A stretch of DNA of 64,000 nucleotides, taken from Selaginella moellendorffii (taxonomy: Eukaryota; Plantae; Lycopodiophyta). Within the stretch, counting starts at the first letter, position 1. The number at the start of each line of letters is the position of its first letter. The notes below the pieces were generated by a model. That model searched no databases and was not told where the DNA came from. It worked only from the letters and a program-made list of their open reading frames with translations. Position numbers and translations under genes: made by a program. This document shows, one piece after another, positions 1 to 64,000 of this stretch. Location of the stretch: positions 336,734-400,733 of the forward strand of contig NW_003314279.1 of the NCBI RefSeq assembly GCF_000143415.4, given 5' to 3'.

Positions 1-1271
1 ACGACGACGGTTAGTCCTGTCTATTTAGAAGTGTATGTAGCGCCGACATTTTTAATACAGGGAATGCGGCATGGATCATATGATAAGCTCGATGATGATG
101 GCATCGCACCGCCCGGAACGAGGGTGTCTGGGGAGGATGTGATTATTGGGAAGACCACACCGCTGGTCCAAGACGAAACTGGGACTCAAGCTCAACGGTA
201 TTCAAAGAGGGATCAGAGTACGTGTCTACGCCATAGTGAAAGTGGAATGATCGATCAGGTACCGTAGTGTGGTTTTAAATCTAATCATCTTGAAACCTGT
301 AGGTGTTACTTACGACCAATGCGGATGGTTTGCGTTTTGTCAAGACAAGGGTGCGATCCATACGCATCCCTCAAATTGGTGACAAGTTTAGTAGCAGACA
401 CGGGCAGAAGGGTACTATTGGAATGACGTACACGCAAGAAGACATGCCCTTCACACAAGAAGGCATAACACCGGATATCATCGTGAATCCGCATGCTATT
501 CCATCCCGCATGACCATTGGCCAGCTGATCGAGTGTATCATGGGTAAAGTTGCAGCGCTCATGGGAAAAGAAGGTGATGCGACGCCATTCACTGATGTCA
601 CGGTAAGCCTTTTTCATGTAGCTTCTACAGGACTCTTTACGGTTTTCTATCTTGCTTGTAGGTGGATAACATCAGCAAAGCACTCCACAAGTGTAACTAT
701 CAGTTAAGAGGCTTCGAGACAATGTACAACGGACACACCGGTCGCAGACTGAGTGCCATGATTTTCATCGGGCCAACATACTACCAGCGGTTGAAGCATA
801 TGGTCGACGACAAGATTCACTCCCGTGGGCGTGGTCCTGTTCAAATACTTACGCGCCAGCCCGCAGAAGGTCGATCAAGGGACGGAGGCCTTCGTTTTGG
901 TGAAATGGAGCGGGACTGCATGATCGCACACGGAGCAGCGCATTTTCTCAAGGAGCGCCTGTTTGATCAGAGCGACGCGTATCGCGTCCACGTTTGCGAG
1001 CATTGCGGTCTGATTGCGATCGCGAACCTGAAGAAGAATACGTTCGAGTGCCGGAGCTGCAAAAACAAGACGGAGATTGTTCAGGTTTGCTTTCTCGTAT
1101 TTTCTCTCAAGGCATCATTCTCAACTACATCTTTCTTTTTCCTTCTTTGTGCAGGTTCATATACCATACGCTTGCAAGCTTTTGTTCCAAGAGCTAATGG
1201 CTATGGCTATAGCGCCTCGAATGTTCATGAAGGAGGTTAAGAAGCTCAAAGGACACGTAAAGAAGGTTTAA
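1..1271 (+). CDS. NRPB2: RNA polymerase II second-largest subunit, 3' part (exons ..9, 61-258, 303-602, 662-1084, 1155-1271)
   Basis: Motifs [40 protein letters not shown] and [11 protein letters not shown], ending [12 protein letters not shown]; GT-AG introns join the exons in frame. Confidence 0.97.
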
Positions 1272-1445
1272 GGTACCCTTCCTGATTTTCATCTCAGTCC
1301 AAGTTCGTGCTCACGGTTAACGAGGCAGGAAACTCACACACTAGTTGTAACTCTTTTTGTATATCAAATGAAGACACTCTTACACTCTTAAAAACTTCTT
1401 TCGTTCTAAAATCTTTTCATAGGGTTTCTAAAGCTCTGCGTGGCC

Positions 1446-3658
1446 ATGGCGTTGTTGCCTGCCGCTTCCAGGTACGTGGTTAGCTCGTTCTATTCTCTCT
1501 CTCGTTGTCATTCTTTTGTCTGGTTTTCACTGCAGCGGGGTCTTCTTCTGGGAACATCAACCAGCACTGTTGAGAAGATTTAGCTGCATTGTATGCTGCT
1601 CTAAGACAGTCAAAGGTAACTCATTGTTCTTCGCATTCTTTGATCCATTGCCTCCTGCCAACAGGTGACTTGAAAACGTTTCCAACGGATGTACGAGCAC
1701 CAGCTTCACTTGAGAGCCGCGAAAGCCAGCATGCGACACTTCCTTGTGCTGAAACTATCGCAGCCATTGTCACTCCACTCTGTGGCAAGCAAGGAGCGGT
1801 GGCGATTGTCAGGATGTCTGGGCCATCTGCGGTTTCGGTGGCTCAAGCCATATTTCGTCCGTTGAGGAAGAAGAAGTGGATTCCTCAGAGCCACAAAGTG
1901 GTCTACGGTACGATCATTGAATATCCAAAGGAGACTATTATAGATGAGGTGAGCTCCAAACCATTTTTCTTTCTTTCCATTTTTCATTTGTATCTCCAGG
2001 TTATTATCGTTCCAATGCTGGCGCCGCGATCATATACGAGGGAAGATGTTGTAGAGATTCAGTGTCACGGTGGCGACGTTTGTGTTCGTAGAATCCTCGA
2101 CCTTTGTCTTCAACACGGTGCAAGGCTCGCACAGCCAGGTTCGTTCGACTTGAAGCAAAAAACAGCGATTAACTGATTGTTCCGCTCAGGAGAATTCACT
2201 TTGCGCGCATTTCTCAATGGCCGGATCGACCTATCGCAGGCAGAGAATGTGGCGCAGCTGGTGTCTGCGAAGACCGCCTCGGCAGCAGAAACAGCGCTTG
2301 CTGGACTCCAGGCACGCAAAATATTTGTGACAATCGTGAAAAAGCTCTCCTTTCTGGTTTGAACTCGCAGGGAGGCCTGTCCAACTTTGTCCGCTCCATG
2401 CGCTCCCAGTGCATCGAGCTTCTGGCAGAGATCGACGCTCACGTCGACTTTGAGGACGAGCTCGCACCTCTCGACGTGGACAAAATCATGGAAGCCGTGG
2501 GAAGTGTCTCGGCGCAAGTGGAGCAAGCGCTGGAAACTGCCGCTCGGGGCCGTTTGCTCCAGTCAGGAATCCAGGTAACTCAAAAAGCTAGAAAGTTTCC
2601 CAACTTGGAAGTTTACATTTGGAAGCATTCGTACAGGTTGCAATCGTGGGACGTCCAAACGTGGGGAAGTCGAGCCTGTTGAACGGATGGAGCCAAGTAG
2701 GTACGTTGCGCTTTCGCTGTCATCAGTACCACGGAGCTAACCAGGGAGAGATTTTTCTTTCCTTTTCTCGCTAGAGCGAGAGAGCAATAGTGACCGACGT
2801 GGCTGGCACTACTCGCGATATTGTGGAGGCTGATGTTGTCGTGAGCGGTGTGCCGGTGAGGCTCTTGGACACTGCTGGGATCCGAATCACCGAGGACCCT
2901 GTGGAAAGCATCGGTGAGTACGATATCGCCATCTTACACTTAAGGAAACTTTGAGCAGGGGTACAACGGTCCCAGGCAGCTGCAACGGGTGCCGACGTCC
3001 TGGTCATGGTAATCAACGCTTGCGACGGGTGGACCACTGGGGACAAGCTCATCTTTGATCATACTCTACAACAGGTTTTTTTTTTTCTTCGTCTCAACCC
3101 ATTTCTTAATTCAATCAGTCCGGAACTTCCTTCTTTTCAGGCTCTTCGCGAGAAGCCTTGGATCCTGGTGATGAACAAGATTGATCAGGTGTGTGGAGGA
3201 GACGTAACCATACCGGAAGACGTGAGAGCAGCGTTCTCGGCCGTGGTCTCCACGTGTGCCGTCAAAGAGGCGCTCGACATCGACAAGCTAGACACGGCTC
3301 TAGCCGCCTTGATTGCTGCCGGGGGTGACGTCTTCTCGGCTGGCCAGCAACACTGGGCAGTAAACGAGGTAAGTTTGCGTAACAGACGTTTAGAGAGAGT
3401 GCAAGAGATTTAAAAGCTTTCAGGTACCTTTTTTTCTTACTGTGCGCTTTCTTCGTTCTCCAGAGGCAGAAGGAGCAGCTAATCCGAGCGAAACAGGCGC
3501 TGGAGCGGCTGAGGCAGTCAGCTCACGAGGAGCTGCCAGTGGACTTGTGGACCGTAGATCTGCGCGACACCATCCTGGCCCTGGGACAGATCAGCGGCGA
3601 CGATGTGTCTGAGGAGGTTCTGGCGAATATTTTCAGTCGCTTTTGCATCGGGAAATGA
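1446..3658 (+). CDS. mnmE: tRNA modification GTPase MnmE/TrmE (organellar), multi-exon
   Basis: [64 protein letters not shown] (G1), GTTRD, DTAG, NKID and C-terminal IFSRFCIGK*. Confidence 0.95.
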
Positions 3659-3899
3659 ATGCAGGGGATGAGGATCACAGGAACTTACAGGAAGAAATCA
3701 AAGAGAGGAAGAACAGAAAAGGAAGAAGAAGAAGAAGAGTGTACGGCAGAGCGAGCACCACAAATGCAGGAGCCTCACGTGAAAGTTAGGAATGTGGTCA
3801 GATCTTATGCAGACTTCCTTCAAATATGGAAAGCATCTCTGCGATCGGCCTCTCTTTTTGCTTCTTTTATTTAAGAAAGGAACGTTTTTTTATCGGGTG

Positions 3900-6800
3900 A
3901 TGGCTTGCTTCCCTGTGAGAACAAGGAGCACGACTACCTCATTCTCTGGACTGGTTCCCGTGTGACACGAACGGGTGACAAAGGTGGCGAACTACAACAC
4001 AGCAGTGGGAGAAAGAATTTATGTGCGTTTGATCTTTCGAATCACTGAGCAAGCAAGGGATGCAAGAAAGGGTCAGACATTGCTTTGAAAGAGGCAGCGG
4101 GTGGGAAGGAGGTCTCCTTCAATCTCTTCAATTTCATCTTTCAAAGGGGGGCCATGCACAGGACAAGGGGACACATGAATGTCCAAGAGATATATCAAAG
4201 AGTTGGCGGGGGCAAGGAGAAAGAAAGAAAGACAAGAGCTTTTCGGAAGTGATGCGCTCAACCTGGCTGGACTATGCAAGAAGATCAGAAGGGGAGCTTT
4301 TGCTGCGTTGGGATTGTTAAATGCACCTCTGGGAAATGAAGGCGTGGAAGCCAGGACAGGCGGTTGTGCGTAAAAACAAGAGAGAAAGTGCAAACGAGAA
4401 AGAAGAGCACTGACCTGTTTTGTTTTGAGTTGAGCAGATTGATCAGGCTGATGTCTCCGGAGATATAGAGATCCAAGCCATTCATCACCATGGTGGCGAC
4501 GAGTTCACGGGTTTCTCCGCTCGCCACCTTTTAAAGCGGCCTGCAAGAAGAAACGAAATCGCCATGAGTTACTTACGACATAAATTCCCCTCCAGGCCTG
4601 GGGGGAAATAACGGACAAGAAATGGCTAACATTTACGAAACTAGTTCCTCCCCGCAACAGGACGAGCAACGACGCCAAGCTATTTACGAGCACGGATACG
4701 CCAAAGATACATATTTACGCTCATGATCATCACTCGAGCCACATGAAAAAGAATGTGTGTTGTACCCGCGAGCTTGGCTTGCAAGATATACAATAAGAAA
4801 CACTCCAAACCAAATGCAAGGGAAAAGAAGAAGGATTCAGCAAGATGAAAAGGAATTCATTTCAAGTTGCCAGCAGCAGCCCAAGGCCACAGATCCATAT
4901 GCATTCAATGGAGGAGCCAGAAGGGAAATTTATGCTCTTAAAGGCACAGGCCGTCGGGAGAGAGCTTCATGATTTGACTCCAAGCGGCCGGACACAGAGC
5001 CACAACAGCACCACCATTTAAAACACTAGAGCTCCAAGCGATCCCTCGCTTCCTGAATCCTCCTCACTCTCCCACTGACCTTCACATTGGAGCATTTATG
5101 TTGTAACATACCACGCCCCACCTTCTGGCGCGGCCGAGGCATGGCCAGCGAGCAACAGTCCTCCTGCACAGTGGGGACGGACAAGCGGAGGGGGAGTTAA
5201 AACAAAGTTCCAGAAGTTAAGGATCACTCACTGCTAACAACGAAAGGAAACAAAAAAAGCACCTGATCCTAGCTCATGAGCCATGAACTTGTAGATGCTC
5301 TGTGGAATCCACAGAAGCCTCTCCTTCCACCTCCTAGAAACAACGACGTGAGGATTTGGCCACGGGTCAGTAAATGGCGCAAAGGAGAAAGGTCCAAAAA
5401 ATAAAAAAAACAAAACTTGTACCTGAGAGGCTCCACTTTCCTTCTGAAAGATACTTTCTCCACTGCTGTTTAGGCTACAGAGCACACCTATTAGCTGCAA
5501 CGTTACCGTCCAAAAACCTGCAAAGAACAGGAAAAAAAGAGAAACACCTCGCTTTCGCGAGACAGACTAATCAACCAAACATACGGAAGCATCCTACACA
5601 TCCAAACGACATCAGCATCTGAACTGGGTGAGCTTACACGCATCTCAGCGCACCAGAGCGGCTTCTCGACTTATTGCGGATCGGCATCAGGTAAATTCCC
5701 TTCTTAAGCTTCCTTTCTGGTTATTAGCAGTTAACCATCAGCATCCGTCTTCCTCTCCTCGTGGAAGCTGTGTCTGCGCCTGTGTATCACAAAGTTTACA
5801 CTTTTCAATGCTGTATATAAATACATTAGACAACCTTTACCTTAGCAGCCAAAGCTTGGCTGACGCAAGAAACTGTGACAGGATGAGGCAATGCGCTCCA
5901 TGTGCGATCCACCACCTTAAGAACATCGCCATCCGTGGATTCATTGGGATCGGTCACCCTTACCGACTTGCTGTGCTTAATTATCCTGGAAACTCATCCC
6001 GTTCACAGCTACTGGATACAGGCTCAACTTAAAGGAAAGGAGCACGAAAAGCTTACCAAATTAAACGTTGGCCGGATGGAATCTTTTATACCTCCTCCGT
6101 TTGTTCGTCCCTTCGTCCCAAGACCATTTAGTTATGCTATGTCTTGCCTGCACACCCAAACGCACAACATGTGAGATTGAATAATACCTACAAGTACGAA
6201 AGTAAAGAGAATTACCTGGTTTCCAAGCAGGATTGACGAAAGTGCAATGCAATCTATGTACGCTTTGGAAAGCCAAAGGAGAAAGTGAGATTATAATAAA
6301 AGTGTGTGTAATGTAAACACCGCACCTTGAAATAATCTATCTCCAAAGCCGTCTTTCGGCTTTGTATATGCGCAACGGCAGTTTCCCTCTCCGATACACG
6401 CGCTTAAAAGCCTCTCAGCTCAGATATCCGCCCTGCACAAGCACAACAGACGCGCACGGTTCAGTGGTTTGTCACGAACGAATGAAGAGAAACAAAAGCA
6501 ATTTAAGAAAACGAAACGAGAGGGAGAGAGGAACGCAACAAACCACAAGCAGCTGACAAGAGCATTCACCACCGGCGAAGCAAAGTGGAGCCAGATATGT
6601 GAAGCTGCCAAAAACCAAACACCGTGGACATATGCCCAACATTAGGAACACAACAAATGCCCAACAACACGGAGCGCGAGAAAAGCGAGTCCAGACAAAC
6701 ACAAAGAGACCCTCCAGAAGAAGCTCGATCATATACCTGGTGTGTCCACGGAATTAAAGAGCTTAGATATAGAAAGAAAGAAGAGTGAAGAAGAACATTA

Positions 6801-7050
6801 AACAAAAAAGAAAGAAAGAAAGCATCATACATACACTGGGATCCAGATCACACCGAGTTCTCCTCTCACACACAGCGCGCGAGCGCTGTTCTTGAGGAGC
6901 GAACTCTCCCAGCTCTCTTGCTCGCGAATAGATAGCTACCTCTCTCTCTCTCTTTCTTTCTCCCTCGTCCAAAGCCCCTGAAAGCACACCAGGGAAGCCC
7001 ATCAGATCACCACGGAGCTCGATGGTTCTATATGTATATTCCTGTGTTGT
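3900..7050 (-). ncRNA. Candidate multi-exon spliced transcript without a long ORF (lncRNA or very long leader)
   Basis: Repeated minus-strand T-rich tracts ending in YAG, each followed by a short exon ending in a GT donor (e.g. 6604-6570, 6147-6057, 5915-5841, 4540-4415). No coherent reading frame was found. Ends are approximate. Confidence 0.35.
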
Positions 7051-7216
7051 TCTTCGTGTTGTAGCTATGTACCCGGTCTCTCTGCGTTGAGAATTCCCCC
7101 GCGTCGTGGCTTCTCGAGTCGCAGCTTGGAACTTGAAAAAACTGCTGCAACGGGTATTCACAAGCTGTCCATGCGCGGGTTTTTCCATGATCGCAGCCGC
7201 TTTCTTTGCCTTCTGC

Positions 7217-8078
7217 TCATGCTGCATGATCTCCTTGATCTTGGACCTTCACCCATTCGAATCTTCCTGGCAAAGGACGCTCGTTGGCAACATCAAAGTT
7301 GTATCTGCGAGAAAGAAGAGAAAAGACGCATGGAATGAGATCCTTGAGCACAAAGACCCCTCGAGTCTTGTCTACCTCTCCGTGAATCGCTTGTGCTGCA
7401 CCTTGTCCATCTGGCCTTCGAGCTCCCCGAGAAACGCGTCCACTTCGTCGGCGCTAGGAGCCGGCAATCTCTCCGGCTTTGTGCTCGCCAGCGTTGGCTT
7501 CGTGTAGACTGTCCGACTGGCTCTTCCCGTGACGCGTTTGGAGGCCTTGAGGAGGTTCCTGGGACCGTAGCGCCCGCCATAGCGACTGTGATGGAAGAAA
7601 AGAAACGAAACAAAAGCTCATGAATTTCTGTGAATTCTCGTCTTTGCAAGCGCAGATGTGTACCTCGAGCCCTCCTCCTTTTTCAACTTCAAACTGCTGA
7701 TGTGCTCGCGTTCTTCCGGTTGGAAGCGCTTCCTCTCCTGTTCCCAAAACGAAAAAAGAAAGCAAAGCCTCGTTAGTCCGGGATCACGAGAACGAAGGAC
7801 ACAATTCCCAACAAGAATATCTCAGATCTACAAGGCGGTGGAGCAAAGTCACGAATCACGACCTCTTGCGGCTCGTCCGTGGTGTCAACGCTGAGCGTGG
7901 AGTGCGACGACGACGAGCTACACCCGGAAATCGATGTAAAGCCCGCCTTTTCGACGAATTCCTCCTCCCGGCGGGATATTTCGGAGAGATCATCCGGCGC
8001 CGCATGGAATTCCAGGGCATCGATGACAGAATCGAAATCGGCCGGGATATGCATTGGATCGGCGCCAGGGACCTGCAT
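7217..8078 (-). CDS. KRP: Cyclin-dependent kinase inhibitor (ICK/KRP, Kip-related)
   Basis: The spliced C-terminus reads PSADEVDAFLGELEGQMDKVQHKRFTER|YNFDVANERPLPGRFEWVKV, the conserved KRP CDK/cyclin-binding domain. ATG at 8078, TGA at 7219-7217. This domain is not shown in the ORF track. Confidence 0.88.
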
Positions 8079-10327
8079 TCTTACGGTATAGCGGACGGAG
8101 GATCGAGATCAAGGAGAGAAGAGGGAGGGGAGAGAAGAAATATTTCGCTGGCGCTCCTCGATATAACTGAAGCCAAGAACAGAGTGATCGATCCAACTAG
8201 AACAAAGGAAAGAAGGATGCCGCACGCTCTCTCTATTCCCACATGCGCGCACTGCTACGGCGCCCTTACACCGCCCAGCGCCCAGCGCCAGTAGCTCCTG
8301 TCGAGATGCCAAAGCTATTACGCTCTAAATAAGAACCCTAAATTTCTCTTGAGGAGCCCGCCCGGAAAAACAAAGAAACGCCCTAAAAATAAAATGACGT
8401 CTTTAATGGTTGACCAAAAGCAAGACCCCCCCCCGCGCCCTAACGAACTCAAACGGACGGCCCACGCTCGCCCCGCGGGGGCAACGTGGGACAAGCCACG
8501 CCCTTGGATGGGCCCAGGATATCCGTCTAGCCGGCAGGACAGGGACAGCACACATCATCAGTGACACGTCAGCGGCGCTCCCGCCAAAACGACACAGGCG
8601 GGAAGCGGGGAAGGGGGGAGGGCCCGTCCATGGCGTTAAGCAGGTGGGAGTTAATTTTGATAAGATCCAGGCGTTTTGGGCCATAGCCTGGAAGCTAACT
8701 TGTAGTTAAAAAAGTGATTGTAATAGCAAGGCTAGGCTGACTGACGGAGTGAGGAGATCGCCGTGAGATTGCCCAATGATGCATGGAGACGGCGCGTGAC
8801 GGAGAATGCCGGGGATTGGGTGGCGGCATTGCACGTAAGTGGCATCGGAGTTATGGCCACGCCCGTCCGTGCGGCCCAAATTGACAATAATGGCCACCAC
8901 GGGGTGGTGAGCTCATCTATCTGGAGTGACAAGACCAAGCAACAGAAATTTAGGGATTGTTTGGTTTTGGTTGTAGTAGCAGTGTGTGGAAGGAAGGAAA
9001 GGATAGAAAAATCATAAGGTGGAAGGAAGGAAAGCCCTTTAGAGGCATGATGTTTGCGTGTAAAATGGGGCGGTGTGCCCAATTGCCCAAATGCCCGCTA
9101 CTATTGCTGCTCGGCCGGAGTTGGCCAAATGATAGTCGCTGCTTCGACAAGTCTGGCACCTCAAGGGTTTAGATCTCCCTGGAGCCACAATTGAGTGTCA
9201 CAAGTGGAATGCATCATACATTCTTGGCACTGGAGAGGTAGAGCAAAGAAGAAGAAGAAAATTTTAAAAATCAAAAATCAAAACCCCATTGGAAGCAAGA
9301 AACAGAGAAATAATAACTTCCAAATTTCCAAAAGAGAAACCACCCAAAACTAATTGAATCATGCCCAGCGTGACAATCTCGCCTCGGTGGCTGGCATGAT
9401 GGATGCTTCCAAGGCGGCATCGCGTGGAATATCCGCGGACCGACTAATAGTACGCTACACAATCAAGAGGTGGTCCCTTGTTTAGATTATCTCTAGGGCA
9501 ACATCACAAAGATCTGCTGCCCTGTCCTGGCTCGAAACCCCGCGAAGAACGCTTGGGCAAACAACACTAGTACCATGCGAGTCGTTAAAAGGGTGCTAAA
9601 GGTGGTACCACCTTTTCATATACCCCACCACCATGCAAAAGTTTTGTTTGCATATATAAATGTCCCGCCACCTTTTTCCAGTATATGATATTTTTGCCTG
9701 GGCCTTTGAATGTGGTGTCAGGCGTGAGGGTTTCTCATCGTTGAGCTATATGTACGGAGTGGACGAGTAAAGCTGGTTAGCCTCGCTTTTTGACCCGCTG
9801 CCATCTTCACTTTTTACCACCGGCAATCGGTTGATTTGTTTCGTGAAACTGTTATATACCGTCAAACGTTCGTCGGTCAACGTTCAACGCGCTTACAACA
9901 CCTCGTCAACGCTGATTTTTTCTTCTTGTTTTGAAAGTTCGCCGCGCAGATCTATCTGTAGAACATGATGCCTGGGGATCGCGAATTAACAGCCTAGATG
10001 AGAGAAACTATAATTTTTTCCTTGCTTGGCGATTGAACAGTCGGACACCCGATCTCAATAAGCCTGAGAGACTGAGCAGAGCAGACCAATTAAAAATAAA
10101 ATCTCTAAAGAAGAGGAAGAAGCAAAGATTACATTTTGCTGCCACCACTAAGAATCAAGGCTGCAGCGCTCACCTACAGCTTTAATGTTTGCGAGCAATA
10201 CAGTATTGCCTGGAAATCTCTGTATGAAAAAACCGGAGATCATAAATAATGAAGGGAGAAGAAGCAGCAGACTGAAAGAAGAAAAAGATAGAACTCCAGA
10301 AAGGAAAGAAAAAACTCTGGCAAATCT

Positions 10328-11721
10328 TCAGGGTGGCCTACACTGCGCTTGGAAAACTGGCAGCATGAGTTTTCTAACTGCTGTGTTGATGGCGATGGCG
10401 AGCGCGTCGGACTTTGAGCCGCCAACGTCCACCACCTTGTTCTCTTTGTCGTCGGCCTCGTCGCTTAGAAACGTATGATCGTCCACCGTGTCAAAGTAAT
10501 CCGGGCCTAGAAAGCTCGGCGACTTTGGAGGAGGGAGCCTCCGCTCGCCGGGAGGCTGCGGACAGCACCCCCGACCACACTGCGTCGGCACCTCGGGTCC
10601 GGTAAGTCCCCACAACGGGCTGGCAAAACGCGAAATGTTGTAAGAAGGTCCTCCTCCACCGTGAGGAAACTCGCCTCTGGTAAAGTTTGCGTTGGAGCTC
10701 GAGTTGAATCCAGTCGGATCCACCGCTTTGTAGCAGCTGAAGGCGCTGGCGGAGCGAGGAACCGGCTTCAAGACCGATGGGGGCCCCTGGAACGCCGCAG
10801 CAACTCCGGTTTGCGTGCTTTCCAGACTTTCCATAGCCGAGGAGGTGGCAGCATTGGCGCTGGAAGTGATCCCTCCTCCTCCTCCTCTCTCTCGCGACTC
10901 GGAGTTCACCACCTTGTAAACGATCGGTTTCTTCACTGCTGCTGCGGGAGATGGCGGCGGAGGTGGCGGCGCTGGAGCCACCGACACCGACGATCTCGCC
11001 GCTCGGTTTGCCGGAGTTACGTCCAGAGCCAGCGACGAGGCGGCGGTGGTGATCACCTTGCAGCTGGCTTTGATCTTGTCGAGCGCCGCGGCAGAATCAG
11101 CAGTGGTGAGTTTGGATGATCTCGCGTCGTAGATGCTGGTGGGACGCCGCCCCAGCTCCTCGAGCGCGTACTTTCGACGTAGAGTCGAGTTCCAGTGGTT
11201 TTTTATGGCGTTGTCCGTCCTCCCGGGCAGCATTCTGGCAATGGACGCCCACTTGTTGCCATGGATAGCGTGCGCCTTGACAATGGCGCGGTCCTCCTCC
11301 TCTACATTTAGCAGCGCGCCAGTTAGTTTAGCGGAGGGATACGCAAAGACTTTAGGGTTCTTGGGAGGGGGAGCAAGACAACGAACTACTCACCAGTGAA
11401 GGGTTTTCTCTTGACAACAGGATTGAGCTGATTGCACCAGCGCAGGCGGCACGATTTTCCCGACCGGCCCGGAATGCCGCGCGCGATGGAGCTCCAATTC
11501 CGCGCCCCAAATTTCTCCACCAGGCGGCTCAGCACCGCGTCCTCCTCGGGCGACCACGGCCCCTTGATCCTGTCCACGCTCGGAGCGGGATTCTGATCCA
11601 TTACCAGCTGGGATTGTGGGGCGGCCGCTGGGATGGGTGCTGCTGCGCCATCGCTGGGCGGCGCCTCCGCCATCGCCGCCGAGGAGGACAGGGCCTCCTC
11701 CATGGCCGCCGCCGACTCCAT
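10328..11721 (-). CDS. R2R3-MYB transcription factor (exons 11721-11394 and 11301-10328)
   Basis: [11 protein letters not shown]...[15 protein letters not shown]...PFTEEED...[27 protein letters not shown]; single intron 11393-11302. Confidence 0.95.
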
Positions 11722-11906
11722 TGCAACTAACTAACACCCTCTACAGTGACAAACCCCCATTTCAACCCAGCCGGACAACCGCATAACTAAAATTAGCGGT
11801 TCTTCTTCTTCCAGCTTAATCTGCGTTTAAATATAATTAGTCATAACTAGTGTCTAAATGATGCTTAGACTAGAACCCTAGAACCCCTAGAAACTAGTAT
11901 TTGGCC

Positions 11907-13882
11907 ATGAGCAATGGCTTGGGGTGTAATGCTGTGCTCTCGCATCCATTCTGTCCAGAGGTAATCGCGCCAGATTCGAGAGCGCTCGAGCATATCGATT
12001 CGATTTTGGCCAGGTTTGCGATGCCGTCGAGGAGCTATCGTCCCATTTCTCGCGAGTGGATTGCCTTGTGGCTTCCAACATGAGGCGCGTCCTCGGGGCC
12101 TATGCAAATGCGCGCATTGGGTCGCAAGTAAGTGGTTTGCTCGTTTTCTTTGCAAGGAGCTCACATAGATTTTGGTGGAGCGCGCAGCACTTCAGTGGCT
12201 CTACCGGCTATGGCCACAATGACGCTGGTGGCAGAGAGGCGTTTGATAAGGCTTTTGCCGAGATCTTCCGCGCTGAAGCAGCGATCGTGAGGCCACAGGT
12301 GCTTGATCTTTATAGCTTTCTTTTCGTTTCACTGCTTTCGAACTCTTTCAATGGGTGGGTGTGTGTGTGTTTTTCACAGTTTTTCTCAGGAACTCACGCG
12401 ATCGCTTCAGCTCTTTATGCTGTTCTCCGGCCGGGTGACGAGGTATCCAGCATTTATGTCTTTGTGTTCTTGTGTTTCTTCCTCGGCATTTAACTTTTCT
12501 CATCAGTTGTTGTCCGTGGCAGGAGCGCCTTATGATACACTCGAGGAAGTTATTGGCTTGCGAGGATCAAAAGGCCATGGATCGCTCAAAGAATTTGGGA
12601 TCAGCTACCGCGAAGTGCCAGTAAACTTTCTACTTCTTCCTAGATTTGTTTTTCCTTTTTCACAACCATGAAACATGAAAACTGTGTTCACAGGTTACTG
12701 CTAAAGGTTGTCTTGACAAAACTGCGTTGGCAACATCTGTAACAAAGAAGACACAATGTGCCTTCATCCAAAGATCCTGCGGCTACTCGTGGCGAGAGAC
12801 CTTGTCAATATCTGACATTCAAGCCGCAGTCACTCTCATCAAGGTAGCTCCAAGTTTGTAATTCCCGGCTTCCTAATTTTCATTCAACCAGGACCAAAAT
12901 CCAAACTGCGTGGTAATGGTTGACAACTGCTATGGAGAGTTCGTAGAGACCGTAGAGCCTACTGCCGTGGTATGGTTGTTTCTTACTACCTTTCGGAATG
13001 CCAGCGCTTCGTTTTCTTTTGTTCTAGGGAGCTGATATCGTCGCTGGAAGCTTGATAAAAAATCCCGGTGGCACAATCGCTCCTTGTGGAGGATACGTCG
13101 TTGGAAAGACCGAGCTTGTTGCAGCGGCTGCTGCTCGGCTCTCTGCTCCAGGCATTGGAATTGATGCCGGGTCGGCCTCTGGTGATATCATGCGTTTGCT
13201 GGTGCAAGGACTCTTCCTAGCACCTCAAATGGTCGGGGAAGCCATCAAGGTAGAAAACTCTCGTTTTTTCCGTTTTTTTTTTTCTCAGATATATGTACGT
13301 TCTTTTTGTGGCAGGGTACACTGCTTGTAGCTGAAGTTCTAGCTAAAGAAGGCTACAAAGTCAGGCCGTCACAACGTGCCAAACGCTACGACACGATACA
13401 GGTTGGTGGCTCTAGATTGATAATTTGTTTTTTTTTTTTTGTTCCGTTCGCTGATGGAAGTGATTTTCCAGGCTGTAGAACTGGGAAGCCGAGAGCGGCT
13501 ACTAGCATTTTGTGCCGCTGTTCAGCAATGTTGCCCGGTTGGAGCATATATTAAACCCACCGCTGGCGTGACCCCTGGCTATGAGTCCGAGGTAGCGTAA
13601 AGTTAAAAAGGGAGAGAATCCTTTGTTTGAAGCGCTTCATTCTACTTTCCAGGTTGTATTTGCTGATGGAACTTTCATAGATGGAAGCACGAGTGAGCTC
13701 TCCTGCGATGGTCCTTTGAGGGAGCCTTTCATCGTCTTTTGTCAGGTAATCTGTTTTACAGGTAGCGTTTTCTTCACGCATATCTAATGTTTTTCTATGC
13801 ATTTTTCTGGCAGGGTGGCACTCACTGGACTCACTGGGCTCTCACACTGGAGAAAGTTTTGCAAGCACTAAAAAAAGCTTGA
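11907..13882 (+). CDS. PLP-dependent methionine gamma-lyase-like / aluminium-resistance (YnbB-like) protein, multi-exon
   Basis: STGYGHND.GRE, QFFSGTHAI..AL..VLRPGDE, IQRSCGYSWR, VDNCYGEFVE, GSLIKNPGG, GTFIDGSTSELSCDGPLR and QGGTHW. Confidence 0.9.
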
Positions 13883-14038
13883 TCTGATCACAAGAAGCAC
13901 GCACCTTGCAAAAGAACACTCTGACAGCGAAATGGTTGCTCAACAAAGTATGTGATGTGAGTGTTTTTATTATTTTATTTCCACAGGCAAAAAAGAATGT
14001 CCTTTAAAGTCTCCTTTTTCGCTTCCTTTCTCGTTCGA

Positions 14039-15691
14039 TCATTCCCTGACTTGTACCCACACTGCAGTGCTCGGGATCCCCTGGTTGACAACAAACAACA
14101 TATAGTACGCCTGCGGAGCCAAGTTCCCGGTGGGAGGTCCCGTCCCGGTTACGGTGTAAGTCCTATCCCCAATCGAGACCGGAGTCGTGGAGCTCAAATG
14201 CACCAGCCGCTGGCCCTGCGAGTACGAGTGTGTGGTAAAGGGAGCACTGACGAGGCTAACCTCCAGCGTCCCGGTCACAGGCAGCGGTACAGTCACAGTC
14301 ACGGTAAACTCAAGCCCGTAGAAGAGCACAACCGGGGAGCCGATGATGGTCGGTCTCAAGCTCGCCAAGCCTTCGCTCAGGTACTCCGGAGAGAAGGTCT
14401 CCACTCGCAACTCGGTCGGGAAAGACCCGGTGAAAGTGTAGTAGTAGTGAGTGTTGCTCCCAGCGATGAGCACCCGAGCGTCCGGCAAGAGGTTGGCGGT
14501 GGAGTGGTACATCCTGGGGATGGAACTCGGGTTCAGGACCATGAATCTCAGGCCGTCGGGACCAGCGGGCTTGTAGAGCACGGGGTTTAAGCAGGGGATA
14601 TCGGACAGGCCGAAGCCTTGGGATCCGGCTTGAGCTCCGTTGATGATGAGCACGTCCCGGGAGGGGAGCAACACCATGTCTCCCATGTTTCGCTTGAAAG
14701 GCATGGTCTCCATCTTCCAGCGGGGTGACGGGTCCGATACCGCGAGCCGACCGCAGGTGTCCAGCGCAGGGATCTTCGCCTCGGGGTTGAGAAACGCTCC
14801 AAACTGGGAGCCGCCGCAGATGAGAACTTCCACCGCGGTGAAACCGTCGGCGGCGGAGAGGGGGAGCAGCACGGAGGAGCCGCCAGAGGGGTAGTTCCGG
14901 GGGCCGCCGGGGATGGCCGGGAACTTACGTAGCACCGCGTTGCGCTTGTAGTCGTAGAGGATGGAGTCGCGGTTGGCGAAGACGAAGAGGTTGCCGTCGG
15001 GGAGGAGATGGACGTAGGGGTAGAGGTTGTCCATCTGCATGTCGCGGGTGGAGCTCAGGAACGGGAAGGTGACGAGCTCGTCACCGGGTGACGGAGGCAC
15101 GAACTCGAGCGTGAAGCTGTCGCGGCCGCCGACGACGATGGTGCGACCATCCGGGAGGAGCTGGTTCGTGGCGTACCAGCGTCCTGCCTTGAGGGACTGG
15201 TCGCTGGATTCGACCCAGTCGCAGGCGCCCGGCTCGGGGCACGGCACGAAGTAGCGGAGCTTGCGGTTGCCGTCGAAGTCGCCGCCGGTGTGGAGGAGCG
15301 TGCCGTTGGCGGTGAACTGCGCGGAGGAGCACCAGGTGTCGGTGAGGATGGTGAGCGGGCGGACGGCGGCGGTGGCGACGTCGATGATGACCGAGTGGGC
15401 GGAGCAGTCGGTCTGGAGGGACTTGTCGGCGGCGTCGCGGCGGCAGCGGTTGTCCGTGAGGCTGATCTTGGAGGCGCCGATGTCGGTGCGGTCGAGGAGG
15501 AGAACGGTGCCGTAGTGGGTCACGGCGGTGTGCATGGAGGCGATGCCGGCGTTTGGGACGAGGAGCTGCCAGGTCCCCGGGAGCTGTGACTTTGTGGGGT
15601 TGGGATTGACGAGCAGCAGCAGCAACAGCAGCAGCAGCGAGAGGGAGATTGTCCTGGGCGAGCATTGCTGCTGCTGCTGCCGCTGATGCAT
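14039..15691 (-). CDS. Glyoxal oxidase / aldehyde oxidase GLOX-like (galactose oxidase family), secreted, intronless
   Basis: 550 aa ORF with a hydrophobic signal, GIASMH, DTWCSS, RWYATN, NLYP, RNYPS, RMYHSTA and THSYSQGQR copper-radical oxidase motifs. Confidence 0.93.
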   Translation of the reverse strand: MHQRQQQQQCSPRTISLSLLLLLLLLLVNPNPTKSQLPGTWQLLVPNAGIASMHTAVTHYGTVLLLDRTDIGASKISLTDNRCRRDAADKSLQTDCSAHSVIIDVATAAVRPLTILTDTWCSSAQFTANGTLLHTGGDFDGNRKLRYFVPCPEPGACDWVESSDQSLKAGRWYATNQLLPDGRTIVVGGRDSFTLEFVPPSPGDELVTFPFLSSTRDMQMDNLYPYVHLLPDGNLFVFANRDSILYDYKRNAVLRKFPAIPGGPRNYPSGGSSVLLPLSAADGFTAVEVLICGGSQFGAFLNPEAKIPALDTCGRLAVSDPSPRWKMETMPFKRNMGDMVLLPSRDVLIINGAQAGSQGFGLSDIPCLNPVLYKPAGPDGLRFMVLNPSSIPRMYHSTANLLPDARVLIAGSNTHYYYTFTGSFPTELRVETFSPEYLSEGLASLRPTIIGSPVVLFYGLEFTVTVTVPLPVTGTLEVSLVSAPFTTHSYSQGQRLVHLSSTTPVSIGDRTYTVTGTGPPTGNLAPQAYYMLFVVNQGIPSTAVWVQVRE

Positions 15692-18049
15692 TTCCTTCTT
15701 CTCCTCCTCCTTGCAGTGGCGATGGGCATATCAAGTCTTGGGTGCTCTTGTTTTCTTCCTGTTCTATGATTGAGCTACTTATTTTCTTTCTCTGCTTCCA
15801 AGCCTTTCCCTTCTAGCTAGGAGGTACTCACAGGACGTAAGGATCTAATCCTGGGAATCGATCGTTTTGCTCTGCTTCCTCTGCCTGCTCTGCTCTATCC
15901 AGATCGGGAATTCGGGACGCAATGTCTAGGCTCTATCTTCGCTGCTGCTCTATCTTCGCAGGTAAGAGATTGCAAAGAATGGCGACAGAAAGAATGGAGC
16001 CGGCACGGGAAAGAAGAGAAACAAGTCAAAGAAGATCGAAGAAAAAAAGAGAGCAGAGGTAAAGCTTTGGACACTCTTCCATAATTTAATCACCTTGTCA
16101 TCGTTAAAGCTAGTCCAAAGGCAAAGAGACAGGGTACACCTGAAAGTTTGAAACGAGGAACGAGGAGCATCAGCACAACGGGCGAAAGTTTATGGGGCCG
16201 GTTCTACTTCTTCCTCTATTTTTTTTTTTTTTTATGTTGGCCGCAAGAGATTTTCAAGACGAGAGAGAGATTGGGAAAGCTATTCAAGGAAAGGACACCC
16301 TGCCACCACTACAATTGCTCTGTTCTGGCAGAGAGAGAGAGAGAGAGAGAGAAGGGGGCGCGGGCAACCTGAGTGGTGGTAGCTTGATGGCAGCCTCCGA
16401 AATTGAGGCTGCCATCAATCACAGCACTTCTATAATGCTTGATGATGCTTCGATTGTATGTGCTTAAACGAAGAGCAAGGTTTAAAGTCCGTAGCATCCC
16501 TCATGCCACTGGCACCTCCCAGCTTTTCTTCGTCCATCTGTCCGTCCACAAAAAGTATCACCCCCTAGATCATTCTTTTGCTTCTGTTGAGATCTTAAAG
16601 ATTTGGGCTCGAACAACACCACCTGGCAATACCACAATGAGCAATAGCTCTCTACTCCCATTGCACGATTCTTATTGGTGTAGTGACCATTAGCGTCGTT
16701 CTAGCATGCGCAACAGGAAACGCATTTTGACACTGAAAAGTGCAACGAGCTGTTTATTAAAACAATACATATTGGATTGAATAAAACTTGCTTGCTATTC
16801 CTATTTAGTATTATTCATTAAATCTATCTGAAATGTTTATAATTTTATTAGCATTAGATAGTAGAATAAACTAGAATATACTAGGAAGTGTTTAAGTCTA
16901 TAAACTATAAACACGGGGAAAATAGATGTGGAAATTAAAAATAATATGAAGTTTCACTTGAGTTTAAAATTCAATGCTACTTAAAAATATTAGATAGAAA
17001 GTCACAAAATTATTTTCATAGATTTTTTTCAAAGCTCTATGGAACAAGTCACTTGCACAGCCCTGTGAAATTTATTGCAGCTAGAAAGCTTGTTTTCTTT
17101 TGTATTTTCATTTTAAAAATAACATACATTATTCTATCAAGTTTATCATTTATGAGTAAAGTGTTAGTATTGCATTTCCCTCTTTCTTCTGTGTTATAAA
17201 TTAGATTGTTAATAGTAATCTGATATTTCATCTATAAATAAAACTAAAATAATATATGATTAAGAAAAAATTAGAAGTTGCCTAGCTTTTTTTTTAATGT
17301 TGACTCAGTAAAACTAATATCTTAATAATTTTTTATATACATCTACGAAATTTCTAGCAAAATAAAAATGAAATAGAAAAAAGTTAGTTAAAGGAGTAAC
17401 ATTATCAAATATTTTTCTAGTATAAAAATAACGATTTAATATTTTAGATTCTAAGAGTATTGTATATACAAATTTTAATAAATTTTAAGACATGGTTAAG
17501 ATTATTAAATAGGATGCCATTTACTTAACACTAAATTATCATCTAGATTGTATTCATTCATGCATATTTTTTATTTAGTAATTATTTAAATAAAATAATA
17601 AAATATCATTAGAAACCATATTTTTTTATATTTTTGAAACTTGATAGTTGCTAAATCCATCATAATATAAAAAAAATTCATAAAGGTTAAAGGACTGTGA
17701 AATTATAATTTAGCTAAAATGTTATTTTTTAGAGAGTTTTATAGTCTAGTATTGTAAAGAAAATTAAGCACTTTGTATATTTGATTCTTTTTCTCTCTTT
17801 TGAGTTTAATATCTATCTATCTATTTCATGAATTTAATTAAATGGATTTTTATCATAAAGACTTCAAATGCCTAACTTGCGTTTATATATTTTGATCCAA
17901 AGTGGAATTTTTATGGTGGTAGTCTAAGATTTTGCCAAAAAAAACCTAAGGACATTTGGCACTTGCCTCATTAAGATTGGATTAGAGAATAATTATTTAG
18001 TATAGATAAATGGTGGTAAAACTGAATATCCTTTAAAACTTACATTCAG

Positions 18050-21000
18050 CTGGATCACTCAGCTGGAGACACGAGATACCAACAAGCATGGAACCTTCTG
18101 GATGAGCAAACTTACGAGACAATGCATCTGGCAATGTATTGGTGGCCCATGAATGATACGTAATGGAGAAATCCAAATGCCTAGAGTTCCTTCACCCACT
18201 GCATTTGTTTCTTGTTGAGATGCGGTTCTGTCACCAGAAAACGTATACTAACATGATCTGTGCACAGGCAAAAATGCCAAAAGGCAAAATAGTGCTTCCA
18301 CCTGCAGATCACGTGCACCATTTCCTGTTCGTACACTGGGGCCTGAGATTCCACCTTAGTGAATCTTCAACTCTCAAATGCCACAATCCCATGCTATTGA
18401 AGAAGAACTCCTCCTACCCCAAACTCCGATGCATAGCAAAATCTGGCAGAACCAACATAGGGGCCACCATTAGAGTCTTCTTGAGAGCAAGAAATGCTTC
18501 CTATGCTGCATTGAATGTTGAGACTTGCTGCAACTAAGGCATAGTGTTGGAGGTAATTTGCGAAGCCTAGAAATGCATGTAGCTGCTTCATAGACTGAGG
18601 TATTGGCTAGTCCCCACTACTTCAATCTTCCTCGGATTGACAAGCAGCTTTCCTTCCACCACCCTGAACCCCAAGTATTCCACCTCAACAGCACCAAAAG
18701 AACACTACCACCATACCTACCTCCTCCAAGGCCTGGAGAACCAACTCTACATGCTCCAAGTGCTCAGACCAGGAACAGCTGTAGATCAAAGAAAACCACC
18801 ACAAACTCGAACAGGAACCTCCCAAGAACTTTGTTCATCGTTGCTTGAAATGTTGCTGGAGCGTTAGTGAGGCCAAAAGGCATCACTTTGAACTAAAAAA
18901 GGCTGTGATATATACGGAAAGCTGTTTTGTGATTATCTGATTCCACCGGTAGTAACCAGAGCATAAGTGCAGCTTCATAAAGAACCAAGCTCCTCCCAAT
19001 TTGTCCATGAGTTCCTCCACATGAGGGATTGGAAACCTGTTCTTGACTATGATCCTGTTCAAAGCATGATAATCCACACACAGCTGCCACTAACCAGCAA
19101 AATTGGCACAGAAAATGGGCTGGAACTTGGCTCGATGAGGCCCTGATCCAAAAGCTCAGTGACCATCTTATCAACCTCCTGTCTTTCATCTCTAGAAAGC
19201 CGAAGGAATGGATGAGACATCGGGATAACATCCCTTTCCAATGGAATGCTCCACTCCAGTCCGAGCTGAAACTTCTAAGGATACTTGATGGTGGAAGATC
19301 AAAAGATGATGGAGTAGGACATCCCAAAGATCACCCTCGATCTGGAGGTGCAAGATATCTTGGCAAATCAACTCCAACTCCTTATCAACCTCACAAACTA
19401 AAGTTGTCTTGTCCGATGCTACCAAAATTGTACTGCATTCTCCACCCCTGTGTGTCCCCAACGACACAACTCATCGCTAGAAGAAGGTAACATGAAGACC
19501 TCTGCACCCTTCCCAACAGACTGTAACAGTGCGCAAATGACAAGGAAGACGCAGCTCTAGGTTGTGAAAGGCAAAACCAAGGCACCCGGTGTTTGCCATC
19601 TCAAAATGACAATTGCTGCTCCTGAAAGTTGACAGTGGTGTCCCCCAACTGCTCCACGCCCAGCACAATATCCCATCTCCCATTTCCGGAACATAGAAAT
19701 GTCTTGTCACTGAATATCCTTCCACCAGTAATGAGCACAGCACAGTTGAGTCAAGTTGACTAAGCCTCCATCTACAATCTCAACTTGCAAAGGATGAATA
19801 GCATCTGACAAAGACAATTTTAGCTTGGAAAGACTCTATTCACCAATGTTTGCTAAACACCCAAATCCACAACCAAAAGCCACCAGACCATTCACTGATC
19901 CTTGAAATGGAGGCATTGAACTTTCCCAGGTACACTGAACAAGAAATCAAAGCTCACATTGCCCCATCCTCCACTACATCTGAACTGATACCCCTATGCT
20001 CTTGGGATCTTTCCAAGGCCAGCGGTCCTTATCTCCCGATGAAGTAGTTCGTCACTGTCTGAGCGGTAGAAACTGCCTTTGTCTGCACCATATCGCCAGC
20101 CATAGAAGATGGTTGAGCAGCTACATACTGCTAGGCCAAAATCTCATTAGAAACCCCCACCACTTTGTAACGAGTTGAAGGTTTGATGAGTTTGGTGCTG
20201 CCAGTCATAATATAGGTCATAGAGTTTGTTCTTGAATTGTCATCTTCATCGTCTTGAATTGCTCTCAGTTTGGAAAAATTCTCACTCTCTTCAAGTTGTG
20301 GAAACACTCCGAAGTAAGATCTTTGAAGAAGATGGAAGCAAAAGGAACCTTGTCCACGTGTCTTCTTCGTGTCCCCCCAAACAAAGCATCACTCCAGCTT
20401 ACACAGCCAATCTTGGGGCTTGAGATGATCATTCTCTCCATCATATTCTGGAATGTTCAGCTTCTCACAATCTTACCAGTGGGAACCTGATGTCTGTCCC
20501 AATGCTTCCAACCCTCGTAGGCCACTGAAACATCAGCACCTCCTTGGTCTCAGAATCTGGTGCTGGAGTTTTCATCTTATCCAACAGATCAGCCAGATCT
20601 GGGCTCGAATCTTGGAACCAATCTTCATCACTGAAACAATGGATGACCTTTTGGATCACCGGGTCATTTCATCCTTTAGCTCGAGCTTCTAACCACTCCA
20701 AGCAATCTGCCAAAGATTGCTGCTGGTCATGGATCTCCTCAATCTTGGACGACTGAGAGGCCCAAGAATGCTCCAAAAGAGATAAAGAAAGTTGGATCTG
20801 TTATAGCCTCTCTTGATCTTGCTGATGGTTTTTCACATACCTCTGAAGGATTGCAACACCTCCTTCAGTTCCCCTACCGGATCTGGAATCACTTGCAAAG
20901 GTGAAGATGGTGACTCTATTGCATCTAGAGCACTCGCCTCTCTGTCCTCACTTGGTGAGGACTTCAGCTCAACCTTCTTCCCTTTCAGCCAAGGCATCTT
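18050..21000 (-). mobile_element. Decayed Ty3/gypsy gag-pol fragment (RT and RNase H)
   Basis: Frameshifted pieces IEPSSSPFSVP, DYHALNRIIVKNRFPIP..ELMDKLGGA, FLGFANY, ASEFGVGGVLLQ and DALSRK; many stops; no paired LTRs seen. Confidence 0.85.
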
Positions 21001-22359
21001 CTAGTGTCATCACTTAGATCTCAGCCACCCAAATCCCTAATTGCAACAGAAATAGCAAATATGAAATAGATGTTATAATGAGTCTTAAATTTCCATCAAC
21101 TCAATATGATGAGCTCAAAGGGGATTTATCAATTGTCAGCACAAGTTAGATATTGTATTAGTCAAATAAAAATGTCATAAGAAAGTGTAAACTCTTGGTT
21201 GATGAAGTTTGTATTAATATTGTTGTCACCTTAACTTAAAATAAAAAAGTTGGACTTAATGGAATTAAAGTGAGTAGTGATATGGAAAGATTTCAAAATC
21301 TGTGAAGAAGGAATGGAGCCAAGATGAGGAAAAGGAAATGATTTGTCTAATCAAATATCTTTTAATTATAAAGGTATTCACTATGAGAGTAGAGCATTCA
21401 CAAACAAAAGTATCCACCATGGATTGGATGTTTTAAATGATACATCTACCATACAAGCTTGAGGGCAAGTATGAAAATAGGGATATTACTCTTGGAAATG
21501 GCTTACCACAATACATGTAAAGGTGGTTCTTGATCTGACATCATTGTTACGCTATTGACACGTGGCTCAAATCTCTATTTTCACTTTGCCCAACACTTTG
21601 GAGCCCCCATCCTACCACTTCCATATGGCCAGCAAGTGGAACTAAATTAAGCCATCCCCTCCTCTTTGAGTGCACTATATCATCCTCTCTTATATGGGAT
21701 TCTTCTTGCATAGTGCAACAAAGAATTGGGGCTCTTAGCTCAACCAATTAGCAAGTTGAGTAGCCTTGGATTTGACTGGCCTCTTCTACTGTAACTGCTT
21801 CCATGTTTCTTGAAGGGACTTACTTAGGTGGGCCATATGGCAGATTTGGGATATTTTGTGAACACATGGGTAAATAGGGTTGAGTTTGACTGTTTGGCAT
21901 GTCTGGGTGGTATAACATGAATAAGAGGGACTTAAAAAGGGAATCACTAACTTAGCAATAACAAAAGAATATTCAAAAGAACTTGTTAATATATAATTTT
22001 CAATATCTATAGTCATATTGACAACAATCAAGTGTTAAAGCTTCAAACCAACATTGTGAAAGTTGCATGATCTTAAGCAAACTGCATTAACCCCTTGGCT
22101 AGCTCATATTTATTAGATAAAAACAAGATTAACTTGGCTAATCTAGATTGCAATATCACCACATTTGAGACCATTGATTGCTTTGAGACTATTTGCCATA
22201 TTTAGAGTTCTCTCATTGGTGTATCTAGACCTTATAATAATATTTTTACTTTTAGATTTGAATATTATGAATTCAATAATTTAGATATTTGACTTTATAC
22301 ATTGGATTATTAAGTCTAACAACCAGCCAAATTTTAAACTATGAAATAAAATAATTGAA

Positions 22360-22390
<31 letters not shown>

Positions 22391-22444
22391 GAGAAAGATG
22401 GTTTATTTGAAGATTTGTATTCCTTACTAAAATAAAATTTACTT

Positions 22445-22897
22445 ATGGAAGGAAAAGTGATCCTATGCAATTTTATCTTAATATTAATGGTCATCCAACA
22501 AGCAAAATCATTTTCTGCACCATCATTCCAAGATTGTATTAACACTTTTTCTATTGCAACTAATGTTGGAGATTATTGTAATTGTGCATCATTGGTTTGG
22601 CTCCAATTTTCTTTAAATGGTTTCCAACATGGTACTTATAGCTTCAGAATTGGTACTTTAGGCATCTTTCTAACAATTGGCTGGTTCCATGGAAGCACAC
22701 GTGATGACTTCATAGAAGCTATAGAAGATTTATGGGGAATATGTTTAGCTTATAATGAAGGTGGAGGAGTGATTTTGCTTAGAGATGGATCTTTTATGTT
22801 ACGGGTAGAACATGCTCGAGATGAGTTAAAAATATTTTCAGAAACCATCAAAGTAGATAATCCTGAGTTGCCTGCTAAATGCAAAGATTTATCTTGA
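22445..22897 (+). CDS. Small intronless Cys-containing secreted protein of unknown function (150 aa)
   Basis: Clean ORF in AT-rich DNA with an N-terminal hydrophobic signal peptide (..ILILMVIQQAKS), 5 Cys after the signal, and an upstream (TA)n tract at about 22364-22390. Confidence 0.6.
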   Translation: MEGKVILCNFILILMVIQQAKSFSAPSFQDCINTFSIATNVGDYCNCASLVWLQFSLNGFQHGTYSFRIGTLGIFLTIGWFHGSTRDDFIEAIEDLWGICLAYNEGGGVILLRDGSFMLRVEHARDELKIFSETIKVDNPELPAKCKDLS

Positions 22898-23416
22898 TTG
22901 TATATGCCTTTAAGCCTTTAATTTAAACATCACTTTAATTTATATTTTTCTTTCCAAATGATTTCTTCTCTCCTGAGAATTAAGAGAAACAACCTCCTGT
23001 TGTATCAGCTGCATTGGCAAATGAGGCCCCTATGCTCTGCCACCCATCTCACTTGAAACTTGGATGCCACCATAGTCAAGATTGGTCATTGTTTCAACCA
23101 CAACATCCAGCTGCACATCTAGGAGGTTGTCTTAGTGTATGCTAGGGGGTTGGAAGTTTATACTTTGCATGCTTGATGTCTTGCTCAAGCTCTATCTAGG
23201 GTAGTCTTCACTTGAGGTGTTAGAGATGTCGTCTCATTCATCACACTAAATCAAATTCATATCAAATTTATTATAAGTGAAAGGACAAAATTCTATCAAA
23301 ATTCTATCATAAATAAATTTGATATATCTTCCTTTTACTAGTTTACAAGTGTCAATTTCCGAGTCATGAAGAATACACAATTTCACAAATACTGACAACT
23401 GGCTATAGATCTATTT

Positions 23417-24290
23417 TCACGATCTCGGGAGCATGGAATCCAGATTTGATATGTCCAAACAGCAAGCATGGCAGTGTTGGAGTTGATTAGGTGAAAACTT
23501 GTCAACTGTGTCGAATTGGGTATGGTGATACCTTTGCATAAACACAGACAAGTGAATAAATATAGTTGAAGATAAATAAACATCCCAAAAGTACTAGTTC
23601 TGAAGTTGACATCTGGATACTTGAAAAGATTGCTAAAGCTTTTGGATGGACTGTTCTTAACTAATGGGTCCAGAGTCACTAGGCTTTCATAAAGAACTCT
23701 AGCATCACACTGAAAATATAGTTAATTTCAATAAAGAGGAAGACAAGAGATGCTTACCATGGGTGAAATGTCTATCCCTATGGAATGACCACTAATATTT
23801 CCAAATCCAATTCCTGCAAGTAAAGCTTTTTTGATCTAGCAAGGCCTTCTACAAAGTTGTAGAAGATAATTTCAAGTTGTAGTTATTGTATCTTTTCCAG
23901 AATGGATTGTGTATACTTTAAAAGAGATTGGTTTCATGATAGGAAGAAGAAAAAGAAAGGAGTATGAGGTTTAGAGATTTACTCATGCTTTAGTATTGCT
24001 TAACAACTTTTGTGTCATTTTCCTCATTCACACAATAACACTGCTTGAAGTGTGTGGTATGGCCTTAGTTTGAGTTGGTGAATAAATCCCACCACTTGAA
24101 ATGCAAAATGGATGGAGCTATAATTTGCTTCATAAGACAATAAATGAATACCTCCCAAGAAACAAATGCTCCATCAGCATCATCCTTTGTGCCATATGCA
24201 ATGTCCTAATGGCCTCCAAAGATGACCACCTCATCTGGCTTTTCTACACCTTTGATTTCTACAATCAAGTTTCTGGAAGTAGTAAGTTTC
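23417..24290 (-). pseudogene. Carboxypeptidase Q-like (peptidase M28) pseudogene, C-terminal half with introns
   Basis: Manual translation gives, in order: SRNLIVEIKGVEKPDEVVIFGGH*DIAYGTKDDADGAFVSWE, LKLRPYHTL..VNEEN, GIDISP, YFW|YHHTQFDTVDK, MLAVWTY, SMLPRS*. This is collinear with CPQ/PGCP motifs and carries stops and frameshifts. Confidence 0.75.
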
Positions 24291-24514
24291 ATCAAACAAA
24301 ACTATTAGAACTGGTATTACAAAGGCTTGTTGAGCTTGCAACAACATATTATATGTATTTACATGTTAGCATAATACTAGGGTAAAAGTGAACATGAGAA
24401 ACTAGGGCAAAGCAAAAGCTTGTACTAGTGAGGAAGGGGGAACAATCAAACTTGCTTTGATTGACACATGGCACCAGCAAATATTCCACCATATGGCCTA
24501 TTGCGTGGCAAGCT

Positions 24515-25972
24515 CTTCTAAGAACATGGAAGCACAAAGCTAGTGGGAGTACTAGTGATCCAAACAAATCTCTAAAGACCTAATAAGCCTCTCAGTCCAA
24601 CACATATGCAATTTTCAATTAGTCTCCCCATAGTAAAATTCAGGAAACCTTGCTCACTAGAAAATTTTCCCAACCAAGAAAAGATGGCACCCTATTCCTA
24701 GCTTTCAAGATCTAAATAGACTTGCAACTATCCTTTGTCTGCTTACATCTAGCAGATCACTTAGATCTGCTAGAATTGAGGCCAGGAGGTGCTGTGCTAT
24801 ATAGATTCCACTACATTGTGCTTAGATGAGAATCTAGTGAGCTCCAAGAAAAAAAAAAAAAGAATTACTGATGAAATTGCTCAAGGACACCCTGTTGCTA
24901 ATGGTTAACTATGAGTTATAAGTAAAACTCTCCAAAAACACTCTAAAGATCATGAGAAATAGAATGCAATCTCAATTTTCCTCACTACTTATTAAGATTA
25001 CACTTTTAAATGCCTTTAAACACTGTTAAACACTTCAGAAAGGGGGTGAGGCCCAACCTAACTTGTCACCCTCCTTTTCATAGCCAGCTCTCCCACCGAT
25101 TTACTCCAAATTTTTACAATCCTTTAGTGTAGATTTTCCTCCCATAACTCCTAAGGAATATCCATGCATCTCCATGTCATACCCTAGATACCATATTGAT
25201 CAAACATGACTTCTTCTTCTCCTCTAACTTCGCTTAGCTAAAATGTTTGTACTATCAAAATTTTGGGAATAGTCGAAGTCATATTTGATTGATATGACGT
25301 GTAGTGAAGATGCACAAATATTCCCTAAAAGTCATGGGAAGAGAATCTACACTAAAGGATAATAGAGATCTAGATTAAATCAGAAAAAGAGCCAATTATA
25401 AAGAGGAGGGTGACAATAAGGAAGGGTTAGACTAGGCCTCACCTCCTTTATAAAGTGTTTAATAGTGTTTAAAGGTGTTTAAAAGTGTTCTTAGAATGAT
25501 TTTAGTAAGTAATGAGGAGAATTGTGAATGCTAGTGAGATTACACTTTGTTTTCATAAGCTTTAGAGTGTTTTAGAGAGCTTTGCTTATAGCTCATGGTC
25601 GGCTATTGGCAATAAGGCATCCCTGAGCAATTTTGTCAAACAACCCTTTATTTGTTTCTCTTGTACCTTGTTAGATTCTAGTTTGGGCATAATGCAATGG
25701 AATCTACACAACACAGTGGCTCTTAGCTTCAATTCTGAGACCCTATTAGATCTAAACGGCTAAAGGACAATTGCAAACCCATTTAGATCTTAGAAGTTAG
25801 GAACAAAACACCACCTTTTCTTGGCTGGGAAAAGTCTCAAGTGAGCAAAATTTTCTAAATCTTGTTATGGAGATGGGAATTGTGTGTGCATTAGATTAAC
25901 GGGCCCATTTGCCTTAGATATTTTTCTGGATCACTAGTACTCCAATTGACTTCGTGCTTCTACATTCTTGGA
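24515..25972. repeat. Large imperfect inverted repeat (arms about 24515-25213 and 25275-25972, loop about 60 bp), with extra partial copies at about 26006-26137 and 26463-26705
   Basis: Paired landmarks: CAAACATGACTTC (25201) with GAAGTCATATTTG (25275); CCTTTAGTGTAGATT with AATCTACACTAAAGG; GAGTACTAGTGATCCA (24548) with TGGATCACTAGTACTC (25927). Confidence 0.85.
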
Positions 25973-27122
25973 GGAATTATGAGTGTTAGTGAGATTTCAT
26001 TTGATTTTTCATGATCTTTAGAATGTTTTGAAAAGTTTTGCTTGTAGCTCACGGTTGGCCACTGGCAATAAGGCATCCCTAAGCAATTTCATTAAGTAAT
26101 CATTTGTTTATTTCTCTTGCAGCTTACTAGATTCTTGTAAAAAAGTATATATACCTTAGAGTAAAGAAATATGGGGAGCTAAAGGTGGTAGTGAACAAGT
26201 AAGAAGTTGAAAAAAAATGAGATGAAAAAATGGTTGTAGGGAAATAATGTCCCTAGATGTAGAGATTCTCAAGATGCAGGGTGAGAAGGAATTTACAAAG
26301 CTAGCAAAAGAGAATAGCTAAAAGAAGCCAAGTGAAGCTAAAATGACTAATAGGGAACTTATGGAGAATGTTATAAAGATAAAAGAGAGGAAAGGGGAAT
26401 AATAAAACTCACCCTAATTAGCCAAGTCACTAATAGATATTTTGCCACAGCCAATTGCACAGGGAATTTCCTCACTAACTTTAAGAACACTTTTAAATGC
26501 CTTTAAACACTTTCCTCACTAACTTTAAAAACACTTTTAAGGGCCTTTAAACACTTCAAAAAGGCCTAGCTTAACCCTTTGCACCCTCCTTTTTATAGCT
26601 AACTTTCCCACCAATTTACTTTAAATTTTTGCTATCCTTTAGTGTAAATTCTCCTCCCAGAAGGGAATATTTGTGAATCTCCACATTACACCCTAAATAC
26701 CATGTTTGATTTCCACTCTTTCCAAGGTTTAGACCTTATGCTTGAAACAAAGCAAGCTAGCAAGCATTTACTCTTTGTTACATACATTTTGGTTTTCCAA
26801 CTCAATTTTACTTTTGAAGTTTCTAACACCCAATTTTTTGGATGCTAGATTTGGTGGGGTGGTAAGGATTGCTACTATAGTTGTGGCAAATGATAGATGG
26901 AGGAAAGTTAGTGTTACAAAGGGAATCTACATGATTTTTCCTCCAATATGCTCATTGAGGAGGTTCATGGAGTCCTTATGAAGACTACATTATCTTTGAA
27001 GGGGAGCCAGCGCACTAACTTAGTATTCTAAACACCAGATTAATCTAGTTGAATTTCTGATAGAATAGGCCAGTATATTCACACATATTCCAAATATACC
27101 CAACAGTTTTTTCTTGGCTCTA

Positions 27123-27757
27123 CTAGAAAATTCTCGGCCACTTTGAAGAGGAGCTCTTGCTGCGGCTGTTGCTGCTGCTCGTTCCACACTCACTCCCTGT
27201 CCTGATCGACAGAGCTTGCAAAAACCTGGAAGCCAAGTCACCGCCACCACCACCATTCCTTCCGGCAACACTGGAGCTCATAGCTTGGCATGCGTGATCC
27301 GCCGGGAACCTGTGCTTCATGCAGGTGTTCTTGCTACAGACCTTGCAATGGAACTTGTTGGAGAAGGTGAGAACCTCTTTGCATCCTCGCACGGAGCACT
27401 TTGGTTTCTTCATCACGCGGTCGTAGTTGCTTGGGTCGCAAGACGTTTGGAGGTGTCTCTCGATTGTGGAATTGGGATCCTCGCCCGCCACCGTCTTGAC
27501 GCCCGAGGCACAAAAGGGGCAAACGATCACTGTCGAGTCCTTGGCGCCCGCCTTGGGGCATTCGTGAGCTGTGTAGGATCGATGATCCAAGCAAAACACC
27601 TGGAACAAGAGAATTTGTTTGGAATCCCCTGATCTAGGAAGCAAGAGAATTTTACCTGTGAGCAGGCATCGCATTTGAAGGGCAGGAAATCGAGCTGCCC
27701 ACACGAGGAATGGCTGCAGTGCTTGCCGAGATTTGGAAACGCCTCCGTGCCCCCCAT
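27123..27757 (-). CDS. AN1-AN1 zinc finger stress-associated protein (SAP12-like), intron 27655-27600
   Basis: [14 protein letters not shown]....[14 protein letters not shown]..|[12 protein letters not shown] and a second AN1 finger [17 protein letters not shown]....[11 protein letters not shown]. Confidence 0.93.
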
Positions 27758-27930
27758 AGAAATGATGCAAATGAAGAACCCTAAATCGCGACAATACTTT
27801 TGTAAGTATACCTTTCACGCGGTTAAGCTCGGCTTCTTGGAAGCATCGCAAAACCATTTCTTTGAAACTTTCTCTACTCGAACATACGAGGAGCGTCTAG
27901 AAAAATCGCTAGATTTGCACGTAATCGAGT

Positions 27931-30173
27931 TTATGCTCTTACATTGTTCTCTTTGCCTCTGAGCTTGTCTGGAAAAAAAAAAAGAAAAACAAAGAAAACA
28001 AAGTTAGCTGATCGAACCGGAGAGATTCATCCACATACCAGACTGGGCGAGAACCGCGGACCATCCCTGAAGCTTGTACCTCGGTGGCCTTTTGTTCTGG
28101 AAATCCACCTGCGACTCGGCAAGCTGGGCTTTGTTCATCGATGGCTGCATCGTTGCCTTCTTCCTCACCACCGGGATCACCACTCTGCGTTCTTCCAAGC
28201 TTGGCTTCCTCGTTGGTATGCATATAGTGGCTTTCTTCCCATCCTCGGCAGCTCTCTCGTCGGCTTTGATCATCGTCGCTTGAGGAGCATGTCTTCCCTT
28301 CCACTTTGGTGACAAACTTTGCTCCACTGCGTGCCGGCTTCCCTTCCACTTCGGTGATAAACTTTGCTCCACTGCTGCGTGTCGGCTTCCCTTCCATGGT
28401 GGCGACGAAGTTTGCTCGTGAGTGATTGCTGCCTGTTGAGCGGGAAAAGCCCGTTCTCTTCCTGTTGGCGACGATGGTTGCCCGCACCCTGCTGTTGCTG
28501 TGGCGAGCTGAGCGAGTCGGCCTTTCCCTGTTGGCGATGAAGATTGGTCGCAAGCTTGGATGTGTCGTTCTCTCCAAGTTGGCGACGGAGGTTTCTCTAG
28601 GGGAATGTTGTGTCGCCCCTTCCACGCTGGCGAAGAAGGCTGCTCGGCTGCTGCGGCGAGCAGAGCGTGTCGTCCTCCTCTCCATGTTGGCGATGAGGAT
28701 TGCTCGTGAAGCCTGGATTTCTTGAAGGGGCCCCGGGAGACGGCTCTTTTCCCTTGCATTTCCGACTCAAAGAGTGGATTCTCTCTCCTGTCGAACTCGT
28801 CACCCGTTACCTCGCCTTCTCTAGTCGGCTCCTCCGTTGGTCTTTGATATGTGGATGGAAGCCTTCGTTTGTTTTCGGTGGCTTTTGCGGCCTGCGTCGT
28901 GTCAAGATGTTTACTGTCAGGAGGAGGTTTAGCTTGGTTGGGACCTTGCAGCTGGAGAGGCCTTGCGGCAGAGACTTTCTTTGATATGGTGCAAGCTCGT
29001 CGCTTCAGAAACGTAGGAACTTCGCGAGGCTGCAAAAAAATGGTTGTAATTGTTTGTTTTCATGGAAATGTCAAATGTTTCTTGCCTTAGGCGGGGTACC
29101 ATTATGGTGACTCGGTCGATCTTCGATCTGTCGAGTTGATCCCTCATCGGCAGGCTCAATGTTGTCCGTAAGAGCGGGAGGAGGCTTTGCTGAAAGCAGC
29201 GTAATGTTAGAAAAAAAGAACAAATTAAAAAAAAAAAAACATTTTTTCACCTTCAATAACAAGCTTTTTACTTTCATCGTCGCTCGCAGGTAGACTCACA
29301 ATCGGAGCTTTGGATTCTTGGATTGAGACCAGCTTTTGGATAAGAACCTGCGCACACAAGTTCGAAAATGAAAAAGTCAGGCTACTCAAGTCATACGTAC
29401 CACGAGGTTTGTAAGTTCTCTTGTTGCAGAGATTCGAAACTCGTTGAGCTCGTGGATAACGTTTTGCTGGTACTGTACATGCTTTTGCAACTCCTGAAAC
29501 AGATGGAAAAATATACAAGAATTCTCGGGCGGCAAAAAGTTCAAAGTACCTGGACAAAAGTTTGATTCGTAGCAAGAGCGGTTGACTTTTGGCTTGCGAG
29601 AACCATATTGAGCAACTTGACATCGTCCTTCTCTGGCTTCTTCTTGTTCTTCTGTCCAAGCTGCAATTTCATCCTCTTTTTAACTTTCTTACGCTTGCGC
29701 TGCTGCTTTTCTTTTGCCAAGGCCATCTCGGACCACGCCTTTTGCATTTCAGTCTCCAGGTATTGCAAAAGGTTGGGGCTCCCCCTCAGAAACTGCATAT
29801 CACAAGCCAGGTCTGGCTTGTTTTTCATGGTAGGAGGTGTCGACGTCGTCTTATGCGAAAGCTGCTGCGTTTGAAGTGACTCTAACCGGCGGATGTCCTC
29901 GTCGAAATTGTTATCCCCGTTGTCACCATCGTCATCGTCATCGCCACTGCTTGAGGTCGAACAGTTGCTTAGGATATGGCTCTTCTTCAACGCTAAAAAG
30001 TCTGCATTGCAACGATCGAAGCATGTCAAAACCACGAAGAGAATACAAAGAAAAGATCGAATGCCAAAAAAAAGGAGAAAATGCGCACTACCTCTACGAA
30101 CTTTGATCCTGTGCATTGCTAACTTGGCAGCTACATCGCCATCTTCACTCCCGCAAGTTTCTTCTACCTCCAC
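27931..30173 (-). CDS. Unknown multi-exon low-complexity protein with a basic (NLS-like) tract and 8 SP-x-W-[KR]-G-R-H-like repeats
   Basis: Open exon-like segments 30173-29541 and 29035-28004 bounded by GT-AG introns; KRKKVKKRMK tract; no known domain recognised. Ends are tentative. Confidence 0.5.
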
Positions 30174-30637
30174 ACTCCGACCTGTAGAACCCGTGAAAAG
30201 AAAAAAAAATCATGAGAACCGCTAGGATGAATTACCAGAAGAAGTTTTTCTTGGCCGAGACCAGTCTTTAGATTTAAACGCCTTAGATCTTGCTTCCTAA
30301 GAGAAGAATTCTTATTCAGGTGAAAGACGAGAGAAAGAAACGAACCAGTTCCGCAGCTGTGAGCTTGAGCGTCTTGAGATCGCGCACAGTGTTCTAGGTA
30401 GAACAAAAGAGCAGGATTTTCAAAGCGAAACAAAGATTTTCATACTACTTACGTCCCAATCCGGCCGGTGCTTGCGCGGCACAGAAGATCGCACATAGAT
30501 CCCAGCCGCGGCGCCTCGAATCACCATAATGCCGCATCGGCCGAGAGCCCTAGTTCTTGTTCTTCCATTCCCTGCGCCAAGAGCGCCAAGAACACTCTTA
30601 ACGGTGAAAATACAAACTATACTTTAGGGCTCTTCAA

Positions 30638-33340
30638 ATGCTCGGGGAAATCGAGCGATGGCGAGGCTCCAATGCGCTGCCAATAGCCGTGGATTCCTCT
30701 TCCAAGGCAAGTGTGAGCTCCATTCTGGCGGATTTGAAGGCCTCCAGGAGATTGCGCGATCTCGAGCGGGGCAAGTTGATCGCGGCCGATGCGTTCCGGC
30801 AAGGGATGGATTCCAATCTCTATGTTGCGAGCAGCCTCATCGGCTTGTACGCCAAGTGTGGAAGGATGATCGAGGCGCAGCGCGTGTTTGACGCCATGGA
30901 GCATCGCGATCTCGTGGCCTGGAATGCGCTCATCCTGGGGTACGCTTGCAATGGGGAGTGTGAGACCTCGCTCGAGCTCTTCTCGCGCCTGTGTAGCAGC
31001 ACAGAGGTAAATCGCTGCGTCCCGGATTCTTGGAGCTTCCTAGCCGCGCTTAAAGCTTGTGTGCTCTTGACAGGACGCATGGAAGAACACGATGGAAAGC
31101 TTGGAGTTTTGGAGAAGTCCATGGCCTTGCATTGCCGGATTGCGAGCAGCGGCTGCGAGGAGATCATCGTGGCCAACACTTTGATCGATTTGTATGCCAA
31201 GTGTGGAAGCATGCCAGATGCTCGAAGAGTCTTCGACGGCTTGGAGCATCGAGACGTTGTCTCGTGGACAGCCTTGCTGCTCGGGTACGTCGAAAACGGG
31301 CAAGGCAATGCTGCTCTTGAGTTGCTATCGGTGATGGAATCTCACGAGTGTTTTCCAGATGCCCGGCTCTTCGTCGCCGCGATCAAAGCTTGCAGCAGCC
31401 TTGCGGCGAGCGAACAAGGGAGGCAAGTCGACGGCATGGTCGTGAGCATGGCGGCCCTGGAGAAAGGCATGGCTGTCCACTCCAGGAGCAAGCACCACGA
31501 GTCGAGCAACATCTATGTTGGAAGCAGCCTTGTAGACATGTACGCGAAGTGTGGCAGCATGGCGGATGCCTCTCGGGTGTTTGGACGGATGAAGCAGCGA
31601 GACGTGATCTCTTGGAACGCTTTGATTCTCGGGTACGCGGAGAACGGCGAAGCCGAGAGAGCTCTGGAGCTCTTCGTGGTGATGCAAGCCGGTGGCTGCC
31701 CTCCAGATTCCTGGACGTTCGTCGCCGCTCTGAAAGCTTGCTCCAGGCTCGCAGTGACGGCCGACTTTGGCGACCAGAGGCACGGCAAGATGGAAGTGTT
31801 GGAGAAGAGCATGGCGTTGCACTCTCAGGCTCGGAAAGCTGGCGGCTGCGATTCGAGTCTATACATCGGAAGCAGCTTGGTGGACGTGTACTCCAAGTGT
31901 GCCAGTATGGGAGACGCTTCCTCCGTGTTTGAGAAGATGGCGCAGCGGAATGTGGTCGCGTGGACAGCTCTGATACTCGGCTATGCCGATAACGGGCAGG
32001 AGAGGCTGGCGCTGGAAACGTTTCGGTGCCTGCGCGGCGTAGGCGTGGTGCCGAATGCCTTGACGTACGTCGCTTGTCTCAAGGCTTGCAGCGGCCTTGC
32101 GAGTGACGAGGAGGCCAGAGAACTTGACGGGAAGCTCGTGAAGATGGTGTCCTTGGAGAATGCTCTGGCCGTTCACTCTCAAGCTGCGAGAGACAACTGC
32201 GACAGGGATATGTTCGTGGCGAGCAGATTGATCGATGCTTATGCCGAGAGCAAGAGCATGGATGACGCTGCGAGGGTGTTTGCCGGGATGCCGGACCGGG
32301 ACGTGGTGGCCTGGAACGAGCTCATGCTGGGGTACGTTGAGAACGGTGACGGGGAGCTGGCTCTGGAGGCGTTCACGGGCATGAGACGAGACGGCTGTGT
32401 TCCAAACGCTGGGACCTTTGTCGCTGCTCTGAAAGCTTGCATCAGGATCTCGGCGAAAGAAGAGTGGCAGAAAGTTGACGGGTCGGGCGTGAAGCTGCGA
32501 AGTCTCGAGACGGGCATGGCGATACACTCTCAAGCCGCAGCTCAAAGTCTCGACTCGGACGTGTACGTCGCGAACACCTTGCTCGACATGTACGCCAACT
32601 GCGGTGGAATGCTGGAAGCCGAGAGAGTCTTCGGCAACATGCCACGCCCCGGGGTGGTCTCCTGGACGGCTCTGATATCCGGATACACCGAGAACGGGCA
32701 AGGCAGGGTGGCGCTGGAGCTTCTCTCTCGGATGGAGGCCCAAGGCTGGAAACCGGACGCTCGGACACTTGCGATCGCGTTGAAGGCCTGCGGCAGCGTC
32801 GGGGCTCTGGAAGCTGGCATGGCGATCCACGGCGACGTCTGCAAGCAGGGGCTCGAAAGCGATACAGTGGTGGTGACTTGCTTGATAGATTTCTACGCCA
32901 AGTGTGGGAGCATGGCTTCCTCCCAGCAGGTGTTTGATGCGCTTGCTCCCAGAGACGCAGTGGCCTGGACTGCGTTGCTCGCCGGGTACAGCCGCGGAGG
33001 GGACGCCGCTCTGGTGTTCGAGACCTTCCACGAGATGGTCGACGAAGGTGTCAAAGTCTGCGGCATGGGATTTCAGTGCCTTCTGGCCGTGTGCAGTCAT
33101 TCCGGCCTGGTCGACACTGGGAGGCTCTGCTTCGACGCGATGCAGTCCAAGTACAAGGTGAGCCCCGGCCGCGAGCACTACCACTGCGTCATCGATCTTC
33201 TCAGCCGGGCCAATCAGCTCGAGGAAGCTCTGGATATGGTGGAAGCTATGCCTTTCGAGCCGACGTTTGTTACGTGGACGACGGTGCTGAGTGCTTGGAC
33301 TCGGATCCAAGTTAACATTCCAAAGTTCTCTCCTGGCTGA
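30638..33340 (+). CDS. PLS-class pentatricopeptide repeat protein, intronless, ending early in the E domain, no DYW
   Basis: 900 aa ORF of P-L-S triplets (LID.YAKCGS..DA..VF..M..RDVV.W.AL..GY..NG) ending in EHYHCVIDLLSRA.QLEEA..MPFEP. Confidence 0.93.
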   Translation: MLGEIERWRGSNALPIAVDSSSKASVSSILADLKASRRLRDLERGKLIAADAFRQGMDSNLYVASSLIGLYAKCGRMIEAQRVFDAMEHRDLVAWNALILGYACNGECETSLELFSRLCSSTEVNRCVPDSWSFLAALKACVLLTGRMEEHDGKLGVLEKSMALHCRIASSGCEEIIVANTLIDLYAKCGSMPDARRVFDGLEHRDVVSWTALLLGYVENGQGNAALELLSVMESHECFPDARLFVAAIKACSSLAASEQGRQVDGMVVSMAALEKGMAVHSRSKHHESSNIYVGSSLVDMYAKCGSMADASRVFGRMKQRDVISWNALILGYAENGEAERALELFVVMQAGGCPPDSWTFVAALKACSRLAVTADFGDQRHGKMEVLEKSMALHSQARKAGGCDSSLYIGSSLVDVYSKCASMGDASSVFEKMAQRNVVAWTALILGYADNGQERLALETFRCLRGVGVVPNALTYVACLKACSGLASDEEARELDGKLVKMVSLENALAVHSQAARDNCDRDMFVASRLIDAYAESKSMDDAARVFAGMPDRDVVAWNELMLGYVENGDGELALEAFTGMRRDGCVPNAGTFVAALKACIRISAKEEWQKVDGSGVKLRSLETGMAIHSQAAAQSLDSDVYVANTLLDMYANCGGMLEAERVFGNMPRPGVVSWTALISGYTENGQGRVALELLSRMEAQGWKPDARTLAIALKACGSVGALEAGMAIHGDVCKQGLESDTVVVTCLIDFYAKCGSMASSQQVFDALAPRDAVAWTALLAGYSRGGDAALVFETFHEMVDEGVKVCGMGFQCLLAVCSHSGLVDTGRLCFDAMQSKYKVSPGREHYHCVIDLLSRANQLEEALDMVEAMPFEPTFVTWTTVLSAWTRIQVNIPKFSPG

Positions 33341-33393
33341 AGGAACAAGAACTCGATCTTACAAGCTAGAAAACATAGGATAAGGCTACTACA

Positions 33394-35422
33394 TCACCTC
33401 TTTCGACGCTTCTTCACCTCGGCGACAAGCTTGTTCACGTACATAATGTATCCATCCACATTGAACTTACGCTTGCAGCCTTCGTAGTTCATGTAACGTA
33501 TCTTGCCAAATATCGGCCTCTCTTTCCAGCCCTGAAAAACAAGCCTGTGAGAAAGAGCCTGTGTATTTTGCTCGCACACCTGGTCATGAATGCCACATAT
33601 GGACCACATACAACCAACGTAGCCATTTGGATCTCTTCCATCCAATTGATACTGCAACAAAGGCTTTCTCTATGAAGAACACAAAGAGAGGGAGTAAACA
33701 ATACCTTGTCGTTGAAGTAAATCGCAATGGCCAAAGCGTCCTCGGGACTTTCCGTCCACTCCAATATCTTCTTCGCCCAGTACATACTGCCAAAAAACAG
33801 TGCAAAAGGAGTCATAAATCGAGAACTACTTTGGAACATACCGCATAAAACCGTGCATTTTCCCACGGTGAACCATCTCTAGCTGGGAAGCGTTCCATAG
33901 CTGTTCAGAAAAAATCAAGAAAGAAACTACTAGCTTGTTCATTGAATTCAAGTCCCTTACTTTATCTTTTGTCTTCCCATCTTCAAGCTGCTGCCTCCTG
34001 GGAAAAAGAAGCACCAATCTTAAACTGCAAGCTTTTGAAACGACCCTAGAGACAGCTTACGTGTAGATATGTTCTCTTTTATCATTCGCATGCTCAAGCA
34101 ACGAGTTCCGGGCCCATTCCCACGCTCCCTGGATGTTGTCATAATTCGGTTGATAGTAGCAAAAATTGTCAGACAGCTCCCGCCTGATTATTAGTTCCTC
34201 CAGAAACGAATCCACAGACTGGGAAAAAAGGAAGAAGGAATCAAGACAACGAAGCCATCAAAAGATTTTGAACAAACCTGCATATGTAGCTTACGAGCTT
34301 TTCGAACCTCAAATGCGCAGCGTTGAGGAGAAAGCTGACCGTAGTGAAAGTAAGGGGAGAGGTCTGATAAACGTTCAAGTTTGGACGGGTCATTTCTCTC
34401 AGCGCTGTAACGTTGAAGTCTAGAGGACAAAAAACCCGCTAACCGTTCAAGAGCTATATCTTCGCCTGGTTCACACCAGTCGACTTCAGGAACTTCGTCA
34501 CCAGCTCTGTTACATCGCAGAGAAAATGTCAGCGAGACCTTTTCTCGACGTCGTTACCTTAGAACTTCATCTATAAGAGAATCCCAATCGATCTTCTCTT
34601 GTGCCACCCCAGGCCAAGGCTTTGAGAAAGGCTCGAGCGTTGGAAAGTCCACCAGAAACTCTGGAAGCTGCCTCTGGATTTTCAATCTGATAGTACGAGC
34701 AGCGTATTCCAGTTTGTCCGAGGCAATCCAAACGGGAACGACATTATGAGCATCTACCTCGTGCACGGCGGTGGTAGTGTCTGCCCCGAGTCTGCTTACA
34801 ACACCAGTTCTCCAGGTTCGACCAATCCTCAGAGGAGAAAAATCAAGTACGAGGATGGACGCGTTGCATGCCTCGACAAATGCGGGAATCGTGTCTTCTG
34901 GTCGACCCTGCAGAGTTAAAACCATGGAAACGTGAAAAAGAGAGAGAAATAGAGATCTAAAGCACCATTCCAGGCATTGAAACAAGAAAGTTCTCAAGAA
35001 AAACTAAGGATTACCCGTAGCAAGAAAAAAGCGATGCCAAGCTTCTCGAGGTTCTTCTCCACAACGCGCAGGCCCCGAAGAAGAAATCCAAAATGCCGGG
35101 CTTTGGCTTCCAGAAAGCTCTCCACCAAATTAAACACCACGGCCACTGGGGTATCTCTCTTCCTGGCCTGCTCGGCCGCGTAGAGCAAAGCCCAGTTATC
35201 CCTGGATCGCTGATCCCTCGACATCCAATACACCACAGGACCGCTGTGAGATTCATCCCCTTGACTTAACACGCGCACTCTCCTGGGATTCACACCGATC
35301 GACGATCTCAATCCCTCGCCTAGGAATCCACCGCCATCGGCGTCCAATTTCTGCTTCTTGGCTCCGGCGGCAGCAGCATCCAAGGCGCCAGCGACCTCCT
35401 TCTTACCCGAGAGCTGTGACAT
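33394..35422 (-). CDS. PHR1: Class II CPD DNA photolyase, multi-exon
   Basis: [52 protein letters not shown]|[25 protein letters not shown] and FGKIRYMNY. Confidence 0.96.
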
Positions 35423-35556
35423 TTTCTTCTTGCCGCCTACATTCCAGGAGCCAAGCGCATACCTGAGAACTTAGGGCTCTTGCGGATGGACACACGTGGC
35501 AGGCTCTCCGCCATTTGTCTACGCGCCAAGAATATACACAAAACGTGCTTAGCCTT

Positions 35557-38500
35557 TCATCTTCGCGTCAAACTATAAACCACTACCTTAAAGGCTTTGC
35601 TTAAACGAGTACGAGTTGGGGTTTGATTTTGCTGCTGCTGCTGCCGCTGCTGCCGTGAAGAATTTTGATTCTGCTCAGCCTGCCTCGCTGGGATTAACAG
35701 GTTTTGGATCGCCGACTGGAGCGTCTCAGCGAAATCAATGGTTCCTGACGTAAGGTCTCGGCCGGAAATCCTCGGACCATTCTGGAACCAGTTTTCCGGC
35801 CCAGCACCGCCCTGTTGGATACCTTGCATTTGTTGGTCTTGTGTCTGTTCTTCCACTGGCCGCTTTAGAGCTGTCAGGACATTGCAGAGATAGTCGATGT
35901 CCGCAGAGCTCCTCGCTCGTTTAAACTGCAAACGCCACAGATCTGCAGAGCACAGCCACCTGGAATATCTATTTTGAAAAGTTCTATAGAATTCTGAGAG
36001 CGGGACAAACCTTCTGTTGCAAAATATTTCGCAAAAAGTAACTAGCTTTAAACCATGATATTCCTGAAAAGGAAAAAAAGCGAATCCCATCATGCAAAGC
36101 ATAAACATCAATCTTATTACCTTTCACTTCCTTCTCTTTTCTTGGCACCTAACGCTGGCTTTGAAAGCGTTAACGTAAGGAAATCTTCGACAATCTTGCA
36201 TATTGAGGATCTCAGCGATTTTACCCAGTGACTCAGTTGTCTCGGCACGAGAAGGTCCGGTTCCAAGTAAATCAGCTTTTAGGAGTGGTGGAGTAGCGGA
36301 TGAGTACGAGGGCCAAGCCATTTCAAAAGCACGTTTGTTATGAACGGTGTCCATTGATGCTGAAGGTACATGAGCACCATCATCTCTGGAAAAACATTTA
36401 TGAAGCATACACAAAATTAAAAAAACGCCTACCTGTAGTTTTTGGCAGTCCAATAAGGTTGTGCTTCATAAAGCACAGCCTGGATTTCATACAGTTCTCT
36501 CCAGTTACAGTCCTTCCAGAGCTCATCGAAAGCAATCTGGGAAAAAAACATAAAAAAAGATATAACTAGAGATTCTAAAAATATTTACCGTGAAAAAGGA
36601 TTGAGCTAAAGGTAGCGCATCGTTCTCGGGGAGTATGGACCAATCCAAACCCCGGTTTCGCTCGATGGTTGCATATGCAGTACTGAGATCACCGGTAAAG
36701 GAAGCCAACTTCCAAAAAGACTTGATATTTCCTGCTGCCGTTAGAAGAGATGTAAACGTTTCTTCAACATCTCTTGTAGATGGATTTTTTGCTTTTATTT
36801 CGTTCCAAACCTGCAAGGAAGAAATTGTTACAAGCTAAACTTCTAGTGGAATTGTTCACCAGATGTTTCATTGCGTACGCCATTTCAATTCGGATTTGCC
36901 GGAGGTGCTCGAAATATGGAATCTGCAACATTGCTGATGTGGATAGTGTTCCAAACAGCACGACGTTTTGTATGCCACCATTGCGGTGTAGCTCTGCAAC
37001 GCTGTCCGGATTCACTGTACTCACAATGCCCGTGTCGAGCAAGACACGCGCAGGGACTTGCTTGACACAGGCAATCTTGTCATGGCCATTCTCGCCACTG
37101 CCACCAGTCTTAACGATGAATTCCTCTCGCGACAAGCCTGCACAGCCGCAAAACCAAAAATCTATTGAGAAAGCGTGAAAGCTTTCAGGGACATACCTGG
37201 AACTTCGTGGTGATGATCGTCACCTACAGACGTTGTGAGCAGTTTATTCTTGGCTACAGCAGAAAAGAAACAGGAAATTAGAGACAAAATGAACAAAAAA
37301 ACGATCAATACTCTTGTCCAGCTTGGTCTCGTAAAAGTCCTCAATCGCCAATGCCGGAGCTGTCCCTTTGAGGTCCGCGTCCCCCTTTGGAAAGTCAATG
37401 GGCTTAATGGTGAGTTCTGCTAATTCTTCTCGTGACAAGCCTGCAAAGCCAAAAATCTATTGAGAAAGCGTGAAAGCTTTCAAGGACATACCTGGAACTT
37501 CGTGGTGATGATCGTCACCTACAGAAGTTGTGAGGGGCTTATTCTTGGCTACAGCAGAAAAGAAACAGGAAATTAGAGACAAAATAAATAAAAGAACGAT
37601 CAATACTCTTGTCGAGCTTGGTCTTCTCAAAGTCCTCAATCGCCAATGCCGGAGCTGTCCCTTTGTCCCCCTTCGGAAAGTCAATGGGTTTAATGGTGAG
37701 TTCTACTAATTCCTCTGGTGACAAGCCTGCAAAGCCAAAAATCTATTGAGAAAGCGTGAAAGCTTTCAGGGACATACCTGGAACTTCGTGGTGATGATCG
37801 TCACCTACAGACGTTGTGAGCGGTTTATTCTTGGCTACAGCAGAAAAGAAACAGGAAATTAGAGACAAAATGAACAAAAAAACGATCAATACTCTTGTCC
37901 AGCTTGGTCTCGTAAAAGTCCTCAATCGCCAATGCCGGAGCTGTCCCTTTGAGGTCCGCGTCCCCCTTTGGAAAGTCAATGGGCTTAATGGTGAGTTCTG
38001 CTAATTCTTCTCGTGACAAGCCTGCAAAGCCAAAAATCTATTGAGAAAGCGTGAAAGCTTTCAGGGACATACCTGGAACTTCGTGGTGATGATCGTCACC
38101 TACAGAAGTTGTGAGGGGCTTATTCTTGGCTACAGCAGAAAAGAAACAGGAAATTAGAGACAAAATAAACAAAAGAACGATCAATACTTTTGTCCAGCTT
38201 GGTCTTCTCAAAGTCCTCAATCGCCAATGCCGGAGCTGTCCCTTTGTCCCCCTTCGGAAAGTCAATGGGTTTAATGGTGAGTTCTGCTAATTCCTCTGGT
38301 GACAAGCCTGCAAAGCCAAAAATCTATTGAGAAAGCGTGAAAGCTTTCTGGGACATACCTGGAACTTCGTGGTGATGATCGTCACCTACAGACGTTGTGA
38401 GCGGTTTATTCTTGGCTACAGCAGAAAAGAAACAGGAAATTAGAGACAAAATGAACAAAAAAACGATCAATACTCTTGTCCAGCTTGGTCTCGTAAAAGT

Positions 38501-39650
38501 CCTCAATCGGCAATGCTGGAGATGTCCATTTGAGCGCAGCCTCCCCCTTAGGAATGCAAATGGTGAGAATCTCATCCTGGAGATTAAATATTGCACCATC
38601 AACGTCAGCATGACGAGGAACCACAAGGTTCTCGGGGCGGAACACGTCCTGCTCCGTGGTAACAAGCACACCCGGTCCATCTTTTGCAACATGCACTTGA
38701 TCCAACGACGTGAGACCTGCGCAAGAAACAAATAAGATAACATCATCCACAAATGACTTACCGGGCACTTGCACATAGAACTGGTGGTTCTCAAACGACG
38801 ACCACAATAGCTTCCGCTCGTCATATCCTGCAAGACACAGAAAAAAGAATAAAAAACTCCAGGCAGGATCAACCATACCTTTATCAATGTTCTTGAGGCA
38901 GTTTAGCAGCAGCTGGTAAGCGTGTTTCTTCTCAAAGTTGTAGAGAGCGACGAGACCCCCGTGACGAGGGAACTGCGGCAGGCCCCCCGCATCAGCCACC
39001 TTCCGCGCCAACTCGAGGCTCCTGGCACACCTCGTCAAGTACTCCGTCGAGAAGAGATCTCTTGGAACAACTACTGTAGCATATGATTCAGAGCGCTCCT
39101 GGATCAGAATGGAGAGGCTCATGGACTGCAGACCAAAGAGATAGCACTCAGCGGCAAACGCAGGCGCCTGCTCCTGCAACTCGTGCACGTTTGGCTCCCC
39201 AGAGAAGACTTCCTTCTCGGCTCGGCAGGCAACAGTCCGGCAAAAGTCATGCACGAGGCGAGTTCCTTCCTTTGTGCGTTGATGGATGGGTGGCTCTCCA
39301 AGCAAGCGGCACCTTGCATAATTGGTCACGAGCTTGATCATGCGTTGATACGGGCAAGGGTAGTCGCCTATGTCGTCAAGCCCGAGTGGTATTTCAGCGG
39401 GCGAGGGGAATTCGCCGCTCACATTGTCGGTGTACTTGAGCATGTGGTCGGTAGCATCACAGTCGCCTAGCGCCCCAAAATCTTGGCCGAGGACACGGTT
39501 GAGCATCACCACCCACAGAAACTCTCCATACTCGTTGTAGCCATCGTCTGTCGGTGGTTTCCTCACTTGGAACCCTTCGCTCCTAGCGCTTGCTGTGTGG
39601 ATGCGCCGCCTACAACCCGCGCTTCCGGTCTGAAGCAGTCGCCTCAACAT
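35557..39650 (-). CDS. Unknown multi-exon protein with a mitochondrial-type presequence, an alpha-crystallin/HSP20-like segment and tandemly repeated exon pairs
   Basis: Arg-rich N-terminus MLRRLLQTGSAGCRRRIHT; segment VPRHADVDGAIFNLQDEILTICIPK resembles HSP20 beta8-beta9; canonical introns throughout. Confidence 0.55.
37140..38540 (-). repeat. Tandem repeat of alternating 295/286 bp units (581 bp higher-order unit), each with two exons and two introns
   Basis: Landmark CTATTGAGAAAGCGTGAAAGCTTT recurs at about 37162, 37457, 37743, 38038 and 38324. Confidence 0.95.
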
Positions 39651-40368
39651 TCTCTCACGGCACTGTAAACCCTAGGGAATGGGCGGGAAAATGGAATCGT
39701 GCCGGTGAAGCTCCGGCCGGCCGCGTGGATCGGGAACGCCATCATAGCCGTCCACGATACCCTGCGCTTCTCCTATTGCAAAGAATTAAAAACAAATGAA
39801 TTAGTTACTAATAATAATATAATTGCCTTTTTTTCTAGGTTTGCTATGCATATTATATATTTTTAATATGATATCTATGATATTTTGTGCTCTACAAATT
39901 TAGATTCTTATATCAAATGTTATGATACATTAGTAAGGTTTAAACTTTGGGTGTGATAGATTTTAGTGTGTAAAGTGGATTTTGAGTGCCTATCACAATA
40001 AGCTTAACCATAATAAACCAAGTGTAACAAATTAATGCAATGTTAAAAATTTGTATATGTGATTAAAAATGTGAGAAACATCTTATCACAATTATAACAT
40101 TATTCACTTGTTCGTAGAAAAACCACCACTCTTCATATCTCAAATAACAAAAAATGAATTTACATTTGCTTAATCAATTGTGGCTAATTGATTTCTATTT
40201 ATGGAATATAATGTATGGAATATAAAAAGAGATTACAAAAAATGTGTATATCAATTAGCCCAAAAACCTTAGTTATATATAGGGGATTGAAATCAATTTG
40301 ATGGCTACCAAAATCCCACTAAACTAATATTAGTATACGGTATCGTAGTTGTATACTTAGACCTCACA

Positions 40369-41650
40369 TCATCCCCTCCTCTCGGAATGATGGAAGACCA
40401 TCAAGATTCTCTCCTGGATAAATTAAGATCTGGAAGAATATCAGGAGGAGGCATTGGTGGATCTATACGTGGTGCCAATTGTTCATGATCCTTTTGTATG
40501 AAATGTTTCAGCCACTGCATATACATAATTTTTAGAGGACCGTTATGTCGAACCTCATAAGCTTGTGGTCCAACTTGTTGCAACACCCAATATAAACCTT
40601 TCCACTGAGCAAAAAGCCATTTAGATAAACCATGTACCATAAGATAGGGAAACAAACTAACACCAAGTTATCCACTTTATACTTCACAATTGGAAGATTA
40701 TGGGAGTTATAGTGCTATCATTGTCCTATTTGTACATAGCTCAGGTGTTCGATAGAATTTACTCAAATAAGTGGAAGAATATTTATCAAATACTAATCCC
40801 ATGACCTACCATCGGTAGTTTGCAGCAATTGCGAAGGTAAACCTAATTCCGTTGGCAATATTGGATCATGACCATATAAGAGTTTATATGGTGAAGCACT
40901 AACAAAACTTTACACCCCTGTGATATATGCATACTATAGAAATGGCAAATAACCATCCCAATTCGAATGTTGAAAGTTCACGTACTTCACAATTATCCAT
41001 TTGAAGGTCTAAACAAGTTATTCCATCAAACCATCTAACTGTGGATGATAAGCACTTGTGAAAGTGTAGTGTATCCCCAATTGAAACTTCAAAATATGAA
41101 ATGTCTCAACCATAAATGCAGGACCATTATTTGAAAAAATCCATTCTGGATAAGAATGTTAGAACACTACTCAATTGAGGAGGAAGTATCTAATAGTAGT
41201 TGCAAACACGCTAGCAAGAGCATTGACTTCCACTCAATAAATTAAGTAGTCAAAAACAATAATGATATACTCATTGCCAACAATCGATCATGGAAAAGGT
41301 CCTATCAAATAAAATGCGACAAACTTAAACGGATGGGAAATTAAAATTAACTCCAACCGTCCTTCTATAGCATAAGGGAGAGTATTATGAGTTTGGCACC
41401 AAACGCAACGATGCACATACCAGATAACATCACATTGCATCTTCGGCCAATAAAAAGACACGTGCAATTTCTCAGTCACATGACAATATCTCATATGCCC
41501 ATCTAAAATAGAAGAATCATGGTAGACATAGAAAAAACATGGAATAAAGATTGAAGGCACCACCAGTCATAAATGATTATTAGGATCTATCCCCATAAAA
41601 TAAAAAAAACCATTATCAAGGCGGTATTGTAAAATGACAAATTATTTACA
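40369..41650 (-). mobile_element. Decayed Ty3/gypsy integrase remnant with a polypurine tract
   Basis: H..GH..YWPKM..DV..YV.RC..CQ zinc-binding region, LIGPFP, TSAYHPQLDG and WDGYLPF; minus-strand GAGAGGAGGGGATGA followed by TGT at 40368. Confidence 0.8.
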
Positions 41651-41917
41651 AGTGATGTAAGATTCTTAAACCCATCACAAAACTTTCAAATTCACGGCTC
41701 AATCTTTTGAGCTTCACAAACCTCGTTAAGAGCAAGTAAATCCTGCTTTGCACCTTATGGACATTGAATGTCAAGTATAACAATTGCCGACAGCACGAAA
41801 TTATAAGTAATTAAATTTTCCATTTTACTTTAGTCATTTAACCACACTTTCAACCACTTGGAGGTGTTTAGCTTACAACCTCTATAAATCCTATTCCCAA
41901 CTTAGGGACTTGCTAGC

Positions 41918-43066
41918 TGTAGCACACGTGGTTTTGACCCTTTATCTTATGGTAGGATAACACCATGAAGTGGAACCTAAACCCTCTATGTGCCATGTGT
42001 CATATGCCACATGTCACATACCACATGTCCATAGGACAATGGTATGGAACCCGAGGTTCAGAGCCTTGGGCCACTAAATGAAGGAACAATGCCAAATTCC
42101 TAAGCATAGAGCCAAGGAGTGATAGAACCGGACCACAGAGCAATTTCCAAGCATATAGCCCAAAGAGTGAAGGAACAAGAGCTTGGAGTGACTTGGAACA
42201 GTCCTAAAGCAACTAGCATCCTATTGCCATGACCAATATGCAAAACGGAGCCAAAAAGAGTCTGGAACTATTTCGGCATACTGGTGGCCTAACGTAAGGA
42301 CATGGGTACTCCACTAGCTAGCATGGAATGGAGTGTTGGCCTTAGACCCAAGCCAAATGCAGAACAAGGACAGGCATGCAAGTGGGAGCTATACTATGCC
42401 TTAGGTTGGTCGGCCATGCCCAACCTACCCATTATCTGTACTATACATTTGGAACCCTCCATAGGCCCCCCCCCCCCCCCCGCCCCGCGGAGGAACACAC
42501 GCTTTGGGCTTTCACCCCAAGCTTCCCTTAGTATTAGGAGTTAGTCTCTAGGACAAGCTCGAAACTTACTAAATATGGAATGTCTTTAGATTGTGAATTC
42601 GGACATGAAACGAATACCATTGTGTTTAGGACAATCTATACATTCCGTAGATATGCCAAATGAGCAAATTTGGATATTTTCCATAAATAGCATTTGGGAC
42701 CAAAATGAGACTAACACAAAGGGCATGATAGCAAGGGTGTTCAGCAGACATGGTAAGCTATTATTTAGTGAATATTCAGAGACCAAGCTCAATATCATGG
42801 GAGTTCTCAACACTAGCAAGTGCAAGTCAACAAATGAATTTGTCTAACCAGGTCAAATATGCTTGACTAAATAGACACTTAGGAATTCCTTCTTTATGCT
42901 CATCTAGTCAAGTACACATGTGAAGACCAGTTTCTCAACTAACTTAGGCGGAGACTGATAACGAGTCTAGCAATACCAACCTCCTACCGTCGTGGTAGTA
43001 AGGAAAGAGTGTTCGTAAGGACTGGCTGATAGATAACTTTCGATACCCAAAGTCATATTCACGACA
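41918..43066 (-). repeat. 3' LTR of the outer element
   Basis: Direct-repeat match to 57993-59117; TG/CA termini; adjacent PPT. Confidence 0.9.
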
Positions 43067-43211
43067 CTCTCCCCCCCTAGGAAAGTTTGATGTCCTTGTC
43101 GATGCATACTCGAGTCTAGAATACCGCCAAGGAAACAACTCCAGAAAAAGTTCATGGTATTCACACTATATGAAAAATGCACCAACTTAAATGAGTTAGG
43201 AGGCAACTTCT

Positions 43212-44358
43212 TGTAAGGAACCAACTCGCCGAGGTGTCGTAGGCTAAAGGAACCCTGAAAGCATGACCAAAATGACAAAGAGTTCATTGGATGGGACCAA
43301 GTCGAAGGTCGAGTCTAAGACCGACTCTAGGACCGAGTTCGAGATAGAGTCCGGAATCGAGTCTGAGACCGACTCGGGGATCGAGTTCGAGTCCGAGTTC
43401 GAGACCGAGTTCGAGGCGAAGTCCGAGATCCGAAATCGGGTTCGAGACCGAGTCCGAGGTCGAGTCCGAGGTCGGCTCCGAGATCGGGTCCGAGATCGAG
43501 TCCGAGATCGAGTCCAAGACCAAATCCGAAGTCGGATCCGAAATCGGGTTCGAGATCGAGCCAGAGACTAAGTCCAAATACTAATACGGGTCAAGGGGTG
43601 AAAGCCCAAAGCGTGCGTCCCCCAGGGGGGGGGGCTGCAGGGGGTTCCAAAAGTATAGTAGGGATAGTGAGGTCCAGGAACCAATTTTGAAGGGACTCTC
43701 CAGTGGAGCTCCCAAACCGACTTGAGGTTGAGACTGGGACCAAGGGGCCTTGGGTGGGAGTGAGCATGGACTTGGCTGGTGCCGGAGGGGCCATCCAAGG
43801 AAGTGCTCAAGAGCAGCTCCCACTCCCGAAAGGGAAACCGATTGCGGTGCTCCCGGCTCATGTGGAGTGGTGCCCCACTTGAGTACCATGCGGCTCATTG
43901 GTCCTCGCCCTTCCTAGGGGCTTGGGCCTTCCTTTGGGATGGAAGTGGGGGGGTAGAGGTACCCATACCGGGCCGCTAGGCCATGGTGTTTCGCCCCGGC
44001 GTCCTGAAGCAAGTGTTGCACTCAAGACTTGGGATTTAGAGGGTCCCATGATCAAGTCTTGTGGTACCAAGGGATGTTAGGAACCTGGAAGCTTGGTGTG
44101 CTTGGCTGCTTGTGCTTGCGGGGAGTGTAGCCGAACCTTAAGTCTAGTCTAACCCGGGGAGGGGGATTGGGAGTGAATTGGGAATCCGTGGAAGGATGGC
44201 TAACACTCCGTTGCTCATGCAGTGAGTAGCTGAAACCAAGTAGGAGCTGGTACCATAGGCGAGAACCTTAGCAAGGGAACTTAGCAAAAGCCAAGGCAGT
44301 GTTGGACGGATAGACGAGGTAAGCTGGCAAATTGGAAAGGAAAAATTTGTGGCTTACA
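43212..44358 (+). repeat. 5' LTR of the chromovirus, containing a GAGTCC/GAGATC-type hexamer tract
   Basis: Matches 49590-50732 with scattered SNPs and small indels. Confidence 0.95.
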
Positions 44359-44417
44359 ATTTGGTATCGGAGCCTTTTTCTCAGTTCTAGCGAAGGATAG
44401 AGGCGGATTGCTGGGAG

Positions 44418-47400
44418 ATGGCAAAGGCAGGGCGTAAGCGAACCAAGGCAAAGACGGAACCTCCGCCCGAGCTGGAGCCTCCGGTCGAACAAGAGGCTAT
44501 GGATGAGGAATCCTTGCATGAGGAGGACTCCAGTGAGGAAACTTCCAAACAGGAGTCCGGTGGCGAGGTGCGGTCGTCCAAGGCTCAATTGGATGTTCTA
44601 GAAGGACAATTGGCACAGACCAATGCCCTGCTGGAGACTCTCGTACACAAGCTAAAGCGTGACGAGAAGCGGAAGAAAAAGCGAAAGACTGCGGATGCTG
44701 GCAGCGCAGAAGGTGCGGACCCTTCGGTAGGGACTGAGGCAGAACCAAACAAGGTCGAACAGACCGAAGTGGAATCAGTCCCTCATGCAGTTCCCAAGTA
44801 CAAACCAAAGCCCCCACCGGTCTTCAAGGGAGTGAATGACTATAAGGTGGTGGAGGATTGGTTTTACGATATGGAAGACTACTTCCGAGCGTTGCGGTTA
44901 CCAAGCTCGGAGAAGGTCCCATGTGCAAAACCATACTTGGCAGATAATGCCAAGTCTTGGTGGAGAACAACGGAGGCCAATGAAGGACCGGTGGTCACCT
45001 GGGACATGATGAAGGCGAGGATCCGCGCAACATATGTTCCTCCGAATGCCACTCTGCATCTTAGAGATGAGTTGAGTAGGCTGAAGCAGACTGGAACTAT
45101 CCAGGAATATGTGAATGGGTTCATGGCAAAGAGGATACTTGTCATGGACATGGGGGATATGGATGCGTTCCATGCCTTCATATCAGGTTTGCAAACCTGG
45201 GCTCGCGGTGAGGTAATGCGCTGGAACCCGACCAACTACAAGGAAGCGTTGGATGCGGCCATCAAGGTGCATTTCAACGATAACCTGCAAAAGGGGAACA
45301 CGACGGGGTCGAGATCCACGTTTAGCAAAGGGGCCAAACCAAGGGGAACGTATAGCAGGGGGAAATTCAAGAAGAATTTCTCTAAGAATAAGTCCTCGGG
45401 GTTCCGGAAAGGCAAATCCGGTGGCCAGCGAGCGAGTATGTGGGGGAGTCAAGCGAAAAGGGACAAACCCACGGACAAGAAGGTCAAGTCATATAGCAGC
45501 GTGGGAAACAACGTATGCTACAACTGTGGTGAAGCGGGACACTTTTCGAGGGAATGTCCCTACCCGAAGAAGGCCAGAGCCAATATGGCCATCAAGTCGG
45601 GTGAAGTCCAAACTGAGGTATGTGATCCAGTCCCTAACTCAAAGTTACTCATTACACGAGCAACTTTGGTAGAGAGTCGTTCGCGACATCTACTAGCCCT
45701 CCGAGGGAAGCTTGGAGGTAGCTTTGTTAAGATCCTTATTGACACGGGTGCTTCGGATAATTTTGTGGCTGCAGACATAGTCCGGCAAGCCGGACTAACG
45801 GTGCAGCGGCTAGGCGAACCAAGGACTATAGAGTTTGTTCAAGGTAGCCAAAGCACCGATGAGGTACTTCGACAAGCGAGAGTCGAAGTAGGGACTTGGA
45901 AAGTAGACATGGATTTCACCGTGTTGGACATGGCGGGATTTGACGTGATCTTCGGAATGGATTGGTTCAATCGGTTCGTGGTAGCCCTACATGGACAAGG
46001 TAGGAACCTTGTGGTACTGGCGAATGCCCAAGGAAGAAGATCTAGGGTGGAGGCCCAGGATCTAAAGGTAGGGCAAAGCAAGGCCAAAGAATCTTGCTTA
46101 AACCTGGTGTCCACGAGAGAACAGCTCACTAAAGGAACTAAGGCAGCCTTTTTGTGCTTACTCTCGGTGAAGAGTGACAAAAAGACAGGAACGGAAGAAG
46201 TACCTTTAGTGATCCAGTGGGTGTTAGACCAATTCCAGGATACCATGCCGGAGGAGCTACCAGCGGGGTTGCCCCCCGCACGACCGATAGAACATAAGAT
46301 TGAGATAATCGAGGGCGCTGAGGCGGTGGTTCGTCCACCCTATCGATTGAATGAAAAAGAACTCGCGGAGCTCAAGCGCCAACTAGAGGAGTTGGTGGAC
46401 AAGGGTTATGTTAGGTTGAGCAAATCACCATATGGGGCGCCGGTGCTATTTGTGAAAAAGAAAGATGGGTCTATGCGCATGTGCATAGACTACCGGTTGC
46501 TCAACAAGTATACCAAGAAGAACAAGTACCCTTTGCCAAGGATTGAGGACCTGTTCGATAGGTTGGGAAAGGCAAAATACTTCTCGAGAATTGACCTAAG
46601 GTCAGGATACTACCAGATCAGGGTAGCGGAGGAAGATGTCGAGAAGACAACCTGTCGAACAAGGTATGGGAGCTTCGAGTTTCTGGTGATGCCCTTCGGG
46701 CTATGCAATGCGCCGGCAACGTTTTCGGCGTTGATGAACCATATCTTTGTACTCTATCTCGATCACTTTGTGGTCGTCTATATTGACGACATCCTGATCT
46801 ATAGCGAAACGCTAGAGGAGTATGCCAAACACTTGACGAAGGTGTTTGAGAAACTAAGGGAACACCAGCTGTATGCTAAAGAGAGCAAATGTGACTTTGC
46901 TCAACAGGAGGTAAAGTTTCTCGGGCATGTGGTGGGCAAGGACGGGCTCAAGGTGGACCCTGAGAAGGTCCAAGCGATCCAGGATTGGGAGCGACCATCG
47001 AATGTACACGAGTTAAGGGCATTCTTGGGGCTATGCAACTACTATCGAAAGTTTATCAGACACTATTCGAGAGTAGCCCTGCCCTTAACGGACCAAATGG
47101 GAAAAGGGAAGATGGTATGGACAGCGGAATGCGAGGCGGCATTCGTCCACCTCAAAGGGAAGTTGAGGAAGGCTCCCGTGTTGGCATTACCAGACTTTGG
47201 TAAGGACTTTGAGGTAGAAACAGATGCTTCAGACTTTGCGTTGGGCGCAGTTTTGAAGCAAGACAACCATCCAGTAGCATTCTTCTCGAAGAAGTTGGAC
47301 AAGGCTCAACGGAAGTGGCCTACCCATGAGAAGGAATTGTTTGCGGTGGTCAAGGCGCTCAAGGAGTGGCGACACTACGTTGGGAGACACTTCAAAGTTT

Positions 47401-49188
47401 ACACGGACAATATGGCAACGAAACACTTCTTGTCACAGCCCGACCTAAGGGGAAAACAAGGTCGGTGGGCCAATGCTTTGGCCGAGTTTGATTGCGAGAT
47501 TCTTTACAAGCCTGGGAAGAGCAACATCGTGGCGGATGCGCTAAGTCGAAAAGTGAGCTTGAAGTTGGCGATATCTAGCGCGACAGCAACCTTTTGGGAT
47601 GATGTGCGGACTGCATACGAGAACGATGGTCTAGCACAAGAAGTGTTGCTGAGGAATCTAGAGGCGCGGGAAGCTCACCAGAGAGGTGAGTTGCCAACGG
47701 AAGAGGAAACGGTCTATGTGGAACGCAACAGACTCATATATTATAAGCAAACGAGGGTGTATGTTCCAGAAGGGGAACTAAGGAAGGTAGCCTTGGAAGA
47801 ATGTCATGACGGACCTCTCGCGGGACACGGCAGAGTGCCCAAGACGATGGGCTTACTCAAAAGGAAGTATCACTGGCCAGATATGGCTAAGGACGTCCAA
47901 GACTATGTAAAGACATGTCCAACATGTCAGCAAGTCAAAGCCGTGACTAAGGCTAGTGGGGGCTTGTTGCAAAGCATCCCCATTCCAGATCGTCCATGGA
48001 AATGTCTCACGATGGACTTCATCACAGGACTACCCCCAAGCGAGGGGTTCGATGCAATATTCGTGGTGGTGGACCGATTTTCGAAGATGGCACATTTCAT
48101 ACCCACCACAACGGAAGTGGATGCGGAAGGTGTGGCGAAGCTCTTCGAACAAGTGGTTCGAGTGCGGGGAAGGCCAGAAGAGATTATCTTAGATCGAGAT
48201 AAGATCTTCACCAGTAGGTTCTGGAGGACACTCCTAGAACAGTATCGCACCAAGTTGAAATTCAGCACAGCCTATCACCCACAGATAGGTAATGGGTATT
48301 AAGTCAAGATTGATGGCACTAACACTTCTTGACAGACGGACAAACGGAAAGGGTGAATAGGCAACTGGAGGATTATTTGCGATGCTATGTCTCAGGAGAC
48401 CAGACCGACTAGGTAAGTCATTTGGGACTTGCGGAAATGTGTTATAACAACTCACCACATTCGAGCATCGGGGTGAGTCCATGGGAAGTCATCAATGGGC
48501 GAGCTATTGAAGGTCCTATGGAACTCGGCGTGGCCGAGTATCATGGAGAGTTACCCGCAGTGGAGGCATTCACGGCGGAAAGACTCAACATTTGGAATCT
48601 AGTGAGAGATTCCTTGGAACGGGCTCAACAAAGGCAAACTAAGTACGCAAACCAAAAGCATCGGGATGTGGAGTTCCAAGCTGGGGAGAAGGTGTGGCAG
48701 AACACCAAGAACCTCAGGCTACCAAGTGGGATCAGCCGGAAGTTGACCCAAAGGTAAAAATGCATGTATTCCTGTAAATGAATTGATCTTGAGTTCCTTA
48801 AGCAGGTTCGCAGGGCCTTACTAGATTGAGGCTCGAATCGGTAAAGTGGTTTACCGTCTCCGACTTCCTCGAGAGATGGGGAAGATGCATCCCGTGTTCC
48901 ATGTGAACTTACTCAATCCGTATTTTGAGGATCCGCTTCGCAAGGACCAAGTAAGACCTTTACCTGAGGTTATCCAAGGGGAGGAGGAATACGAAGTCGA
49001 GGCCATCCTCAATGCGCGCAAGAGCAAGTGACAAGGACGCGAGGTGAGAGAGTTCCATATGAAGTGGAAAGGATTTCCACACTGCGAAGCAACATGGGAA
49101 CCGGAGGAGAACTTAGCGACCGCGCGAGATCTTGTGGAGGAATTTTTGCATGGCAGAACTCTATGTACTTATGCAAAGTTCAATTAAA
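44418..49188 (+). CDS. Gag-Pol polyprotein (Gag, CCHC knuckle, protease, RT, RNase H, integrase, chromodomain). The continuous ORF ends at 48302; the rest is reached via putative introns 48289-48335 and 48754-48805, and this copy has three nonsense codons
   Basis: [37 protein letters not shown] zinc finger, LTMDF, DRD..QTERVN, RFAGPY and [13 protein letters not shown]...TWEPEENL. Confidence 0.92.
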
Positions 49189-49589
49189 AATATCAATTTG
49201 AGAAGTTGAGCAATGGCATATGTTGGGACCCGAAGGCGTGCCGAAGGTATGCTAATTAGCATGGGTTAGCTAGGTCGACCAGGTGTAGGGAACTACGCCC
49301 GACTCCCTGCGGGGATGTCGAATCCGTAGATGTATTCTACGGAGGTTGGGTTCAAGTCCCAACCCCCTAGTAAAGCAAGGCTGGGTTCAAGTCCCGACCC
49401 CATACTAGGGCGTGGTGAGGTGAGGAGTATAGGGACACCTATACTCCGTTGTCATGGGCTCTTGGCCGGGGAGGCTAACTTAGGCACACCGCTAAGTGGG
49501 GGGATGCCCCCGGAGACATGGTCAACAAGTCGTAGGATAAAACGAGACGTTCGATGTGGGCATCAAACTTCTTCTATGGGTGGTGGAGT

Positions 49590-50732
49590 TGTAAGGAACC
49601 AACTCGCCGAGGTGTCGTAGGCTAAAGGAACCCCGAAAGCATGACCAAAATGACAAAGAGTTCATCGGATGGGACCAAGTCGAAGGTCGAGTCTAAGACC
49701 GACTCTAGGACCGAGTTCGAGATAGAGTCCGGAATCGAGTCTGAGACCGACTCGGGGACCGAGTTCGAGTCCGAGTTCGAAACCGAGTTCGAGACGGAGT
49801 CCGAGATCCGAAATCGGGTCCGAGACCGAGTCCGAGGTCGAGTCCGAGGTCGGGTCCGAGATTGGGTCCGAGATCGAGTCCGAGATCGAGTCCGAGACTG
49901 AATCCGAAGTCGGATCCGAAATCGGGTCCGAGATCGAGCCAGAGACTAAGTCCAAATACTAATACGGGTCAAGGGGTGAAAGCCCAAAGCGTGCGTCCCC
50001 CAGGGGGGGGGGGGCTGCAGGGGGTTCCAAAAGTATAGTAGGGATAGTGAGGTCCAGGAACCAGTTTTGAAAGGACTCTCCAGTGGAGCTCCCAAACCGA
50101 CTTGAGGTTGAGACTGGGACCAAGGGGCCTTGGGTGGGAGTGAGCATGGACTTGGCTGGTGCCGGAGGGGCCATCCAAGGAAGTGCTCAAGAGCAGCTCC
50201 CACTCCTGAAAGGGAAACCGATTGCGGTGCTCCCGGCTCATGTGGAGTGGTGCCCCACTTGAGTACCATGCGGCTCATTGGTCCTCGCCCTTCCTAGGGG
50301 CTTGGGCCTTCCTTCGGGATGGAAGTGGGGGGGGGTAGAGGTACCCATACCGGGCCGCTAGGCCACGGTGTTTCGCCCCGGCATCCCGAAGCAAGTGTTG
50401 CATTCAAGACTTGGGATTTAGAGGGTCCCATGATCAAGTCTTGTGGTACCAAGGGATGTTAGGAACCTGGAAGCTTGGTGTGCTTGGCTGCTTGTGCTTG
50501 CGGGGAGTGTAGCCGAACCTTAAGTCCAGGGGAGGGGGATTGGGGAGTGAATTGGGAATCCGTGGAAGGATGGCTAACACTCCGTTGCTCGTGCAGTGAG
50601 TAGTTGAAACCAAGTAGGAGCTGGTACCATAGGCGAGAACCTTGGCAAAGGAACTTAGCAAAAGCCAAGGCAGTGTTGGACGGATAGATGAGGTAAGTTG
50701 GCAAATTGGAAAGGAAAAATTTGTGGCTTACA
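49590..50732 (+). repeat. 3' LTR of the chromovirus
   Basis: Matches 43212-44358 and is followed by TSD CTTCT. Confidence 0.95.
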
Positions 50733-53700
50733 CTTCTTTGACTAACACGGATGTGCTACTAGCTCGGACACCTTCCGGTTGTCGCCGATAAGGAAATGAC
50801 TAATAGAGTTAGCCACCCTTGCTTACTCTGGTTGTCACCCAGCTTACAAAAGTGTGATACGCCCTTGCCTGTAGAGACATAGAGAGAGAAGCCAGAAGCC
50901 CCAACCCTTATGAGCAAAGAAACCAAACCCATCAGTAAGGTTTAGATAGACTACTGTAAACAGGCAGTTAAAGTTGTTTACATGGTCACACCCTTTGAAC
51001 GGAATAAGGAACATTGACAGAGAGGCAGGTTATGTGACTAGTCAACAGTAGCTACCCCATGATTAGAGATTTCACTATACACACAAAAGACTTAATTATT
51101 AGTGAATAAATCTTAGATTAGAACACAAAAGTATTTCAAGTAAGTTATCATCTGATAAACTAGTATTGTAGGATAGGAACCACCAAGATCATCATGTTTA
51201 GAAACATAAGATTCACTATCCAACAAAATTCAATAGCAAGGATATCATCAAACAAACTCAATGATAAAACTTAACTATTAAAGATTGTAGATAGTATGCC
51301 AGACAACTTACCAAAGATATCTCAAAGAACACAAAGTATCATTGACTGACAAGCACAATGCTCGCAAATGTATCGCCAAAGGAAATAACATCCCAACCTA
51401 TTAGAACTAACTCAAGCAATAATCAACAGAACAAAATGAATGTGGTAAGACCAGCAAACACCCACTCATGCTAACTATCACAAAAGCCAATTTGAATAGA
51501 TCCTAGTCAATAATACTAAAAAACTAAAGTTGCTTAAGCAAGTGTCAGCAACATCCTATTGGTGTCTCAAACCCAAGAGACCAATCCAGAATAAACTACA
51601 AAGAACATGTGGTATTGCGAAAAGCCATAAGCTATCAAAGATAACAACTAACCACCATGAAAGATCATCAATCATCCTATCGATAGAGAGATGCATAATC
51701 ATCATCAACGAAAGAATCCACCATCCTGAAGAATGGCAAATCATTCTAGATGTTGATAATCAAGCAAAACTTTTACCAAGGATAATCAATTATCCTAAAT
51801 AAAAGTCAATCATCACCTATGATTGCCAGATGCAAAAGCCAACTTCAACATCAAAGCTAATAAGCCAAAATGCTTTTCCCAACAACTTCTAACAAATGGA
51901 ACAATGAGCATAAAAACTCAAAAAACCAAAAGCTCGAAGAAGCTTATAGCCAAATCTTGCTTAACAATGATCACGAGTCTCACATGAACTAACTTCAATG
52001 CTAAGGAAGAAATCATGGTGCAACCCACCATATCCCCCTCAACACATCTATAGCCAAACTTCATAATGCCAAAGTTAATAAAGAATATATCTGTATCAAT
52101 CCAAAAGCTAAGCACAATGAAGCTATGCTCAACAAGTGATCACTAAATGATCCTCCATGAATCCATCTTTAGCAAGACGTAACTCACTTCATAACAAGAA
52201 CAAAAAGAATCATCAATGATCAATATATCCCAACTCAAATCCAATAAGGATTCAAACATTTCAATATTGATCACTAACTCTTCGTTTCGTAAAGCTAGTT
52301 TAGTCCATGACTGAATCACTTTTCAAGGAAAAGCCAAAGCTCAACCTCTACTAAATAATGTTATCTAGAATATAACCAACTCAAATTTGCCACTTAGCAC
52401 GTTTGAATGCCAATAAAGTTGTTAATTAGTAAATGCATGAATGCCAATAACAAAAAGCTACAGCTCAAGCATCAACACTAATTGCATCGAGACTAATGAG
52501 ACTCAATATCAATCCTACGGAGAGACATCTCATCTCATTTGAATCTCAACATCAATAATGTCAACAACAAGGCATGACTTCAATACCATTAACACTAGAA
52601 CAAAGCTAAAAGAAATCAAGAGTGAATCACCACTCAAAACTCCCTAACAATTAAGCTAACCAAAGTTGAAGATACTTTAGTTAGTATCCGAGACAAAGCC
52701 TTCAACAAAACTCAGTTACAAACAACACTTCCTTAAGGAGTGAATCACCACATCTAAGACTCAATGAAATCCAACACTATGAACTAAACGCAACCAAATG
52801 ATATCGATAGAGGCAGAGTTGACATGCCAACATGGAAAACCTATGTAAGTCTAACGACACAATCCTTCGCAACACTATCCAGTAAAGCAAGCCCATCACT
52901 GCTAAATCTTCATCGAGCGAAGCAAGTGTTAACATTTCTTGACAAAGGCTACAAGCAATCACTAGTTGCCAAACAATTAACAATCACTCTTCAACTTGCC
53001 TTCACAAGACCCAAACACTAAACTCATGCCATCAAGTCATATACTCATCCAACATGAATGTAATACCCCAAGTATGAGATAAAGGTTCATGTGCAAGCAC
53101 GAAACTAAATGACCACTCAAATCCAACTCAACTGCAATAAGTTCACTAATGCATTTAGCCACTAGTTCTGAGCATGCTTTGAAGAGGCTAGCTATGCATG
53201 ATCAACACTCAGCCAAAACTAAAGTGAAGACCATGAGATGAGTCCTCATAGACAAAGCTATAGTACGAGTACCAACATCTCGACTGCAAACAACTAAATT
53301 AGACATCACTATCCTTAGCCAAGGTGTAGGGCCACCAAGACCAAGTTAAGATCAGTGAGACTCTCATAAAGTCTTAACGAAATACAAGGTGCCACCTGCC
53401 ACCAAGCACAATGCTACAGAAGAAAGGCACAAGAGTCACATTTCTTAGAAAAGCGCAACAACCACTTTTTTACACCAACTCCAGACTCTATCTAACTCAA
53501 TTGTTTTAACTTCAAAAGTCAGCATCCCTTTCAAGTCGCATCATACAAATTATATACTAAGGTCTAAGTTAACTGAAGTCAATTCCAACCCTTTTACTAG
53601 TTTGTATTGGCTTATGAAAACAGAATGGTTTTCGAACAAAGTGACCGATAAATCAACCATTGGAAAAGCCTAAAAAACTTTGTGAATTTTTTTTTTCCAT

Positions 53701-54519
53701 TCTAGAGAAAGAATGATTCTCAATCCAGGAATGCAAACTTTCAAGACTCAACCAACTTCCTCCTACTAACAACTTCACAAAGGTTCATCTCAACACAAAT
53801 TCTCATAACCCATAGTATACTTAAACCTCAAAAATCATGCCCATTTTTCAACATCCGCAAAATGCAAAATGAACACCCAAGGTTTAATCACAAAAACCAC
53901 TTCTTTGGATATCCACATTGCACTAACACTCTTTTCCAACCACCTTCAAGATTCAATGTGAAGCCAAAACACTAACAAAAAAAATGACATGGAAAATCAA
54001 TATCTAAAGATAATTCCTCATCACTCGAAATAACAATGCCACTTCCACTAACATAAGTGCTAGCGATGTCAATGCTACAGCTACACACCTTCTTCATCCA
54101 ATAATTTACTCCAAATGCTAACGGATCAATTGACAAGCCATAACAAGTGAATTCTATAACCTTTTTCCAACACCTTAATGGGCACACTCCCCAAAAAACA
54201 AGGTACCAACTTAAGCTTAGCATAACGGACCACCATCGAGAATCCAGTCAAAGTTACTATAATGCTATTTCGTACAAGTAGATTAGCTTCACCATCAACC
54301 ACTTTGGGGTTGATCATCTTTAACCAAGTAACTTAGTAAACACATTATTTATTATCACATGGATATGATAGAAATATCACAATGACTTGATCATCAATTA
54401 AGCAACACTACAAGCAATGCCCATGTCATTACTACAAAGGTTTACATGAGTATCAAGTGTCAACTTGATTCGACAAAATGCAACATAAATGCCACATCCC
54501 ATCGATAGAGACTTATAAC

Positions 54520-57052
54520 TGTAGTGAATGTGACTTTAGGTATCGAAAGTTATCTGTCGGCCAATCCTTACGAACACTCTTTCCTTACTGCCACGATGGC
54601 AAGAAGTCGGTATTGTTGGTTCCCTTTATTAGCCCCTCTTGTTCAAGTGTTAGTTTACTGGGCTTAGCACCTGTACTTAGCCAGATGGACATAAGGTAGG
54701 AACTCCTATGTGTTTCTAGCTGAGCATACTCGGCCTGGCTCTTAGTTCTCTTTTGCTCTGTCTTGCACTGGCTTGACAAGAACCCTCGCATATTGAGATT
54801 AGTCCCTCAATATTGCTAGATGATAGCTTAACATGTCTGCCAAACACCCTTGCAATTATGCCCTTTGTGTTAGTCTCATTTCGTTAGACATGCCTCCTAA
54901 CTTATTTAAGTTGGTGCATTTCTCACATAATATTATCACCGTGAACTTTTTCTGGAGTTGTTTCTTTGGTGGTGGTCTAGACTCGAGTATGCATTAACAA
55001 GGATGTCGATCTTCCCTAGGGGGGGAAGAGTGTCGCGAATGTGACTTTAGGTATCGAAAGTTATATGTTGGCCAGTCCTTACGAACACTCTTTTTTTATT
55101 GCCACGACAGCAGGAGGTTGGTATTGCCAGTTCCCTTTATCAGCCCCTCTTGTTCAAGTGTTAGTTTACTGGACTTAGCACTTGTACTTAGCCAGATGGA
55201 TATAAGGTAGGAACTCCTATGTGTTTCTAGTTGAGCATACTCGGCCTGGCTCTTAGTTCTCTTTTGCTCTATCTTGCACTAGCTTGACAAGAACCCTCAT
55301 GTATTGAGATTAGTCCCTCAATATCATTGGATGATAGCTTACCATGTCTGCCAAACACCCTCGCAATCATGCCCTTTGTGTTAGTCTCATTCTATTAGAC
55401 AAAGAGGTTGCCTCCTAACTCATTTAAGTTGGTGCATTTCTTACATAGTGTGATCACCATGAACTTTTTCTGGAGTTGTTTCCTTGATGGTGGTCTAGAC
55501 TCGAGTATGCATTGACGAGGACATCAATCTTCCCTAGGGGGGAGAGTGTTGCAAATGTGACTTCAGGTATCGAAAGTTACCTGTCGGCCAGTCCTTATAG
55601 ACACTCTTTCCTTACTGCCACGACGGCAGAAGGTCGGTATTGCTGGTTCTCTTTATCAGCCCCTCTTGTTCAAGTGTTAGTTTACTGGGCTTAGCACCTG
55701 TACTTAGCCAGATGGACATAAGATAGGAACTCCTATGTGTTTCTAGCTGAGCATACTCAGCCTGGCTCTTAGTTCTCTTTTGCTCTATCTTGCACTGGCT
55801 TGACAAGAACCCTCGCGTATTGAGATTAGTCCCTCAATATTGCTGGATGATAGCTTAACATGTCTGCCAAACACTCTCGCAATCATGCCATTTGTGTTAG
55901 TCTCATTCCATTAGACAAAAAGGTTGCCTCCTAACTCATTTAAGTTGGTGCATTTCTCACATAGTGTGATCATTGTGAACTTTTTCTGGAGTTGTTTCCT
56001 TGGCGGTGGTCTAGACTCGAGTATGCATTGACGAGGACATCGATCTTCCCTAGGGGGGGAGAGTGTTGCGAATGTGACTTCAGGTATCAAAAGTTACCTG
56101 TCGGTCAGTCCTTACGGACACTCTTTCCTTACTACCACGACGGCAGGAAGTCGGTATTGCTAGTTCCCTTTATCAGCCCCTCTTGTTCAAGTGTTAGTTT
56201 ACTAATCTTAGCACCTGTACTTAGCCAGATGGACATAAAGTAGGAACTCCTATGTGTTTCTAGCTGAGCATACTTGGCCTGGCTCTTAGTTCTCTTTTGC
56301 TTTGTCTTGCACTAGCTTGACAAGAACCCTCGCGTATTGAGATTAATCCCTCAATATCGCTGGATGATAGCTTACCATGTCTGCCAAACACCCTCACAAT
56401 CATGCCATTTGTGTTAGTCTCATTCTGGTCCTTAATGCTAATTATGGAAAATGTCTAGATTTGCTCATTTGGCATATCTACGGAATGTAGAGATTGGCTT
56501 GAACACAATAGTGTTCGTCCCGTGTCCAAATTCACATTCTAGCGCCATTCCATATTTAGTACGTTTTGAGCTTGTCCTAGAGACTAACTCCTGGTACTAA
56601 GGGAAGCTTGGGGTGAAAGCCCAAAGCATGTGTTCCTCAAAAGGGGGAGCTATGGGGGGTTCCAAATGTATAGTAGAGATAGTGGGTAGGTCGGGCATTG
56701 CCGACCAACCTGAGGCATAGTTTAGCTCCTGCTTGTGTGCCTGTCCTTGTTCTGCGTCCGGCTTGGGTCTAAGGCCCAAGTTCCATTCCATGCTAACTGG
56801 TGGAGTACCCATATCCTCACATTAGGCCACCGGTATGCCAAAATAGCACCAGACTCCGTTTGGTTCTGTTTTACATACTGGTCCTGGCACTGGGATGATG
56901 GTTGCTCTAGGACTATTCCAAGTTGCTCTGTGCTCCTGTCCCTTCGCTCCTTGGGCTATATGCTTGGGAGTTGCTCCATGGTTCGATTCTATCACTCCTT
57001 GGCTCCATGCTTAATCACCATAGGATAAAGGGTAAAAACCACGTGTGCTACA
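54520..57052 (+). mobile_element. Tandem array of three units (about 511-517 bp; LTR 5' part + 3' internal segment + PPT) followed by one complete LTR, related to the outer element but inverted
   Basis: LTR start TGT.G..AATGTGACTT at 54520, 55031, 55547 and 56064, the last three each preceded by CTTCCCTAGGGGGG..GAG; ends GTGCTACA at 57052; flanks ATAAC/ACAAC. Confidence 0.9.
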
Positions 57053-57992
57053 ACAACACCCAACACCACTAACTTTTGTTCACAACACAGACAAGCTCAT
57101 GCCATTCTCTTTCCGACCAAACTCAAAAATAATCCAACACCAAACTACTCAAGGAGCAATAGCAAGGTTTCCCAGAAAAAAAATTGAGCATTGCAACCCA
57201 AATCTTCAATAGCAAGCCTAGACAAAATGGATTAACACTTCACCACTATCCATCCCACAACTCGCCATTTGTAAGACCATCATAATTAACATGCATCAAG
57301 ATAGGGACTTTTGATTGCATGATGTGAACACAAGCATTAAGTTAACACTTCGTTGCAAATCATCTCTCCAAAAAGAGAAGATGATTTACGTGTTTAATCC
57401 TTTGTCCCTGACGACTCTCTTTTCAGTCTCTACTTTGACTAAACCTTAAGTTTACATTTGCACTGCTTTCAGTCCAATCCAAGAAAAGTTTATAAGAGAG
57501 CACGGCAATGACTACTTGAACCAATAGACTAATCCCTATAGTCTTGATTGATTTAGTCATAATCATGCCTAGAAAGGATCCACTAGTGCCGTGCTAAACA
57601 GCTACAGACCAACCGATTTGCCACTCATAGCAAACCCAGAGAAGGTTTACTTTCACCTATGGTACATGGAACAACTTATGGAACCACCGATATGCTATCA
57701 TTAATCCTGCCAACCCAAAGTGTGACCTTGAGTTGCTAATGTGCCTCATTCATGAGCCCAAGCGCAAACTCATGCAAACGGAGCATCCCAATCCATCCTT
57801 TGAGCCCAAGAGCAAGCTCACATAATACGGTACAAAAGGTAACCAAAATCCATACCCAAGGAACAATTGTGAAGTCTTTACAACAAAATGTGTACCAATT
57901 TGGATAATCGTTTTCATCTCTACGTATGCAACAAGACTAGTTGCCCAATCTCATTGGATAGTACTCGCTGAAACTCATCCTCTAATACCAAA

Positions 57993-59117
57993 TGTAGCGC
58001 ACGTGGTTTTGACCCTTTATCTTATGGTGATTTACCATAGGATAACACTACAAAGCAGAACCTAAACCCTCTATGTGCCAGGTGTCATATGCCATGTGTC
58101 CATAGGACAATGGTATGAAACCCGAGGTTTGGGCCACTAAATGAAGGAATGGTGCCAAATTCCCAAGCATGGAGCCAAGGAGTGACAGAACCGGACCACA
58201 GAGCAAGTTTTAAGCATACAACCCAAAGAGCGAAGGGACAAGAGCCTAAAGCGATTTGGAACAGTCCTAGAGCAACCATTGCCAAGACTAGCACGCAAAA
58301 CGGAGCCAAATAGAGTTTGGTGCTATTTTGGCATACCAATGGCCTAATGCAAGGACATGGGTACTCCACCAGCTAGCATGGAATGGAGTTTGGCTTAGAC
58401 CCAAGCCAGACGTAGAACAAGGATATGCACACAAGCAAGAGCTATACTATGCTTCAAGTTGGTCGGCCATGCCCGACCTACCCACTATCCCTACTATACA
58501 TTTAGAACGCCCCACAGGCCCCCCCCGCCCCGCCCCACCCTTGAGGAACACACGCTTTGGGCTTTCACCCCAAGCCTCCCTTAGTATTAGGAGTTAGTCT
58601 CTGGGACAAGCTCGAAACTTATTAAATATGGAATGTCCTTAGATTGCAAATTTGGACATAAAACAAACACCGTTGTGTTTAGGACAATCTATATATTCTG
58701 TAGATATGCCAAATGAGCAAATCTGGACACTTTCCATAAATAGCATTTGGGACCAAAATGAGATTAACACAAAGGGCATGATAGCGAAGGTGTTTAACAG
58801 ACACGGTAAGCTATCATTTAGTGAATATTGAGGGACCAAGCTCAATATCGCAGGGGTTCTTAACACTAGCAAGTGCAAGTCAACGAATGAATTTCTCTAA
58901 CCAAGTCAAGTATGCTTAACTAAATAGATACTTAGGAATTCCTTCCTTATGCTCATCTGGTTAAGCACATGCAAAGACTAGTTTCTCAATTAGTTTAGGT
59001 GGAGACTAATAATGGGTCTAGCAATACTAACCTCCTACTGTCGTGGTAGTAAGTAAAGAGTGTCCGTAAGGACTGGCCGATAGGTAACTTTTGATACCTG
59101 AAGTCACATTCACGACA
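57993..59117 (-). repeat. 5' LTR of the outer element
   Basis: Matches 41918-43066; PBS immediately internal; TSD CTAGC. Confidence 0.9.
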
Positions 59118-59122
59118 CTAGC

Positions 59123-59396
59123 CCTATGAATGGCCTTTATGCCACTTTACCTTTGCACTTAGCTTACAACCTCCATAAATCCTATTCCCAACTTAGGGAC
59201 TTATTAGCCCCGTAAATGGCCTTTATGCCACTCTACCTTTGCATTTGGCTCAAGTGCTCCATATGTCCAATCCCACAATAGATACCCAAATGTATCACTG
59301 ACATATCCATCTGTTACATTTGCACTTGGCTCAAATGCTCCATGTGTCCAATCCCACAATAGACACCAAATGTATCACTGACATATCCACCTGTTA
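59123..59396. repeat. Short tandem duplications (about 80-85 bp units) at the outer element's insertion site
   Basis: TTAGCTTACAACCTC.ATAAATCCTATTCCCAACTTAGGGACTT at about 41869 and 59158; TTTGCA.TTGGCTCAA.TGCTCCAT.TGTCCAATCCCACAATAGA at about 59238 and 59319. Confidence 0.8.
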
Positions 59397-59430
59397 TGTT
59401 AAAGACGTCCATTCACTTTTGTCACACAGG

Positions 59431-60830
59431 TGTAAGATCCTGAATTTAGACTTTCTAGGAAGTCATTTAGCCTAATACTATTCAAACCCAAAGACACTTA
59501 ACCCCAAATATCCCAAGACCCTTAACCAATTAGAAAAAGGGTTGCATTATTGTTCATGGGCCTTTTCCCTCTATATTTGAACCCATGGACCGTCTCTCAA
59601 GTTGTTCTCTTTGGTTGTTTACAATCCATCACGCTTCCCTACAAATTCACGCCCTTGTGAATGGAAGTTGAGAGTCGTAGCTCTTTTGAGAGCCCTGCAC
59701 TTTTGACACCTTACCCTTCGGGTCAAGCCCAATTGAACCAAATTAGATCTATCAGATGTCAATCATGTGGTGCGATTCCCCTAAGCTAATTAACAGAGTC
59801 GGACTTGAGACCTTTATGATACCAAATATAAACTCCTGAATTTGAACTTCCTAGGAGGTAGCCTAAATATCCCAAGATCCTTAACCGATTAGAAAAGGGG
59901 GTGCACTATTGTTTATGCGCCTTTTCCCTCTATATTTGAACCTTATGGACTATTTCTCAAGTCGTTCTCTTTGGTTGCTTATAATAAGCAATCCAAGACC
60001 ACCTACACCACAATCCCATCTCCCAAGGATTAGACCATCCGTCCATGAATGTTTATCCCATTACCACACCTTAGCATCCTTAGGATACCTAAAGATATGA
60101 AGAACACCATTCCCCAATATGCTTTCTTTAGTCCCCACCAAGTCCCTCTTTGTCCACTAAGTTTGGGCCTAAAAGCTTGACCACTAAGTTCCATTGACTT
60201 TTGGGACTTCCTCATCACATAACCATATCCTTGGTCTCTATATAAGGGGATTGCTCATTTTCCTTTTCACACTAGAACCTTGGGATGATATTTCGAAACA
60301 CCGTGGCTCTATATAAGCCTCGTGGGTACTCTCCCCACCTTCCCTCTTTAGGTGCCGTAGCAATGTGGGTAGAGAGAGGTTCTGATGAGCCACACCTAGT
60401 ATTTAAGTAGGTAATGCCACCCACACTTGGATTGGAAGCATCGATCATTCCATCTCCTGGGGGAGCTAAAACTAGCTATTAAACACTTTACCAAGCTACC
60501 TCGCTTATCTGTTTGTATTCACTATAGCTTTGGACTTTTCAATGGTTATATCATTACCCAACATGTGGGTTTATAGCCTTCTTTGGTCACACTAGCCTTT
60601 TCTAGCCAAACTAACTCCATTGGAGTCCTCCCCCTAGTATACTTTTGGAGCTCATCAAACCCCCTAGAGTTTAAAAGACAATTGCTTTGGGCTTTCACCC
60701 TCATACTCAAACTCAGACTTAGACTCAGCCTTAGCCTTAGTCTTGCTCTCGGACTTGGACTCAGACTCCATCTTGGGTCCATCTTAGACTCATTCCTAAC
60801 ACTTCTATTTGTCATGATACTTACCATGTA
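59431..60830 (-). mobile_element. Degenerate LTR element remnant (LTR end, PBS, short interior, second LTR end)
   Basis: Direct repeat about 59431-59620 versus 59827-59980; minus-strand TTTGGTATCA next to 59827; hexamer tract and GGGTGAAAGCCCAAAGC motif (60684-60700) shared with the chromovirus LTR. Confidence 0.6.
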
Positions 60831-62955
60831 TCAGTCCTTGTTCCTTTTAAAGACTCATTCACTGATTGCTTTATGCTTATTCCTTGAGCACTTTATTCGG
60901 GGTTTCACTCCTACTCTCAACTTTCCATGTCAGAGTTTTTGGTCTAAACATGTTACATTTGTTGGATTTCCACTTTAACCACTACAATATGGCACCCTTT
61001 CGGCTCCACTTTGGGGATTAAGAATTTTTGTTTCACAACTCCACCACCCATAGATGAAATTCGATATCATAAACCATTTTATAAAGTAACCCTATTATGG
61101 ATTACCACTTTTCATCCTTGGCACCCAATTAATACTAGTTAATGGTTTGACATCGAAAGTTCTTCATATCTTGTCCATTCTCTAAGGAGCATAATCTCTC
61201 CAACTTAAAGACTCATTAGACCACTTATAGTGGTCCTTCCCTTTTTGTTCATTTAGTTCATGCTAAACTTGCTAGAGATATCTTCTCTATTTTAATTTTA
61301 CTACTCATTTAGGAGTAATTTTAGCTTCTACTAACATAACCATTACATTCTAGAACTTTAATATTGACATCTTGTATCAATTTCTTAATGTGTGTCCAAC
61401 ACTTTACATTATATCGGTTATGCAAACCTCACTTCCCCATCTTATGAACTTTTTTACTTGAGGGCACCATCATCCTCTCTTTTATTTCATACCACCCTTG
61501 GCACTAAGTTTCATTTATCTATAAAGTTATCTATGGCCCTATCATTTGGCTACTTTATCACTTCATTTATTTTAGACCTTTTACTTTTGCCAAATTAGAG
61601 CATTTGGGAATCCATCTTTGGAAATATATTTCTTTTCCCATAATTCATTTGCCTCCACTACGTGAATGTTCCTTACCTAATTTGTCATTTGAATTCCTTC
61701 TAATAATTTCCATAGATGCTCTATTTCGTTAAAGTGGGATTTATTCAGTAAAATGGGACTAGGTACAAATTTTCAAGTATTTGAAAATGACGTGAAATTA
61801 TATGTTTTTTGTCCAGGGGCTAGACATATCTGGGGCATGGTGACTAGCGCGGTGACTTTATGTCCAGACTGAGTCCATCTGGTTGTATAATAAATCTCAT
61901 TGTCAAGGTGAACAAGCCGAATCTGAAGCTAAAGAAGAGCGATGGCATGCGCGCACACACTATTTGTTTGTTCATTGAGCGTGTGGTGAGCTTTCCAAGA
62001 TGAACATCATTCCTATTAGCCAGACATATAACTTAATGGTGAGAACATTTAGATATTATTCAATGTTATCTTTTTCTAACGAATCTAATTGTGAAGGTGT
62101 AGCAAGAGGCATTGCTAGTCTGGAGAAGTCATTTAACTCATTTGACCCTTAGTGTATTTTCATGAAACTAAATAACATTCATATTATTAAGAAATTTCTC
62201 TAGTACCTTTTTTTTACGACATAGAGGCTTGCATTTCTTTCAAAGGTGATTTAGTAAAAGGCTTGAGGGCATATGCCATTCTATTTCTCAGACCGGTATT
62301 AAGATATACTAGTGCAAAGGGAAAAAGGTATTTGGTGATCAAGTAAATGGCATGAGGGCACACGCCATTATAAGCCTAAGCGCTAGTGGACACCTCCTTT
62401 TTGGTACTCTCAGCGGTACTATCATCCTTCTCCGGGTCAGTTGTTTTGCTTTGGATTGTTGTCTCTGACGTTACTGGGGCGTTCTCGATAGTTGTTAATG
62501 TTGCCGTTTGTTCAGAAAAATGATCACCTGGAGTATAGTATGGGGAGTTTGGAAGACTTATATATTCTACATCTTCACCTATCTCCTTCTCCGTCTCCTT
62601 TTCTGCCTCACTTACAGATTTTGTGCTTGCCATGAGAACGCTCTTCACCCTAAAATATGGAGTTCGTTGTGTTATAAAAGGAAACCAACACACACGCTGC
62701 AAGGGAATGATGGTACATAAAGCACGTAAGCCCACAATATGGGTTTATGTGCCATTAATATGGGCCACACGCCATATTATTAGATTTATGCACGTGTGAT
62801 TGGTAAATGCATATGTCACATCATCTTTGTTTTACCTCACACACTATATCAGGCCTATATTATGCAAGGATAGAAATTCAATGCATGATTGTGGAGAGCA
62901 ATGGCATGAAGCCACATGCTAAATAACATTTTAGAGAAAGAATTAAAATAGAAAC

Positions 62956-63861
62956 ATGCAAACAGTACTGAGTGGACCAAGACTTAGAAGTGCACAATTG
63001 AATGAGGTATTTCTAATAAATACTTCACTCACCTCATATAGGAAGCCTCTTCAGTTTCATTTCAGCATGCGTGACGGTGCTCCAGTGATGAGGTACAAGA
63101 TGAGAGAATGGGACACAGTGTGGCTGCCAGTGGACAGCATTGAACTCTTCAAGAGAGATCCCATAACTGGGGAACCTATGATTCCTCAGGGTTCCCCACG
63201 GCCGATGCACCCGGATGGACTCAAAGACCAGGAAAGTATAGTGGCCAGGATTAGACAGCATATTGCCTTCTGGAAGAGGGGGTTGGTGTTTGGTGGAGAA
63301 TCCTATTTTCAGAGGTGCAAGCCTTTGCTCGAATACTGGGAGAAGATTATATCTGCTATCCAAAATGGGCCGGTTGTATATGAAGAATTGGAAGAGTCCT
63401 TTTGGCCAGAACCCAGAGCACCAGATAGTAGTGGAACAATGTCCTCTGGAAATGCAGTGACAGATAACGATGTTGAGGATCACTATTGTGGGCCGAGGAA
63501 CAAGAAGCCGGATTCAGCATTCAATCCAGTACAGGTCTGCAAAGGAATGGTCATGCTTGTCAAAACCAGTAATAAAAAACAAATGATATGGGTGGGGCGC
63601 TGCATCACTGATGCAGAGGAGGACGCGGAAACTAACTCCTTCAATGTAACTATGGAGTGGTTCAAGCCAAATTCCGGATATACGAAGGATTGCCTAGAAA
63701 AGAAATGGGTGCTGAATCCAAGGGATCCCAGCATGAGCATATCGGTGAATAATGTTGTGCATGGTTGGATGCGGAAGCAGAATGCCACCATCACCTTGCC
63801 AGACCATGCAAGAGATGCAGCAAGAGCATTCATAACCCGGGTTCAAGGTGAGATTCATTAA
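62956..63861 (+). CDS. Unknown protein, possibly the C-terminal part of a DNA-transposase-associated protein; the exon probably starts at 63041
   Basis: Long open frame with protein-like composition (KPLQFHF....G.PVMRYK..EW...WLP); acceptor CTCATATAG at 63040; no firm family assignment. Confidence 0.45.
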   Translation: MQTVLSGPRLRSAQLNEVFLINTSLTSYRKPLQFHFSMRDGAPVMRYKMREWDTVWLPVDSIELFKRDPITGEPMIPQGSPRPMHPDGLKDQESIVARIRQHIAFWKRGLVFGGESYFQRCKPLLEYWEKIISAIQNGPVVYEELEESFWPEPRAPDSSGTMSSGNAVTDNDVEDHYCGPRNKKPDSAFNPVQVCKGMVMLVKTSNKKQMIWVGRCITDAEEDAETNSFNVTMEWFKPNSGYTKDCLEKKWVLNPRDPSMSISVNNVVHGWMRKQNATITLPDHARDAARAFITRVQGEIH

Positions 63862-64000
63862 TATTCCTTTACTAAGTTTCTAATGTATTTTATTTCAAGG
63901 TGAACAATCCGAATCTGAATCAGAGGAGGCATGATGGCATGTGGCCTTACGCCATTCCTAGGTGAGATGATACAAATAACAACTATAAATTCTTAGTTGT

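Follow-up and report, generated by a model that had tools for sequence, protein, structure and literature searches.

The loss of introns is the classic mark of copying through RNA. The window analysed here, a stretch of 64,000 nucleotides from Selaginella moellendorffii, carries an LTR retrotransposon whose integrase frame is broken by two short, intron-like inserts, and the locus raises the question of whether these inserts are spliced, whether they belong to the family or only to this copy, and how an element that copies itself through RNA could hand them on.

The element occupies positions 43212–50732 on the forward strand and is a full-length LTR retrotransposon of 7521 nt. Its 5′ LTR (43212–44358, 1147 nt, TG...CA, with poly-G tracts and 12-nt repeats) and 3′ LTR (49590–50732, 1143 nt) are separated by a K2P distance of 0.025 and are bounded by the target-site duplication CTTCT, at 43207–43211 on the left and 50733–50737 on the right. 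The 12-nt repeats are imperfect and form a run inside each LTR (43290–43590 and 49668–49968), and a search of the LTR for TATA gave a single such string, with no second promoter apparent. A 13-nt primer-binding site of tRNA-Met type, recognised by comparison of the sequence with the description of SM1-Galahad, lies at 44362–44374 and presumably pairs with tRNA-Met; a polypurine tract is found at 49578–49589. Coding exon 1 (44418–48288) specifies Gag, a CCHC knuckle, protease, RT, RNase H and the integrase zinc finger, together with two catalytic Asp residues (48015 and 48192). Exon 2 (48336–48753) supplies the catalytic Glu (48347) and the remaining integrase core, and exon 3 (48806–49187, with the frame ending at 49185–49187) the GPY/F-SH3 domain and a group I chromodomain (about 48990–49145). 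The three nonsense codons noted earlier for this copy are present, one in exon 2 (48410–48412) and two in exon 3 (48822 and 49029). Pfam recognises Gag, CCHC, protease, RT, RNase H and integrase in the first frame, and SH3_Tf2-1 followed by Chromo behind the second insert.

The Gypsy domain order and C-terminal chromodomain found by Pfam are chromovirus traits, and the tRNA-Met primer-binding site, 5-bp target-site duplication and single frame for Gag and Pol match the Galadriel clade in the table of clade traits. The accessible text of Novikov et al. 2012 (PMC3350952) describes a Galadriel chromovirus of S. moellendorffii, SM1-Galahad, of 7.5 kb, with LTRs of 1076/1146 containing poly-G, a 13-nt tRNA-Met primer-binding site, a 3885-bp ORF without a chromodomain and short ORFs of 316 and 309 bp, the last of which holds a group I chromodomain; the family numbers hundreds of copies that are about 95% alike, none of them found to be intact. 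A gene of the window clusters at 90% with SELMODRAFT_97196, which places it in the same host. The window element agrees in size, LTR length and primer-binding site, and has the same 3885-bp ORF and two short ORFs, ATG-started frames of 318 nt (48437–48754) and 309 nt (48876–49184) counted without their stops. Its poly-G tracts are 7–12 nt long, against 11–25 in the published description (PMC3350952, accessible text). Judged against that description in size, LTRs, primer-binding site and ORF layout, the window element is SM1-Galahad. The placement in Galadriel is that of PMC3350952, again in its accessible text; in our quick RT-RH tree of 60 rows, none of them a named Galadriel, the window element groups with seed-plant elements and eight metagenome loci (99 SH-aLRT). 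The chromodomain equals a REXdb logo at 70 of 77 positions, compared by eye on the last-printed letter of each column, and has the aromatic cage. The logo used, the fourth, was taken as Galadriel from its LWQF variant and an aromatic share of 0.54, and by this comparison the family appears to be catalogued in REXdb as well. A sister family in the same genome, SM2-Galahad, is described as intact and abundant, with a single ORF of 1577 aa (PMC3350952, accessible text).

The original prediction had left it to be settled whether the family was already described. The family and its three-ORF layout were, in 2012, but its introns were not: the accessible text of PMC3350952 has 0 occurrences of 'intron' or 'splic', and a search of the supplement was likewise without a match. 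SM1-Galahad was read there as a family without an intact copy, whereas here the two breaks in its frame are introns. The family is thus already known, and its introns have apparently gone unrecognised.

The inserts lie where they had been predicted, at 48289–48335 (47 nt) and 48754–48805 (52 nt). The frame opened by the ATG at 44418 runs for the claimed 1294 aa of Gag-Pol, and its stop (48300–48302) falls within insert 1; when insert 2 is kept a stop follows immediately behind KLTQR, so that each insert both shifts the frame and holds a stop, as had been proposed. Insert 1 (GTAATG...GACAG, phase 1) is 62% AT and insert 2 (GTAAAA...AAGCAG, phase 2) 67%, compared with 50% for the upstream frame. 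With GT-AG ends, AT-richness and host-like size, both carry the marks of U2-type introns; three introns of a host gene in the window, for an RNA polymerase II subunit, measure 44, 59 and 70 nt, in line with the size match noted earlier. The branch point foreseen in insert 1 is there as CTAAC, with its A at −14, and in insert 2 the only candidate is TTGAT at −20. A direct count, made without joining the pieces, gives the expected 35 residues between the second Asp and the Glu. Aligned with Ty3 integrase, the sequence ahead of insert 1 extends as far as residue 1266, and the sequence behind it, a weak match (E 0.018), resumes at 1269; the gap is exactly two residues, the same two that the spliced junction supplies. 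Removal of insert 2 restores the GPY/F motif and the frame into the chromodomain, as predicted and as the Pfam matches behind it bear out. The 3871-nt upstream frame contains 2 GTAA..YAG segments of 40–70 nt, 0 of them with a branch-like motif, and the presence of RNA joints at both inserts makes the chance occurrence of intron-like segments moot. Ribosomal frameshifting was considered and is ruled out, as there is a stop in either insert, and relatives do not have the 47 or 52 nt that it adds.

The RNA joints come from a small body of material: runs X1, X2 and X3, with four contigs each and an RNA status that is a computed guess, and three raw runs, about 12% of each being read, which gave 6, 3 and 0 reads, the run with none being X17. 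One X1 joint skips 47 nt at 48283–48331, which is shift-equivalent to the predicted junction 48288^48336 because a C at 48286 in the family repeats GACAG at both ends. Another skips 52 nt, GT..AG, at 48751–48804, and is the predicted junction 48753^48806 cut two places on. Neither intron has any coverage inside it in X1. In X15, which is recorded as RNA and belongs to a separate study, one 150-base read over 48243–48439 has a hole at 48284–48330, a skip of intron 1 that is inferred from depth bins and is not listed as a joint. Both junctions are therefore seen spliced, the first in two runs, and the claim that the inserts are spliceosomal-type introns stands on their precise removal in these few observations and on their presence throughout the family.

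Intron 1 is kept in the X2 and X3 contigs, in X2 with a 1-nt deletion inside it, so that of the RNA-type runs covering it 2/4 skip and 2/4 keep it. Intron 2 is skipped in one RNA-type run (X1) and entered in X2, X3, X15 and X16, the X2 and X3 contigs extending into it. The intron-bearing X2 and X3 sequence could derive from pre-mRNA, from genomic RNA or from carried-over DNA. Alleles at 48718, 48727, 48728 and 48824 are found in the spliced X1 contig and in the X3 contigs that reach intron 2, and one sub-lineage is thus seen both spliced and unspliced. No single record among the RNA-type contigs and reads has both joints; the two X1 contigs differ where they overlap at 48394 and so are different copies. 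Exon 2 of the spliced, 734-nt X1 contig is interrupted by nonsense codons at 48500 and 48653, and the change at 48500 recurs in X2 and X3, the deep DNA-like contig being without it. The RNA seen hence stems from dead copies, and what it demonstrates is confined to recognition of the splice sites by the host; a few dead copies may dominate SM1-Galahad expression. One X2 contig leaves the element sequence at 48778, inside intron 2, with a continuation that has no match in the window, and within the same stretch three raw RNA reads (X15 and X16) cease to follow the element and continue with different sequence. Polyadenylation in intron 2 was considered for the reads ending there, but the X2 break favours a rearranged copy, and the reads and contig probably stem from one expressed, rearranged copy.

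For the state of the introns in the family as a whole we used X9 and X10, two runs of unrecorded kind that are taken as DNA-like from their deep, even cover (342 and 65 aligned contigs, with 16 of 408 pieces listed). Intron 1 is spanned without a gap by three X10 contigs (1, 6 and 3 differences), and intron 2 by two contigs, one of 901 nt from X10 at depth 37 and one from X9 at depth 132. Among the 342 and 65 contigs no joint skips either intron, the one joint listed being unrelated. Listed exon differences explain all those, 1 and 3 in number, by which the contigs closest to the window over intron 1 and intron 2 depart from it, so that their splice sites are those of the window; for the deep X10 contig 29 of 30 differences are listed, and none among these lies in intron 2. 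The inserts are thus common to the family rather than private, as the original prediction required. The three nonsense codons are private to the window copy: X10 has other codons at these positions, as has all or nearly all of the X9 depth. The 2012 multi-copy reconstruction ends at the same 3885 bp, which gives independent support for a family-wide break. Intron-less copies, which it had been proposed to look for, are absent from the DNA-like contigs, but contigs drop rare variants and a few such copies may exist. Most family contigs also have a 3-nt insertion at 48141 relative to the window copy, upstream of the second Asp. We are highly confident that the introns of SM1-Galahad are real and inherited.

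Related loci in metagenome contigs (n = 80, 47–56% identical) have no insert at site 1 in 77/77 measurable cases and none at site 2 in 66/66. Exactly two residues stand at site 1 in 228 of 272 fetched proteins, the motif being unmatched in the remaining 44, and the spacing from KL to GPY is five residues in 132 of 163 motif-matching proteins, as in the spliced reading. Since the related loci are without inserts and the SM2-Galahad ORF is continuous, both introns are, by this comparison of sequences, gains of the SM1-Galahad lineage. Searches of viral contigs gave no relative. Word-based searches of the protein collection gave no family protein (best identity ≤59% over the query region), exon 2 compared with 50%-cluster protein representatives reached 48% identity at best, and exact look-up of the first ORF in the protein collection returned no entry. 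A source for the introns elsewhere in the window was not apparent, the best local scores (12.5 and 11.5) staying below the maxima of 14 reached by shuffled sequence, and the two introns do not resemble each other. An AGGT repeat flanks intron 2, four letters that fit on either side, and in the family a 5-nt GACAG repeat flanks intron 1; the latter is weak evidence of origin, because CAG is expected on both sides.

From these results it is very probable that the integrase of SM1-Galahad is supplied through splicing. By the logic of the reading frame, full integrase would be made only from doubly spliced RNA: with intron 1 kept the polyprotein would end before the catalytic Glu, and with intron 2 alone kept the core would be without the GPY/F domain and chromodomain. 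Because the DNA-like contigs keep both introns, the RNA that is reverse-transcribed is likely to be unspliced; new copies would then inherit both introns, and spliced RNA would be largely excluded from reverse transcription. The least sure steps are that unspliced RNA may also be translated, into Gag-PR-RT-RNase H, and that incomplete splicing may hold integrase scarce relative to Gag and RT. Plant nonsense-mediated decay acts on RNA with an early stop and a long tail. The stop in the unspliced RNA lies 1.3–2.4 kb ahead of the possible 3′ end and, as a counterpoint to dose control, this RNA may be degraded rather than translated. An excess of Gag is obtained in other single-ORF elements by degradation of Pol (Ty5) or by gag splicing (PMC5580714, accessible text). 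We favour the whole model, with dose control by incomplete splicing included, by a little over an even chance. A more ambitious form of it, somewhat short of even and offered tentatively, has the spliceosome as an integrase-only switch in which spliced RNA is actively barred from particles. Its three outputs would be a product without the catalytic Glu, a core without its targeting tail and a full chromodomain integrase, and the barring would let two freshly gained introns be inherited in every round of reverse transcription.

In the alternative that survives best, an unlikely one, the RNA pools are sorted without dose control. The doubly spliced RNA would then be the sole message for all proteins and the unspliced RNA an untranslated genome pool, as in barley BARE, with the introns marking or merely revealing the pools. 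In BARE capped RNA is the one translated, and packaging draws on a separate pool that is uncapped and unspliced; the spliced RNA was not found copied into DNA (PMC3735527, accessible text). The empty introns of X1 would fit such a division, as would the fate of unspliced RNA, whose early stop and long tail would make it a decay target if translated. However, the single TATA string in the LTR offers no apparent second promoter, and the Gag excess that a single-ORF element still needs would be left unsupplied.

A second alternative dispenses with sorting and regulation altogether and we consider it rather improbable. The introns would be tolerated passengers, spliceable insertions in a founder copy that persist through inefficient splicing, most of the RNA that is reverse-transcribed being unspliced. 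The AGGT and GACAG repeats would fit insertion with a short duplication that created splice sites by accident, and in S. moellendorffii the most frequent form of alternative splicing is retention of introns, which favours short ones. Such a history would nevertheless be expected to leave intron-less progeny, which would always make full integrase, yet none is seen among the DNA-like contigs despite hundreds of copies, and both introns survive, not one.

That SM1-Galahad no longer has an integrase of its own and depends on that of SM2-Galahad for integration, with splicing incidental, is very unlikely. An intact and abundant SM2-Galahad shares the genome, the 2012 study found no SM1 copy intact (PMC3350952, accessible text), and the spliced RNA seen has nonsense codons; however, the dominant family contig has exons 2 and 3 open, and their variation is mostly synonymous. 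Taking variant sites from the best-supported 40 rows of 120 and of 79, changes at varying sites behind the introns are synonymous in 17/24 cases against an expected share of 0.34 for transitions (p 0.0003), and at sites splitting X9 into sub-lineages in 8/10 against the same 0.34 (p 0.004). The synonymous share does not differ significantly between copy-private and varying sites (p 0.11). Among the indels listed, one is in the coding frame and is 3 nt long; those of 1 nt lie in intron 1, or at or behind the final stop. The exons behind the introns thus look to be under selection, and this synonymous bias argues against reliance on SM2-Galahad integrase.

It is scarcely credible that the joints arise from rare intron-less DNA copies and not from splicing, for although X1 is only guessed to be RNA and contigs drop rare variants, the 4 shallow X1 contigs, in contrast to the DNA-like runs, include none that bears an intron, X15 is a recorded RNA run, identical alleles are found both with and without intron 2, and such copies would themselves require a splice at these junctions.

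Splicing through which integrase is supplied can be compared with known systems, as the accessible texts of the papers cited here describe them. Ogre, a Ty3/gypsy element of the Tat group, has an intron between protease and RT, where the gap averages 274 bp (PMC6317226, PMC4408406). Like it, SM1-Galahad has sense introns kept in genomic copies, spliced from part of the RNA and needed for downstream translation. Ogre has one longer intron, which gates RT, RNase H and integrase together, whereas SM1-Galahad is a chromovirus with two host-sized introns inside integrase, gating integrase alone. By analogy, then, SM1-Galahad works like the Ogre intron but is not a member of the Ogre type. BARE1, EVADE, the gag-splicing copia elements and CRR share with it a host spliceosome that divides the RNA and an unspliced form that is copied (PMC3735527, PMC5580714). 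The effect on the frame is opposite: in BARE1, EVADE and copia splicing destroys pol coding to favour Gag, and in CRR it removes RT, but in SM1-Galahad it completes the frame. Penelope-like elements also keep introns after transposition, but they are without LTRs or integrase, are copied by another route and have introns mostly outside the ORF (PMC8557442). The earlier list of known splicing in LTR elements named Ogre and gag RNAs and left out CRR, a chromovirus, as well as BARE with its separate pools of RNA. A 2025 review, in its accessible text, names Ogre and EVADE alone as intron-bearing plant LTR elements (PMC12786077), the main text of the REXdb paper mentions introns for Ogre only, and the accessible parts of PMC2864245, PMC9940879, PMC8557442, PMC12477816 and PMC7175516 hold no case of an integrase intron. 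The full-text literature, a scope outside which lie Repbase, subscription journals and REXdb additional files 1 and 3, gave no report of an intron in the integrase core.

A family that keeps two integrase introns in hundreds of copies would have to separate the RNA that is translated from the RNA that is copied. The introns are a built-in label for this separation, as reading their state in RNA from polysomes and particles, in extrachromosomal cDNA and in new insertions would show which RNA is packaged, and the intron-less SM2-Galahad of the same genome is a natural control. They would also resolve the published oddity of an abundant family without any intact copy, and they carry the warning that ORF-based pipelines can call competent families dead.

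Several other features of the window lie outside the element. A pair of repeats, 42061–43073 and 58124–59124, is 86% identical, 16 kb apart and brackets it, from which the SM1-Galahad copy may be nested in an older LTR element. The stretch 42915–43200 adjoins the 5′ LTR on the left, and the unit of a tandem array at 54510–56430 (four copies of about 516 nt) resembles it by eye. A 75-nt piece like the SM1-Galahad LTR is found at 56610, a second tandem repeat at 37148–38609 has five copies of about 290 nt in alternating types, and an open frame of 304 aa lies at 62947–63861.
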